Positions 1 to 64,000 are shown, counted from the first letter of the stretch. The stretch: 64,000 bases of DNA from an uncultured Rivularia sp. (GCA_963665115.1 OY762007.1:1280001-1344000); one strand, 5' to 3'. Notes: generated by a model not told the origin, from the letters alone. A program made the numbers and translations.

Positions 1-140
1 AATAAGTTAAAAACATGGATTTTGGATATTCCCCGGAATGCAGACAGTGCTAGTCTGGGGATTGATTGATGCTGTTTACTCGTGAGTCGGGCAATTTACA
101 AGTTTTTTAATTTGGATAAAAATTTTGTTTCCCTAATATA

Positions 141-310
141 ATTATTGACAAAAGTATTCAATAACTCTAAAGTGATATTCATCATGCTCTTAATAGAAAT
201 CTTTATATATAGCTTTTAGAGAAAATACAAGAATAATTCTTGAGAATTATTGTTGCAGCGAAAAATATCAAGGGTGACTGTGGCTGAAAGTTTATAACTA
301 TTCTCACCAT
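141..310 (+). promoter_or_regulatory. Fur-box-like inverted repeats upstream of iron uptake operon
   Basis: TTATTGA-N-TCAATAA at 142-164, near-palindrome AATAATTCTTGAGAATTATT at 232-251 and TATTCTCA near 300, directly upstream of a TonB receptor; resembles cyanobacterial FurA boxes. Confidence 0.6.
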
Positions 311-325
311 TAGGTCTTAATAAAA

Positions 326-2656
326 ATGAATCTCAAATATTGGTACGTATTACTCTTCAATGTTGTATTCCTGAATCTAGGAATCCTACCCGTAACGCTG
401 GCTGAATCTGCATCACCCAAAATTAAAAATTTAGAGGAGATAGAACAGTTTAGTACCAGCGCTCAAGATTTACTCAAGGAACCGAAAAGCAACGAAAGTA
501 AAATAGCCCAAGCAGAATCAGAGAAAGAGAGAGAAGAAGAAGAAACCCAAGAAGCCGATATCGAAATTACGGTGACGGGGACTCGGAGCGATCGCCCTGT
601 GAAAGATACTCCCGGAAACATTACTGTGATTGAATCTGAGGATATTGATAAACAGTTAATCAAAGATTTAGCAGATTTAATTCGCTACGAACCGGGGGTT
701 TCTGTAAGGAATGGTCGCAACCGTGGGAATCAAGATTTTACCATTCGCGGTATTGGTGGTAATCGGGTATTGATTCAGGTTGATGGAATTCGGCAGCCTG
801 ATAATAACACTCAAACAAATACTTCACGTAACTATTTCGATTTGGAAACTCTAAAACGAGTCGAAATCATAAGAGGACCAGCTTCTACTCTCTATGGAAG
901 TGATGCTATCGGGGGTGCAGTTTCATTTATTACTAAAGACCCAGAAGACTATCTGTTTCTATCTGATGGACCTTCATACGGTAGCGTTAAATATACCTAT
1001 GACAGTACCGATGAAAGTCGTAAATTAACTGGAGTCATTGCAGCGGAAAGCGAAGATGGAAAATTTCAAGCTTCAGCAGCTTTGACTAGTACTACTGGTT
1101 CAGAGTTTAAAAATTATGGTACTGCTATAGCTGATCCTCAAGATAATAATACTTTGAACTTTATTGGGAAAATAGTCTTTAAACCTAACGACAGCAATAC
1201 TTTTAAGTTAACAGGAGAAAGATTCAACAGCAACGCCGATACTAATTTACTTAGTAGTTTGGGAACCTCTCGGGGTTTGACAATCTTTGATAGTTCTGCT
1301 GAGTATGAAAACCAGCGTTATCGCATCAGCTTAGGACAGGAATACGATAATCCCGGTAATAATTGGTTGCAGAAGTTTAGATGGCAAGTTTATTACCAGG
1401 ATGCGGAAGCGTCAGAAGAAGTTAACAGCTTGCGTGGTCGAGGTCCTGTTGTTACAACTCGTCGAGAAGATGTTAATACCTTTGAGCAAAGCGTCTTTGG
1501 TGGAGATGTCCAGTTTGAGAGCAATTTTCAAACGGGTAGTATAGACCATCGTTTAGTTTATGGTTTTGAGATATTCAATACCGATACTTCTCGTCCTCGG
1601 GATAGAACAGAAACAGATTTAAATACAGGTGCAATAAATAAGGTTGTACTTGGTGAAACCTATCCCAACAAAACTTTTCCCGACACTGAAACTTTGAGAT
1701 TTCGTCTTTACGTACAGGATGAAATTGAATTGGCTAATAATCGTCTGACTCTTATTCCTGGATTGAGCTTTGATTACTATAAACTGACAGCTAATCCAGA
1801 CCAAGATTTTCAGAATATCAACATCGACAATTACGAAGTCGAAGATTTTGATGCTTCTGCTTTTTCTCCTAAATTGGGGGTTGTCTATAAAGTGACTCCA
1901 GAATTATCAGCATACGCTCAATATGCGCGTGGTTTCCGCAGTCCTCCCTACGATGATGCGAATATCGCTTTCACTAATTTCTTATTTGGTTATACTGTTC
2001 TTCCCAACAATAATTTAGAACCTGAAACCAGCGACAGTTACGAAATAGGAGTTAAGGGTGGTTATTCCCAATTCGACTTTACTTTGGCAGGGTTTTATAA
2101 CCGCTACAAAAACTTTATAGATACTGAGCAAATTGGTACAACATCTATTGGGGGTCGAGATTTTCTCCAGTTCCAATCACAAAATATTGATTCAGCAGAA
2201 ATATATGGTGTAGAAGCAAAAGCTGAATACCGTTTGAGTCCAGCTAAACACGGTTTGAGTTTAATTGGTAGTTTAGCTTGGGCTGAGGGTAATAATTTAG
2301 AAAATAATCAACCTTTGGATACTGTAGACCCATTTCAAGCAGTAGTTGGACTGCGTTATCGGGCACCAGAAGACCGTTGGGGAAGCGAGTTAGTGACCAC
2401 ATTTGTTGCAGCAAATGACCGCGCTGCTGAAACTGGAACTAATTTATTTATTCCCGACAGCTACTTTACTTTAGATTTATTGGGCTACTATAAATTCAGC
2501 GACAAAGTTTCTTTGAATGTTGGTTTATTTAACTTACTAGATAAGAAATATTGGAAGTGGCAAGATGTGAGAGAATTGACAAATGATTCTCCAGAAATTG
2601 CACGTAGAACATTACCCGGTTTCAATGCTACTGTTGGCTTGAAAGTTATATTTTAA
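326..2656 (+). CDS. TonB-dependent outer membrane receptor, heme/hemoglobin type
   Basis: 776 aa; signal peptide, TonB box EITVTGTR, plug motifs IRGIG and RVEIIRGPASTLYGSDAIGG, FRSP and NNNLEPE motifs, NLLDKKY, C-terminal Phe. Confidence 0.9.
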   Translation: MNLKYWYVLLFNVVFLNLGILPVTLAESASPKIKNLEEIEQFSTSAQDLLKEPKSNESKIAQAESEKEREEEETQEADIEITVTGTRSDRPVKDTPGNITVIESEDIDKQLIKDLADLIRYEPGVSVRNGRNRGNQDFTIRGIGGNRVLIQVDGIRQPDNNTQTNTSRNYFDLETLKRVEIIRGPASTLYGSDAIGGAVSFITKDPEDYLFLSDGPSYGSVKYTYDSTDESRKLTGVIAAESEDGKFQASAALTSTTGSEFKNYGTAIADPQDNNTLNFIGKIVFKPNDSNTFKLTGERFNSNADTNLLSSLGTSRGLTIFDSSAEYENQRYRISLGQEYDNPGNNWLQKFRWQVYYQDAEASEEVNSLRGRGPVVTTRREDVNTFEQSVFGGDVQFESNFQTGSIDHRLVYGFEIFNTDTSRPRDRTETDLNTGAINKVVLGETYPNKTFPDTETLRFRLYVQDEIELANNRLTLIPGLSFDYYKLTANPDQDFQNINIDNYEVEDFDASAFSPKLGVVYKVTPELSAYAQYARGFRSPPYDDANIAFTNFLFGYTVLPNNNLEPETSDSYEIGVKGGYSQFDFTLAGFYNRYKNFIDTEQIGTTSIGGRDFLQFQSQNIDSAEIYGVEAKAEYRLSPAKHGLSLIGSLAWAEGNNLENNQPLDTVDPFQAVVGLRYRAPEDRWGSELVTTFVAANDRAAETGTNLFIPDSYFTLDLLGYYKFSDKVSLNVGLFNLLDKKYWKWQDVRELTNDSPEIARRTLPGFNATVGLKVIF

Positions 2657-2771
2657 TTCATCAAATTGTGTACGATCATACTGGAATCAGAAACACGATT
2701 TTTTGAAAAAACCAAGTTTATTAACATATCAAAATATAATTAAATTAGATTAGGTTCTTATTCTCATAGCC

Positions 2772-3698
2772 ATGTATAAGATTTTCAAAATTCGCACAAT
2801 TGCTATTTTATTGAATTTACTTTTAATAGCTTGTAATTCTACGACTACCGAAAATAATCAAAACTCAGAAAATTCTGCTGATTCAACTACTACAACTCAA
2901 GTAACAGAAAATCAAGTTTCTAAACCTAAAATTGAAAATGCGAAAAGAGTTGTTGCTTTAACATCATTATCAGCGGATATTATACACAGACTTGACGCGA
3001 CAAAACTAGTTGGTATTCCCGGTAGTAGATTACTGAGAAAAGATGAGCGTTTTCAGAAACTACCAGCAGTAAGTGAAGGAAGAACTCCTCCAAATATAGA
3101 AAAAATAGTTGCTCTCAAACCAGATTTGGTTATTGGTGCGGTTGGATTTCACGACCAAACGTTTAAAAAATTAAAAGATTTAGGAATTACAACTTTAGCC
3201 GGTGAAACAAATAGTTGGGGTTCTTTAATTGAACATACAAAAAAGTTAGCTGAAGCTACAAATACAGACCCAACACCTTTATTAAATAAATACGATTCAT
3301 TTCTAAAAGATATACCAGATAAAAAAGATTCTATTCTGGTACTAGTCAGCAGCCAACCAGTTTTATCTCCTAATAAAAATAGCTGGACTGGAGACTTGTT
3401 AAATAAGTTTAATGCGAATAATTTAACAGCCAACTTACAAGGGGATTCATCAGTTGGACAAGGTTACGTAACACTTTCAGAAGAAAAAATTGTTCAAGAA
3501 AATCCCGAAATATTGTTAGTAGTAGATCCATCCAGAGCAGGAGTTATTAATCAGTTAAAGTCAAAGTCTTTTTGGAATCAACTAAAAGCTGCTCAAAACG
3601 AGCAAGTTTATGTCTTTGATTATTATGGGTTAGTAAATCCTGGTAGTATTGATAAAATCGAAGAAACTAGCAATCAGTTGAAGAAAATATTGAAGTAA
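2772..3698 (+). CDS. Periplasmic binding lipoprotein of iron/heme ABC transporter
   Basis: Lipobox LIAC, RVVAL and NIEKIVALKPDLVI motifs; follows TonB receptor. Confidence 0.88.
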   Translation: MYKIFKIRTIAILLNLLLIACNSTTTENNQNSENSADSTTTTQVTENQVSKPKIENAKRVVALTSLSADIIHRLDATKLVGIPGSRLLRKDERFQKLPAVSEGRTPPNIEKIVALKPDLVIGAVGFHDQTFKKLKDLGITTLAGETNSWGSLIEHTKKLAEATNTDPTPLLNKYDSFLKDIPDKKDSILVLVSSQPVLSPNKNSWTGDLLNKFNANNLTANLQGDSSVGQGYVTLSEEKIVQENPEILLVVDPSRAGVINQLKSKSFWNQLKAAQNEQVYVFDYYGLVNPGSIDKIEETSNQLKKILK

Positions 3699-3901
3699 TA
3701 GACATCTCCGGAAATAAACAAAAACCCCTCTCCATGAACGCGTTCACGCCTTCGGCGTGCGGCTCAGCGTTTTCTCGTAGAGTATCTCTCCCCCACAGGG
3801 AGAGAGGCTTAATTTTCCCCCTTCCCTCGTAGGGAAGGGGGGTAGGGGGTTAGGTTTTACCGAAAAGTTGAAACCATACAAATCTTTTCCGGAGATGTCT
3901 A
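3699..3901. mobile_element. MITE family A (TA-flanked)
   Basis: TIRs GACATCTCCGGAAA / TTTCCGGAGATGTC flanked by TA; inverted near-identical copy at 38796-38976. Confidence 0.85.
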
Positions 3902-4106
3902 ATCGATTTCATTGGAAAACCGAAAAGCTTGTAGAGACGTGCATAGTATTGCCTCTCTACATCTAAATTCATACCCGGATTCAGCAACCTCTTTCCCCGT
4001 TCCCTAGCACTTTATTAGATAAATGGGCTTTTAAATTCTATTACTGAGAAGATAATTCGGTGACAATGGTGTAAAAATAGATCCGATAATTATTCAAAAA
4101 TGTTAA

Positions 4107-5864
4107 GTGTTCATTCTATATTTTCCATATCGAAGACTAAATAAAGCTACGTGTATTTTTATTCTCGTCAGCTTTTGTTGTTCTATTTGTAACTCCGTGC
4201 TTGCTGTAGTCCCGGAAATAATAACCCAAGCACCAAATCCGGAAGGTGACTTCAATCAAGAACGCTTTCCTCAACCAGCCCCAAGTCTCGAACCCCTAAA
4301 GCCAAAACAGCAGCAGTTACAGCCATCTCCTACATTTACTGAGCCTCCATCAAATCTTGAGGGTGACGAAGTTAAAATTATAGTTAATAAGATCCAAATC
4401 ACCGGAAGTACTGTTTTTGACTCCGAAGATTTTGAGCCAATCGTTGAGCAAGTACAAGGTAAAAGTGTCACCTTAGCAGAATTAAGAAAGGTTGCCGATG
4501 CGATTACTGAGTTGTATTTAGCACGAGATTATATTACTTCAAGAGCAATTCTAGTCAACCAGAAAATAACCGATGGTGTGGTGCAAATTCGCGTCATTGA
4601 AGGTTCCTTAGAAAAAATCGAAATTGAGGGAACCCAGCGTTTGCAAAAAAAATATGTGCGATCGCGCTTGCTCCGTGGTGGAAAAAAGCCTTTATCAAAT
4701 AGAGGTTTGGAAGAACAGTTAAGATTGTTGCGCTTTGACCCAAATATTGACAATATAGAAGCTAGTTTACTCCCTGGAAGTGATTTCGGTCAAAGTATTT
4801 TAACGGTGCGAGTCATTGAAACGGAACCATTTCAAGTAGATTTAGGAGTTGATAATTATTCCCCACCAAGCGTAGGTTCGGAAAGATTGGGGATAAATAC
4901 GGTATATCGCAATCTAATGGGTATTGGTGATGAAGTTAGAGCATCCTATTATCGTTCTACAAGGGGTGGTTCAAATATTTTCGATTTTAGTTATCGAGTA
5001 CCGTTAAATGCTAAAAATGGGACTTTACAATTAAGAACAGCAATTAACAATAATAAAGTTGTGCAGCCACCTTTTGATGCTTTTGACATCCGGGGAGAAT
5101 CGCAACTCTATGAAATCAGTTACAGTCAACCATTAATTAGAACACCCCGCGAAGAATTTGCATTATCCCTCGGTTTCAGCCTGCAAAACGGTCAAACCTT
5201 TACCTTTGCTGGAGCAACCCCCTTTGGTTTTGGCCCCGACGCAGAAGGAAACAGCCGCACCCGTGTTGTAAAATTCGGACAAGACTACGTGCGAAGAGAT
5301 GCCAACGGTGCATGGCAAATTAGGTCATTACTTAGTTTAGGAACTGGTTTATTTGATGCCACTGTTAATTCAAATCCCGTTCCCGATGCGCGTTTTTTCA
5401 GTTGGTTAGGACAGTTGCAGCGAGTACAGCGCTTGAATAAAAATCACTTATTAATTACTCAACTCGACTTGCAATTAACACCCAACGGGTTATTACCATC
5501 CCAGCAATTTGTAGTGGGTGGAGGGCAATCACTAAGGGGTTATCGTCAAAACGTGCGAGCGGGAGACAACGGGGTTCGTTTTTCCATAGAAGACAGAATA
5601 ACCGTAGGAAGAGACGCATCGGGGAATCCTTCATTACAAATAGCACCATTTTTTGATGCAGGTGTAGTTTGGAACATCGATGACAACCCAAACCTCCAAC
5701 CAAGACAAACATTTTTAGCCGGAGTCGGAATGGGAATATTATGGCAACCAATACCAAAATTAAATTTAAAACTGGATTACGGTGTACCACTGATTGAATT
5801 AGACGATAAAGGCAATAACGCTCAAGATGAAGGGTTTTACTTTAGCGTCGGTTATCAGCTTTAA
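4107..5864 (+). CDS. ShlB/FhaC/HecB family two-partner secretion transporter (TpsB)
   Basis: POTRA motifs ([21 protein letters not shown]), barrel loop motif SLRGY, aromatic C-terminal strand FSVGYQL; exact start uncertain. Confidence 0.9.
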
Positions 5865-6035
5865 GGAGTAGGGAGTAGAAAGTAGAAAGTAGAAAGTAGG
5901 GAGTAGGGAGTAGGGAGTAGGGAGTAGGGAGTAGGGAGTAGAAAGTAGGGAGTAGGGAGTAGGGAGTAGAAAGTAGAGAGTTGAAAGTAGTGAGTTGAGA
6001 GTAGTGAGATGGGAGTTGGAAGTTGGGAGTAGAGT
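5865..6035. repeat. STRR-type heptamer tandem repeat (GGGAGTA/GAAAGTA)n
   Basis: About 20 degenerate 7-mers directly after the tpsB stop. Confidence 0.9.
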
Positions 6036-6174
6036 CATTCCAGTTAATTTCCGTAGTGCGTTAGCGAAGCATATAACACTTGTTTCTTCCGCAGGAATTA
6101 CTATAAAGTACATATTCTTTCTTATTATCCGCTAATTAAGCATCTATTCCCGACGGCGTTACTCATTACTTTCG

Positions 6175-6277
6175 ACTCACAACTCTCTACTCACTACTCA
6201 CAACTCTCTACTCACAACTCTCTACTCTCTACTCACTACTTACTACTTACTACTCTCTACTCACAACTCTCTACTCT
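6175..6277. repeat. STRR-type heptamer tandem repeat (ACTCTCT/ACTCACA)n
   Basis: Opposite orientation to the 5865 tract, abutting the FHA-CHAT stop. Confidence 0.85.
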
Positions 6278-9200
6278 CTACCAAGGGCTACCAACTAAAG
6301 TAAAAGATGACCAATAATAAGGATGTACGAGTTTTTTAGTTCTTCCAGCTAAGGATGGAATGGGAATAATATTTTTAGATTGCGGTAGCTGTAATATTCC
6401 TTTTTCTAAAAACATCTCTCCTTTAATCATGGCAATTTGAGTTTGTCGTAAAGCTTCGGCTTTGATGGGTGTTTGTTTCAACTGCTGATAAAACTGCGCC
6501 ATTAATCCCAAGGTACCTTCATCGCTAACATACCAAAGACTACCTAATGCAGATTTTACCCCAGCTTGAACGGCAAGTCCGGCAAAACCTAATTCTGCTT
6601 CTCTGTCTCCTAATGCTGTTCGACAAGCACTTAAAGTTAATAATTCAACTGGTGGGTTATTCCATCCCATTTTTCTAACTTCATCCAACCGCAATTTTGT
6701 ATTTGATAGTTGAATGTAGGAATTTTGGATTTTTCCGGGACGAAATTCTGCATGAGTTGCTAGGTGAATAATGCCAAAAGGCTGTTCTCTACGTTGAGAT
6801 TTGAGGTTTTCTAAAGTGAAACTATTATTGAGAAATGATTTACCTTTCCATTGTTTGGAAATATTATTAATTTCTAAAGATGCCGCAGGTAAAGGATTTT
6901 GCTCTTCAAATTCTGAAGCTCCCATTGCTAAAATTTTAGCTTGTTTAATATCGGTATAATTGGTATTCGTCAGGCTGAGACTGGGCATTAAACCAAGACT
7001 ATATTGTTCTACAAGAAAACTGTTACCGTCATGTAATGCAGCAAATGGTATGGAACGTAATCCTACATCTGTAACAAAAGTTAAGTTTTCAATTCCTTCG
7101 GCTTGCAATTCTTCTTGTACCGGAGCTATCAACCATTGATAAAGCTGTTGCGCGGATTTTAAATAAGTGGTTGTGCTGCTTTTTCGAGGATTGGAAACTT
7201 CACGTTGAAATTTTCGCGCTACTTTTAAAATTTCTGCACGGGTTGCACCGGGTATTTTTTTACGAATTGGCTTTCCTTTAGCTGTAACAATGAGGATTTC
7301 TAAGACATCGCTGTCTTTTTTAAGATTAGTTTTTGCATTTTTGAGTTTTGAATTTTCGAGATTATTCTCAGCTTCGGGAGAAAGGCTTTCAGGTACAAAC
7401 ATTGCATATACTAAAGCTGGTTTTATACCACTAGCTTTTTCAACCTCACTCAATATGTCTCGTGCTTCTGGTAATCCTTTAAGGTTAATCTTACCTATAT
7501 CGACCAGATGACTTTTAAATGCATTAGTAAAAGAATCTTCTACCTCACCCATCATCATATCAACTTCAACTCGATTATTTGCCTTGAATGTTGTATCTGG
7601 TGTGAATAAAAGTGGTGCTTCCGATTGTGGTGGTGCTGGTAAATTCGGTTCCTGTTCGGGTTGAGCAACATTTACGTTAATTTGAGCAGGAGTAGAAACT
7701 GAAATTTTATCATTAGCAACAATTGTAAAAGCATTTATTTCCCCCGTTGTATTGGTAGGAGGAGTATATTCTAAAGTATCTTCTGAGGTGATAATATCTC
7801 CAGAATTTGCTTCGCTACCGTTAATTTTTAAAGTTCCTCCGACTGAAATTTCGTTTATTTGTAGTTCTGTAATATCGTTATTTGCATCGCTAACCTGAGT
7901 AGCAATATCTGCCAAACTAAAGGTAATAGGTTGATTATCTTCGGCAATATTTAGAGTAGGATTAACTGTGACTTCGGGAGGAGTATTATTAAAAGTAATG
8001 CCGATCTTTCCTTGAGTTTCTGTACCGGCATTGGGAAATTCAGTAGTAGGTGAAATGATATCATCACCAGCATTAATTGCATTAGCGGTACCGTTAATGG
8101 TAGCATCTCCAACAATAAACGGAACGTTTTCTATAGTTCCATCGTGACGAATTTCGACAGTTCCAGATGATTCTTCTCCGGCTGTATAAATGGTATTTTC
8201 CGATGCTAATTCGATTAATTTTAATTCAAGACCTTCGTCTATTTCTATTTCTTCCGGAAGTCGAAACCATTCCGGTAATTCTAGTATTTGGACAACATCT
8301 TCTACCTCCTCGCCCTGTAAATCACCACCTATATATAGTCCTCCCCTTACGGTACCATTGTCAGCAATAATTTTGACATCTCCACCTTTCCCAACAGGAA
8401 TATTTCCTTCATCAAAATTGGTAGTGTTTGAGGTTTGAACGCGGTCAAAAATGATATTTTCTCCAGAAGTAATATTTACATTACCAGCAACAATGTTATT
8501 AGCAGAAGCACCCGACACAACAAAAGATTCAATATCCTGTATCACAATATTGCCGTCTGCTGTTAAATTGATATTCCCAGCTATTCCATTATCAGAATTA
8601 GCAAACAAATCAACAGAAGAAGTAATTGGGCCAGTAAGAATATCGCCGATTGCTTTTAAATTAACTTCTCCTCCAAAGGTATTATTAGATAATGGAATGA
8701 AGAATGATAAACCATTAACATTTACAGAAGAATCAATTGCGGCTACAAAAATATCACCACCTGAATCAATATTAATTTTTCCTGCTGAAATATCATTTGC
8801 GCTTCCTATAAATACGGAAGAATCGATACCGTCTTGTACAACAATATTTCCTCCCGCTTTTAAGTTTATTTCCCCAGCAGAAATTTGGTTCGCATCCTCA
8901 GATAAGCTTGCAGAAGAAAGAATAGTGTCTTCGACAAAAATCTTACCCCCAGCTTCCAAATTAATATTTCCTCCAGTAATATTATTTGCACCGAATAAGT
9001 TGATAGAAGAATCAATATCTATCGTAGAAATATCACCCCCTGCTTTTAAGTTTATTTCACCTCCAATTACATTATTTACAGGTGTTTCTTCCAAACTGTA
9101 TTCAGTCAATATATTACCTGTAGTAATATTTCCGGGAGCGCTGATAATTACTCTACCAGCAGTTGCAGTAACTTCATTGTCAAAAAGACTGGTGGAAATA

Positions 9201-10795
9201 TCCCCATTAACTGTTACATTTGCAGGTGACGTAATTGAACCGCTATTATTAAAAGATGTACCTTCAACAGTAGTAGGTGGATTATTCAAACCAAAAGGAT
9301 AATTAAAAGTAGGTTCTTCAAGCTCGCTAACTCCAGCCCTTAAAATTAATGCAGCTTCATTCGCTAAAATTTGAGCATCAGCCGAACAACTTGATTCGCA
9401 TAAAATAGCATCCGGGCTGGTAATTTCAATATCACCTTCTACCGTAATGCTACCTTTCGACTCAACTTTTAAAGCCGCACCTGCATAACTACCAAAGGTA
9501 ACATCTTCCTCAGAACTAATAATTGGGTCGTAAAGACTGATAAACTTACCACCATCACCCCGTAAATTCAGAATTGAAAATTTACCACCACTAGCAAAGT
9601 GAGCATCACCAGAAATTATGCCATCGCTAACTAAACTCAAATCGCCACCACTGACAAAAGGTGTTTTATCCAAGTGATTCAAAGCTAAAATATCAACTTG
9701 GCGATCGCCTTGAATATACAAATCTCCACCAGCAAGGGCAATAAATGGATTCTGGGCACTATCCCGCACCCGCACGGTATCTTTTGCTAATAAAGTCAGG
9801 TTTTCTGTGGTTTGTAACTGACTTTCTAGAAATGTTAAATTACCTGGGGCTGATAACAAAGCATTTTGAGCGTTTAAAGTTTTAACAGTTACATCACCTT
9901 GATTTACCTGTAAACTCGAACCTTTTAATTCAACTTCACCGTTACTATTGCGAACCAATTCTGTAACATGATTAGCATCTCCTCCAGTAAGCATTTGAGG
10001 TAAGGAAGCTATCGATAAATTCCATGCTTGAGGTTGAGTTTTTGCTGTAGAAATCGGCTGAATTTCCAAACTCAATAAACTTCCCGGTTGACTCAAACGC
10101 ACCAAATTTTTACCGGGAATCGCAGACACCGTAATATTTCCCAACGGTGCTTCTAACTTTCCAGTACTCGCAACTGTACCACCAAGCAAAGCTAAATTAC
10201 TTTTTTCGGTAACTCCCAGGTTTCCAGCATTGATAATCGCTGCCGGTTGACTCATGGTAAAAGCAAAACTATTAGGTTTACCCGTGAGAATCGCATAATC
10301 GTTTTTACCAAAAGCATTCAACCAATTATTCCCAAATCCAATACCGTTAGCAGTTGTAGCGGTAAAATCACCGGGTACATTTAAACTCGCATTATTACCA
10401 AACACAATTCCCGATGGATTGATCAGAAATAAATTTGAATTTCCCCCAGTCAACTGTATTAAACCATTTATAACCGAAGGATTACCCCCAGTTACCCGCC
10501 CAAATATATTTTGAATTGCAGGATTGCTAAGAAAATTCGCAATCTGATTTTTATTTAATCCCAACTCTTGAAAACTGTGAAACAGATTTTTTCCATCTTG
10601 AGAAAATTGTCCACCAGTAATATCGAATTGATTGCCATTAGGAGTGACAACAGTACCCGTTTTATCGGCTGCGGGAATTACTGATTGTGCTTGTATTTTT
10701 TCTGAATTAAATATAAATGGTACTGAGCTAACAATTATAGGCAATATTGAGGTGAGAGCAGAGAAAACACTTGCACGACGAATTAATTTGTACAT
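6278..10795 (-). CDS. Filamentous hemagglutinin TPS domain + beta-helix repeats + cadherin-like domain + CHAT (caspase-like) protease
   Basis: Signal peptide; TPS motifs NLFHSFQ and LINPSGIVFG; GGEINLKAGGDI-type repeats; AED...YTP cadherin-like unit; CHAT dyad IIHLATHA and LSACRTA; HPYYWSSF end. Confidence 0.9.
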   Translation of the reverse strand: MYKLIRRASVFSALTSILPIIVSSVPFIFNSEKIQAQSVIPAADKTGTVVTPNGNQFDITGGQFSQDGKNLFHSFQELGLNKNQIANFLSNPAIQNIFGRVTGGNPSVINGLIQLTGGNSNLFLINPSGIVFGNNASLNVPGDFTATTANGIGFGNNWLNAFGKNDYAILTGKPNSFAFTMSQPAAIINAGNLGVTEKSNLALLGGTVASTGKLEAPLGNITVSAIPGKNLVRLSQPGSLLSLEIQPISTAKTQPQAWNLSIASLPQMLTGGDANHVTELVRNSNGEVELKGSSLQVNQGDVTVKTLNAQNALLSAPGNLTFLESQLQTTENLTLLAKDTVRVRDSAQNPFIALAGGDLYIQGDRQVDILALNHLDKTPFVSGGDLSLVSDGIISGDAHFASGGKFSILNLRGDGGKFISLYDPIISSEEDVTFGSYAGAALKVESKGSITVEGDIEITSPDAILCESSCSADAQILANEAALILRAGVSELEEPTFNYPFGLNNPPTTVEGTSFNNSGSITSPANVTVNGDISTSLFDNEVTATAGRVIISAPGNITTGNILTEYSLEETPVNNVIGGEINLKAGGDISTIDIDSSINLFGANNITGGNINLEAGGKIFVEDTILSSASLSEDANQISAGEINLKAGGNIVVQDGIDSSVFIGSANDISAGKINIDSGGDIFVAAIDSSVNVNGLSFFIPLSNNTFGGEVNLKAIGDILTGPITSSVDLFANSDNGIAGNINLTADGNIVIQDIESFVVSGASANNIVAGNVNITSGENIIFDRVQTSNTTNFDEGNIPVGKGGDVKIIADNGTVRGGLYIGGDLQGEEVEDVVQILELPEWFRLPEEIEIDEGLELKLIELASENTIYTAGEESSGTVEIRHDGTIENVPFIVGDATINGTANAINAGDDIISPTTEFPNAGTETQGKIGITFNNTPPEVTVNPTLNIAEDNQPITFSLADIATQVSDANNDITELQINEISVGGTLKINGSEANSGDIITSEDTLEYTPPTNTTGEINAFTIVANDKISVSTPAQINVNVAQPEQEPNLPAPPQSEAPLLFTPDTTFKANNRVEVDMMMGEVEDSFTNAFKSHLVDIGKINLKGLPEARDILSEVEKASGIKPALVYAMFVPESLSPEAENNLENSKLKNAKTNLKKDSDVLEILIVTAKGKPIRKKIPGATRAEILKVARKFQREVSNPRKSSTTTYLKSAQQLYQWLIAPVQEELQAEGIENLTFVTDVGLRSIPFAALHDGNSFLVEQYSLGLMPSLSLTNTNYTDIKQAKILAMGASEFEEQNPLPAASLEINNISKQWKGKSFLNNSFTLENLKSQRREQPFGIIHLATHAEFRPGKIQNSYIQLSNTKLRLDEVRKMGWNNPPVELLTLSACRTALGDREAELGFAGLAVQAGVKSALGSLWYVSDEGTLGLMAQFYQQLKQTPIKAEALRQTQIAMIKGEMFLEKGILQLPQSKNIIPIPSLAGRTKKLVHPYYWSSFTLVGSPW

Positions 10796-10832
10796 TTGAA
10801 TAAGAATTAATTTAAATAAAATACGATTTGTT

Positions 10833-10955
10833 CGTAGTGCTGCCTAAGACTATCGTCTCGCTCCGCTAACGCAGCGTGTCCGTCAGGACAAGCATCTTGC
10901 TCGCTAGTTATTACGAGTTAGCTATTACGAGCGAGCATCTTGCTCGCACTACAAA
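10833..10955. repeat. REP/SDR-like element (GTAGTG...GCATCTTGCTCGC...CACTAC family)
   Basis: Related copies at 18378-18645, 27539-27720, 35240-35262, 38743-39066, 61594-61618. Confidence 0.75.
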
Positions 10956-11337
10956 TGTGTAACTTTCATAACTAACAAGGTTAACCATTCGTAGCTTTAC
11001 CTATATTGTCATATTAAATACTGAATGGCATTATCTAAAAGCAAAAAATATCCGATTATTTCAGTATTAATCGCTAGTTTTTTTCATCGCTATTGCTATT
11101 TCTCTTTACAATACATCTGGAACGAGTTTATCTAAAAAGCTTATAGATAGGCTCTGGCAGTAGTTAATAATCGTGCTATAAAGGTAGGAATAAAAAATAA
11201 TAATACTTCAGTAAATACACTTAACAAAAAGCTTCAAAAAGCTGAATTGTTATTCGCTTTTGATTGGCTTTACTAGTTTTTACCGAACAAAATTGAACAA
11301 TATAAAATTAAATGTTTTTCAAAGGAATATTGATACT

Positions 11338-13578
11338 ATGCAGAGCCTGTTAAAAAAGAAAATCTGGCAATGGCGTAATGTCTTAATTACTGCTCCGAGT
11401 GCTACAGCTATTGTTCTGTTGCTACGTTTCAGTGGACTGCTACAGATGCTGGAATTAGCTGCATTTGACCAATTATTTATACGGCGTTTGTCAGAAAAGC
11501 CGGATGAACGAATTGTAATTGTAGATATTGATGAGAAAACTGTAACTAAGTTAGGCTACCCAATTGCAGATAAAAAGCTAGCTCAAATTTTAGAGAATAT
11601 AAAGCAGCACAAACCACGGGCAATTGGGCTTGATATTTACCGGGATATACCAGTCGGTGAAGGTTATGATTCTCTAGTCAAAATATTTGAATCTACACCA
11701 AACTTAGTAGGAGTACAGAAAGTAGTTGAAAGTGCAGATAGTTCTGCTGTCAATCCACCACCAGCATTAAAAAAACTAGATCGAGTAGGAGCAAATGACT
11801 TAGCGATTGATGGAGATGGTAAAATTCGTCGCAGCTTTTTCTATTTGTCAGATAAAAAAGGTAATAGTGTATTCAGCTTTTCATTTAAACTTGCTTATCT
11901 TTACCTTGAAGACATGAAAATTAAAGTAGAACAGTTAGAGAATGATTCGATCAAAGTTGGTAAAGTTATATTCAAACCTTTCGCTAGTAATGATGGTGGT
12001 TATGTTCGCGTCTCAGACAAAGGTTTTCAGGTTCTAATAAATTACCGTGGAGATATAAAAAAGTTTCAGAGGGTATCTATATTAGATGTTTTAGAGAATC
12101 GAGTTGATGAAAAGCTGATACGCGGACGCATTGTACTTGTAGGTTCAACAACATCAAGCCTCAAAGATATATTTTATACACCTTATAGCAGTACTCTTTT
12201 CAGAATTCCCAGACGCATGGCTGGAGTCACGATTCATGCTAATGCTATCAGTCAAATATTAAATGCCGAATTAGAAAATCGTCCGGTAATTAAAACTTGG
12301 AATTGGCTATTTGGATTTGTGTGGATTTATATTTGGTCTTTACTGGGAGCTACATTAATATGGCTGCTTAGGTCAAGTAAGCTAAAGATAATACCTCCAT
12401 TTAGTCTTTTTTTGGCTGGCTCTTGTCTAGTTAGTATTAGTTACCTTGCTTTTATTTACGGTTGGTGGATTCCACTTGTACCGCCAATGTTTGGATTGGT
12501 AGGCTCTGCGGTTGGTGTAACGGCTTATTTAGCTCAAAATGCTAGTAGGATTCGTAAAACCTTTGGACGCTATCTCAATGATGAAGTTGTTGCTAATTTA
12601 CTCGAAAGTCCCGAAGGTCTTAAGTTAGGTGGTCAGCGTCGGAATATAACAATTTTTACTTCAGATTTGCGAGGTTTTACTGCCACTTCGGAACGATTAC
12701 CCGCTGAAGAAGTAATCAAAATCATTAATTTGTACCTGAGATATATGGCAGATGTAATAACCGAATATCACGGAACCATTGATGAGTTTATGGGAGACGG
12801 TATTCTGGTACTTTTCGGCGCACCTACAGCCAGAGAAGACGATGCTACCAGAGCAATCGCTTGTGCTGTAGCGATGCAGCAAGCAATGGAACCAGTCAAT
12901 CAGAAAATCAAAGAAATGGGATTACCTAAATTAGAAATGGGTATCGGTATAAATACTGGGGAAGTCGTAGTAGGAAATATTGGTTCGGAGAAACGGACTA
13001 AGTATGGAATTGTCGGCAAGCAAGTTAATTTAACTTATCGGATTGAATCCTATACAGTTGGGGGACAAATTTTCATTTCTGAATCCACTTTAAAACAAGC
13101 CGACCCAATTGTAAAAATTATCGGAGAGCGGGAAGTCAAACCAAAAGGAGTTCAGAACCCAATAACTATTTATGAAGTGGGTGGAATTGCTGGGGATTAC
13201 AATCTTTATTTGAAGCAAGAAGAAGAAGTATTTTTTACCTTATCACAACCGATCGTATTTGAATATGCGGTTTTAGATGGCAAAGATATTAGTAATACTC
13301 TTCAAGTGGCGAAATTAGTTAAGCTTTCAGAAAATGCCGCAGAAGTTTATATAGATTCCAGTACAGATGAAATTATTTCCATTCCCCAGGCATTAACAAA
13401 TATGAAAATGAATCTATTGATATCTATAAATGAAGCAGAAAAAAGTGGTGACATCTATGCTAAAGTCTTAGAAAAACCAGCAGCAACAACAAATAGTTTT
13501 TACATCCGTTTCACTAATAAACCACCCGAAGTCGAAGCATATTTTGATTTAATGTATAAGTCGATGAAAAAAGCTTAA
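11338..13578 (+). CDS. CHASE2 sensor + TM helices + class III nucleotidyl cyclase (Cya2-like, probable guanylyl cyclase)
   Basis: CHASE2 motifs IVIVDIDE, AIGLDIYRD, GVTIHAN; cyclase motifs FTSDLRGFT, DEFMGDG, GIGINTG, VNLTYRIE; ATG 11338 preferred over TTG 11260. Confidence 0.88.
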   Translation: MQSLLKKKIWQWRNVLITAPSATAIVLLLRFSGLLQMLELAAFDQLFIRRLSEKPDERIVIVDIDEKTVTKLGYPIADKKLAQILENIKQHKPRAIGLDIYRDIPVGEGYDSLVKIFESTPNLVGVQKVVESADSSAVNPPPALKKLDRVGANDLAIDGDGKIRRSFFYLSDKKGNSVFSFSFKLAYLYLEDMKIKVEQLENDSIKVGKVIFKPFASNDGGYVRVSDKGFQVLINYRGDIKKFQRVSILDVLENRVDEKLIRGRIVLVGSTTSSLKDIFYTPYSSTLFRIPRRMAGVTIHANAISQILNAELENRPVIKTWNWLFGFVWIYIWSLLGATLIWLLRSSKLKIIPPFSLFLAGSCLVSISYLAFIYGWWIPLVPPMFGLVGSAVGVTAYLAQNASRIRKTFGRYLNDEVVANLLESPEGLKLGGQRRNITIFTSDLRGFTATSERLPAEEVIKIINLYLRYMADVITEYHGTIDEFMGDGILVLFGAPTAREDDATRAIACAVAMQQAMEPVNQKIKEMGLPKLEMGIGINTGEVVVGNIGSEKRTKYGIVGKQVNLTYRIESYTVGGQIFISESTLKQADPIVKIIGEREVKPKGVQNPITIYEVGGIAGDYNLYLKQEEEVFFTLSQPIVFEYAVLDGKDISNTLQVAKLVKLSENAAEVYIDSSTDEIISIPQALTNMKMNLLISINEAEKSGDIYAKVLEKPAATTNSFYIRFTNKPPEVEAYFDLMYKSMKKA

Positions 13579-13834
13579 ATATAGAAAATGGGGCATGGAT
13601 CAAAACAATTCAAAATTATCAATTAAAAAAACGGTCATGCCGCATAGGGCATGGGAAATATAAAATTGCTAATCGAAATAGTGACACGAATTCTAAACAA
13701 TATCTGTTGATTTACTTATAATTGCTATTATCTTGAACAAAATTATCTATAAAAGCTAGGAGAAAGTACTGCAATATAATTACAGTTTTAAAGTATTGTT
13801 TAAGTACTCTTCTAACCCAACCTACAGAAAAAAT

Positions 13835-13865
13835 AAAAAAAAAGGGATGCTCATCACAACCCTTT
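13835..13865 (-). terminator. Intrinsic terminator downstream of globin gene
   Basis: Minus strand AAAGGGTTG-TGATGAG-CATCCCTTT followed by T-run. Confidence 0.65.
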
Positions 13866-13981
13866 GATAAAGATAAAAATCACCATCTACCTAATCTAAT
13901 TTTTTGAGTTACCACACTCCATAATTTTATTTACCGCGATAAAACGGCTTCTTTTCGTGTCTAACCCAACCGACAAAATAC

Positions 13982-14338
13982 TTACTTGTTCAAGATAGAG
14001 CCTTTCAATTTTTCAACTGCTTCCATTGCTGCTTTTGCGTCGTCAGCAGATACTCCAGAACTAGTCATCGAATTACTTAAATGCTTGGTAATCGCATCAA
14101 AATGTGGCTGTTGTAAACCCATTCCGGTGTGTGTTTTGTCCATGCTACGTCCTTTATAGTCTTTGGGACCACCAAGGATTAGAGAAAAGAAACCAATTTG
14201 ATGGTCGCGTTGCTTTTTCATGTCAGTATTGGCAAAAAAGCCACTGACGGTGCTATCTGCCATGATGCGGTTATGAAAATCATCGACCACTTTTTCAATG
14301 GTAGGTTGTCCGCCGATTTTTTCGTATAATGTACTCAT
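13982..14338 (-). CDS. glbN: Group 1 truncated hemoglobin (cyanoglobin)
   Basis: 118 aa; TLYEKIGG, VVDDF, FFANTDM, LGGP..Y.GRSM...H proximal His. Confidence 0.88.
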   Translation of the reverse strand: MSTLYEKIGGQPTIEKVVDDFHNRIMADSTVSGFFANTDMKKQRDHQIGFFSLILGGPKDYKGRSMDKTHTGMGLQQPHFDAITKHLSNSMTSSGVSADDAKAAMEAVEKLKGSILNK

Positions 14339-14865
14339 TTCCTGTTCCTTTGAAGCGAATATGTACAGTGTTGAAGTACTAAACTAAACCTCTACTTAGT
14401 AATATTAGAATTTCGACTCTATGACTAAAGTTTTGATTCAATGAATCACTACTTTGAGTTGCTATTGAGATTAGAAATTCCCAGTCGCTAAGTTAAAGCT
14501 TAGTAGTTTTTACTAGATTTAATTTGTCGATTACTGCATATTTTGGAGTTTTACAGTATCGTATTCCCAGATAATTACCAAGGACTTTTCTTTGCAAAAT
14601 TCTTGGGTTTTATGCTGACCTAATTACCCTATCGCATCATCGAAATATTGACGACAGTAAGGCTGTGGTGTTCATTTTATCGGTATACGTATTTTGCTAT
14701 AGTTCGAGTCAGCAAAAGCATTGATTTGCAAGCGAATAGTGCATTCTGCAAGCAAAATAGTTTCAATAAAAGTTAAACTTAATTTAATATTTGGAATTTT
14801 AAATCAACAAAACAAAGTTTGTCAGTCACAAATAAGAACTAGTATATTGTTAGTATTCCTTCCCC

Positions 14866-14899
14866 AAAATAAAAAAGGGCTGCTCATCACAACCCTTTT
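14866..14899 (-). terminator. Intrinsic terminator downstream of DUF4870 gene
   Basis: Minus strand AAAAGGGTTG-TGATGAG-CAGCCCTTTTTT; near-identical to 13835-13865. Confidence 0.7.
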
Positions 14900-14915
14900 C
14901 AAAAAAACCTTCTGA

Positions 14916-15308
14916 TTAAGTTGAAGCGATTAAAACAATCGAAAAATAAACGGATAACGGAAACGGCTCATCTGGATTGCCAAAACAGTGCAATAAAGCC
15001 ATAATCGTCAATCCCCAATGCAGTAGAAAACCAAACGCAACTACTGGGAAAAATATAATTCCACCAATACCAAAAGTTAGGAAAGATAAAATCCCGATTG
15101 GTACTCCAATTAGAGTTGCCCAAAACCAAACATTAAGGTGAAAATTAATTGATTCTTTGGCACTACCTTTAACAACTGGATCGTCGGAAGTAAAATAAAT
15201 GGCAATTGGAACGCCGATAGAAAATATTGTTGTACTAAAGAAAATCGCCCCATGACACAAACTAGATAGCAGTTTACGCTTATCAGAATTAAATGTACCT
15301 TCTTGCAT
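14916..15308 (-). CDS. DUF4870 family membrane protein (frameshift near 3' end)
   Basis: LCH...P...VK..AKESINFHLN motif; removing one base at 14959-14963 restores the typical end PFRYPFIFRLF with stop at 14930. Confidence 0.8.
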   Translation of the reverse strand: MQEGTFNSDKRKLLSSLCHGAIFFSTTIFSIGVPIAIYFTSDDPVVKGSAKESINFHLNVWFWATLIGVPIGILSFLTFGIGGIIFFPVVAFGFLLHWGLTIMALLHCFGNPDEPFPLSVYFSIVLIAST

Positions 15309-15625
15309 CTGTTGGGTTCCTTAACTTGTAATATATTTAAATTCTAACGTTTATATTATCAGATTCGTATTGAAGTTTACCGTAAATCAGCCATTCTTCC
15401 CGATTCTCTTTATTTAATTAGGCTTTTAACAACTATTTAAGAGCAGTTTATGAGGTTTACCGAACCTTATAGCGGTTAAATCCACCAATAATAAGTGGGA
15501 TGGGCTTTGCTGGCACGTCTTAATTCATTCGATAATGTTGCATACTGATATTGGCTTAGTGGTTATAGGCATATATATTTATATAAAACTAGCACTGGTT
15601 ATAAATTAAACATCAGGTAATTATT

Positions 15626-16759
15626 TTGAACGCTAATACAGACACAGTTTTGAATAACCATTATGAAATTGCCAGTCGATTTGAAATACCGGGCAAAGTT
15701 ATCAAAGTTGAAGCATTTGGGCATGGCAACATCAACGGCACTTTTCTTGTTACCTTGGATTCTACAGAAGAAAAGCATTTCATTTTACAAAGCATCAATC
15801 AAAGCGTGTTTCACAAACCCGAATTGGTAATGCGGAATATAAGTACTTTTACCAATCATGCCCATCAACGTTTGCAAGATTCTCCCCTTACCTCGAATCG
15901 CCGTTGGGAAGTACCAAAAGTATTGTTAACTCAAAATAATCAAGACCATTTTATTGATACTGACAATTCATTCTGGCGGGCAATTGGTTTTATTGATAAC
16001 GCTGAAACTTTTGACACTATTATAGATAACAAACACGCGAGTGAAGTTGGTTATGCTCTGGGAATGTTTCATAATCTGATCGGCGATTTACCTGTAGATA
16101 AATTAGCTGATACTCTACCGGGATTTCACGTTACACCGATTTATTTAGAGCAATACGAAAATGTAGAAACGCAATATAATAAGTCCTTAAAATCTCCCGA
16201 AGTTGAATATTGCTTGCAATTTATTGATAACCGTAAAACTTGGGCCAGCATCTTAGAAAATGCTCAAATGCAAGAACGTCTGTGTTTGCGTCCCATCCAC
16301 GGCGATCCGAAAGTAAATAACGTAATGATTGACACCCGCAATGGAAAAGCTATCAGTATTATTGATTTAGATACCGTTAAACCGGGATTAGTGCATTACG
16401 ATATTGGAGATTGTTTGCGCTCTGGTTGTAATCCTTTAGGAGAAGAAACCGAATATTGGCAGACGGTAACTTTCAATACTGATATTTGCGAGTCACTTTT
16501 GGGCAGTTATCTTTCAGTAGCAAAAGAATTTCTTACTGAAAGCGACTATATATATATGTATGATGCGATTCGTTTGATTGCTTTTGAATTAGGGTTGCGG
16601 TTTTTTACAGATTATTTGGCGGGTAATGTTTACTTTAAAGTTAAATATCCAGAACACAATCTTTCTAGGGCTTTAGTACAGTTTAAGCTGACTGAAAGTA
16701 TTGAAATGCAAGAAAGTGCGATTCGGAAAATTATCTCAAGTTTTAGTAATAGAAAATGA
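15626..16759 (+). CDS. APH-family phosphotransferase (N-acetylhexosamine 1-kinase-like)
   Basis: G.GNIN.TF, HGDPKVNN, IDLDT, DIGDCLRS motifs. Confidence 0.8.
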   Translation: MNANTDTVLNNHYEIASRFEIPGKVIKVEAFGHGNINGTFLVTLDSTEEKHFILQSINQSVFHKPELVMRNISTFTNHAHQRLQDSPLTSNRRWEVPKVLLTQNNQDHFIDTDNSFWRAIGFIDNAETFDTIIDNKHASEVGYALGMFHNLIGDLPVDKLADTLPGFHVTPIYLEQYENVETQYNKSLKSPEVEYCLQFIDNRKTWASILENAQMQERLCLRPIHGDPKVNNVMIDTRNGKAISIIDLDTVKPGLVHYDIGDCLRSGCNPLGEETEYWQTVTFNTDICESLLGSYLSVAKEFLTESDYIYMYDAIRLIAFELGLRFFTDYLAGNVYFKVKYPEHNLSRALVQFKLTESIEMQESAIRKIISSFSNRK

Positions 16760-17295
16760 ATAAAATGAAAAAACATACTTTTTCCCTACAACCATTTCAA
16801 CAGACAAAAACTGATTTGCAAATTACAGGTGAAATCATTCGAGATAATAATATATTAACTGTTCATTATCGGCTCAAAGGCGATTTAGGAGAAATTGAAA
16901 TACCGACTGTAGAAAAACTTCCAATGCGTAAAAATGAGTTATGGGAAACAAGTTGCTTTGAACTTTTTTTAGGAATCAAAGATACTCCTATTTATTGGGA
17001 ATTCAACCTTTCGCCAAGTGGAGATTGGAATATATATTTTTTTGAGAGCTACCGACAATCAATGCAGTTAGAGAATAAAGTTGAATCTCTTCCATTTAAT
17101 ATTTTGCGCGATTCTAATGCTTTGTATTTAGGATTGGAATTTAATCTAGACTGCTTATCTATAGTAGAAAACCTTGATGTTTCTATTACTACTGTAATTA
17201 AAAGCAAAGAAGGTGATATTAGTTACTGGGCGCTGAAACATTGTGGGGAAGAAGCAGATTTTCATTTGAGGGATAGTTTTTTGTTAGATATCTAA
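16756..17295 (+). CDS. DOMON-like domain protein
   Basis: ELWETSCFELFL, YWEFNLSPSGDW, YWALKH...ADFH motifs; overlaps upstream stop. Confidence 0.75.
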   Translation: MNKMKKHTFSLQPFQQTKTDLQITGEIIRDNNILTVHYRLKGDLGEIEIPTVEKLPMRKNELWETSCFELFLGIKDTPIYWEFNLSPSGDWNIYFFESYRQSMQLENKVESLPFNILRDSNALYLGLEFNLDCLSIVENLDVSITTVIKSKEGDISYWALKHCGEEADFHLRDSFLLDI

Positions 17296-17298
17296 CAA

Positions 17299-18270
17299 TC
17301 AACCACCAAACATTCTATCAATATCATCCCCTACTGAAGCACCGTGACGTGAGTTAACCCGCAAGGATGTTTGATTTGCAGACAAATTGTAAGTTAAAGG
17401 TTGAGTTTGAAATAAATTTTCTTTTCCTTCCTCTATCAAACTTTCAACCGGATACTTTGTCATTACAGTTTTGATTGCTACAACTCTTTCTTTAATAGTG
17501 GGATGGTTTTGATCAAATTTAACTCCCGCAGTACGATTGAGTACCGCCATTGCACGCAAACATCCTTGTCGATCGAAACCTGCTTTGACAGAAGCAAGAT
17601 AAGCAATTTTATCGGCTTCAAATTCATTTTCTCGGTTTTGTTTTTCGATGTTTTCTTGTAATCCTGCCGTCTTTTTCTCTACTATTGCGTTGATACGTCT
17701 TTGCTGTTTCCTAAATCTTCTGCTGCTTCGATTATCTAAAACACCGTTAACAACAGTACCAATAGTTCCTCCAATTACCCGTCTGACAACAAAATCACCG
17801 ACTGCTGCAACTGGAGAGGTTTTTCTTTTTCTATTTAAAACTTGTGCTATTGCTTCTTCTCTAAATTGAGCAACCTTATCTGCTTTTTCTACGTTGCTTA
17901 TAACTTGATGCCGTTGCTTATGGTGTGCCATTTCATGACTAATCATACAGGCTAGAGCCGAAGCATCACCACCTAATTGTTCCAACGCACCATTGTAGAT
18001 AGGTATCAAATTGGCATTCCTTGCAAAGGCATGAGTATCATATTTAGCAATGCGAACAACCTGCCAAGGACGGGTATCGTATTCATTCGCACGCGCTAAT
18101 CTATCAACTATACGGTAAAGCGCGTAAAAGTCTGGGGGCAATTGTGTTTTAGCGTTTTGGTAAATAGATTTACTATCAGAAGTCGCTTCTGCTTTGGCGA
18201 TAAGGTTAGCTGGGAATAGTAGGCATAAGCAAGCTAAAGTAGCTGGTAACTTAGTTTTTAATATACTCAT
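17299..18270 (-). CDS. M48 family metallopeptidase, exported
   Basis: Signal peptide, SHEMAH (HExxH), E.EAD, HP...ER motifs. Confidence 0.85.
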   Translation of the reverse strand: MSILKTKLPATLACLCLLFPANLIAKAEATSDSKSIYQNAKTQLPPDFYALYRIVDRLARANEYDTRPWQVVRIAKYDTHAFARNANLIPIYNGALEQLGGDASALACMISHEMAHHKQRHQVISNVEKADKVAQFREEAIAQVLNRKRKTSPVAAVGDFVVRRVIGGTIGTVVNGVLDNRSSRRFRKQQRRINAIVEKKTAGLQENIEKQNRENEFEADKIAYLASVKAGFDRQGCLRAMAVLNRTAGVKFDQNHPTIKERVVAIKTVMTKYPVESLIEEGKENLFQTQPLTYNLSANQTSLRVNSRHGASVGDDIDRMFGG

Positions 18271-18377
18271 TGATACTATGTAAGTTTTTAATAGACGTTA
18301 TCTTTATAGCTTTATTTTATTGAAATAATTACAGTAAATGTGTACGTGTAATTACTTAAAAGATACATTAGAATTAT

Positions 18378-18645
18378 TTGTTGCGGGAGAATTTTGCTCG
18401 CTTGTTATTAGCAGGGAGCGAGATTTTCTTTTAAGCAGGGAGCGAGATTTTCTTTTAAGCAGGGAGCGAGATTTTCTTTTAAGCAGGGAGCGAGATTTTT
18501 TTTAAGCAGGGAGCGAGATTTTTTTTAAGCAGGGAGCGAGATTTTTTTTAAGCAGGGAGCGAGATTTTTTTTAAGCAGGGAGCGAGATTTTTTTTAAGCA
18601 GGGAGCGAGATTTTTTTTAAGCAGGGAGCGAGACGCTCCCACTAC
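18378..18645. repeat. 23-24 bp tandem array inside an SDR-like element
   Basis: 10 copies of GCAGGGAGCGAGA at 18411, 18435, 18459, 18483, 18506, 18529, 18552, 18575, 18598, 18621 separated by TTTT(C)TTTTAA; last copy completes hairpin GGGAGCGAGACGCTCCC-ACTAC. Confidence 0.95.
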
Positions 18646-18671
18646 TAAGAATTTTAGACAAAACCGAGAGG

Positions 18672-19280
18672 GTGTTAATCTACGATAAAATTCTTCGTAA
18701 ACTCAACACATCATTCCAATGCCTAAATTGCCCCCAAAAGACTACATTCAAACCGTTTCCTTTTCCCACCGAGATTAATTTGCAACCCATCGGAGTAGTG
18801 CGATCGCCATACAAGGAAAGACATGGAACCCCCAGACAGTCGCAACTCCAAGCCGCACCGTCAACTTATCAACCTGCGATCGCACAAATCGAACTTTTCG
18901 ACAGCATACCGAAAGAAGCACTCAAAGATATGGAAGGCTTCGAGCGGATTTGGGTAATTGCATGGTTGCACTTAAATAAACATTGGAATCCTACCGTAAT
19001 TATTCCACGCGGCCCGCGCATTCGCCGAGGTACTTTAGCAACTCGTGCCCCCCATCGCCCCAACCCTATTGGGCTTAGCGCACCTAAATTAATAAAAATA
19101 GAAGGCTTAGTTTTATATGTAGAAGGAATTGATTTACTCGATAACACCCCAGTATTAGATATTAAACCTTATGTTAATTATTGCGATGCTTTCCCCAATG
19201 CAAAATGCGGTTATGTTGATGAAATAGAAGACGCTTCCCAACATGAAACAGATGTGTTTGGAAAAACAAACCCGAAGTAG
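18672..19280 (+). CDS. trmO: tRNA m6t6A37 methyltransferase (TrmO/TsaA family)
   Basis: PIGVVRSPY, ATRAPHRPNPIGLS, GIDLLDNTPVLDIKPY. Confidence 0.88.
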   Translation: MLIYDKILRKLNTSFQCLNCPQKTTFKPFPFPTEINLQPIGVVRSPYKERHGTPRQSQLQAAPSTYQPAIAQIELFDSIPKEALKDMEGFERIWVIAWLHLNKHWNPTVIIPRGPRIRRGTLATRAPHRPNPIGLSAPKLIKIEGLVLYVEGIDLLDNTPVLDIKPYVNYCDAFPNAKCGYVDEIEDASQHETDVFGKTNPK

Positions 19281-19379
19281 ATTTTAGATTTTGGATTTTG
19301 GATTTAAAAAGTTTAGGATTACTTAACACATAAATCAAAAACTCTGCGTTCCTTTGTATTTCAAAAATATTATCCTAAA

Positions 19380-20456
19380 TCAATTCGACAAACGCCATAC
19401 CTTAATCGATTTATTGCCACTACTGCTAACAATAATTTTCCCATCTTGACTAAAAGCAATAGCATTAACTCCCCCTTGTTTAGCAGAAAGAGTACGCAAC
19501 TTTTTCCCCGTCTCTATATCCCACAAAGTAATCTCATATGCATAACCACCGCTAGCAAAAGTTTTACCATCCGGGCTAATAGCTACAGTATCAACAGCAC
19601 CAATACCAACCGAGAAATTATGAACTAATTTACCCGTTTCCAGATTCCATACTTTAATATTCTTCCCATCAGTTTCTTTAATTGATTGATGGCTATCGTC
19701 ATAACCGCTGTTGACAAGAGTTTTACCGTCATTACTAACAGCGAGAGACGAAACAGCAGATGCTTTTTGAAAGTCTGAATAAGGATCTTCTGGCTTTGGT
19801 GGCGTTAAAGTTTTTAGCAGCTTTCCTGTAGAAGAATCAAATAACTGAATCGTACCGTCGTTATTACCGCTAAATAACGTTTTCCCATCCGCACTCATTG
19901 CTAAAGAAACAGTTTCAGCTTTTAAAGTGCGTTGTAATTCTCCAGTTTTCAGATTCCAAAATTTAATAGTTTTATCTGCATTTGCACTAATTAAATTTTC
20001 TCCATCAGGACTAATTGCTATTGATGTCACTGCGGCTTTACTTTTATCTAAAGTACGCAGTAATTCTCCAGTTTTCAAATTCCAATTTTTGACTGTATTA
20101 TCATTACTAGCACTGGCTAATGTTTGTCCGTCGGGAGTAATTGCCACAGATGTTACTGCTTCTTTGTGCCCTTCTAAAGTTTTAATTAATTTACCAGTTT
20201 TCAAATTCCATAATTTGACTGTATTATCATAACTTCCGCTAACTAAAGTTTCTCCGTTGGGAGTAATTGCTATTGCTTGAACAGATTCAGAATGTCCTGA
20301 TAAAGTAAAAATTACTTGGTTAACTGGCTGTTGTTTGCTAACAGGTTTTGGAAAAGATTCTGCTTTTGTTGAAGATGGGCGATTTGTGCAAGCAATATTG
20401 AATGTACTTAAAGCAATTATTGTTAGTATTTTTAAGTATTTAAATTTTACTTTCAT
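19380..20456 (-). CDS. WD40 repeat lipoprotein
   Basis: Lipobox NIAC; about 7 GH...V.AIAI.PDG..L.S.S.D.TVKLW repeats. Confidence 0.9.
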   Translation of the reverse strand: MKVKFKYLKILTIIALSTFNIACTNRPSSTKAESFPKPVSKQQPVNQVIFTLSGHSESVQAIAITPNGETLVSGSYDNTVKLWNLKTGKLIKTLEGHKEAVTSVAITPDGQTLASASNDNTVKNWNLKTGELLRTLDKSKAAVTSIAISPDGENLISANADKTIKFWNLKTGELQRTLKAETVSLAMSADGKTLFSGNNDGTIQLFDSSTGKLLKTLTPPKPEDPYSDFQKASAVSSLAVSNDGKTLVNSGYDDSHQSIKETDGKNIKVWNLETGKLVHNFSVGIGAVDTVAISPDGKTFASGGYAYEITLWDIETGKKLRTLSAKQGGVNAIAFSQDGKIIVSSSGNKSIKVWRLSN

Positions 20457-20537
20457 TATTTAAAGAAAGAATATTTATAGATATATTGACTTTTTTGAAT
20501 TATATTCGGTTCCATTGCTGCATTTTATTCAAGAATC

Positions 20538-20684
20538 GCCCTCACCCTCGAAGGGTGGGGCTACCCAAACAAAGCCCACCTGCGTGGGCTAACAATTCTC
20601 TTCTTGTAGCCCACGCAGGTGGGCTTCGTAGTATTAGCCCCAGGCTTACAGCCTGCGGGCTTTTTGCGAAATTGAGATGCTCCC
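20538..20684. mobile_element. MITE family D copy (one end degenerate) carrying REP-like doublet
   Basis: Reverse-complement similarity to 52010-52192; ends GCGAAATTGAGATGCTCCC; AGCCCACCTGCGTGGGCT palindromes. Confidence 0.7.
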
Positions 20685-20766
20685 ATAATCCAAAATCCCT
20701 ATACTTGTTTATTACTCCCAGCAAAGGGATAATTACTCCATTGATTTTGATTCATGGATAGAAACA

Positions 20767-21936
20767 ATGGAGTACGATTTTCAACAGCTAGCTCAACTTT
20801 ATAAAAACACTCTCCTCAACGATGTGCTGCCATTTTGGGAAAACCATTCAATAGACTGGGAACAAGGCGGTTATTTTACTTGTTTGGATAGAACTGGTAA
20901 AGTCTTTGATACCGATAAATTTATTTGGTTGCAAAACCGTCAGGTATGGTTGTTTTCCATGCTTTGCAACCAGTTGGAGAAGCGGGAAGATTGGTTGAAA
21001 ATTGCTGCAAACGGTGCAAATTTCCTTGCAGAAAACGGACGAGATGAGAGCAGTAACTGGTATTTTTCTCTTACCCGCGAAGGTAAACCGTTAATACAAC
21101 CTTACAATATTTTTTCCGATTGTTTTGCGGCAATGGCTTTTAGTCAATATGCTCTTGCTTCCGGTGAAGAATCGGCAAAAGAAGTTGCATTACAAGCTTA
21201 TAATAACGTTTTACGTCGTCAAGAAAATCCCAAAGGTAAATATAATAAAGCCTATCCCGGTACTCGTGCGATGAAATCTTTAGCAGTACCGATGATTTTA
21301 GCGAATTTGTCTTTAGAAATGGCTTGGTTATTGAAAGATGATACGCTACAACAAGTTTTAGATAAAACTGTCGAAGAAGTAATGGGTGATTTCCTCGATA
21401 AAAAACGGGGATTAATGTTTGAAAATGTTGCTCCCGATGCTTCCCATATTGATTGTTTTGAAGGCAGGTTAATTAACCCCGGACACGGTATTGAAGCAAT
21501 GTGGTTTATGATGGATATTGCTCAACGTCGTGGTAACAAAGAATTAATTAATCGAGCCGTTGATGTGACGTTGAATATTATTAATTATTCGTGGGATAAA
21601 AAGCACGGTGGCTTGTATTATTTCATGGATGCGGATGGTAATCCACCGCAACAATTAGAATGGGATCAAAAATTGTGGTGGGTACATTTAGAATCTTTGG
21701 TAGCTTTAGCAATGGGTTATCGTTTGACAGGAAGAAAGGAATGTTGGGAATGGTATAAGAAAATGCATGATTATACTTGGGCACATTTTGCCGATGCTGA
21801 ATATGGGGAATGGTTTGGTTATTTGAATCGTCGGGGGGAAGTGTTGTTGAATTTGAAAGGTGGTAAGTGGAAGGGTTGTTTTCACGTTCCCAGGGCTATG
21901 TATATGTGTTGGTTGCAGTTTGAGGGGTTGGGGTAA
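20767..21936 (+). CDS. N-acylglucosamine 2-epimerase (AGE family)
   Basis: [31 protein letters not shown] motifs. Confidence 0.9.
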
Positions 21937-22061
21937 TTGGTAATTGGTAATGGGTAATTGCAGTAATAAACCGCAGAGACGCAGAGAGCGCTGAGGAAGA
22001 GGGGGAGAGAGATATTAAGTGTTAATTTAATAGCGTATCTTTGTTAAATTGAAATGTTCTG

Positions 22062-22622
22062 ATGTCGGAAATAACTGAAGCTTTGCAGCGTATTGAGGTG
22101 TGGTTACAAAATCATATGCCGAATCGCGCTGCTGAATTAAAACCTGGACTTACACGGCGTGAAATTGAGGAACAAGTTAAAGATTTACCTTTTAGCTTAC
22201 CAGAAGAAGTGTATGAATTGTATCAATGGCATAATGGAAGTGTTGATAGATTGCTTATGGAGAACTATGACTTTTTGTCATTAGGAAGTGCTGTTGCAAT
22301 TTATCATGAATGGTTATCAGAGGCAATATTTGAGGAGCCTGAAAAAGCATCTTTTTTTGAGAAATCTCTTCCAATTTTTCAACTTTGGAGTGAAAATGGT
22401 GTTCTTCTAAGTGTAGTTTGCGAAGATTCTCAAAACTATCCTGTAAGGATGCTGGATATATATTGTAGAGACTTCTCTATTCGCTACCGTCGTTTAAAAG
22501 ATTTGATTTTACACATAGCGGATTGGTATGAATCGGCTCAGTATTACGAACAAGATAACTTCTGGGAAGTTGAAGCAGAAAGAGAACATTTTTTAGAGAC
22601 TAAATATATGGCTAGCAAGTAG
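22062..22622 (+). CDS. SMI1/KNR4 (SUKH) family protein
   Basis: L.PGLT.EEIE...LPFSLPEEVYELYQWHNG motif. Confidence 0.8.
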   Translation: MSEITEALQRIEVWLQNHMPNRAAELKPGLTRREIEEQVKDLPFSLPEEVYELYQWHNGSVDRLLMENYDFLSLGSAVAIYHEWLSEAIFEEPEKASFFEKSLPIFQLWSENGVLLSVVCEDSQNYPVRMLDIYCRDFSIRYRRLKDLILHIADWYESAQYYEQDNFWEVEAEREHFLETKYMASK

Positions 22623-22668
22623 ATTATAGATATATCTAACAGCAAATATATAAGCGTTACTAAAATGG

Positions 22669-22914
22669 CAACTTACATTAGATACTCAAAGAGATCATTA
22701 TCAGTGGATGAATGTAGGTTGGCAAGAATTAAATAGTATTTATCGATGCGTGATGCATTTCGATATTAAAGATGGAAAAATTTGGCTTCAGCAGAATTTG
22801 ACGGATTTAAACCCTGCTGAGGAATTAATTGAAATGGGAATACCTAGAGAGGATATTGTTTTAGGATTACAAGCTCCTTATAAACGACAATATACCGATT
22901 GTGGTGTTGCTTGA
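22669..22914 (+). pseudogene. xisI: 5'-truncated XisI family gene
   Basis: In-frame QLTLDTQRDHYQWMNVGW...HFDIKDGKIWLQQNLTD...GIPREDIVLG; in-frame stop at 22651 and the N-terminal part is missing. Confidence 0.8.
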
Positions 22915-22976
22915 AAATTGGCGTTATTATTAATATTGATTCAAAATTATCTCAAACTGTAGTAAAAACAATAACT

Positions 22977-23207
22977 ATGTCATCTCCAGCAATTAGTACT
23001 GTAGTTAAGATTATGGAATCTTTACCTGAAAGCGCACAAAATCGAGTTTTAGAACATCTTCGAGAATATATTCAAGATTTAGAAGAAGAACTGAAATGGG
23101 AGCAGTCTTTTGAAAAAACCGAATCAAATTTGATTGCAGCTGCCAAACGTGCCAAACAACAAATTGCTGAAGGTTTATCAAAGCCAATGGATTATGATGA
23201 ATTATGA
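22977..23207 (+). CDS. Putative type II antitoxin
   Basis: 76 aa acidic helical protein overlapping the toxin start by 4 nt; ATG 22977 preferred. Confidence 0.7.
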   Translation: MSSPAISTVVKIMESLPESAQNRVLEHLREYIQDLEEELKWEQSFEKTESNLIAAAKRAKQQIAEGLSKPMDYDEL

Positions 23208-23467
23208 AATCAGCCACGCTTCCTTCTTTTTGGGAAGGTTATCGCGAACTCGATCAAAAAACTAGACGTAGCGCAAGGAAAGCCTATCATTTGTGGAAAG
23301 ATAACCCTTTTCATCCATCATTGCATTTTAAATGTATCAATAATGATGAAGATATTTGGTCTGCACGGATTACTCGTAGTTATCGAGCGCTTGGTATTTT
23401 TGAAGGTGATACTGTAACGTGGTTTTGGGTTGGTAGCCACAACGATTACGAGAAATTATTTGGTTAA
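23204..23467 (+). CDS. RelE/ParE superfamily toxin
   Basis: 87 aa; NPFHPSLHFK, WSARITRSYRA, WFWVGSHNDY. Confidence 0.8.
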   Translation: MKSATLPSFWEGYRELDQKTRRSARKAYHLWKDNPFHPSLHFKCINNDEDIWSARITRSYRALGIFEGDTVTWFWVGSHNDYEKLFG

Positions 23468-23474
23468 ATTGGCT

Positions 23475-24152
23475 ATGGAAGCATCAGAAATAAAAAATAA
23501 ACGCGGTTTTGATTTAAATGATTACCCTGGTTCCTTTGGTTATGTTTTAGTTAAAGCTGGAATTGATGAAGTTAGTTCAACTCTTGCAAAATTAAAATCA
23601 GCAACTGCGATCGGAGATGTTTACAATAATTCTACAGAATGTTCGGATTACGGTTATCTAGTATGGCAATACTTTGGTCATGATTGGACGATATTTGAGT
23701 ATCACGTTTGTGAATCGGAATTTCCTCAAAAAATATCACGTATTTTAAAAACTGATTCTATTTATTATGAATATGAAGATACATCAGATTGGGAAGGATA
23801 TACTTTTTTTGGAAATGGTGTAGAGATAGAAGAATATGGTTTTGGTCTGGATTATTTTGAAGAAATGGCTGAATCAGCAGAATATAGGGGAGAAGAATTC
23901 GATTTACAATTACAAAGTTATTATCATGACTGTATAAAAGATGAAGATAGAGATTACTTATTTTCATTTAGTAGTACTATTAGAAATGCTTCCGATGATG
24001 AAGTTAAAAATGAAAGAGTATTTTTAAACAATTTTTTTATCAGTCAAAATGCATGGTTGCCAAATTACGAATATATGCCATATATTGACGACAATAGTCA
24101 TATAGATTTACCAAAATCTTTATTTGTCAGAGTCGATCTTGTGAAAGTTTAG
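23475..24152 (+). CDS. Hypothetical acidic protein
   Basis: 225 aa ORF from ATG 23475, co-oriented with the TA pair; family not confidently recognised. Confidence 0.65.
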   Translation: MEASEIKNKRGFDLNDYPGSFGYVLVKAGIDEVSSTLAKLKSATAIGDVYNNSTECSDYGYLVWQYFGHDWTIFEYHVCESEFPQKISRILKTDSIYYEYEDTSDWEGYTFFGNGVEIEEYGFGLDYFEEMAESAEYRGEEFDLQLQSYYHDCIKDEDRDYLFSFSSTIRNASDDEVKNERVFLNNFFISQNAWLPNYEYMPYIDDNSHIDLPKSLFVRVDLVKV

Positions 24153-24222
24153 TATTCTATCCATTGTAGTTTTAGCTGTATAATACTAAAAATAAAAGCA
24201 ATTCTTCACTCTAGCTAATGAC

Positions 24223-24378
24223 GACCCAGATGATTATTCAATATTAATTTTTACTCCGCAACGCGAACCCAAAATTTGTAGAGGTAGTAATCAACTCAAA
24301 GTATTAGAAGGAATTGATTTAACTTTGAGTGCTGAAGAAGTTTTTGGATGGTTGAAAGTGCTTGAAAGGAAAAGTTAA
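24223..24378 (+). pseudogene. C-terminal remnant of Uma2 family endonuclease
   Basis: Reads DPDDYSILIFTPQREPKICRGSNQLKVLEGIDLTLSAEEVFGWLKVLERKS*, resembling cyanobacterial Uma2 C-termini; no start or N-terminal half. Confidence 0.65.
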
Positions 24379-24389
24379 TTAAGAATAAT

Positions 24390-24566
24390 CGGCGGTTGAA
24401 ACCGCTACTACACAAGCGAAGTCCACCTGCGTGGATTGTGAAAAAAATTAACATAAGTTACGGAAAGGAGGCGCTGAAGCGCTACTACGAGCCTTACTAC
24501 ATTACAAATAAATAACCCACGCAGGTGGGTTTTGTCTGTGTAGCCCCAGACTTCCAGTCTGAGGGT
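24390..24566. repeat. REP-like doublet (CCACCTGCGTGG / CCCACGCAGGTGGG family)
   Basis: GGCGGTTGAAACCGC...GTCCACCTGCGTGGA and ACCCACGCAGGTGGGT...GTAGCCCCAGACTTCCAGTCTGAGGG; related at 45965-46060 and 47410-47463. Confidence 0.75.
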
Positions 24567-24595
24567 AAGATTATTCACTACTCACTGTTAACTGC

Positions 24596-26542
24596 TCAAG
24601 ACTCTCTCCCCGAAGCCCAAGTATCTCTCCACTTAACGGTACCTTCACTGGCAATCACCCAGCGACGAGCTAACAAATTTTCCCGTAACGGAGAAATCCC
24701 TTCCCGCAATATCACATATTTATAGCTAATTAACTTCCCAGCACTTTCATTAAAGGGAATCTCGGTAAACCAAGTATTAGAATTAATGTACTCCAAAGGA
24801 TATGCTTTGCTAATATCCCAATTACCCAATTCCGGACAATCACCAATTACTACGATTTTTTCACCAGGCTTTGTTTCTACTCCATTTAATTGCGCTCTAA
24901 CTATTGTTTGCGCTTTCAATCTTTCCCCAACATGACTAATAACGATCGCCTCTTTTGAACCAAGTTCTAAGTTAATAATTTTTCCATCTACAACTTCAAA
25001 TTTACGTCCCGTCAACACGCAAGTATGTTCTCTATCCGGTAACTCGGTATCAACTTCTTCTACAGTTGTAGCGTCTCCTCTATTCAAAGCTACAAAGCAG
25101 CGGGAGCCATTATAGCGGCGCACGTAACAGAAAGTATCTGGTGTAATATATTTCTCCCACTGACTACCCATCGATATCGCTGGATTCAAACGACGCAACC
25201 CGGAAAGCTTCCGCACATCCCAATAAATCGGGGTTTCAGTATCCCACTCATCCATCATCGGACGATTGTAGGGGTCGTTATTTCCGTAGATGTTATTATC
25301 ACCGTTGGTATCGTTATGCAGATATTGTTCGGTACCGTAAAACAAGCAGGGGATTCCCCGACTAGTCATTAAAAAATCAACCGCTAAACGCAAATTATCG
25401 ATATCTGGGTTAAGTGTCAGGAAGCGGTGCATATCATGGTTATCGATAAAAGTTATCAATTCTGTTGCACCGCTATAGCGATAATCCTGCTTTAAAACAT
25501 CATTTACTAAATAAAACCCAGATTCATCATTCGTTCCCAAAGCTTGACGGAGTGCCATGCACAATCCAAAATCTAGTATAGTCATACCAGAATTGTTAGC
25601 GAATTCTACAGAAAGGTCATCATCTGGACGGCTGTAAATCCATTCTCCAAAGATAAACACGTCTGGTTTGTGGTTGTACATTTCACTGTTAAACTCTTGC
25701 CAAAACCAAATCGGCATATGTTTAACTGTATCTACTCGCAGCGCATCAACTCCTCTATCCAACCACTGCTTGATTGCCGATTTTATATAGCTACGATATT
25801 GAATATTATTTTCATTAAAAGTTGCTAAACCCGATAATTCGCAGTTTTGAACCTGCCATTCGTTTTCCCAATCGCTAACTTCGCCGTAATGATGGTACCA
25901 ATTATCTTTATCATTGTTAAAATCGGCAATTTTCACCCCATCATCGTACAATTCACCTTTTCTACCACCAGTATCGGGACTGCTATGATTGCACACAATA
26001 TCTAAGATCAATTTCATATTGCGCTTGTGCAATTCTTCAATCAATCTATCAAAAACAGTATCTCTAGTATCTTGAGTTTTATTCAAAGAAGGTTCATCAT
26101 CGGGGGCAATAAATCGAGGATTCAACCGTTTAAAATCCTTCGTCCAATAGCCATGAATTGCCGCACTTTCAATAAATAATTCTTCAACTTGCTCGAATAA
26201 AGGAGTTAACCAAAGAGCAGTAACTCCCAGATTTCTTAAATAATCTAATTTATCAATAACTCCTTGTAAATCTCCACCCCAATACTTACCCCATTCTTGC
26301 CTATCTGGATCGTAAAGTTCCGAATTAAACCCTTTATTATTCTTAGGATTGCCATCGAAAAAACGATCAACTACAAGAAAATAGATAGTTTCCTGGCGAA
26401 ATTCAATATCCCTAGTGTAGAGAAACTCCAAGTCAATATCGGCATCAGAATCGGGAGTTTCGACAATAGCATCAACTTCTATTTGGGAATTTTCAACATT
26501 ATATTGATCGTCCGAAGCTCGAAATGGAGGAGTACTTACCAT
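24596..26542 (-). CDS. GH13 cyclomaltodextrin glucanotransferase/alpha-amylase with C-terminal CBM20
   Basis: DRFFDG, GGDLQG, HGYW, RVDTVKH, FGEW, FIDNHD; CBM20 GDCPELGNWD. Confidence 0.88.
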   Translation of the reverse strand: MVSTPPFRASDDQYNVENSQIEVDAIVETPDSDADIDLEFLYTRDIEFRQETIYFLVVDRFFDGNPKNNKGFNSELYDPDRQEWGKYWGGDLQGVIDKLDYLRNLGVTALWLTPLFEQVEELFIESAAIHGYWTKDFKRLNPRFIAPDDEPSLNKTQDTRDTVFDRLIEELHKRNMKLILDIVCNHSSPDTGGRKGELYDDGVKIADFNNDKDNWYHHYGEVSDWENEWQVQNCELSGLATFNENNIQYRSYIKSAIKQWLDRGVDALRVDTVKHMPIWFWQEFNSEMYNHKPDVFIFGEWIYSRPDDDLSVEFANNSGMTILDFGLCMALRQALGTNDESGFYLVNDVLKQDYRYSGATELITFIDNHDMHRFLTLNPDIDNLRLAVDFLMTSRGIPCLFYGTEQYLHNDTNGDNNIYGNNDPYNRPMMDEWDTETPIYWDVRKLSGLRRLNPAISMGSQWEKYITPDTFCYVRRYNGSRCFVALNRGDATTVEEVDTELPDREHTCVLTGRKFEVVDGKIINLELGSKEAIVISHVGERLKAQTIVRAQLNGVETKPGEKIVVIGDCPELGNWDISKAYPLEYINSNTWFTEIPFNESAGKLISYKYVILREGISPLRENLLARRWVIASEGTVKWRDTWASGRES

Positions 26543-26891
26543 AGGAATTTATCTTATTTATCCTTAGTTACTTAAGTAGTTCAATACTGAAGACGTTAAA
26601 TCCGTATTCTTCTCAATATTTTTCTTTTTCCGTATTTTAATCATCAAAATAGTATTCTATGACTCATCTAAATTGTATACTCCCTTTTAAATGTTTTCGT
26701 CCTCATTCTTTAGGTAGAGATTATTTATGAAAAAAGAAGAGGCTAGGAAGTTTTAAGTACTTACTTTAATTGAGCGTTTAAATTGAATGAAAGTATACAA
26801 AGACTTGTATGAACTTTTAAGCAGAAATTAATTAATAATGGTGCCGTACTCTCCTATTAACAGCACCCTACTAGCTATTAATTGATAATTG

Positions 26892-27380
26892 TTAATTGTT
26901 CATTGAAAACTGAGAAGACTGCAAACCATGCATATGGTTAAACAAACCCCAGCAATACTCTTCAGGTAGCTTACAGGTAATCGCACCCCGCAACACAACG
27001 TTAAAATACCAATCATTAGGTGCAATTTCTTCTAAAAGTTTATTTACCACCACATATGTGCGGACGTTTTTATATACCTTTCCTTGAAAATCAATATCTA
27101 CAAACTCTTGACGATAACCACCACGCGGTACATCTTCGCGCTTATCCAAGCTTTCGCTAAGTCTTAAAGGTAATCGATAAAGTACGCCATGTACCGTTCT
27201 TGCAGAATCTTTTACCACATCCAACACACCACATTTGCGAAAAGCACTGTAACGGTAAAATCCCAATCTATAACCATTGAGAATTCCCGCACCCATTACA
27301 TAATCATGAGTACTTTCACCCATAGTGCGCTTCAAATCCACCGGACACATACAAGAACCATAAGCAAAATAATAAAACAT
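26892..27380 (-). CDS. Gamma-glutamylcyclotransferase family protein
   Basis: YFAYGSCM, VHGVLY.L....LDKRE; ATG 27380 preferred because the upstream extension is heptamer repeat. Confidence 0.8.
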   Translation of the reverse strand: MFYYFAYGSCMCPVDLKRTMGESTHDYVMGAGILNGYRLGFYRYSAFRKCGVLDVVKDSARTVHGVLYRLPLRLSESLDKREDVPRGGYRQEFVDIDFQGKVYKNVRTYVVVNKLLEEIAPNDWYFNVVLRGAITCKLPEEYCWGLFNHMHGLQSSQFSMNN

Positions 27381-27748
27381 CGATTCTTTCGATTGCGATA
27401 ATTGGGCGCTGGGGATTGGGGATTGGGGATTGGGCATCGGGGATTGAGCATTCATTTTTTATTTAATAATTTACAACTTACACAAAAAGCCCCCCTTCTA
27501 TAAGGGGGGTTGGGGGGATTCTCTTTATTTTAAAGGTAGTAGTGCGACCATCTTGGTCGCTAGAAACCCACAATTGCAAGGGAGAATTTTGCTTGATTGC
27601 TAGGAAGCGCTTTAATTATCAGGGAGCAAGATGTCACACATTAATTTTGAGGGGTACCACATTTGTAGTGGGAGCGTCTCGCTCCCTGGTAGCAACGAGC
27701 GAGCGAGACGCTCGCACTCCCCAAACCCCTTATAACTTATGTGGTGGA

Positions 27749-27857
27749 GTACTAGTTGATTGCATAAATTCTGAAGGGTTCGTTTTTTCCGTAACCTTCG
27801 GGAGACGTTATGTATAACGTCTCTACAACCCGTCAAAATTAATGAAAAGGAATACTA
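27749..27857. mobile_element. MITE family E (about 110 bp)
   Basis: Inverted copy at 61648-61755; imperfect TIRs and internal GAGACGTTAT-ATAACGTCTC hairpin. Confidence 0.7.
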
Positions 27858-27860
27858 CAT

Positions 27861-27960
27861 ATACAGCACTTTGCAGGTATATGAGGTACATTTCCCTACT
27901 CCCTACTCCCTACTTCCTCTAGAAACGATGTGTACCTCACTTAAATGAAATCTGCTGTAT
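27861..27960. mobile_element. MITE family B
   Basis: TIRs ATACAGCA...GAGGTACA / TGTACCTCA...TGCTGTAT; second copy 31662-31770. Confidence 0.75.
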
Positions 27961-27992
27961 ATTCCTATCCCCAATGCCCAATTCCCAATTCC

Positions 27993-30474
27993 CTAACTTC
28001 TAATAATCCGATTCCAGCTTTCCACAACAGTCAGCAAATCTTGAGATAAATTATTCCGAGAAGTGTCGTTAAATTGAACGGTACCATTACGGCTGGTAAG
28101 GGTGTAGGTAATGAAATCTGCACTACCTCTGGTTGCGGGATAACTCATATTGTTGAATTCATCGCGCTGACGCTGCAATAGTCTTTGAAAGTTGCGTACT
28201 GCTTGACGAGAAACTCGGCGAACGCTGCGTCCAGAATCGTTCATATCGCCCATGCGATAGCGCATTATCCTTCCATCTTCAAATAAAACGGTTTCGTAAG
28301 TTTGTCCGGCAAAACCACCACTGCTAATTTGACGAAATACTATTCCTCTGGTTAAACGTGATGGTAGTTCGTTGCGGGGAATTCTCACGGGTAAAACTGT
28401 GGTTTGATTCCCATTTATCTTGCTAGCGGCTTGGTTTAAAATTACTCTGCTTCTCTCATCGGTATGGTAAACGAATAGTTTCTGAACCAACTTTCACGTT
28501 TACTCGGTAGCCATCTACAATTCTGGAGAAACAATAGCGTCTTCTGCGTTGGTTAACTATACCCAAACAGCCATTGCGCCATCTTACTGGTTGGGATTCT
28601 ACAATATTGTTAGCAGAAATTCTACTTCTAACGCGGTTTCTTACGTCGGATAATACTGCATTTTCAATGGATTTTGGTAAAGTAGCAGTTTTATCAACTT
28701 GAAAATCCGAACCATCTTGCTTAAATCGATATGTCCAAGTTTCTCTGCCGTCAGATAAGGTAGCTTTCATCAAGGGGACGTTATCTTGTCTTTCGTTGAG
28801 TCGTTCAACTTCGATAACCCGGATTTGAGAAGCACGGGATGTATATCGGGAGCGTCTTGCTGCATCTTGTTTAAGTACCGCTGCCGCTCTTTGAGTTAGA
28901 CTTTGGGTGCGATCGAGAGTTACTATCGATGCGTTATCATTAGCGTGGTAAACCCATGTTTGATTATTTGCTTCTACTGTGACTATCCAGCCGGGAGTAC
29001 GAATAAAAGCTTTGTTGCAAATGCGATTGAAGGTTAAGTAACAGGGATTGCTCCAAATTTTACGCTCGCTTTTGGCAATCCGTATTCTTCTTTGACTTAA
29101 ACCAGACCATTGCGAAGCATCTCTAAGAATAGCACGCGAAACTGCTTGAGGTAATCCAGATGTTGGCTGAGTATTTTGATTAGATAACTTTACTTGATTT
29201 CCCGTTGCATCGGTGAAAAATACCCAAGTCTTCGAGTTTCCGCTGACGGTTACTTCCCAACCAGAAACGTTAGTTCGATCGCAGGGATTATTGAAACTAA
29301 AATCTTCACAACCGTATTCCCAGTTTGCTGGCTTGAAGGAAGCTATTCTCAATCTTCTTCCCGATAAACCAGAAACATTTCTCGCTTCTTTTAATACGCT
29401 ATTGCGAACGTTTCGAGGTAATCTTAACTTGCTAGCGGCTGCATTCAAACGAATTTGATTGCCGTCGATGGAAGTGTGATAAATCAAAGTTTGTCTGGCA
29501 CCTTTGACGGTAACTTTCCATCCTTTTTGATTTGCTCTCAAACAAGATTCGTTTGCACGTCCTAAATTCAAGCAGCTATCGGTAAAGGTGACTTGCTCGG
29601 CTTTAGTAACGCGAACTCTAGAACTACCAATGAATTCCGATGCGGCTTTTAAAACGGTATCTTTGACTTGAGAAGGTAAGCCGTTATCGGTAATTTCACT
29701 CGCTTTAGTATTCAGCTTAATTACCGAACCGGACTTGTTTGTATGATAAACCAAACTTTGTCCTTTGGTACCGACAATAACCCGATAACCAGGTACTAAT
29801 ACTTGAGAACAAATTGTATTAGCGTCGCGCAATTCCAAACAGCCATCCTTCCAAGTTTTTTGCTGTACCTGCATGATAAAGAAGTTAGAAACTGGCTGCC
29901 CCAAGCGTTGAGCAGCATCTCTAATTACTCGCGATTTTACTGTATTGGGTAATTGCGAACCAGAATCGCCAGAATTACCAGATGCCAAACGTAACTTACG
30001 TCCATTTTTATCGGTATGATAAATCCACCTTTGGCTGCCATCGGATACCGTGACTCGATAACCGGGAACCAAAGCTTGGGTACACATTTCACCAGGTTTG
30101 AGTACTTCCAAGCATCCATTCCGCCAAGTTTCTGAACTGTAACCGGAAATTCTTAACCTATTTTGGGGTATATTTTCATTACGAGATATATCTTTGATGA
30201 CAGCATTCATTACCGCCAGAGGTAAACCAGTTCTTCTGTTATTCTGTCCCTGTACTTGAATTGTGGTTTGTGAATTGTTTTGCTGTTGGCTGACAACTAT
30301 ATTATTACTCGCATTAGCTAACTCGTAATTTTGGGAAGTAGGAACAACCACCGGAGTTGCGATCGCGCTTTTTAGTAGCGCAAATTCGTTTGCAACAGAT
30401 ATAATGCCAGTTAATGCTAAAACAGCAAATATCCGTGCTTTATTTGTAGTAGAATTACCTTTAGATGATGTCAT
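27993..30474 (-). CDS. Secreted protein with seven ~85-aa Cys-loop repeats and C-terminal emfourin-like domain (frameshift at 28479-28481)
   Basis: ORFs 28456-30555 and 27993-28490 join into one repeat unit (KVGSE-LFVYHTD) if one base is removed; signal peptide after ATG 30474 with GAGG upstream. Confidence 0.75.
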
Positions 30475-30797
30475 AGTCAAGTTACCTCTATCCGTCATTA
30501 GTTTACAAATATTTAAGATTTGTTTCTTATATTGAATCAAAATTGCAGCTAACAAAATCTTTTATTTTCCGAGCAATAGCGCTTTAAAGCAATTAAATAC
30601 AAAGAATTAATTATCCCATACTATAAATTTAATAGGGACAAATATGATATTAATGTGTGTGTTTGTATACGAGATTTGACGTAGTTTATTAGGTGATTTG
30701 TTCCTGAATTTTTACGATAACTTTATATAAATAGGTCAAAGGTCAAAGGTTAAAGGTCAAAGGTTAATATCCAATTACCTAATTAATATGGAGAATC

Positions 30798-31640
30798 ATG
30801 AAAGATTTAGAACAAATCCAAAATACCTATAAAAACTATCGAGATGATTATAGTTTGGAGCAGAGAAAGAACTGGTACAGTGAAGTTGCGGATGCGTACA
30901 ACAAAACCAGACCGCATTATCCCCGAGAACTGATTAATCGTACAGTAGAATTAGGATTACTCAGTAAAAATACGAAGATTTTGGAAATAGGGTGCGGTCC
31001 CGGAACTGCAACAACAGAGTTTGCGAAATGTGGCTTTTCAATGGTGTGTCTCGAACCCAGCCAGGAATCCTGTAACTTAGCGAGAAAGAATTGTGCAGCT
31101 TTTCCGAATGTAGAAATTATCAATACTACCTTTGAAGAATGGGAATTACAGGAAAATAGCTTTAATACCGTTCTTGCTGCAACTTCCTTTCATTGGGTTT
31201 CACCAGAAGTAGGGTATCCCAAATTAGAAAAAGCATTAAAAGATGATGGTAATTTGATTTTACTGTGGAACAAAGAACCCCAACCCAGCTATGAAGTGTA
31301 CCAAATCTTAGATGAGATTTACCAAAAACAAGTTCCTTCCCTATCACGATACGAAGCAAGGGGAACTACAGAAAGAATTCTCAGGGAATTGGGGGAAAAC
31401 GTGGTGAAATCGGGATTATTCAAAAATTTGGTGTTTGAATGTATGGAGTGTCAACGTAGCTATAGCATTGATGATTATTTAACGTTGCTGAGTACTTTAT
31501 CACCTTATATAGTATTGGATTCTCAAAAGCGAGATGCTTTATTTAACGATTTGAGAGATGCTTTAAGTAAAAATCTTGGAGACACCATCGAGACATCATA
31601 TCTGTCAGCCTTTCATATTGCGTGGAAGAAAGGTAACTAA
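30798..31640 (+). CDS. Class I SAM-dependent methyltransferase
   Basis: Y...RP.YP, ILEIGCGPG, AATSFHW motifs. Confidence 0.88.
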   Translation: MKDLEQIQNTYKNYRDDYSLEQRKNWYSEVADAYNKTRPHYPRELINRTVELGLLSKNTKILEIGCGPGTATTEFAKCGFSMVCLEPSQESCNLARKNCAAFPNVEIINTTFEEWELQENSFNTVLAATSFHWVSPEVGYPKLEKALKDDGNLILLWNKEPQPSYEVYQILDEIYQKQVPSLSRYEARGTTERILRELGENVVKSGLFKNLVFECMECQRSYSIDDYLTLLSTLSPYIVLDSQKRDALFNDLRDALSKNLGDTIETSYLSAFHIAWKKGN

Positions 31641-31780
31641 TAGACATCTCCGGAAAACATCATACAGCATATTTCATCTTTGTAAGGTACATTCGGACGG
31701 GCAGGGATGCCCATCCCACAAGAGTTTTGTAATATGAGGCTGTACCTCACTTATTTGCAAAGTGCTGTATAGGTTTAAAT
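31641..31780. mobile_element. MITE A end interrupted by nested MITE B
   Basis: TAGACATCTCCGGAAAACAT at 31641-31660, family B element at 31662-31770, then AGGTTT resembling the family A continuation. Confidence 0.7.
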
Positions 31781-31991
31781 ACGGATATTAATTTAGAATT
31801 AATTGTATTTTTTTTATCTTGAATAAGCATTTAGACGTAGATAAATTGTTTAGAAGGTTGTTTGACAATAGATAAATTTAAGGATACAACTTAATTTTTT
31901 GTATCAATATAATCTCAAAATTTCCGCGATTTTGTGTTGAACTGCGGAATCTATTTATTGTTGCCACTTTATTTTTAAAGTATAACTAACT

Positions 31992-33972
31992 ATGCATAAC
32001 ATTTTATTGATGTCGAGCGACCCTCGCTCTGCATTTGAATCATTAAAAAAGAATCAGTCATCTAAACTAGCCGCTCGGTGTGGAGCTAGAGACGCGGATA
32101 TATTTTGGTTGCGTTTAGAACGTTACTTTGAGGATTTATATTATCCCTTAATGGATCTTTATGGGAATTGCGATGATGCAATAGAGCAATTTGGATTACT
32201 GTTTGACCAGATGGTTGATGCTTACGCAGTTAGACCCCGAACCATTGAGGCTTCTGGATTTAGAGAGACAATTTACCCAAAGATGGTTTCAAGAACCCAA
32301 CATGGTGGGCTACGTTTGTTATACTGAGCTGTTTGTAAGTAATATCGACAAGTTACGAGAAAAAATTAGCTACTTCCAAGAACTCGGTATTACTTATCTC
32401 CACTTGATGCCATTGCTGGAGCCTCGATCGGGAAAAAGTGATGGTGGCTACGCCGTGCAAGACTACCGCAAAGTTAACCCGGAATTGGGCACGATGTCAG
32501 ATTTACAACAGTTATCTGAAGAACTTCATGCCTGTGGTATCAGCCTGTGCTTAGATTTAGTGCTAAATCATACCGCAAAAGAACATGAATGGGCGCAACG
32601 GGCAATAGCTGGAGAAGAAGAGTATTTAGACTACTACTATACATATAGCGATCGCACTTTACCGGATATCTACGAGCCAGACTTACCAGAAATCTTTCCC
32701 GATGACGCACCGGGAAATTTCAGTTGGTATCCGAATATGGCAGATAATGGACGTTGGGTTTGGACAACCTTTAACGAATTCCAATGGGATCTTAACTACA
32801 CCAACCCTACGGTATTTCGAGAAATAGTTGACATCATGTTTTTCCTATCCAACCAAGGTGCCGATATCTTACGGTTAGATGCCGCACCGTTTATTTGGAA
32901 GCGTGAGGGAACCAACTGTCAAAATCAACCCGAAGTATTTCAAATTATCCAAGCGTTTCGAGCTGTAATGCGAGTTGTTGCTCCAGGGACAATTCTTAAA
33001 GCTGAAGCAATCGTACCTCCAGACGAACTACAGAAATATCTTGGTGTAAAAGCAACGGTTGAGAAACAATGTGAATTAGCATATAACAATCAGCTAATGG
33101 TGCTGCTGTGGAGTTCCTTAGCCACCCGCAAAGTCAATTTGATGACTCATGTATTTCATAGCTCGCCAAAAATCATGATTGGTTGCGCTCCCATCAACTA
33201 CATCCGCAACCACGATGATATTGGCTGGGCAATGACTGATGAAGCTCTGGAAACAGTTGGTGAGAACGGTTTTCTTCACCGACAATTCCTCAATGAATTC
33301 TACAGTGGCAACTTTGATGGTTCTTTCGCCAAAGGAAGTTTGTTTCAGTTCAATCCAGAAACCAAAGATGCTCGGATAACTGGTACCACAGCATCCCTAT
33401 GCGGTTTGGAAAAAGCCCTAACAACAGGATCGGAGCGTGAAATTGATTTAGCCGTGCGTCGTATTCTATTGGTGCATAGCATTATTTTTGGATTTGGTGG
33501 CATCCCAGTAATTCACATGGGAGATGAAATAGGTTTGTTCAACGATTACTCTTACATGAACGATCCAATCAAAGCCACAGATAACCGTTGGATGCATCGC
33601 CCGTCAATGGATTGGGAGAAAGCAGAATTACGAAATGATTCTACTACTATTGAAGGAAGAATTTTTCAAGGACTTCTTCATTTAATTAAAGCCCGCAAAT
33701 CCACCTCACTGCTTCACTGTTTTTCATACTTCACCCCAATGTGGAGTGGTAACGATAGTGTTTTAGCATACTGCCAAAAGCGTCCAGAAGGAAGCTTAAT
33801 GGTATTAGCCAACTTTAGCGAAACCGAAAAATCAGTTGATGCTAATTTACTAAAATATGCCGAGATGACAGGAAGCATTCGTAACTTACTAGTTTCTGGC
33901 GCTCCCCCAAATATTATTAACGGACGCATCCATCTGCAAACCTATGAAACTATGTGGTTAGTTGATAATTAA
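31992..33972 (+). CDS. Amylosucrase/sucrose hydrolase (GH13), frameshift at 32235-32238
   Basis: YLHLMPL, SDGGYAV, LNHT, RLDA, KAEAIV, RNHDDIGW; ORFs 31992-32327 and 32191-33972 join as AYAVRP-EPLRLLD if CCCC is CCC. Confidence 0.85.
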
Positions 33973-34110
33973 AACGGGCATATTGTATAGAAGAAAAATA
34001 ACTAATGTAGAGACGTAGCATTGCTACGTCTCCCAGTATTTTGATAGATAACGAGAATTCAGCGAAATCATAAAATACCTGTGTATTTCATAGCGAACAT
34101 AAAAACATAT

Positions 34111-34181
34111 CAGGGACTTACGCAGCGATACTGAGATCCCCCCAACCCCCCTTTTTAAACGGGGGCTTTGCGTAAGTCCTA
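34111..34181. mobile_element. MITE family C (GGACTTACGCA ends), short copy
   Basis: GGACTTACGCA / TGCGTAAGTCC TIRs; flanks CATAT / CATAC. Confidence 0.7.
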
Positions 34182-34246
34182 CATACAATAAAATTTAATT
34201 AGTGAGGTTTTAGGTGTATTGGAATCAACTGAAAAGCCCGAAAAAT

Positions 34247-34288
34247 AAAAACGCCTTATCCTTCGTATAGGGTGAAGGGATAAGGCGT
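34247..34288 (-). terminator. Strong hairpin, probable intrinsic terminator
   Basis: ACGCCTTATCCTTC...GAAGGGATAAGGCGT with T-run on minus strand. Confidence 0.6.
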
Positions 34289-34422
34289 AGTGCTAGGAAC
34301 AATCTGTAAAACTTTGAAATTGTTTCGATTATCTCAAAGTTACAAATATTTACTAAAATAAAAACTTAAGTATTTCCCACAGCTATAGACAAAACCTATC
34401 TAGTTGAAATTACTTATTCCTA

Positions 34423-34908
34423 TTAACAGCTTACCAACTCTCTTTGGGAAGAATTTTGAAATCTAAAAGTACTAGCAGCCCAGTCTTTCAAATCGGGTGC
34501 CAACCTAACCAACTTGCGTAAAATGTCTTCATTTACGAATAGCACCAAAGGAAACTTAAACTGTTTTCCAAATTCATCTCGCATCAAATTTGTAGAAATA
34601 ATCAGTTGATTAATTGCTTCTACAGACTCCAAACCCCTGACTACCAAAGCATCGGGTTGATTGGAACCAAGTACAGAAACTATATTTGTGTAAAGCGTTT
34701 CTGCCTTTGATGATAAAATCACCTTTCTGATATCCACCGTCGAAAACTCTTTGAGAACGCTGAGAATCTCTTCTTGCTTGTTCGCAGAATTGCAGCACGC
34801 TAATAGCAACGAAAACTCTCCATCGGAAAGCGCGATCGCCCTTGCCAATCTTTGAACAACCGCCGTATCATTTGTCGTACCATTCTGAGAATCAATCAAG
34901 CCTATCAT
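34423..34908 (-). CDS. Hypothetical protein resembling the N-terminal module of cyanobacterial ATPase-associated TPR/WD40 proteins
   Basis: LARAIALS.GEFSLLLACCN...ALVVRGLE...N..RDEF...F.FPLVL...APD...W pattern, recognised from memory. Confidence 0.6.
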   Translation of the reverse strand: MIGLIDSQNGTTNDTAVVQRLARAIALSDGEFSLLLACCNSANKQEEILSVLKEFSTVDIRKVILSSKAETLYTNIVSVLGSNQPDALVVRGLESVEAINQLIISTNLMRDEFGKQFKFPLVLFVNEDILRKLVRLAPDLKDWAASTFRFQNSSQRELVSC

Positions 34909-35129
34909 CAGTAATCCCAAGTTTCCTTTTAGTGAACTTATCCAAACCAGATATCCAATTTATCAGTACAATCACTCAACGAACTCATGCTTAAGAATGA
35001 TATGTACGAGTCAAATGAATTACTTTTTTACCCCAACTACTTAAGTATACTCAGAAGGTAATTATTGAGGATGTGGTGCCGCACCCCGCATTTTTAATTA
35101 CTAAGTATTAGGTGTCGGTAGAATTACGA

Positions 35130-35320
35130 TGAGAGATGGGGAGATGGGGAGATGGGGAGATAGGGGGATGGGGGAATGGGGAGATGGGGAGATGGGGAGA
35201 TAGGGGGATGGGGAGATAGGGAGAAAAAATGGTTAGTCGTTAGGGAGCAAGATGCTCCCACTCCTAACTATTCCCAATGCCCCATGCCCAATGCCCAATC
35301 CTCAATTCCCAATCCATGCA
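35130..35320. repeat. Octamer (GGGAGATG)n and heptamer (CCCAATG/CCCCATG)n tracts
   Basis: Direct tandem repeats flanking a GGGAGCAAGATGCTCCC hairpin. Confidence 0.85.
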
Positions 35321-35372
35321 ACATCCGAAGAGTTATCTAAGTCATCAAAGTTAGTTTTGTACTCAGTAAATT

Positions 35373-36725
35373 ATGAACAAATTTGTGAAGTGGTGTATTA
35401 AGCTGTCTTCGTTTAGTCAGCAGCGCAGACAAAAACCGGCGTTTCTGGCAGCGATTTTTACTCTTTCGCTCATGGCTGGGATAATGTTTTCTGTCCCCGC
35501 ACCGGCTCAAGTCATTATTAAAACTCGTCAGCAACCAGTTATTACAAATCAAAAGTTACCAACTGTTGCACCTCCTCGTCAATTACCAACTATTAAACCT
35601 CCTCAGCCGCAAACTGTTACGAATCGCGAGCAATCAACTGAGTTACGAGGAGTATGGTTAACTAATATTGATAGCGATGTTTTATTTTCAAGTAGAAATC
35701 TCACCAATGCTTTAACTCGTCTCAAACAATTAAATTTCAACGTTGTATATCCTGCGGTGTGGAATTGGGGTTATACTCTTTATCCCAGTAGAGTTGCGAG
35801 AAATGTTATTGGACGTAGCGTAGATCCAGAACCTGGGCTTCAAAGGCGCGATATGCTCAAAGAAGCCGTGAGTGAAGGACACGCAAGGGGTTTGAAGGTA
35901 ATTCCCTGGTTTGAATTCGGCTTTATGGCACCGGCAGATTCGCTATTAGCAAAACGTCGTCCTCAATGGCTTACTAGTAAAGTTGACGGTAGCAAAATTA
36001 AGAAAGAAGGTGTTCATAACAGAGTTTGGTTAAATCCTTTTAATCCCGAAGTGCAGGGATTTGTCAAAGATTTAATCGTGGAAATGGTACAAAATTACGA
36101 TATTGACGGGATTCAATTCGACGACCATTTTGGCTTACCATCGGAATATGGATACGATAATTACACCGTAGCTTTATACAAAAAAGAACATAACGGTAAA
36201 GCACCTCCTAGAGATAATAAAAACCCAGAATGGTTAAAATGGCGTGCAGATAAAATTACCGATTTTATGAAAGAGGTATTTTTTGCCATCAAAGCCGTCG
36301 ATCAAAACTGTATCGTTTCAGTAGCACCAAATCCCCAACGCTTTTCCTACGAATACTTTTTAGCAGATTGGAAAAGATGGGAACGGATGGGATTAATCGA
36401 AGATTTGATCATTCAAATTTATCGTAATGACATGAACGTATTCATCAAAGAATTGGAGTATCCCGAAGTCATCGCCGCTAAAAAGCATATTCCCACCAGT
36501 ATCGGCATAATTTCCGGCTTAAAAAACAAACACGTACCTGTAGAACAAATCAAAGCTCAAGTAAAACAAGTGCGCGATCGCAACTTTGCAGGAGTATCAT
36601 TCTTCTTCTACGAAACCCTATGGAACATGAGTAAAGAACCATCGCAACAGCGTCTAAGAGGCTTGCGAGGATTATTTTCCACACCAGCAAAGTATCCGAG
36701 TTTGTTAGCCGAGTCGAAGAGTTAG
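35373..36725 (+). CDS. Glycoside hydrolase-like 10 (DUF187/GHL10) exported protein
   Basis: ELRGVWL, IPWFEFG, WLNPFNPEV, YDIDGIQFDDHF motifs; signal peptide. Confidence 0.85.
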   Translation: MNKFVKWCIKLSSFSQQRRQKPAFLAAIFTLSLMAGIMFSVPAPAQVIIKTRQQPVITNQKLPTVAPPRQLPTIKPPQPQTVTNREQSTELRGVWLTNIDSDVLFSSRNLTNALTRLKQLNFNVVYPAVWNWGYTLYPSRVARNVIGRSVDPEPGLQRRDMLKEAVSEGHARGLKVIPWFEFGFMAPADSLLAKRRPQWLTSKVDGSKIKKEGVHNRVWLNPFNPEVQGFVKDLIVEMVQNYDIDGIQFDDHFGLPSEYGYDNYTVALYKKEHNGKAPPRDNKNPEWLKWRADKITDFMKEVFFAIKAVDQNCIVSVAPNPQRFSYEYFLADWKRWERMGLIEDLIIQIYRNDMNVFIKELEYPEVIAAKKHIPTSIGIISGLKNKHVPVEQIKAQVKQVRDRNFAGVSFFFYETLWNMSKEPSQQRLRGLRGLFSTPAKYPSLLAESKS

Positions 36726-36863
36726 AAGTTAGGAGTTGTTTAATTTTGGATTTTAGATTTTAGATTTTGGATTGAAGAAGTCAGGAATCGTGAGTTGGGA
36801 GTTGCGAATTAGAAGTTTCTAATTTTCTACCCCCTCTACCCTCTCTTCCCCCTCTACCCCCTC

Positions 36864-38351
36864 TCATTCACCCAATCCCCAACCTACCCGCCAAACCGGG
36901 GGACTCAAGGGTATCAAAATTGCAACCATCAAAAATAAAGCTACAAGTCCCAATACAGCGCGTGTATCATCGGGTTCGGTAATTTCGTTTAAGCTTGGAC
37001 GTTCTAAGTCTCTTTGTAAAAATAAAATTACAATCGCCCAATATAAAGCTAGAGAATTACCTAAACCTACTATTCCTAAAATTATTAAAGTTGCGAATGT
37101 AGTACGTCCGGCGATTTTACGTCCGTAAATTGCTTGTACAATTCTACCGCCATCTAGTTGTCCTGCTGGCATCAAATTCAAAGCTGTAACTACTAAACCT
37201 AACCAACCAATAATCACCAAAGGATTTACGTCAACTACTGATGACTGTAAAGCTTTACCAAGAACAATTCGCGCTAAGCTTCCGACTAAAATCGAACCTT
37301 GAAAAAACTCGTTTGGTAGTTGAAATAAACTTCCTTCACGGGAAAGCAGCAATCCCAGAATTAACATCAATAATGAAACAATCCCCCCGACTGCGGGACC
37401 AGCCAAGGAAATATCAAACAAAACTTTACGATTGGGAAGCAATGATTCAAAGCGGGTAATTGCACCGAAAGAACCAATTTCGACTGAAGGAATCAGGTAA
37501 GGTAAACTCAATTTGACTCCGTTACGGCGAGCAAGTACCTGATGTCCCGCTTCGTGAGCCAGCAAAACCGTGAAAAAGCCTGCTGCAATGGGCAAAGCTT
37601 CTTGAAACCTTGCTGGATTAGAAAAGAAATCGAAACTTAATAAAACTCCTCCCGCTTCTAAACTTGTGGCGATAGTTGCTAATAAAAGGATACCTGCAAA
37701 GGCTTTTTGCGCCGGACTCATCGAACGCGGGTCATTGCGGCTCGGTAAGACGATTATCGTAGGTCTACCTTCAGGGTTTTCGAGTAAAAATAGGCGATAT
37801 TTATCACCAACACGCTCGCGTAAACTCGCACTCAAACGGTTGAAAACGTCTTCCGGCTCACCTCTTAAATTACCTTTAAAAATAGCTCCTTCTTGATAAG
37901 CAATAGTTTCAGTCGCAAAATATGTATCGATACCGAAAATACTTCTAATAGTACTTAAATCTTCTTCAGGAATTGGCATTATTTCCGGTTGTGATGGCTG
38001 GTTTCCTGTTGATGGCTGAGTAGAATCTTGCGATGCTTCTTCAGCAATCCTTTCGGATGCTTTCTTCTTAATCATCTCCTCTTGTCCCATCGCCCGCAAC
38101 TGTCTGCCAATAGCTATATATAAACCAGCAAAGGCAATGGAAAGAAAGAGTATACCAGCAACATTGATATAAATTCCGGCAGCAAGTAAGCCAAAATATA
38201 ACAGCCAGGGAGTTATCAACACCACCGACTGAAGCCAAGCCAGGATGCCCAACTGACCAAAAGGCTTGGCGCGAACAAAGCCCCATCCCAAAATTCCGAA
38301 AGCAACCAATACAATCACAGCTATAATTGCTGATTCTGATGAATTTAACAT
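36864..38351 (-). CDS. Site-2 protease (M50, EGY-like)
   Basis: HEAGH, AGP, LNLMPAGQLDGG; G5 run at 36898-36902 puts the expected GLAGRLGIG* tail out of frame. Confidence 0.88.
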   Translation of the reverse strand: MLNSSESAIIAVIVLVAFGILGWGFVRAKPFGQLGILAWLQSVVLITPWLLYFGLLAAGIYINVAGILFLSIAFAGLYIAIGRQLRAMGQEEMIKKKASERIAEEASQDSTQPSTGNQPSQPEIMPIPEEDLSTIRSIFGIDTYFATETIAYQEGAIFKGNLRGEPEDVFNRLSASLRERVGDKYRLFLLENPEGRPTIIVLPSRNDPRSMSPAQKAFAGILLLATIATSLEAGGVLLSFDFFSNPARFQEALPIAAGFFTVLLAHEAGHQVLARRNGVKLSLPYLIPSVEIGSFGAITRFESLLPNRKVLFDISLAGPAVGGIVSLLMLILGLLLSREGSLFQLPNEFFQGSILVGSLARIVLGKALQSSVVDVNPLVIIGWLGLVVTALNLMPAGQLDGGRIVQAIYGRKIAGRTTFATLIILGIVGLGNSLALYWAIVILFLQRDLERPSLNEITEPDDTRAVLGLVALFLMVAILIPLSPPVWRVGWGLGE

Positions 38352-38795
38352 CTTTAAATTTAAACCTTCTGACTGTTATCCTACCGACTTCCACAATCGT
38401 TTGCGGTTGGAACGGATATTAATAATTTATAACGATGCTTGTCTGGGAAAAAATTTATATGCAGCGGATTGACTGTTTTTTTGTTTTGTAGTAGTATATC
38501 TTTATAATGGAAATATGTGCGCCTATATATAGGGTATTTGAGAAAAATCAAGCCTTGTAGAGACGCAAATTATAAAGATTTTGAATTATCGCATATAAAT
38601 TTGATTGCACTGTAATGGTGTCCTTGTTTTGGATTATGAACAGCACCTCCACCTATATGCGAACAATAGTTTAATTATTAAAGATTCTCGTTAAGCGTTT
38701 CTATCTGAAAGGTTTCGGGAGCATCTTTGCGGATTTAAATTTGTAGTGCGTTAGCGCAGCGTGTCTGTCAGGACAAGCATCTTGCTGGCGATTAA

Positions 38796-38976
38796 TAGAC
38801 ATCTCCGGAAAACATTTATATGGTTTCAACTTTTCGGTAAAACCTAACCCCTTACCCCCCTTCCCTACGAGGGAAGGGGGAAAATTAAGCCTCTCTCCCT
38901 GTGGGGGAGAGGTACTCTACGAGAAAACGCTTCGCGTTCATGGAGAGGGGTTTTTGTTTATTTCCGGAGATGTCTA
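38796..38976. mobile_element. MITE family A, inverted copy nested in SDR-like array
   Basis: Same TIRs and TA flanks as 3699-3901; lies within GCATCTTGCT(C/G)G repeats spanning 38743-39066. Confidence 0.85.
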
Positions 38977-39544
38977 ATACCTCTTGCTCGCGATTAGTGT
39001 ATCTTGCTGGCTATTATTGCATCTTGCTCGTTAATTACCACCAGGGAGCGAGACGCTCCCACTACGATATGTTTTTCAAAAATTGGGATACTTACAAAGG
39101 TTTCTCTATTATTTTGAATATTAATGAAAGTTTCGTTAATTTATTAAGTATCAGAAACAGCTAGCTTAAGCTTATAGTTTCGGTAATACGATAAAATCGG
39201 AATACCATATAAACCCTTGGAATTAAGAGCCAAATAGCAAATTATCATCTTCATTAAAAATACTTCTTTCCTCAGAATAAACATTAGAAAACTTTAAAAT
39301 ATAAATACAGTCAGCATAAGTATTTAAAGGTTTAGTGATGTAAATACTTCAATAATGGCTTAAAAATATAATTAACTATAAAATAATAGTCTATTTGGGT
39401 TGAAAATAAAATATCAATAATATTTTACAGAGATATCTTTATATGATTTTAAGTAATAGCGCGTATAAGAATCTTAGTTAAACTCAGTTAAAATTGTTTC
39501 AAAACAAGCTTTTAATAAATATTTGTATTAATTAGGATATCAAG

Positions 39545-39919
39545 GTGAAAATATCAAAAATAACGATAATTATCTTGGCATTAGGAGCAATTGTGTATAG
39601 CTCCAAAGCTAATGCCACAAATTCATCTTCAAATACACGAATTAAACCTGAATCTAACTTACAACTAGCTCAAGCCCAAAATGCGGCAAAATATTTTAAT
39701 AGCGGCATCAAACGCTTAGAGCAAGGGGATTATCAAGGAGCGATTGACGACTTTACCAAAGCAATAGAAATAAATCCCAAACTAGTCGGAGCCTATTACA
39801 ACCGCGCTATTGCTCGTCATCAGTTACAAAATTATCAAAGAGCGATCGCCGACTTTACCAAAGTCATACAAATTAATCCCAAGGATGCCAAAGCTTATAA
39901 AGAGCGTGGTTATGCATAG
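39545..39919 (+). pseudogene. Truncated secreted TPR protein
   Basis: Signal peptide KISKIT...KANA, two TPRs, stop within the third, no capping helix. Confidence 0.7.
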
Positions 39920-40202
39920 TTGGAAGTAGATAAATTTTGCGTACTTTAATCCGTACTTTAAAAAGAACAATTTTTGAATCTAAACCTTTTCTCCGATCGT
40001 AGGGGAGAGGTTTTACATTGAGAATGATGAAACGACTGTTAGACTAAACTTTATATCTTTAGATGAAATACAATCAATAAATATATTTTCACCTCAATCA
40101 TTAGATAATAATATCTATAAAATTACCAATTCAAGATAGTCAAAAGTTTACCTGATTAAGTTTGTGAACTTTTAATAACTCTTTTTATTTATTTTGATTG
40201 CA

Positions 40203-40322
40203 ATGATGCAAATATCAAAAATAACGGCTGCGGCATTAATATTAGGTTTAATTAGCTTCAGTCGCAAAGCTAATGCAACAGATTTACCTTCGACTATTGA
40301 ATTAAGTAGTGTATTTTTATAA
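40203..40322 (+). pseudogene. Signal-peptide-only remnant of TPR paralog
   Basis: MMQISKITAAALILGLISFSRKANATDLPSTIEL then unrelated sequence and stop. Confidence 0.75.
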
Positions 40323-40621
40323 TTGGGGTATTTGTGCCTATATATAGGGGTGTTTGAGAAAGAAAAAGTTCGTACCCTTGTCACAAGATAGCGTAGGTTA
40401 GGTTTCGTTCCTCCAAGCAACATTACCAACTTAAAACTTTATGTAAATTACAATCAAAAAGCATCTTAAAATACATACTCTTCATTGTATATATAAAAAT
40501 CAAATATATAATCAAACTTAATTAGGTAATAGCACGATTAAAATTTTGGTTAAACTCAGCAAACATTGTCTAATAAAAAACTTTGAATAACTAAATACTT
40601 TTCTTAAATAGAACTTTAAAA

Positions 40622-41650
40622 ATGCAAATATCACAAATAACGGCTGCGATATTCTTATTAGGAATAATTGCTTGTAGCCCCAAAGCTAATGCTACAGAAT
40701 TACCTTCAACTACCCAATTAACACCAGCATTTAGCTTAGAGCTAGCTCAAGTAAATATCAAAGATGCTTCAAAATACTTTAATCGTGGCGAAGAGCGCTT
40801 TGAGCAAAGAAATTATCAAGCAGCAATAGCTGATTTCACCCGTGGCATAGAAATTAATCCCAACGATGCCGAAGCCTACTACAAAAGGGGTGTTACGCTT
40901 TTTCGATTAAAAGATTATCAAGAAGCAATAGCCGACTTTACTAAAGCTATAGAAATTAATCCTAAATTAGCCCAAGCAGACTATAACCGCGATTTTGCCT
41001 CTTATCAATTACGAAATAATCAAGAAGCAATGGTTTTTTTCAGCATTAAATCTATCATAAAGTATCCAAAAAAAGCAAAAGACTACGAATCGCGAGGTGG
41101 TGTTTTTTTACTGTTACAACAATATAAAGAAGCAATAGCTGATTTGAAGAAAGGCATCAAAAAGAATCCAAACAATCCCGATACCTATTTCAATCGTGGT
41201 TTTGCCCATTTTCAGTTGAAAGATTATCAAGCAGCAATAGCTGATTTTACTAAAGTTATAGAAATTAATCCTAAAGATGCTGATGTCTATAGAAATAGAG
41301 GTAATGTCTATCTTCATTTAAAAGATTATCAAGCAGCGATGTCTGATTACAATATTGCCTTAGAAATCAATCCTAAATTACCTAAAATCTACTTCAAACG
41401 AGGTCTTATTCGTCTTAATCTCAAAGACTATCAAGCAGCAATAACTGATTTTACTAAAGCCATCGAAATTAATCCCAATTTTGCAGAAGGCTACTATAAT
41501 CGGGGTGTTACTCTTGTATCTTTAGGAGACAGACAACAAGGAATTGCAGATTTGGAAAAAGCTGTCTATCTATTTCAACAACAAGGTAGAAATGCTCAAG
41601 CCCAACAAGTATTTGAAATAATTGGATTGGTGAAAAATTGGTCAAGATAA
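40622..41650 (+). CDS. Secreted TPR repeat protein
   Basis: Signal peptide, about 8 TPRs (one degenerate), capping helix KAVYLFQQQG. Confidence 0.88.
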   Translation: MQISQITAAIFLLGIIACSPKANATELPSTTQLTPAFSLELAQVNIKDASKYFNRGEERFEQRNYQAAIADFTRGIEINPNDAEAYYKRGVTLFRLKDYQEAIADFTKAIEINPKLAQADYNRDFASYQLRNNQEAMVFFSIKSIIKYPKKAKDYESRGGVFLLLQQYKEAIADLKKGIKKNPNNPDTYFNRGFAHFQLKDYQAAIADFTKVIEINPKDADVYRNRGNVYLHLKDYQAAMSDYNIALEINPKLPKIYFKRGLIRLNLKDYQAAITDFTKAIEINPNFAEGYYNRGVTLVSLGDRQQGIADLEKAVYLFQQQGRNAQAQQVFEIIGLVKNWSR

Positions 41651-41711
41651 TAAATCTTTAGCTTGAAGATAAAATATCAACAATCTCTACATAGATATCT
41701 TCATATATTTT

Positions 41712-41855
41712 AGGGAATGCGAGGGGATTATCAAGGAGCAATCGCTGATTACAACAAAGCTGCTCAACTGTATCAACAACAAGTTAGACGAGCCGAAGCG
41801 CAAAAATGATTTAATATAATTGCGAAAGTTAAAAGTTAGTAAAATCCTAAGATAC
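41712..41855 (+). pseudogene. Collapsed TPR gene remnant
   Basis: GMRGDYQGAIADYNKA (matches 42390-42440) fused to AQLYQQQ...AEAQ and the 3' UTR TAAAATCCTAAGA (matches 43860-43957). Confidence 0.75.
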
Positions 41856-41916
41856 CCAGAAACATCAAATTTTTAATCAAAGCCTTTTCTCTTACTAAGA
41901 GGAGAGGTTTTATATT

Positions 41917-42041
41917 TAGGACTTACGCAACCGGCACATTTTTTTGTAGGGTGCTGTGACACTTTGACCAATATTGAACGTAGTAACAACGTTTTGGGTG
42001 TCACGCACCAACCGGGTAGTGTGACAATTGCGTAAGTCTTG
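41917..42041. mobile_element. MITE family C with 5-bp target duplication
   Basis: TAGGACTTACGCA / TGCGTAAGTCTTG; ATATT at 41912-41916 and 42042-42046. Confidence 0.85.
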
Positions 42042-42216
42042 ATATTGATAACGATAAAATATCAGCTAAACTTAACTTCATATAAATAGCACTCAAAAAA
42101 TATATTTTTACCTGAATTATTATTGAATAATATTTATAAAGTTTCAAATTTCAAATAGTCAAAGTTTTGCGAAAATCAATCTTTAATTAAACTGTTTATT
42201 TATCTTAGTTATTAGA

Positions 42217-43947
42217 ATGCAAATATCAAAAATAACGGCAATGTTGATGTTGGGAGTAGTTGTTTTTAGTTCCAAGGCTAATGCTACTGATTTATCTGCA
42301 ACGACTAAATTAAGATCGAAATCTGGATTAGAGTTAGCTCAAGCCAATTTAAAAGATGCAGAAAAATACTTTAATAGTGGCAATGAAAAGGGAATGCGAG
42401 GGGATTATCAAGGAGCAATCGCTGATTTTAACAAAGCTATACAAATTAATCCCAACAATGCCAATACCTACCATAATCGGGGTGTTGCTCATGCTTCATT
42501 AGAAGACTATCAAGGAGCAATAGCCGATCATACCAAAGCTATAGAAATCAATCCCAACTATGCTGATGCCTACTACGGCCGGGGTAATGCTCGTATTCAG
42601 TTAAAAGATTATCAAGGAGCCATTGCTGATTTCACTAAAGCTATACAAATTAATCCCAACCATGCCCTAGCCTACAATAATCGGGGTATTGCTCGTCGTC
42701 ATTTAAAAGATTATCAAGGAGCCATCGCCGATTACACTAAAGCTATAGAAATTAATCCCAACCATGCCCTAGCCTACACCAACCGGGGTAATGTTCGTAT
42801 TCAGTTAAAAGATTATCAAAGAGCGATCGCTGATTACACCAAAGCCATAGAAATTAATCCCCAATTAACCCAAGCCTTCTATAACCGGGGTATTGTTCGT
42901 AGTCAGTTAAAAGATTATCAAGGAGGGATTGCTGATTTCAACAAAGCCATAGAAATTAATCCCAACTATGCCGAAGCTTACGCCAACCGGGGTATTGTTC
43001 GTATTCAGTTAAAAGATTATCAAGGAGCCATCGCTGATTTCAACAAAGCTATACAAATTAATCCCAAGTTTGCTTTTGTTTATTACAACCGAGGTGATGC
43101 TCGTATTCAGTTAAAAGATTATCAAGAAGCGATTACCGATAACACTAAAGCTATACAAATTAATCCCAATTTTGCTGAAGCCTACCTCAACCGGGGTGTT
43201 GCTCGTACTGAGTTAAACGATAATCAAGGAGCGATTGCTGATTTCAACAAAGCTATAAAAATTAATCCCAACTATGCCGAAGCCTACTATAACCGGGGTA
43301 TTGTTCGTGGTCAGTTAAAAGATTATCAAGGAGGCATCGCTGATTCTACCAAAGCCATAGAAATTAATCCCAATTATGCCCAAGCCTACCTCAACCGGGG
43401 TATTGTTCGTGGTCAGTTAAAAGATTATCAAGGAGCAATCGCTGATTCTACCAAAGCCATAGAAATTAATCCTAATTATGCCGAAGCCTACCTCAACCGG
43501 GGTGTTGCTCGTGATCAGTTAAAAGATGATCAAGGAGCGATTGCTGATTTCAACAAAGCCATAGAAATTAATCCCAATTATGCCGAAGCCTACTATAACC
43601 GGGGTGTTGCTCGTGGTCAGTTAAAAGATTATCAAGGAGCAATTGCTGATTTCAACAAAGCCATAGAAATTAATCCCAATTATGCCGAAGCCTACCTCAA
43701 CCGGGGTATTGCTCGTAGTCAGTTAAAAGATTATCAAGGAGCGATTGCCGATTTCAACAAAGTTATACAAATTAATCCCAACGATGCCAATGCCTACCTC
43801 AACCGGGGTGTTGCTCGCGGATTTTCAGGAGACAAGCAAGGTACAATTGCAGATTTACAGAAAACTGTTCAACTGTATCAAAAACAAGGTAGACAAGCCG
43901 AAGCGCAAGAAGTACTTGAGTTAATTGCCAAAGTTAGAAGTCTGTAA
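42217..43947 (+). CDS. Secreted TPR repeat protein with about 15 near-identical 34-aa repeats
   Basis: 102-bp DNA repeats encoding AY.NRG..R.QLKDYQGAIADF.KAI.INP; signal peptide; capping helix. Confidence 0.92.
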   Translation: MQISKITAMLMLGVVVFSSKANATDLSATTKLRSKSGLELAQANLKDAEKYFNSGNEKGMRGDYQGAIADFNKAIQINPNNANTYHNRGVAHASLEDYQGAIADHTKAIEINPNYADAYYGRGNARIQLKDYQGAIADFTKAIQINPNHALAYNNRGIARRHLKDYQGAIADYTKAIEINPNHALAYTNRGNVRIQLKDYQRAIADYTKAIEINPQLTQAFYNRGIVRSQLKDYQGGIADFNKAIEINPNYAEAYANRGIVRIQLKDYQGAIADFNKAIQINPKFAFVYYNRGDARIQLKDYQEAITDNTKAIQINPNFAEAYLNRGVARTELNDNQGAIADFNKAIKINPNYAEAYYNRGIVRGQLKDYQGGIADSTKAIEINPNYAQAYLNRGIVRGQLKDYQGAIADSTKAIEINPNYAEAYLNRGVARDQLKDDQGAIADFNKAIEINPNYAEAYYNRGVARGQLKDYQGAIADFNKAIEINPNYAEAYLNRGIARSQLKDYQGAIADFNKVIQINPNDANAYLNRGVARGFSGDKQGTIADLQKTVQLYQKQGRQAEAQEVLELIAKVRSL

Positions 43948-44026
43948 AATCCTAAGACACAGTTTCTCTAGCGGTTAAAATCCTACAACTCTTGTGGGGT
44001 GGGCATCCCTGTCCGCCCAATTATCC

Positions 44027-45853
44027 TCAAACCGCATCACTCACAACTCTCAACCCAATAAAAACATCCCGCAAACTCGATTCACCTTTATACCGCAACG
44101 CACTACGACAAAACCGAGGTACGTTAAACCAAGAGCCACCGCGCATGACTCGCAAATTATGATCTCCCCCGTCGTGCCAAACTCTACCGTCATTCGGAGC
44201 ATCATAATAATTATCGTGCCAGGAATCGGCGCACCATTCCCACACGTTACCGTGCATATCGTACAATCCAAAGGCGTTAGGAGGAAATTTACCCACGGGA
44301 GTTGTACCTTGACGATATTTTCCTTTGGGTGCTAATCCATAGGTATAGTTACCGTCGTGGTTTACCAAATCCGAAGTGATGGTATCTCCGAAATGAAAAG
44401 GTGTAATTGTGTTACCGCGACAAGCATATTCCCATTCTGCTTCGCTGGGTAAACGGTACTGTCTTCCGGAATATTTGGACAAACGAGCGCAAAATTCCAA
44501 CGCTTCATTCCAAGATATTTGCTCTACCGGACGCGAATCTCCTTTAAAATAAGATGGCTCTGGATTTAACGAACGATTAATTTGAGGAAGTTTGGCTACT
44601 GTTAACCAAATAGCCTGAGTAATTGCAAACTTACTCATAAATAAAGGCTTGATAGTTACAAAATGCTGCGGATGTTCGCTATCATAACCTTGAAATTCCG
44701 GCGAACCCATCATAAATGTGCCGCCGCAAAGGTATACCATATCTAGGTTTGCGCCGTTCTCTAATTCCTCGACAAAATACTCTGCTTGATGGCGATCGCA
44801 GTTGACAACTTTCGCATATTTATCTACGGTAATTGTCTCAAATTGAAAGCCTCGTTGCGAATAAAGGTTATCTTTTTCGGTAAATAAAGAAACAGAATTC
44901 TTATTTAGAATAGGAGCATGAGTGGAATCATATAAAGTATCTTTCACATCCGTAAGTACATCGGCAGCAGATTGATATCTTTCCCGCACAAAATGCTTGA
45001 GTAACTTATTCAGAATTCGCGTCAGCTTATGACTGATAGTAAAGCCATTACTTGCCAAATATTCACGCCACAACCATTTTCCATTAATTGGATCGTAAAT
45101 TGGATCGTAAAGATTTCCAGAATCATCTTGCTTCACCAAACAGCCAGTTAACAACCGCACGCAAGTAGCACCCAAAGCGTATAAATCGCTGGCAGCACAA
45201 GCATAACCCGCCATTTGTTCGGCAGCAGCATAACCTAGAGTATAAATTCCCGTGCCTTTCTGAGCTAAATTATTTTGCGTAACTTGTTTAGCACCACCAA
45301 AGTCAATCAAAACCAACTTACCATCACCAATCCGACGAATAATATTTTCGGGTTTAATATCGCGATGAATTACCTGACGTTGATGGATAAATTCTAAAAC
45401 CGGAAGTAAATCGGTTAAAACTTGCCAAATTTCAGTTTCATTAAAGGGTTGTCTGAGTAACTGTTGATGTAAATTATCCCCATCAATAAATTCCTGTACC
45501 AAATACATACAGGTACCTTGTTCAAAGTAAGCCACCAAGCGGGGAATTTGCGAATGATTTTCCCCCAAATCAAACAAGCGCTTAGCTTCCTGACGAAACA
45601 ATTGCGCTGCTTTAGCACGGGCTGTAGTTCCCTGAGATTCCCTGATAAACTGCTTTACAACGCAAACAGCATCAAGTCTATCCAAATCTTGCGCTTCATA
45701 AGTTCTACCAAAACCACCCGTACCCAATAACCTTTTGACACGGTAACGGTTTCTTAATAAGTCGCCAAAATTATCGGCACCACAACCAACACAAAACCGA
45801 TTACCAATTGAATTAAAAGGATTAGAACAGTTAGGATTCTGGCAGATTTTCAT
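44027..45853 (-). CDS. Ser/Thr protein kinase with Zn-ribbon and C-terminal FGE-sulfatase (C-type lectin fold) domain
   Basis: CQNPNC...C..CG; LGTGGFG, HRDIKPEN, DFG; F.MGS, YRLPSEAEWEYACR, DMHGNVWEWC, RGGSW, GLRVV; ATG 45853 preferred. Confidence 0.9.
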   Translation of the reverse strand: MKICQNPNCSNPFNSIGNRFCVGCGADNFGDLLRNRYRVKRLLGTGGFGRTYEAQDLDRLDAVCVVKQFIRESQGTTARAKAAQLFRQEAKRLFDLGENHSQIPRLVAYFEQGTCMYLVQEFIDGDNLHQQLLRQPFNETEIWQVLTDLLPVLEFIHQRQVIHRDIKPENIIRRIGDGKLVLIDFGGAKQVTQNNLAQKGTGIYTLGYAAAEQMAGYACAASDLYALGATCVRLLTGCLVKQDDSGNLYDPIYDPINGKWLWREYLASNGFTISHKLTRILNKLLKHFVRERYQSAADVLTDVKDTLYDSTHAPILNKNSVSLFTEKDNLYSQRGFQFETITVDKYAKVVNCDRHQAEYFVEELENGANLDMVYLCGGTFMMGSPEFQGYDSEHPQHFVTIKPLFMSKFAITQAIWLTVAKLPQINRSLNPEPSYFKGDSRPVEQISWNEALEFCARLSKYSGRQYRLPSEAEWEYACRGNTITPFHFGDTITSDLVNHDGNYTYGLAPKGKYRQGTTPVGKFPPNAFGLYDMHGNVWEWCADSWHDNYYDAPNDGRVWHDGGDHNLRVMRGGSWFNVPRFCRSALRYKGESSLRDVFIGLRVVSDAV

Positions 45854-46477
45854 AATTATAAGTCTACAGCTTTCTAACTTACCCAAAGTTAACTTAAGTT
45901 TCAGGATATTAGACAATATTTTTTAATCCCTAAAGTTGCTTTTTAGAGGATATTTTAAAAGTTATAACCCGCGCAGGCAGGTTTTGTTAATGTAGCCAAG
46001 GCAGCGCGTTGCTTTGGAACAAGCTTGTAGCCACTGCCGCGCGAATTATAGTCCCCAGGTACAATTTTTTAATAATTTCCGATCTCACAAATAATGATGG
46101 GTAGATACAAATATTACAAAGAATAAATGTGAGATTTTAACTACCTTTTAGGTATTAGAAAATACACTGAAAACAGCTTCATCTTTTTGTAAATGAATAT
46201 GAGTATTTTCAGCATATCGAAAGGTTACTTCAAGCGGCTATTTTTGTCAAGCGACTACTAACAGCCTAACGTTAGGGTGTGTTGTGGCTTTAGAAATACC
46301 GCACGATTTGATAAGTTTATTTAAAGATTATTAATTGAAAAACATTATTTTACATCCAATCAAAAATGATACAAGATGTTATTTGATAGCTAAACATAAT
46401 CAAAAAACAAAATAAAACTGTTCAATTATAGGATAATAATTAAAATATCAAAATTTCCAGACAATTTGGAGAAAGTT

Positions 46478-46539
46478 GTGAGCCAGTTGCGGTGGACGGG
46501 TTCCCCGGCATAAGCAAACTGGCGAACCCGGAGGGTGAG
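46478..46539. mobile_element. 57-bp SDR-like insertion at the rpn start codon
   Basis: GTGAG duplicated at 46478-46482 and 46535-46539 around a GC-rich hairpin GCCAGTTGC...GCAAACTGGC. Confidence 0.7.
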
Positions 46540-47380
46540 AAGAGATGCGATTTTTTATACAATTTTTCAACGTTCGCCAGAATTAATTTTTGAATTTATA
46601 GAACCAAGAATTACCAGTGCAACAAATTATCGTTTTGAATCAGTAGAAGTAAAAGAACCAACCTTCAGAATTGACGGCGTATTTTTACCGCCACAAGATG
46701 CTTCATTTCGCGTTGTTATTTTTGCTGAAGTGCAGTTTCAAACAGATGAATTGTTATACCATCGTTTTTTCGCAGAATCTCAACTTTATATGTACCGCAA
46801 CGCTTTATTACAGGATGATTGGTACGGTGTAATTATTTTCCCCAGCCGTAATTTAGAACCAAAAAATACAACAATTCATCAACCACAACTTGAGAGCGAT
46901 AAAGTTAGACGAATTTATTTAGATGAATTAGATAATTCTGCCGAGCAAAGTATAGGCATAAGTTTGATGCAGTTAACCATTGCTTCAGAAAACCAACTCG
47001 TAGAATCAGCCAAACGTTTAATCGAGAGAGTGAAGCTCGAAGAAACCAGCATTCTTCCTCAGAAGAACTTGTTAGATATAATAACGACAATAGCAGTTTA
47101 CAAATTTTCCAACTTGAGTAGGGAAGAAGTGGAAGCGATGTTAGGAATTAAATTGGAAGAAACAAGGGTTTATCGAGAAGCGAAAGAGGAAGGAAGAGAA
47201 GAAGGTATACAACGAGGAAGAGAAGAAGGTAAACAGGAAGGAAGATTAGAAGGTAAACAGGAAGTGAAATTAGAACTTGTACCGGCAATGTTAGCCCGTG
47301 GTATGAGCGTTGCAGAGGTTTCCGAGTTGTTGGGTTTAACTGAGGAACAAGTAAATCAAGCTGCTGGGAATGAGTCTTAA
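46535..47380 (+). CDS. Rpn family recombination-promoting nuclease (DUF2887-like PD-(D/E)XK)
   Basis: F.SVEVKE..FRIDGVF, FAEVQFQ, YLDEL, C-terminal EEGREEG repeats plus HTH-like tail. Confidence 0.88.
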   Translation: MRRDAIFYTIFQRSPELIFEFIEPRITSATNYRFESVEVKEPTFRIDGVFLPPQDASFRVVIFAEVQFQTDELLYHRFFAESQLYMYRNALLQDDWYGVIIFPSRNLEPKNTTIHQPQLESDKVRRIYLDELDNSAEQSIGISLMQLTIASENQLVESAKRLIERVKLEETSILPQKNLLDIITTIAVYKFSNLSREEVEAMLGIKLEETRVYREAKEEGREEGIQRGREEGKQEGRLEGKQEVKLELVPAMLARGMSVAEVSELLGLTEEQVNQAAGNES

Positions 47381-47448
47381 GAATTACCGAATATTTTAGG
47401 TGTTAAACTTAGCCCACGCAGGTGGGCTTTGTTTGTGTAGCCCCAGAC

Positions 47449-48654
47449 TTACAGTCTGAGGGTATTAATTTCAACCAATTCTAATATCCGATGCGCCATT
47501 TCCAATTTAGAACACATCGGAATCTCAACTTCCTTACCTTTCCTATCTATATATATAGCTTTATTCGTATCGCTACCAAATCCACTATTAATTTCATCAA
47601 TCGGATTAGCAACAATTGCGTCTAAATTTTTCCTTTGCAACTTCTCTCTCGCTGGAGTCACAATATCGCCAGTTTGAGCCGCAAAACCAATCAATTTCTG
47701 ATTCTCACGCTTACAACTCGCTAATTCAGCAATAATATCTCCCACATTCTCCAAAGGTAAAGATTCTGGAAGCGCCTTTTTGGGTAACTTTTGCCAACTA
47801 TATTCTCTCGGCTTCACATCCGCAACAGCCGCCGACATGATAATGACATCAGCATCTGGCATACACTGCAACATTTGCAAACGCATTTCCGATGCAGTAT
47901 CTACGGTTATGCCTTTTACGCCTAAAGGAAAATCCCAACTTGCCGCACCGCTTACCAAAGTCACATCCGCACCGCGATGCAAAGCCGCACGCGCTAAAGC
48001 CAATCCCATTTTACCTGTAGCTGGATTGCCGATAAACCTTACCGGATCTAAATATTCTCGCGTACCTCCAGCACTAATTAAAACCTTTTTACCAGAAAAA
48101 TCTCGCTTTCCGTTAGTTTGCAACAACGACTGTACGTGACTAACAATTTCTGGAGCTTCAGCCATTCTTCCCGCACCAACTCTATCGCAGGCTAATAAAC
48201 CTGATGCAGTATCTAAAGTATGAAAACGACTCAAAGTTAAAATTTTCTGCCAATTCTGTTTTACCGTTTCCTGCTCCCACATATCAGTATTCATCGCCGG
48301 GGCAAGCAAAATCGGACAAGTAGAAGCTAAAACGGTATTTAATAAAAGATTGTCAGCCATTCCATAAGCTAACTTAGCCAAAGTATTCGCCGTCAGGGGA
48401 GCAATTAAAAAAATATCCGCCCATTCTGCCAACTCGATATGTAAAGGGCGAGAATTGCTAGAATGCCAAAAATTCTCGTCAGTATAGGCAGACTGACGAG
48501 AAAGAGTAGAAAAAGTTAAAGGGGTGATAAAGTGTTGTGCGGAATTGGTGAGAATTGTCCGTACTTCCACCCCAGATTTAAATAAAGTAGAAACGACTTC
48601 ACAAACCTTATAAGCAGCGATACCGCCACCAACACCAATCAACACCCTTTTCAT
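47449..48654 (-). CDS. coaBC: Phosphopantothenoylcysteine decarboxylase/ligase
   Basis: GGIAAYK, APAMN, LACD..G.GRM, GGTRE.LDPVRFI.N..TGKMG, AAVAD, GFAAQT. Confidence 0.95.
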
Positions 48655-48845
48655 TTATCAATTACCAATTATCAATTAACAATCATCAGTCTCTCACAAG
48701 TAAGCTTTTTGTTACCAAAAGCATGACTCAAAAACGTCTACATTGTTTTTCGATCGAATATCCCTACTAGATAAAGGTTGAAAAACGCATTAATTGAGAG
48801 TTTATTGTATCAATTGATAATTGTTCATTGATAATTGATAACCGA

Positions 48846-49058
48846 TTAAGCTTCATCGTAGGCTTCCAAATCCAAAAGGTGGATGTAGGATTCTACTAAT
48901 TCGGGACGTTGAAACGCGATCGCACGCAGTAAATGCCAATCATCTAAACCTTCAAAGGCATTACTGTAGTTGTCTTGTTCCAAGCGTGTCGCCAATTTAT
49001 CCACCTCTTGTTCAGTCATGGTGTCAATATCGGTTTTAGAAATGGTCAAAGTCTTCAT
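48846..49058 (-). CDS. DUF2555 family protein (IsiD-like)
   Basis: LATRLEQDNYSNAFEGLDDWHLLRAIAFQRPELV; ATG 49058 preferred. Confidence 0.8.
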   Translation of the reverse strand: MKTLTISKTDIDTMTEQEVDKLATRLEQDNYSNAFEGLDDWHLLRAIAFQRPELVESYIHLLDLEAYDEA

Positions 49059-49212
49059 TTTCAAGCCCCTCCCGTAAGTAGCAACACCATCCAGCATAGG
49101 TTTATTTGCGCTTAACGCATCCACCCAATCTATATTACTCATTCATAGACGCAAATTACGTGAATTTTCTTCCGGAATTTCACCATACTTTGTAAAGCTT
49201 TTGTAACCTTAA

Positions 49213-49848
49213 TTAGGTAAGGTTGCTGAGAACGAAAGTACGTGCGACATCCAGCATTTGAGAACTAATTTGATGTCCTCCATCAAATTCACGATATTCT
49301 AAAGAAACTGCTTGTAATTCTAATGCATCCCGTGCTTTTTGAGCAGCTTGCAAAGGCACAACTTGATCTTGTTTTCCATGCATAATTAACACTGGCGGTA
49401 GAAAATTATTCGCCGGAGCTTCAAGATTTTGGATATCTGAATGTAAATACCCACTCATAGAAATTAAACCTGCAAAGGGCAACTTTAATCCTACATCTAA
49501 AGTCATTGCCCCTCCTTGAGAAAAACCACTTAAAATTGTTTGCTTTAAGGGTATGCCAGTAGTATTTTCTAAAGATTGTAACCAGTTAATTAGCAATTCC
49601 CGGCTTTCGGTTAAACCTTCATACATATTATCCCGACTCAGTTCATACCATGCTCTACCTATGGGTGAATGAGGATGAGGAAAAGGTGCATTAGGTAATA
49701 CAAAATGATATCCTGACAACTGTAAAAAAGGTACTATCGATGCCACATCTTCAGCATTTGCACCCCAACCATGCAAGATAACGATTAATCCTTTTTTAGT
49801 TTCCCCATTATTTGGTGGTACGTCAATAAAATCCAAAGCCTTAGCCAT
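49213..49848 (-). CDS. Alpha/beta hydrolase (carboxylesterase/phospholipase)
   Basis: LHGWG, GFSQGG, HG.QD.VVP, GGH; ATG 49848 preferred. Confidence 0.88.
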   Translation of the reverse strand: MAKALDFIDVPPNNGETKKGLIVILHGWGANAEDVASIVPFLQLSGYHFVLPNAPFPHPHSPIGRAWYELSRDNMYEGLTESRELLINWLQSLENTTGIPLKQTILSGFSQGGAMTLDVGLKLPFAGLISMSGYLHSDIQNLEAPANNFLPPVLIMHGKQDQVVPLQAAQKARDALELQAVSLEYREFDGGHQISSQMLDVARTFVLSNLT

Positions 49849-50245
49849 CAGTGAATATGAAGAAATCCGGTTTGCAATAATAATATTACTGTAATTGGGG
49901 ATTGGGCATAGGGGATTGGGCATTGGGCATTGGGAATAGCGAGTAGTGAGTAGCCAACATATTCATATCTTGCGCCAATTTCAGAAACCCGGTTTCTTGT
50001 AGGTTGCACAACTACATCGTAATGTTTTTACCAAAAGAAACCGTGTTTCTTTTGGTTTGTTGAATAATTAATATTGTTTATTATTCCCAATACCCCATTA
50101 CCAATTACCAATTACCCATTCCCAATACCCAATCCCCAATGCCCCATGCCCTATTCCCAAAAAATTACTATTTTTAAGTGCCTGCTTAGTCTTAAAATAT
50201 TCTTTTCCCAACTAATTAATTAAGATTCTAGGAAAGTTATAAATT

Positions 50246-51784
50246 ATGGCGCGTCTAGCCCTGCTGAGTGTATCGAATAAAACAGGTTTAGTTGAACTTG
50301 CTCGAAGTTTGCAAGAGGAGTTTAACTTTGAATTTATCAGCAGTGGAGGCACCGCAAAAGTTTTACAAGCAGCCGGATTGACTGTTACCAAAGTTGCCGA
50401 TTATACGGGTTCGCCAGAAATTTTGGGTGGACGAGTAAAGACTCTACATCCGCGAATTCACGGCGGTATTTTAGCCAGACGAGATAATTCTCAAGATGTA
50501 GCGGATTTAGAAGAGAATCAAATTCGTCCCATAGATTTAGTAGTTGTAAATCTCTACCCTTTTGAAGAAACTATAGCCAAACCTGAAGTTACTTTACCAG
50601 AAGCCGTCGAACAAATTGATATCGGTGGCCCGGCAATGTTAAGAGCATCTGCAAAAAACTTTGCTCATCTTACAGTATTATGCAACCCGGCGCAGTATGA
50701 AGAATATTTACAGGAGTTGCGTCAAAATAAAGGTGAAGCTTCTTTAGAATTTCGCCAAAAGGCTGCTTTAAAAGGATTTTTGCATACTTCTGAATATGAC
50801 CAAGCAATCTCATCTTATTTAAGCAATCAAGTTTCCGAGGATCGAGAAGCTCCCCAACAATTCAGCCTTGCTGGTAAACAGGTACAATCCCTGCGTTACG
50901 GCGAAAACCCCCATCAAAGCGCTGCTTGGTACCAAACGGGTGCTAGCGGATGGGCTGCTGCAACTAAGTTACAAGGAAAGGAACTGAGCTACAACAACTT
51001 AGTCGATTTGGAAGCAGCCAGACGCATCATCACTGAGTTTACCGACAATCCCGCAGCAGTAGTCCTCAAACACACCAATCCCTGCGGCGTTGCTTTAGGG
51101 AATACTTTAGTAGAAGCTTATCAAAAAGCCTTCAATGCCGATTCAATGTCCGCTTTTGGGGGAATTGTCGCTTTAAATCAACCAATCGATGCTGCAACCG
51201 CAACCGAATTAACAAAAACATTTTTAGAATGCGTAGTTGCACCCGGTTGTGAAGATGATGCAAAGGAAATTATCGCTGCTAAATCCAAACTGCGAGTATT
51301 AATACTGCCAGATTTACAAAGCGGGGCTAAAGAAACTATCAAGGTAATTGCAGGTGGATTTCTGATGCAGGCAGCCGATGACTTTTTAGCCGACAGCAAT
51401 AAATGGCAAATAGTCACCGACAAAAAACCCACCCAAAAAGAAATAGAAGAATTATTGTTTGCTTGGAAAGTTTGCAAACACGTCAAATCCAACGCCATTG
51501 TAGTTAGCAAAGAACTTACCACCTTGGGAGTTGGCGCGGGACAAATGAACCGAGTCGGAGCCGTAAAAATCGCCTTAGAGCAAGCTGAAGAGAAAGCGAA
51601 AGGCGGATTTCTGGCTAGCGACGGATTTTTCCCCTTTGATGACTCAGTTAAAACAGCAGCCAGCGCGGGAATTACTGGAATTATTCAACCGGGTGGAAGC
51701 CTGCGCGATAAAGATTCGATCGAGGCAGCCAACGAACTAGGCTTAACAATGGTATTAACCGGCAATAGGCATTTTTTGCACTAA
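50246..51784 (+). CDS. purH: Bifunctional AICAR transformylase/IMP cyclohydrolase
   Basis: ALLSVSNK, GRVKTLHP, IDIGGP, LRYGENPHQ, KHTNPCG, IIQPGGS, RHFLH. Confidence 0.97.
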   Translation: MARLALLSVSNKTGLVELARSLQEEFNFEFISSGGTAKVLQAAGLTVTKVADYTGSPEILGGRVKTLHPRIHGGILARRDNSQDVADLEENQIRPIDLVVVNLYPFEETIAKPEVTLPEAVEQIDIGGPAMLRASAKNFAHLTVLCNPAQYEEYLQELRQNKGEASLEFRQKAALKGFLHTSEYDQAISSYLSNQVSEDREAPQQFSLAGKQVQSLRYGENPHQSAAWYQTGASGWAAATKLQGKELSYNNLVDLEAARRIITEFTDNPAAVVLKHTNPCGVALGNTLVEAYQKAFNADSMSAFGGIVALNQPIDAATATELTKTFLECVVAPGCEDDAKEIIAAKSKLRVLILPDLQSGAKETIKVIAGGFLMQAADDFLADSNKWQIVTDKKPTQKEIEELLFAWKVCKHVKSNAIVVSKELTTLGVGAGQMNRVGAVKIALEQAEEKAKGGFLASDGFFPFDDSVKTAASAGITGIIQPGGSLRDKDSIEAANELGLTMVLTGNRHFLH

Positions 51785-51868
51785 AATTATACCACAAAAA
51801 TTACTGAAATTTACAAAATGTAGTCTAAAATGCTTTTCATTTCATAAAACTAGTGCTAACCTATATTT

Positions 51869-51942
51869 GTGTGTGTGAGGAGCAAAGTGAAAAGCGCTTG
51901 GGGTGGAAACACGGCAACACTCCCGAGTGCTTTTTGCTTTTT
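51869..51942 (+). ncRNA. yfr2: Yfr2 family ncRNA, copy 1
   Basis: 5' GTGTGAGGAG, loop GGAAACACGGCAACA in stem AAAAGCGCTTGGGG...CCCGAGTGCTTTT; extended -10 TGCTAACCT upstream. Confidence 0.8.
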
Positions 51943-52009
51943 AATTATTTAGTGGTTAGTTGAAAGAATTTTATTATTAGCATTGTAATAACCGCATACA
52001 AATTAGAAA

Positions 52010-52192
52010 GGGAGCATCCCAATTTCGCAAAAAGCCTACAGGCTAGAAGCCTGGGGCTAATACTACGAAGCCCACCTTCGTGGGCTAATAACTCTCGTCT
52101 CGTATCGTAGCCCAAGAAGTTGGGCTTTGTTTTTGTAGCCGCACCCTTACAGGGTGTCGGATAAAGTATTTATTCAAAATTGGGATGCTCCC
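52010..52192. mobile_element. MITE family D with 8-bp target duplication
   Basis: TIRs GGGAGCATCCCAATTT / AAATTGGGATGCTCCC; ATTAGAAA at 52002-52009 and 52193-52200. Confidence 0.88.
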
Positions 52193-52387
52193 ATTAGAAA
52201 TGATGAGAATTCAAGATATTGATCAACCTGGTTTTTCCAGAAAACCAGGTTTTTTAATTTGCATAAATAATTCCAAAATCTCTACTCTACCTGAAAAATT
52301 TCCGCTTTTAACTGGTCAACACGTTCAATTTACAAACTGTCACGTAAAATACTTGTGCATTATTAAAAGTAGTGCTAACCTATGGTT

Positions 52388-52465
52388 GTGTGTGAGGAGC
52401 AAGTGATAAACAGAAAGCGTTTGGGGTGGAAACACGGCAACACTCCCGAACGCTTTTTGTCTTTT
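52388..52465 (+). ncRNA. yfr2: Yfr2 family ncRNA, copy 2
   Basis: Same 5' motif, loop and TAGTGCTAACCTAT promoter; stem AAAGCGTTTGGGG...CCCGAACGCTTT with compensatory changes. Confidence 0.8.
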
Positions 52466-52516
52466 AAGTTACCAATTATCAATATTTATCAATATCTATA
52501 ACTCTTAACTATTTCT

Positions 52517-52861
52517 TCAATCTTCATCCAAAGCGGGGAAAGATTCCTCAATAAGCCATAATCTTTCTTTATTCTCGACAAACCAGACGCGAGTTTCGGG
52601 AGTTAATTTTTTCCAAATTTGGTCTACAGGTGCATGAGGAGATGAGTATTGAAACTCTTTACCAAGTAATTCCAGATTTTCGGCGACATTATCGGGAATA
52701 CCAAATTCATTCCAATCAATTTTTGGTTCAACTCCAGTAACTCCTTTACCTGGATCGTAAACTAGTTGTGCAGCCCGAATTAAGTCAGCAAAGTGTACTG
52801 GCTTTAACTTGTACAACTCCTCGATTCGGGGTGCTTCGCTATTATTTTGAAACATAGCCAC
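52517..52861 (-). CDS. Hypothetical protein
   Basis: 114 aa ORF with protein-like composition; family not recognised. Confidence 0.6.
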   Translation of the reverse strand: MAMFQNNSEAPRIEELYKLKPVHFADLIRAAQLVYDPGKGVTGVEPKIDWNEFGIPDNVAENLELLGKEFQYSSPHAPVDQIWKKLTPETRVWFVENKERLWLIEESFPALDED

Positions 52862-53043
52862 TAATAATGCTGTGAATATTTACCGTTGTATCTATAAGAC
52901 TTACTGCCAGAGTTCCGTAATCAATACATTTATATTTTATTCTAGAAAAATTATATTTAATTAACTGATAGAATAACCACTATTTTAGGGAATCATAATT
53001 TTATATCTTGTATATATTGCTGGCTGCTTGGATGGGGTGATTT

Positions 53044-53301
53044 ATGCCTTTCTTTTTAATCTTTATAATAATTGCGATTATTTTAACGTTATTAATAAAC
53101 AAAAACCGTCATCGTGGGAGTAACAGATATCATCCTGGTAAATCCAATAAAGGATGTAAACCACTTCGACGTAAATTATTAAATCTCGTACATCGCGATA
53201 CAGCAGATAGATTAATCAGTTCAGCAAAACGTCAGCATCCCGGAAAATCGGAACGCTGGTATTTAGAAAAGGTGATTTACGATTTACAGCGCGGACGTTA
53301 A
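53044..53301 (+). CDS. Small membrane-anchored hypothetical protein
   Basis: N-terminal TM helix; A.RLI......PGKSE.WYLEKVIYDL.R motif common in cyanobacteria. Confidence 0.7.
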   Translation: MPFFLIFIIIAIILTLLINKNRHRGSNRYHPGKSNKGCKPLRRKLLNLVHRDTADRLISSAKRQHPGKSERWYLEKVIYDLQRGR

Positions 53302-53684
53302 GAACGTAATTGGGCTATTATCGTTTTTGGATTCCAGTAAGCGCGAGTAGTTTGAATTTTACCAGCATCGTTGATCTCTAATATCGTAATCCCTTCACAA
53401 GTAACAGCTTTCTGAGTTTTACTGACACCTCGCATCGTCCATTTGACAGCAGCTTCATTCCCCGCAATAAAAATACTATCTTTGGTTGCTTCGAGTTTTG
53501 CAAAGACGGCTTTCATTTGTCCGATAAAATCTTGAAAACCTTCATGAACTAAAGTCGGTGGCTCTCCAACTGGATCGTAACTCAAAGCATCTTTAGCAAA
53601 ATTATCTACCCAGCCTTCGGCATTCATAGCTGAGATATTTTCTAAATAAGAATTGACAATACTTTCAATTTCTTCTGGCAACAT
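53298..53684 (-). CDS. NTF2/SnoaL (ketosteroid isomerase-like) protein
   Basis: FA.DA...DPVG, AAV.W, GI......GKI....AYW. Confidence 0.85.
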   Translation of the reverse strand: MLPEEIESIVNSYLENISAMNAEGWVDNFAKDALSYDPVGEPPTLVHEGFQDFIGQMKAVFAKLEATKDSIFIAGNEAAVKWTMRGVSKTQKAVTCEGITILEINDAGKIQTTRAYWNPKTIIAQLRS

Positions 53685-53745
53685 AAGGATAGGTTAAAGG
53701 TCAAAGGTTAAAGTTATCTATGTAATTGCAAGAATTAACAACTAA

Positions 53746-54111
53746 TTAATCATTGTCAATCAAAACAGTTACTGCAGCTACAGCAATCAACATTTCGTCA
53801 TTTTTATCCTGCAAAACTTCGATAGCTTTTCCTTCAACCACCATTCCCCCAGATTTAACCGTAAGACTTTTACGCCCAAAAGGTAATACTGCTAATACTT
53901 CTTCTTCCCTTACCTGCTCCGGATAAGGTACGGCAATTTCAACTTCTACAATCATCTGATTTGGATCGTTCAAACCAGCAACTTCAAACACTCCGATTAA
54001 AGCATTATTCGCGATCGCATTTCTCACGGCTCTTGCAGCAGCAACGGTTGGTTCCTGCCCGTGCTGATCTATACCCATTCCCATTTCCACAATAAATCGT
54101 TTGCGTGGCAT
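53746..54111 (-). CDS. Lin0512 family protein
   Basis: EMGMGIDQHGQEPTVAAARAVRNAI, LPFG, GG, AVAAVTV; ATG 54111 preferred. Confidence 0.8.
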   Translation of the reverse strand: MPRKRFIVEMGMGIDQHGQEPTVAAARAVRNAIANNALIGVFEVAGLNDPNQMIVEVEIAVPYPEQVREEEVLAVLPFGRKSLTVKSGGMVVEGKAIEVLQDKNDEMLIAVAAVTVLIDND

Positions 54112-54606
54112 AACTATCCCCGATAACTTCAGTCCCATCTGTACTGTAGCGGTTTAAGTACCTCGCGGGAAACTGTAGAGAAGTTTTAATAATAGCTAAG
54201 TAAGCAATACAAGATTGATTATGATGATTCCCATTCCCCGTTCCCTATTTCCTGTTCCCTTTCATAAAAAGTAAAAGGCAAAAAGTAAAAGTAATGGGAG
54301 ATGTGTTCTACTTTAACCTTTTGCCTTCAGCGTTTTTGCATTGGATATTGGTCAATAATGCTACCATACTTGTTTTGAAACCATCAACTGTCAAAAATTT
54401 CTTAGAAGCTGAGAATTTATGCTGATTCGAGGGCGATTACCATTATTCAAATTCTCTCCTTAAATATCTCTCCATATCGTTATAATTTTCTTCACTTAGC
54501 TCTCAAAATAGCTGCATATTGAAATAAAAGCTGAAATCGTATTTACGCATAGCCCCCCTTATGAAAAGGGGGGTTGGGGGGATCTAAATGATAATATACT
54601 CCCACT

Positions 54607-55626
54607 ATGAATATTAATCGCCGAAAATTCCTCACAACCTTGGGTTTAGCAACCATCTCTACCCAACTACCATCATTTGTTGTTCAAGCTAAAATATCTC
54701 CGAATACCATCATCAAACCACCACGTTTGAAAGTTGGTGATACAGTCGGATTAATTAGCCCTGCTGGTATCGTAGATTCCGAAGACGTTGAAGAAGCACA
54801 AAAAATATTTACAGCATTAGGTTTAAAAGTTGAACCAGGCAGACATATTTTAGATAGATACGGTTACTTAGCGGGAAAAGATAGAAATCGCGCTGGTGAT
54901 ATTAACGCTATGTTTGCTGATAAATCTGTTAACGCAATAATTGCTATGCGTGGTGGCTGGGGTGGAAATCGGATTTTACCATTACTTAAGTATAATTCTA
55001 TTCGCGCTAATCCTAAAATTATCATGGGATACAGCGATATTACATCTTTATTATTAGCAATTAGTGCCCGTAGCGGACTTGTAACTTTTCATGGTCCAGT
55101 AGCGACTTCTACTTGGAATAATTTTACTTTGAAATATGTAAAAAGTATATTATTTAATGCTCAAACGGTAGCAATGGATAATGCTTTAGTTACTAAACTT
55201 AGCCGCGAAATAATTACACCCGGTAAAGCTAAAGGTAAATTTATTGGTGGTAATTTATCGGTGATTAATTCAATGTTAGGTTCATCTTATCTACCTGCAT
55301 GGAAAGATAGTATTTTATTTATAGAAGATATCGGCGAAGATGTTTACCGTGTAGACAGGATGTTAGTTCAATTAAGAAATGCCGGAATTCTCAATCAACT
55401 ATCAGGTTTTGTATTCGGGCAATGCACCAATTGTAAGCCGGGAAAAGAACCTACATTTACTTTAATGCAGGTATTACAAGAACATATTCGTCCTTTAAAT
55501 ATTCCTGCATGGTATGGTTCGATGATTGGACATATCAGAGATAAATTTACACTTCCCATAGGTATACAAGTAGAAATTGATGCAAATACCGGGATAATAA
55601 AAATGTTGGAAGCTGCTGTTAGATAA
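54607..55626 (+). CDS. ldcA: LD-carboxypeptidase (peptidase S66) with Tat signal
   Basis: RRKFL Tat motif; RGGWG, GYSDIT, HGP, GGNLS, EDIGE, IGH. Confidence 0.85.
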   Translation: MNINRRKFLTTLGLATISTQLPSFVVQAKISPNTIIKPPRLKVGDTVGLISPAGIVDSEDVEEAQKIFTALGLKVEPGRHILDRYGYLAGKDRNRAGDINAMFADKSVNAIIAMRGGWGGNRILPLLKYNSIRANPKIIMGYSDITSLLLAISARSGLVTFHGPVATSTWNNFTLKYVKSILFNAQTVAMDNALVTKLSREIITPGKAKGKFIGGNLSVINSMLGSSYLPAWKDSILFIEDIGEDVYRVDRMLVQLRNAGILNQLSGFVFGQCTNCKPGKEPTFTLMQVLQEHIRPLNIPAWYGSMIGHIRDKFTLPIGIQVEIDANTGIIKMLEAAVR

Positions 55627-55644
55627 TCTTAACTCAATAGTTTT

Positions 55645-56487
55645 ATGAAATACTATAAGTATCATGCTATAGGCAACGATTATATAGTTATTAATCCCAA
55701 AGATGTTTCTCAAAATTTAACTTGCGAACAGATTACGAAAATTTGTCATAGAAATTTCGGTATTGGTTCCGATGGTATACTTTTCGGTCCTTTATTATCT
55801 GAAAAAGGAGAGTTTTTACTAAGAATATTTAATCCCGACGGTAGCGAAGCAGAGAAAAGCGGAAACGGATTAAGAATTTTTTCTCGTTACTTATGGGATA
55901 TGCAATTAGTTAAACAAGAACAATTTACTATCGAAACTAAGGGAGGTTTAGTTAAATCGACAGTTTCAGATAACGGTAAAACCGTCAGCGTCGAAATGGG
56001 AAAAGTCAGCTTTTGGAACGATAAAATACCCGTTACTGGAGAACATAGAGAAGTCATATCCGAGAATATTACAGTTGACAATAAAACCTTTACATTTTGT
56101 GCTGCAACTATCGGCAATCCTCATTGTGTAATTCCGTTGCCTGAAATTACGCCAGATTTAGCAAAGCAATATGGTTATTTAATTGAAACCAATAATATTT
56201 TTCCAAATCGCATCAACGTACAATTTATGAAAGTACTCGATCGAGAAAACATTCAATTAGAAATTTGGGAAAGAGGTGCGGGTTATACATTAGCATCGGG
56301 AAGTAGTAGCAGTGCAGCAGCAGCGGTTGCACATCGACTTGATTTGTGCGATTCCTCCATTACCGTACATATGCCAGGAGGAAATATTTTAATCGAAATT
56401 AATGAAGATTATTCGATTCAAATGACAGGCTCAGTCACAAAAGTAGCCGAAGGGATAATATCTGAAGAAATGTTTTTTGGGGAATAG
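55645..56487 (+). CDS. dapF: Diaminopimelate epimerase-like protein with Ser at both catalytic Cys positions
   Basis: KYHAIGNDY, RNFGIGSDG, NPDGSEAEKSGNG, GNPH, ERGAGYTLASGSS. Confidence 0.75.
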   Translation: MKYYKYHAIGNDYIVINPKDVSQNLTCEQITKICHRNFGIGSDGILFGPLLSEKGEFLLRIFNPDGSEAEKSGNGLRIFSRYLWDMQLVKQEQFTIETKGGLVKSTVSDNGKTVSVEMGKVSFWNDKIPVTGEHREVISENITVDNKTFTFCAATIGNPHCVIPLPEITPDLAKQYGYLIETNNIFPNRINVQFMKVLDRENIQLEIWERGAGYTLASGSSSSAAAAVAHRLDLCDSSITVHMPGGNILIEINEDYSIQMTGSVTKVAEGIISEEMFFGE

Positions 56488-56564
56488 GGCATTGGGAATT
56501 GGGCATTGGGCATTGGAAACTAGTACTCCACCACGTTAATTTTACGGGGGAAATTATTCGTAGT

Positions 56565-56733
56565 TGTAGGTTGGGTTAGACACGAGTAGACAATTTGAAT
56601 TGTAACAAGAATTCTTTAATCGTGTCGTAACCCAACATTGCCATTGCTACTAACCATAGTAAATGTTGGGTTACGGTGCAATATCAATTCCGAGAGCAAA
56701 AATTATCTTATCAAGACACCTAACCCAACCTAC
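56565..56733. repeat. REPIN-like inverted doublet (GTAGGTTGGGTTA...TAACCCAACCTAC)
   Basis: Two hairpin units in inverted arrangement; partial copies near 13812, 13958 and 40393. Confidence 0.75.
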
Positions 56734-56780
56734 TATTCCCCATGCCCAATTCCTAATGCCCCATGCCCCATGCCCAATTC

Positions 56781-57662
56781 TCAATTCCCAAAATCCATCA
56801 TCGTCTGCCGATAAATATTAGGCATTCCAATATCAAAAGTCTTGCCATCAACAACTAAACCAGTCATTCCCTCAGCTTCCCTTAATTGTTCCAAACAAGA
56901 TGTCAACTGAAACTCACCCTTTTCCCGAAAATTAGTATTAATATGTTCCTCCAAAAAATCAAAAATCTTCGGAGTTAAAGCGTACAAACCAAATATACAT
57001 AAAAACTCATCTTCCCCTATTCCTTCCACCCGCAAATTTTGCCGCGCATACTCAATAGTTGGTTTTTCATAAATTTGTGTAACTTGCATTTGTGAATTAC
57101 CTTCTTGCCAAACTCCGGTAATACAGCCAGCTTTATGAATCATTTCCGCTGGTAAAGAATTCAAACCAATAACGCTTTGATTAACTTGTTCGTAAACCTG
57201 CAAAACTTGACGCGCACAAGATTGTTCGGCATCAGATGAATAAATATGATCTCCTAACATCAGCAAAAAAGGTTCATCATTAACCCATTCCTTCGCACAG
57301 AAAACCGCGTGTCCGTAGCCTTCTTGCTTATCCTGTGCCAAAAGCTTAATTTTACTACCTAAATCTTGAAGATATTTACAATATTCCCGATCGCGCTGTG
57401 AAAGCTTGTTAAAAAGTTTAGCATCGGGCAGGTTTTTAAAATAACTTTCAAACACCTCCTTATCATCCGGTTGCGTCACAATTCCAATTTCTTCGATACC
57501 CCCACTAACAGCCTCCTCCACAATCGACTGAATAACAGGTTTAGCCCTACCATCTCGATCAATTATCGGAAACAGTTCCTTCTTAACAACTTTCGTCGCC
57601 GGAAATAAGCGAGTACCAAAACCAGCAGCCGGAATTACAGCCTTCCTAATTCGATTCTTCAT
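56781..57662 (-). CDS. UTP-glucose-1-phosphate uridylyltransferase-like nucleotidyltransferase
   Basis: KAVIPAAGFGTRLFPATK..KKE, Q....GYGHAV, LGD, EKP, E.QLT, FDIG. Confidence 0.85.
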   Translation of the reverse strand: MKNRIRKAVIPAAGFGTRLFPATKVVKKELFPIIDRDGRAKPVIQSIVEEAVSGGIEEIGIVTQPDDKEVFESYFKNLPDAKLFNKLSQRDREYCKYLQDLGSKIKLLAQDKQEGYGHAVFCAKEWVNDEPFLLMLGDHIYSSDAEQSCARQVLQVYEQVNQSVIGLNSLPAEMIHKAGCITGVWQEGNSQMQVTQIYEKPTIEYARQNLRVEGIGEDEFLCIFGLYALTPKIFDFLEEHINTNFREKGEFQLTSCLEQLREAEGMTGLVVDGKTFDIGMPNIYRQTMMDFGN

Positions 57663-57669
57663 ATTTCAA

Positions 57670-57830
57670 ATTGGTAATTGGTAATTGGTAATTGGGCATT
57701 GGGCATTGGGCATTGGGCATTGGGCATAGCTAGGAGTTAGGGATTGTTTCTACCCCCTCTACCCCCTCTACCCCCTCTACCCCCTCTTCCCATCTCCCCA
57801 TCTCCCAATCTCCCCATCATCCCATCCCCT
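57670..57830. repeat. STRR heptamer/octamer tracts
   Basis: (ATTGGTA)n, (ATTGGGC)n, (CCCCCTCTA)n, (CCCCATCT)n; similar tracts at 27400, 49895, 50090, 56480, 56735. Confidence 0.85.
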
Positions 57831-58113
57831 AGCCATAAGCAATACCATCTTCGTAGTGATTCTACCCTGTAAAGCCTTTGTAAACTCTTATCCCAGCTTC
57901 TCAGTGAGTGTTGATAATGCTGAGCAGTTTTTAACTATGGCAGTTGACAAACTGTCACTCAGTCAATTCCCTGATAATGGTCTTAAAAGATATTCTATAT
58001 TTGTGCAAGGAGTGATACCACTTCACAACACGTTTGCTATAAGCTTATTCTCGCAATCCCTATCTATATGGGAATAGTGTCGAGTTCAAATGTTGCATCA
58101 AACAAGTGAAATG

Positions 58114-58127
58114 GTATAACTTTATAC
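58114..58127. promoter_or_regulatory. Candidate NtcA binding site
   Basis: GTATAACTTTATAC fits GTA-N8-TAC; no TAN3T box found at the canonical spacing. Confidence 0.35.
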
Positions 58128-58274
58128 AGATGAGGCGTTTGGTAGGCAAAACTGTCAAGCGCTTTTCCATGTAACCGATTAGTCACAAGTTTTCAAAAAA
58201 CGAACCCAAATAAGAAACCGGAGATTTTACCCCCGGTTGTGTCAATTAATAAACCTGCACAAGTAAAACAGGGT

Positions 58275-60851
58275 TTAACCGATGACGAAGTTTACCAACT
58301 TGCCAGGTACCACAATCACTTTTTTGATGGTTTTATCTTCAATATGGCGTTGGGCAACATCTGATTCGCGGGCATACTTTTCTAATCCAGCTTTATCGAG
58401 TTGTGCTGGAACTTGTAAATCGCCACGTTTTTTACCGTTTATTTGAATCACCAAAGTTATTTCCGAAGCTATCAACGCTTCTGGATCGTGTTCAGACCAG
58501 TTTGCGGTATGTACTGAGTCATCTTTACCCAACAAATGCCATAGTTCTTCACTGATATGAGGTGCGAAGGGTGCCAGCATCAAAATTAAAGTTTGGATTC
58601 CTTCAGCATAAATAGGTGAATCTTTGCACTTAGCATCACTCAAGGAGTTACTTAACTTCATCAATTCCGAAATAGCTGTATTAAATTGATATTCGCCGTC
58701 TACATCTTCACTGACTTCTTTGATTGCAGTATGAATCGCTCTTCGTAAATCCTTCTCGATTTTGGATTTGGGATTTTTCTCTTTAGATTTTTTAGAAGAT
58801 TGTGGATTATCGACAAAATCAGTCACCAAACGCCAAACTCGGTTAAGAAAGCGGAATTGTCCTTCGACATCAGCTTCATCCCATTCCAAATCCTTTTCCG
58901 GTGGTGCTTTGAATAGAACAAACATCCGCGCCGTATCAACACCGTATTTAGCAATTACATCTTCCGGCGCAACTCCATTACCCTTAGATTTGGACATGGT
59001 AGCGTAAAGCTTTTGCAAAGGTTCGCCGGTTTCGGGGTCGCGGGGATCGGCAGGATTTACTAAACTAGAAGCAACCCATTTATCTTTACCACCCTTGTTA
59101 GGATTCATATAAGTTAAACCCTGCACCATACCTTGGGTTAACAAATGTTGGAAAGGTTCATCAAAGTTGAGTAAACCTCGATCGCGCAATACTTTGGTAA
59201 AGAAGCGCGAGTATAACAAGTGCAAAATTGCGTGTTCGATACCGCCAACGTACTGATCCACTGGCATCCAGTTGTTTACCTTAGCCGAATCAAAAACTTG
59301 CTTATCATTCTTAGCATCGGTAAACCGCAAGTAATACCACGAAGAATCAATAAAAGTATCCATCGTGTCAGTTTCCCGCTTCGCTGGTTTTTTGCAACTG
59401 GGACAATCTACATTTACCCAACTTTCCAATTGCGCTAACGGCGAACCACCACGTCCAGAAAATTCTACATTTTCGGGTAGCTGTATGGGTAAATCTTTAT
59501 CCGGTACTGGTACAGCACCGCAATCGGCACAGTGAACGATGGGAATCGGTGCCCCCCAATATCGCTGACGGGAAATCAACCAATCTCGCAAGCGATACTG
59601 TACCCGTGCCTTACCAAAACCTTGCTTTTCCGCATATTCCACAATTGCTTGTTTAGCATCAGCAGAAGACATCCCGTTGAAAAGATCGGAATTAACAATA
59701 ATTCCCGGTTCTGTATAAGCTTCTTGAGGAATTAGTACTGCGTCAGCAGCATCCGCACGGGCAACAACAACCTTGATAGGTAAATCCTTTTCTTTCGCAA
59801 ACTTAAAATCTCGCACGTCGTGGGCTGGTACACCCATCACAGCCCCAGTACCGTATTCGTAAAGCACGTAATCGGCAATCCAAATCGGAACTTCTTCCCC
59901 GGTAAACGGATTAATTACCTTACCACCTGTAGGAATACCTTTTTTAGGCTTATCTTCAGCAGTACGTTCCAACTCGCTTTGATTGCTAACTTCTTTGATA
60001 AAAGCTTCCACGGCTTCTAACTGTTCCGATGTAGTTACCTGCTTAGTTAAAGGATGCTCTGGCGCTAACACTACGTAGCTCACACCATATACAGTATCGG
60101 GTCGCGTAGTATACACGGCGATTTTTTCATCCATTCCCACAATCGGGAATTCCAAATAAGCTCCCGTGGATTTACCAATCCAGTTAGCCTGCATGGTTTT
60201 AACCCGCTCTGGCCATCCCGGCAACTTATCCAAATCGTTTAATAATTCTTCAGCATAATCAGTAATTTTGAAGAACCACTGCCGTAATAATTTACGCTCA
60301 ACAATAGCACCACTACGCCAAGAACGACCTTCACTATCAACTTGCTCGTTCGCCAATACAGTACGATCTATGGGGTCCCAATTTACTGCTGCTTCTTTTT
60401 GGTAAGCTAAACCTGCTTGGAAAAACTGCAAAAATATCCATTGCGTCCACTTGTAATAATCCGGCGAACAAGTAGCGGTTTCGCAATCCCAGTCAATAGA
60501 TAAGCCAAGACGTTTTAACTGCAAGCGCATTTGCTCAATATTTTGATAAGTCCACTTTGACGGAGGTACTCCCCGTTTAATCGCGGCATTTTCCGCCGGT
60601 AAGCCAAAAGCATCCCAACCCATAGGATGGAGTACCCAATACCCTTGCATTCGCTTGAGACGGGCAATCACATCAGTAATAGTGTAGTTACGAACGTGAC
60701 CCATATGCAGGCTACCCGACGGGTAAGGAAACATGGATAGCGCGTAAAATTTTGGCTTGTTACTATCTGTAGGCGTTTTGTCTATGCCAACTTCTGCCCA
60801 TTTATTTTGCCACTTTTGCTCAATTTCTGCTGGGTTGTATCGGGTATCCAC
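58275..60851 (-). CDS. leuS: Leucine--tRNA ligase
   Basis: [25 protein letters not shown], editing domain [20 protein letters not shown]. Confidence 0.97.
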
Positions 60852-61090
60852 CGGAAATACTCCTAATGCGACTTTAATGTTGTCTGATGAACTATTGTAG
60901 ATGCTGTTGGGGAGAGGGGGAGATGGGGCAGAGGAGGCAGAGGAGGCAGAGGGGGTAATTATTTTATTTATATATATATTTATTTATTTATTTATAAATT
61001 TTCTTCCTCCGCTTCCTCCGCTCTCTTCAACTCTTAACTCTTAACTCCTAACTATTTACAATTCCCAATGCCCAATCCCCGATCATCATT

Positions 61091-61522
61091 ATGTGTAAGC
61101 ACAAAAATTCTGCCTTGTTACGGGTGTTTGTTTACGGAACCCTCAAACCTGGTGAAGCAAACTATGAATGCTACTGCGCGAATCGGGTAGTTGATGCTAA
61201 AAAAGCTTGGACTCGTGGCGAACTATATGCGCTTCCCCAAGGATACCCAGCAATGACTCAAGGAAATAATTCGGTTTACGGATATTTGCTTTCATTTAAC
61301 GATTTAAAAGTTTTAAATCATCTTGATGAACTTGAAGATTACCATCCTCAAAGACTTGCTTCAGAAAATCTCTACAATCGAATGCAAGTTGAAATATTTG
61401 ATTTAGAAAGTAATTCTCTTGGTTTAGCTTGGGTTTATTTTATGAGTTCTGTAAAAGTCCGCCAACTAAAAGGCACCCCGCAAACTGATGGTTTGTGGAG
61501 TGGGAGAAGGTTGAATAGTTAG
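61091..61522 (+). CDS. Gamma-glutamylcyclotransferase (AIG2-like)
   Basis: VFVYGTLK.G, GYPA, V.G, LD.LE, AWVY. Confidence 0.85.
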   Translation: MCKHKNSALLRVFVYGTLKPGEANYECYCANRVVDAKKAWTRGELYALPQGYPAMTQGNNSVYGYLLSFNDLKVLNHLDELEDYHPQRLASENLYNRMQVEIFDLESNSLGLAWVYFMSSVKVRQLKGTPQTDGLWSGRRLNS

Positions 61523-61647
61523 GAGTTAGGAGTTAACAATTAGAAATACTATTTGAAATTTCTAAGCTGTTACGCACTTAATTTGTATAGTACTAGCGGG
61601 CAAGATGCCCGCACTACAATAATTTCAAGTTTTTTTTTAATACAACT

Positions 61648-61755
61648 TAGTAGTCCTTTTCATTAATTTTGATGGGTTGTAGAGACTTTATATATAACGT
61701 CTCCCAAATATAAGCGGAAAAACGAACCCGTCAAATTTAATGCAATCGAATACTA
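61648..61755. mobile_element. MITE family E, inverted copy
   Basis: TAGTAGTCCTTTTCATTAATTTTGA...TCAAATTTAATGCAATCGAATACTA; reverse complement of 27749-27857. Confidence 0.7.
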
Positions 61756-61905
61756 CCCAACTAAATATAAAGCAAAAGTTAAAATTACCGTTTTCTGAAG
61801 GAATTCACGCAAAAGTGCGAGTTACAAGCTCGCACTAGCATCTTTTATGGTAATTTATTTGTTAGAAGTTCTTTGACTATTAACTCCTAACTTCAAAACT
61901 AAAAG

Positions 61906-62514
61906 TTAATTAATGTAATTGTCAGAATCTAAACCTAGAGGCTGGGTTTGATTGATTGCTTCTTGAGGAAGACTTTGCGTTGCTTTAGGTATCTGTACCA
62001 GTGGTTCATTCAAAGCAACCATCGGCAATGATGCCATTTCTTCAGAAGCACTTTGCTGTGTTTGTTCTAAAGGATTGCTAGCAAATCGGAACATCCCCGG
62101 TTCGCTGTTGGGAATTAGACTCGCTAACGAACCAATAACGCAAGCAGCAACGGTAGCACCTCCGAACATCCAAGCCTTCCTGCTACGACGGCGTAACCGT
62201 GCCATTACACTATTAACTGTTTCTTGTATAGAATTTTCTGATTGCGGCACCGGAAGATTTTTCAAGCTTTGCCGCAGTGATAAAAGTCGTTTGTGCAAAC
62301 TTTGGACTGAGGGGTCATTTGCCAGCCAATCTTCTACTTGCCTGCGTTCGGCAGCAGTTACCTCACCATCAAGGTAAGCACTTAATAACTCGAAGCGATC
62401 GCGCTTCACCATATTCTTAGCACCCGTTAAATTATTGGTATTACGGTCGTTCCCATCCCGCAATTCTTTTCGACTTTGCAAGCGGGAATCGTCAAAGTGA
62501 TGTTCTGTATTCAT
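61906..62514 (-). CDS. Anti-sigma factor for SigG
   Basis: FELLSAYLDGEVT..ER..VE.WL motif, single TM helix, directly downstream of ECF sigma; ATG 62514 preferred. Confidence 0.85.
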   Translation of the reverse strand: MNTEHHFDDSRLQSRKELRDGNDRNTNNLTGAKNMVKRDRFELLSAYLDGEVTAAERRQVEDWLANDPSVQSLHKRLLSLRQSLKNLPVPQSENSIQETVNSVMARLRRRSRKAWMFGGATVAACVIGSLASLIPNSEPGMFRFASNPLEQTQQSASEEMASLPMVALNEPLVQIPKATQSLPQEAINQTQPLGLDSDNYIN

Positions 62515-62829
62515 CTTAACATTATTACCAATTAATACACGGGTATATAAAGCGGGCAAGCGATCGAATTGACGAGAATGTTCTCCCAACGGCACACGCA
62601 CAAAATGTTTTTTAACAAATAGTTAATTATCGTTAATTTCAGCTATAAGAAATATTCCAACACACGATTTGATATCGAAAGAATTTGATATCAAATCTAA
62701 ACCCAGAATTTCGTATTTGTAGATAACGGGTTCCCGCAGTAGGCGGGTAGCGCATATTCTACCGCTTAATATGGTGTGTTAATAGCAGTCTGGGGGAATC
62801 CACCTGACTGTGAGGATGAACGCTGCAAT

Positions 62830-63486
62830 TTAGGACTCTACATAATTTTGTAGTTGAGTTTGCAGTCGGGATCTCGCTCTCGCAATTCTTGACTTCACCG
62901 TTCCTAGAGAAACGCCAGTCATTTCGGCGATTTCTTCGTATGCCAATCCTTCAATTTCTCGCAACACTATTGTGGTACGAAATACTTCGGGCAAATCTGC
63001 GATCGCCAAGCGTAGTTGCTCGTAAAATTCTCTTGTTGTTAGTTCTTCTTCGGGGCCGGGAGTATCGCCAGCGATTTCCCAATCCATTTCTCCATCGTCT
63101 AAGGTACGAGGAGCATCGAGTGATAAAGGACTAACAACTCGCTTGCGTTTACGTAACTCGTCATAGAACAAATTAGTAGCAATACGACTTAGCCAACCTC
63201 GGAATTTACAGGGGTCTTGCAATCGACTAATATTCCGGAAAACTCGTATCCAGACTTCCTGAGCTAAATCTGCTCGATCGGCCCAATCGGGTGCTAAGTG
63301 ATATAAAACTCTATCAACTTGCGATTGATAGCGACGCATCAGTTCTGCAAAAGCAGTACGTTCGGGACGTACTCCGGTCTGACAGCGCAAAATCAGGTCA
63401 TGGTTTGCAAGTTTATCAACTTCTACTGGTGCTTCCGGCAGTCTGGCATCGAGCGTAGACCAAGATGCAGTAATCGATTGACTCAT
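62830..63486 (-). CDS. sigG: ECF RNA polymerase sigma factor SigG
   Basis: DLAQEVWIRV, FRGWLSRIATNLFYDELRKR, LREIEGLAYEEIAE..G...GTVKSRIARAR. Confidence 0.88.
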   Translation of the reverse strand: MSQSITASWSTLDARLPEAPVEVDKLANHDLILRCQTGVRPERTAFAELMRRYQSQVDRVLYHLAPDWADRADLAQEVWIRVFRNISRLQDPCKFRGWLSRIATNLFYDELRKRKRVVSPLSLDAPRTLDDGEMDWEIAGDTPGPEEELTTREFYEQLRLAIADLPEVFRTTIVLREIEGLAYEEIAEMTGVSLGTVKSRIARARSRLQTQLQNYVES

Positions 63487-63519
63487 ATATCTTACTGGCT
63501 TTAAATCATCCCTATCTAT

Positions 63520-63546
63520 TAGACCTGAAGATGTGCAGTTAGTTCC
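63520..63546 (-). promoter_or_regulatory. ECF (sigmaE-type) promoter, probable SigG autoregulation
   Basis: Minus strand GGAAC-N17-GTCTA ending 33 nt upstream of the sigG ATG. Confidence 0.7.
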
Positions 63547-64000
63547 CGTTAAAAGTGACGGATTTACAACTGGAACAAATATTTGGGAAATTTTTCAGTA
63601 ATATCACGGGTTTATTTCAGCGAATAAGAATGGCTGCTTCACCCACTGTAACGAGCTTTGAAGGCAAGTATTGCTTGATATAAGCAAGAATAGTTGACAG
63701 TGCCACTCTGCATAACTGCCTGCTTTTGTGGAATGTCGAAATATTTACAGTTGTGTTTTGGTATACCAAATCCTGATTGTTCGATAATGCCAGTTTTAGC
63801 AATGGCTTGTCAGCAACAGATGCAGAAATTTTACTGCAAATAAAATTATCCTTCTAAGTAAAAATCAACGAATCACAAATATATATTATGAGTACAACTT
63901 TTACGCTATTTATATAATGAAGGACAAATTATACTATTCATGAAATTTCTATGAAAAATTGTGAAAAACAAGTATTATTTTGAACTTTTGTTTAATAAAC

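Follow-up and report, generated by a model that had tools for sequence, protein, structure and literature searches.

The exporter, CHAT protease and CHASE2 cyclase encoded side by side in a 64,000-nucleotide stretch of the genome of an uncultured Rivularia sp. (hereafter, the window) are likely a fused and rearranged piece of a recurring set of five parts, i.e., TpsB, TpsA, an exported CHAT protease, DUF928 and a CHASE2 receptor. The explanation that we favour is tentative and given somewhat less than an even chance: judging from sequence, structural models and analogy, a periplasmic protease would cut DUF928 after an invariant Arg and the resulting peptide would regulate the cyclase. The combination of these parts as a unit was not found described in the literature (subscription journals and supplements were outside the scope, and the source data of PMC8195603 may list it). 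The nearest match reports only a caspase-CHASE2 fusion, and one WD40-CHASE2-DUF928 cluster has been noted (PMC5587647).

Anatomy of the three genes

The three ORFs of the sequence-only reading were recovered at their positions, with tpsB convergent on the fusion gene (Table 1). All three genes are covered, with no frameshift, by contigs from public sequencing runs, and the junction that follows the cyclase is also bridged (of the three runs, two may come from the source study). The repeat depth of the heptamer arrays is very high in these runs.

Table 1. Features of the trio (positions counted from the first nucleotide of the window).
Feature	Position	Strand	Basis
TpsB (ShlB/FhaC-type), outer-membrane exporter, 585 aa	4107..5864	+	Pfam POTRA_2 E 1.9e-21, ShlB E 3.6e-30
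Two heptamer repeat arrays, opposite sense, between the converging tpsB and fusion gene	5865..6281	.	5865-6032: 24 copies; 6160-6281: 17 copies
TpsA-CHAT fusion, 1505 aa: export signal, TPS domain, beta-helix repeats, cadherin-like unit, Pro-rich linker, protease	6278..10795	-	ORF + Pfam
Separase/Csx29-type protease domain, residues 1061-1505; His1348 6754-6752, Cys1391 6625-6623, invariant Asp1425 6523-6521	6281..7615	-	AlphaFold2 model + invariant columns
Cadherin-like unit, weak, residues 937-1043	7667..7987	-	PF17892 16.5 bits, below cut-off 26.5
TPS secretion domain, residues 45-253	10037..10663	-	PF05860 E 4.9e-41
Divergent intergenic region, fusion/cyclase	10796..11337	.	Short repeat insertion ~10826-10987, unaligned in L061 or L062
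Membrane CHASE2 receptor, Cya2-type predicted guanylyl cyclase, 772 aa	11260..13578	+	Pfam; 2W01 match

TpsB contains both a POTRA domain and an Omp85-type barrel (Pfam), as expected of a two-partner (type Vb) secretion exporter. The genome has 5 ShlB matches in all, this one included, for 32 TPS matches. The fusion is the single TPS+CHAT combination among these 32 TPS and the 46 CHAT matches. Its anatomy of TPS domain, beta-helix and CHAT with intact His and Cys, read earlier from the sequence, is confirmed by Pfam and by alignments of 60 fusions: TPS and TIGR01901 are both above cut-off, CHAT covers residues 1213-1503 and the beta-helix repeats are read from the sequence. Two elements of that reading are retained in part. 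The cadherin-like unit stays below the cut-off in the fusion and passes it in the homologue P0029 (29.3 bits). The signal peptide corresponds to a hydrophobic stretch (residues 10-28) followed by an AxA-Q-type site (35-37), according to a hydropathy scan and not to a signal-peptide predictor. TPR was not found in the fusion by Pfam.

His1344, His1348 and Asp1425 are invariant, and Cys1391 is invariant or nearly so (two alignments, 60 fusions). The C-terminal domain keeps 43-55% identity across orders. The AlphaFold2 model of residues 1061-1505 (pLDDT 90.5, pTM 0.90) predicts a caspase-like fold with a pseudo-protease subdomain. It matches Csx29 (7Y9X: Z 27.7, rmsd 3.6, 340 aligned), separase (5FBY: Z 24.5, rmsd 3.2, 315 aligned) and DdvA (8ROT: Z 17.5-18.0); sequence searches of the PDB with the same domain gave no meaningful match. 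From conserved residues and model, the protease looks active. Asp1425 is 34 residues after the Cys, vs. 41 in human separase, and corresponds to the P1-binding Asp of separase by position only.

It is more likely that the protease domain stays in the periplasm than that it leaves the cell, by analogy with exported sister CHATs that have no TPS domain and with TpsA C-termini kept in the periplasm (PMC5422565). The earlier view that characterised CHAT proteases act mostly in cytoplasmic defence must be widened, since HetF is described as developmental (PMC9457339) and DdvA as having a periplasmic TPR-CHAT (PMC11506125).

CHASE2 cyclase and divergent region

The cyclase contains CHASE2 (residues 49-364, i.e., 11404-12351), membrane segments and a class III Guanylate_cyc domain (residues 461-615, i.e., 12640-13104; Pfam). 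Relatives point to an ATG at 11338 as start codon. The match to Cya2 (2W01, E 1.7e-84) aligns the specificity pair Glu509 and Gly583, and a Glu-Gly pair is the mark of GTP preference (PMC6005667). The «CHASE2 cyclase» of the sequence-only reading is thus right and can be specified as a predicted guanylyl cyclase of the Cya2 type. A PDB search with the CHASE2 profile gave no meaningful match.

The divergent upstream region shared by fusion and cyclase was also correctly recognised; the gap measures 464-542 bp. A promoter scan of this gap was at chance (4 found vs. 2.5 +/- 1.8 expected), and neither the gap 10790-11340 nor the gap 13570-15700 yielded an ORF for a peptide precursor.

Recurrence of the gene set

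Neighbourhood statistics, proposed with the sequence-only reading as a check on its module, indicate that genes of these types are associated far more often than chance would give. Of the 17 CHASE2 loci of this genome, 13 have a TPS gene and 10 a separate CHAT gene within 8 kb, while random placement (2000 trials) gives a mean of 0.8 (maximum 5) for TPS and 1.5 (maximum 7) for CHAT. Among 60 CHASE2-centred loci, drawn from genomes picked for carrying a fusion relative and including kin that are not independent, DUF928 was counted within ~10 kb in 31, a separate CHAT in 14, TPS in 12 and any partner in 35; the values for 20 dCache_1 control loci are 0, 1, 0 and 1, respectively. With a control of this size the excess of separate CHAT does not reach significance when taken by itself (p 0.10). 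The 80 metagenome loci chosen by exported-type CHAT alone contain DUF928 (39), TpsB (36), TPS (34) and CHASE2 (33). Distant members may escape these counts, because the HMMs were built from the paralogues of this genome (plus alignments A3 and A4 for the 80 metagenome loci). The order tpsA-TPR-CHAT-DUF928-CHASE2 recurs as an operon in L087, L089, L103, L110, L115, L123 and L128, with tpsB also in L103 and L110. At E <= 1e-10, DUF928 has 6773 representatives. The plasmid regions with the Azospirillum CHAT pair and the Nostoc MinD-CHAT have no CHASE2 link.

For the fused form the co-localisation is loose. Within ~7.5 kb of 60 fusion loci, CHASE2 was found at 7 (vs. 1.1 expected), DUF928 at 7 and TpsB at 15; TpsB adjoins the fusion gene in the window and in L062. 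The immediate neighbours of fusions (68 of 97 scanned) are mostly unrelated housekeeping genes. On these counts, the window protease may or may not serve the window cyclase. No DUF928 was found near the trio; the nearest matches are ~60 kb and ~110 kb away, so that the five parts are not at one locus.

The orthologous loci L062 and L064 do contain DUF928, as does this genome at 1.062 Mb. In L064, downstream of the orthologous cyclase come tpsA, DUF928, an Apyc1-family metallo-beta-lactamase and a TPR-CHAT; the orthologues of the last three (65, 74 and 78% identity, respectively) lie together here at 1.058-1.063 Mb. The likely DUF928 partner of the window cyclase is therein (G000:C1:1062371-1063225), outside the window. 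In the sister clade of receptors, DUF928 adjoins CHASE2 in 6 of 7 (quick-version CHASE2 tree).

In a CHAT tree (FastTree, one in three fusion rows kept) the fusions of cyanobacteria are a clade by themselves, with signal-peptide TPR-CHATs as neighbours; all exported CHATs group together with 85% local support only. Other architectures are found in L068 (Ca. Entotheonella), where beta-helix, TPR-like helical repeats and CHAT are fused, and in L199, a TPS-TPR-CHAT fusion. Comparison of these sequences with the separate cyanobacterial clade indicates that fusion of filament and CHAT arose more than once.

DUF928 and the putative Arg-ended peptide

Arg62 is invariant in 46 of 46 DUF928, mostly with Gly-Gly before and Gly after. 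The N-terminal tip around this residue is predicted disordered and is modelled without structure. With a profile of this tip the fusion reaches at best 13.8, vs. 16-32 for DUF928 itself; the fusion thus seems to be without a ligand of its own. A match of 19.3 in the cyclase falls inside its cytoplasmic catalytic domain.

Small ORFs (76-116 aa) with a hydrophobic leader and ending exactly at the motif Arg occur in 6 of 29 CHASE2 loci without DUF928, and in none of the 31 loci with DUF928, the 20 controls or the 60 fusion loci. The one found in this genome is beside a CHASE2 gene at 2.156 Mb. All six belong to one CHASE2-PAS-GGDEF clade and may thus represent one event; 8 of 13 loci examined of the wider 14-row group were not matched. 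Moreover, 5 of 150 DUF928 relatives have a second copy of the motif at their end, with Arg as the last residue.

As for the enzyme, HetF cleaves after Arg117 (PMC9457339), and the P1 residue required by separases is an Arg, which an Asp holds (PMC10317155). Craspases, the closest structural matches, cut after Met or Leu (PMC11506125), so that an Arg specificity of the fusion protease is not assured.

Proposed mechanism and alternatives

The favoured reading can be written as follows: (i) TpsB would thread the filament outward; (ii) the protease end of the filament would stay in the periplasm; (iii) the protease would cut exported DUF928 after its invariant Arg; (iv) the Arg-ended peptide would bind CHASE2 and change, in one sense or the other, the synthesis of cGMP; (v) the state of the filament would gate the protease. 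The sequence-only reading had an exported CHAT protease make or process the cue of CHASE2: a protease-made cue remains the best reading, with a protease that is probably periplasmic and a DUF928 that it did not name and that the window does not contain. A wider form is doubtful. In that form outside contact, tension or damage on the surface filament threaded by TpsB would activate the periplasmic protease and release from DUF928 an Arg-ended peptide hormone acting through CHASE2 on cGMP, and CHASE2 domains across many phyla would be receptors for such peptides.

The strongest alternative, which we consider unlikely though deserving weight, is that the circuit is real and run by the separate exported TPR-CHAT. 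The fusion would then work independently as a filament at the cell surface, its protease trimming or shedding itself or further proteins of the envelope, and its place next to the cyclase would reflect the accumulation of related cassettes in the same islands. CHASE2 is absent nearby in 53 of 60 fusion loci, the fusions branch as a CHAT clade apart, the cyclase occurs in L063 with no fusion, and the original cluster of the window cyclase includes an exported TPR-CHAT that could fulfil the role by itself. Shedding of CdrA by a periplasmic protease is a precedent (PMC5422565), and split TpsA tails bear a site of their own (Gly-Arg/Lys-Gly-Gly-type) in 30 of 49, 28 with Arg or Lys. However, that site is kept in 0 of 60 fusions, CHASE2 near fusions exceeds expectation, L061, L062 and L064 retain the divergent pair, and the independent fusion of L068 is directly upstream of a CHASE2 cyclase.

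It is improbable that intact DUF928 is an adaptor or inhibitor docking on the receptor by its Arg tip, the protease destroying this contact or clipping CHASE2 with no free peptide. Binding can be the reason why an Arg is invariant, the body of DUF928 is large, conserved and folded (Ig-like plus helical; MtxA 4Z29 match E 8e-4, TM 0.39/0.50), and its gene is often translationally coupled to that of CHASE2 (11 of 34 pairs are separated by -3 to 20 bp). For DdvA, a switch through the clipping of a membrane regulator has been proposed (PMC11506125). The small secreted proteins stopping at Arg and the tandem or terminal motif copies are nevertheless what a released peptide predicts.

Still less credible, i.e., very improbable, is a contact-dependent weapon or defence protein delivering its protease to other cells beside an unrelated cyclase: TPS systems include CdiA-type inhibitors (PMC5422565) and the nearest structures are defence craspases, but the C-terminal domain is conserved and not polymorphic, no recurring small immunity-like gene was found among fusion neighbours (the CDI/polymorphic toxin class was rejected on these two points), and sister CHATs without TPS domain are in signalling operons. 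Chance adjacency of three common gene types in a large genome (46 CHAT, 32 TPS and 19 CHASE2 matches in 8.7 Mb) is hardly believable, being contradicted for the whole set by genome permutation, control sensors and metagenome loci.

Relation to known systems

DdvA-DdvS of Myxococcus xanthus (PMC11506125; 8ROT) also has a periplasmic separase/craspase-type CHAT proposed to start trans-envelope signalling. DdvA is described as a single anti-sigma factor in the membrane, for which self-cleavage is proposed, whereas the window has a TpsA filament protease and a cyclase output and implies a separate precursor. The fusion is not of the DdvA type, which combines a cytoplasmic anti-sigma domain, one membrane helix and an ECF sigma partner: its N-terminus is a leader plus TPS domain, and no sigma factor was found among 10 ORFs scanned between 326 and 18270. 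It is not a craspase either (type III-E CRISPR TPR-CHAT, with Cas7-11 and Csx30), having no TPR and a trio flanked by a TonB receptor, a binding protein, a globin, DUF4870 and APH (Pfam). The EACC2-caspase-CHASE2 type (PMC8195603) has an N-terminal caspase domain in one chain with CHASE2, whereas the window has protease and CHASE2 in separate genes.

In Sinorhizobium meliloti (NsrA - CyaK/CyaD1/CyaD2 - Clr; PMC13001267), CHASE2 cyclases answer a protein-type cue via an outer-membrane beta-barrel; the cue is a plant protein, the messenger cAMP, and the accessible part of the article names no TpsA, CHAT protease or DUF928. Cya2 of Synechocystis PCC 6803 shares CHASE2, transmembrane segments and a Glu-Gly cyclase; its input is not given in the accessible part of PMC6005667. 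HetF-PatU3 of Anabaena PCC 7120 (PMC9457339) and separase (PMC10317155) are CHAT/separase-family His-Cys proteases cutting after Arg. Unlike the window protease, neither is carried by a secreted filament, and HetF acts on a cell-division regulator. For CdrA/CdrB with LapG, HMW1, HxuA and FhaB (PMC5422565), the C-terminal part of TpsA is kept in the periplasm, and a periplasmic protease cuts the CdrA tail. There the messenger controls the protease, whereas in the window the gene layout suggests that the protease, fused or co-encoded, feeds the receptor. In magnetotactic bacteria (PMC4439547), MtxA (4Z29), a signal-peptide Ig-like plus helical protein, is encoded just before a CHASE2 cyclase. 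Its fold match to DUF928 is weak among many Ig folds, and the main text names no CHAT, DUF928 or haemagglutinin.

Significance

The general logic, in which a protease matures a peptide and a membrane receptor reads it, is known from other systems. CHASE2 is a widespread sensor domain whose ligands were still called unknown in 2023 (PMC10581220). From the comparison come a short candidate ligand that can be synthesised, a precursor for it and an enzyme that would mature it, so that a peptide, a receptor domain and a protease are enough to test the question. If the favoured reading is true, it would provide: (i) inputs for Cya2-type guanylyl cyclases and for Dgc2-type diguanylate cyclases, the latter linked to gliding and biofilm (PMC10581220); (ii) a role beyond cell death and defence for many exported caspase-like proteases of cyanobacteria; (iii) a function for DUF928. 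The window adds the fused form, which ties the protease physically to the filament.

Caspase-CHASE2 fusions also exist elsewhere in this genome and form a distant CHAT clade. The gene at G000 7497039, which we take to be the likely HetF orthologue here, is placed on a remote branch of the CHAT tree.

Genes of the window

The three ORFs placed by the sequence-only reading are confirmed. Pfam finds POTRA_2 and ShlB in the first, TPS and CHAT in the second, and CHASE2 and a class III cyclase in the third; the cadherin-like unit of the second stays below threshold. Each of the three genes is covered without frameshift by public-run contigs, which span also the region downstream of the cyclase. The closest named relatives are Rivularia.

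Features of the window and related features elsewhere (L064, a fetched comparison locus; G000:C1, a contig of the source genome)
Feature	Position	Counterpart in source genome	Evidence
TpsB: POTRA_2 + ShlB	window 4107-5864 (+)		Pfam
TpsA-CHAT fusion: TPS residues 45-253, CHAT 1213-1503	window 10795-6278 (-)		Pfam
Fusion: cadherin-like unit, residues 937-1043			sub-threshold Pfam match
CHASE2 + class III cyclase	window 11260-13578 (+)		Pfam
Apyc1-family metallo-beta-lactamase, between DUF928 and TPR-CHAT	L064:16545-17351	G000:C1:1061359-1062177	
Candidate ready-cut ligand, 87 aa, hydrophobic leader, DUF928-tip motif at end	G000:C1 (-), ends 2155651		

Heptamer repeat arrays of opposite sense lie between the converging genes (window 5865-6281), and short dispersed repeats at 3700-3900 and 10826-10987; the 3696-3899 piece is missing from one public run (X4). 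Upstream of tpsB (326-3698), a TonB-dependent receptor and a periplasmic binding protein are encoded; they are not seen at the orthologous position of L062 and are thus probably unrelated. In the DUF4870 gene (14916-15308), one base at 14961 is missing in two public runs, so the 3' end of this ORF may be an assembly error.

Recurrence of the gene set

The set formed by TpsB, TpsA, an exported CHAT protease, DUF928 and a CHASE2 receptor is real and conserved. It is apparently undescribed so far: no description was found in the literature searched. The closest described systems are DdvA, NsrA-CyaK, CdrA-LapG, HetF and MtxA.

Among the 17 CHASE2 loci of the source genome, 13 have TPS within 8 kb (random mean 0.8), 10 a separate CHAT (1.5) and 10 DUF928 (0.5). 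Sixty CHASE2-centred stretches (≤20 kb) were compared with 20 control stretches centred on dCache_1 sensors; the sixty were taken from a listing of 150 out of 379 matches, all in 52 genomes with a fusion relative. DUF928 is present in 31 vs. 0 (Fisher p 9e-6), separate CHAT in 14 vs. 1 (0.10), TPS in 12 vs. 0 (0.03) and any partner in 35 vs. 1 (2e-5), these p values being overstated because kin are not independent. A recurring gene order is tpsA-TPR-CHAT-DUF928-CHASE2, which L103 and L110 extend by tpsB. Neighbourhood statistics, named by the sequence-only reading as a check of its proposal (an exported CHAT protease makes or processes the cue read by the CHASE2 cyclase), thus link the gene types of the set above random placement in the source genome and above the dCache_1 controls.

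Metagenomes were scanned with the exported-type CHAT as the key. In 80 loci of 2-17 kb, out of 579 confirmed, DUF928 is present in 39, TpsB in 36, TPS in 34 and CHASE2 in 33; the G+C of these loci, 0.33-0.73, suggests many non-cyanobacterial hosts. A second recurring block without CHASE2 (L006, L008, L010, L027) combines a TPS-CHAT fusion with tpsB, trypsin-like proteases and a small exported protein.

Protease domain and its relatives

The last 445 residues of the fusion were modelled with AlphaFold2 (pLDDT 90.5). Almost the whole model aligns to Csx29 (Z 27.7; rmsd 3.6 over 340 residues) and to separase (Z 24.5; rmsd 3.2 over 315 residues); for DdvA, Z is 17.5-18.0. The catalytic His and Cys, already described as intact, are borne out: across 60 aligned C-terminal regions His1344, His1348 and Asp1425 do not vary, and Cys1391 is invariant or nearly so.

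The fusion is common: among the 120 best homologues listed, 117 have both TPS and CHAT, and within the phylum 58 genomes out of 201 have matches at E ≤ 1e-60. In the CHAT tree (FastTree) the fusions form a clade (support 98) including two short exported CHATs. Signal-peptide proteins of 430-460 aa with the protease domain alone (L055:149-1531, L107:3658-4950) belong to this clade. TPR-CHAT proteins (support 97), most with signal-peptide-like leaders, adjoin it, with a joint support of just 85; the HetF-like protein and the fusions of CHAT to CHASE2 are distant. In L068 (Ca. Entotheonella), a beta-helix, helical-repeat, CHAT fusion overlaps the start of a CHASE2 cyclase, and its CHAT falls among the TPR-CHATs, hence fusion arose more than once.

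Among the 120 best homologues, 45 also have a family-2 glycosyltransferase. In all seven scanned (P0020, P0027, P0030, P0037, P0060, P0087, P0096) this domain occupies residues 6-165, N-terminal to TPS, and a hydrophobic leader separates it from TPS in both sequences inspected. A possible role is cytoplasmic glycosylation of the filament, the enzyme staying behind at export.

Location of the protease

The C-termini of the TpsA proteins CdrA, HMW1, HxuA and FHA precursor are reported to be retained in the periplasm (PMC5422565). The split TpsA of the set, encoded apart from CHAT, have a Cys-containing tail of about 90 residues with a Gly-Arg/Lys-Gly-Gly-type site; the motif is present in 30 of 49 (Arg or Lys in 28), many of the rest being fragments. 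This site is found in none of the 60 fusions, where the protease stands in its place, and the sister CHATs have a leader and no TPS domain. Together these observations point to a protease located in the periplasm, at the inward end of a filament that extends outward. Many split tpsA ORFs of the source genome stop early or without the tail (pseudogenes or frameshift errors).

DUF928 and the proposed mechanism

An export leader is present in DUF928, followed by a tip modelled as unstructured, an Ig-like domain and a helical one. It has a weak likeness (E 8e-4) to MtxA, likewise encoded before a CHASE2 cyclase (PMC4439547). All 46 sequences have the tip Arg, in most cases preceded by Gly-Gly-small-Ser/Thr and followed by Gly. 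Among 150 DUF928 relatives, nine have the motif twice and five a copy at the terminal Arg.

At 6 of the 29 CHASE2 loci without DUF928, an ORF of 76-116 residues with a hydrophobic leader ends exactly at the motif Arg; such ORFs are found in none of the 31 CHASE2 loci with DUF928, 20 controls and 60 fusion loci. All six flank one CHASE2-PAS-GGDEF clade and may reflect a single event. In the source genome, the 87-aa ORF lies downstream of CHASE2 gene 2156720-2158741 (the 2.156 Mb locus), at a distance of about 1 kb; two further genome-wide matches of the Arg-end filter look spurious. The HetF cleavage site is reported after Arg117 (PMC9457339) and separases to require a P1 Arg (PMC10317155), while craspases cleave after Met or Leu (PMC11506125).

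The readings are taken likeliest first. Tentatively, at somewhat less than an even chance, the fused protease would mature DUF928 to an Arg-ended peptide, which would regulate the cyclase of the window. TPR-CHAT may instead run the circuit, with the fusion processing its own chain or further surface proteins, which we consider rather unlikely. Less probable still, uncut DUF928 would be an adaptor or inhibitor that cutting removes. A contact toxin is very improbable, and chance neighbours even more so.

The weakest link is the tie of this fused protease to this cyclase. The flanks (about 7.5 kb) of 60 fusion loci contain TpsB in 15, CHASE2 in 7 and DUF928 in 7, and most fusions stand among unrelated genes, judging from a scan that covered 68 of 97 neighbours. 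For the fused form the link to CHASE2 is loose: the seven loci exceed the 1.1 expected by gene density, and 53 of 60 are without it.

Local rearrangement

L061, L062 and L064 retain the divergent arrangement of fusion and cyclase, which L063 lacks. DUF928 adjoins tpsB in L062; in L064, tpsA, DUF928, the Apyc1-family enzyme and TPR-CHAT come after the cyclase. The orthologues of the last three are grouped about 225 kb away in the source genome, hence the window is a displaced piece of a larger cluster with a second protease. The Apyc1-family enzyme is possibly a cyclic-nucleotide phosphodiesterase that ends the signal. Synteny with L061 and L062 breaks just past the cyclase (window 13806), and the L062 post-cyclase genes have their orthologues on the opposite strand, at 1.086-1.101 Mb; this suggests an inversion of about 190 kb, between about 1.10 and 1.29 Mb.

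Cyclase and receptor outputs

CHASE2 ligands are termed unknown in a 2023 paper (PMC10581220), and the gene set turns this question into a directly testable one. The cyclase of the window aligns in its catalytic domain with Synechocystis Cya2 (2W01, E 1.7e-84) and retains Glu509 and Gly583, the two residues to which GTP preference is attributed (PMC6005667); cGMP is thus the predicted output. At that specificity site, the CHASE2 cyclases of cyanobacterial loci have Lys in 14 of 32 and Glu in 13. Other receptors of the set have GGDEF, GGDEF-EAL, histidine kinase, SpoIIE or Ser/Thr kinase outputs: what stays conserved is the input side, while the output is exchanged.

In L002, L003, L052 and L150, a MinD/ParA-family gene adjoins TPS-CHAT fusions with short CHASE2 proteins (567-592 aa), in which Pfam finds no output domain. 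On a Nostoc plasmid, a gene of this family is also next to a CHAT of 450 aa.
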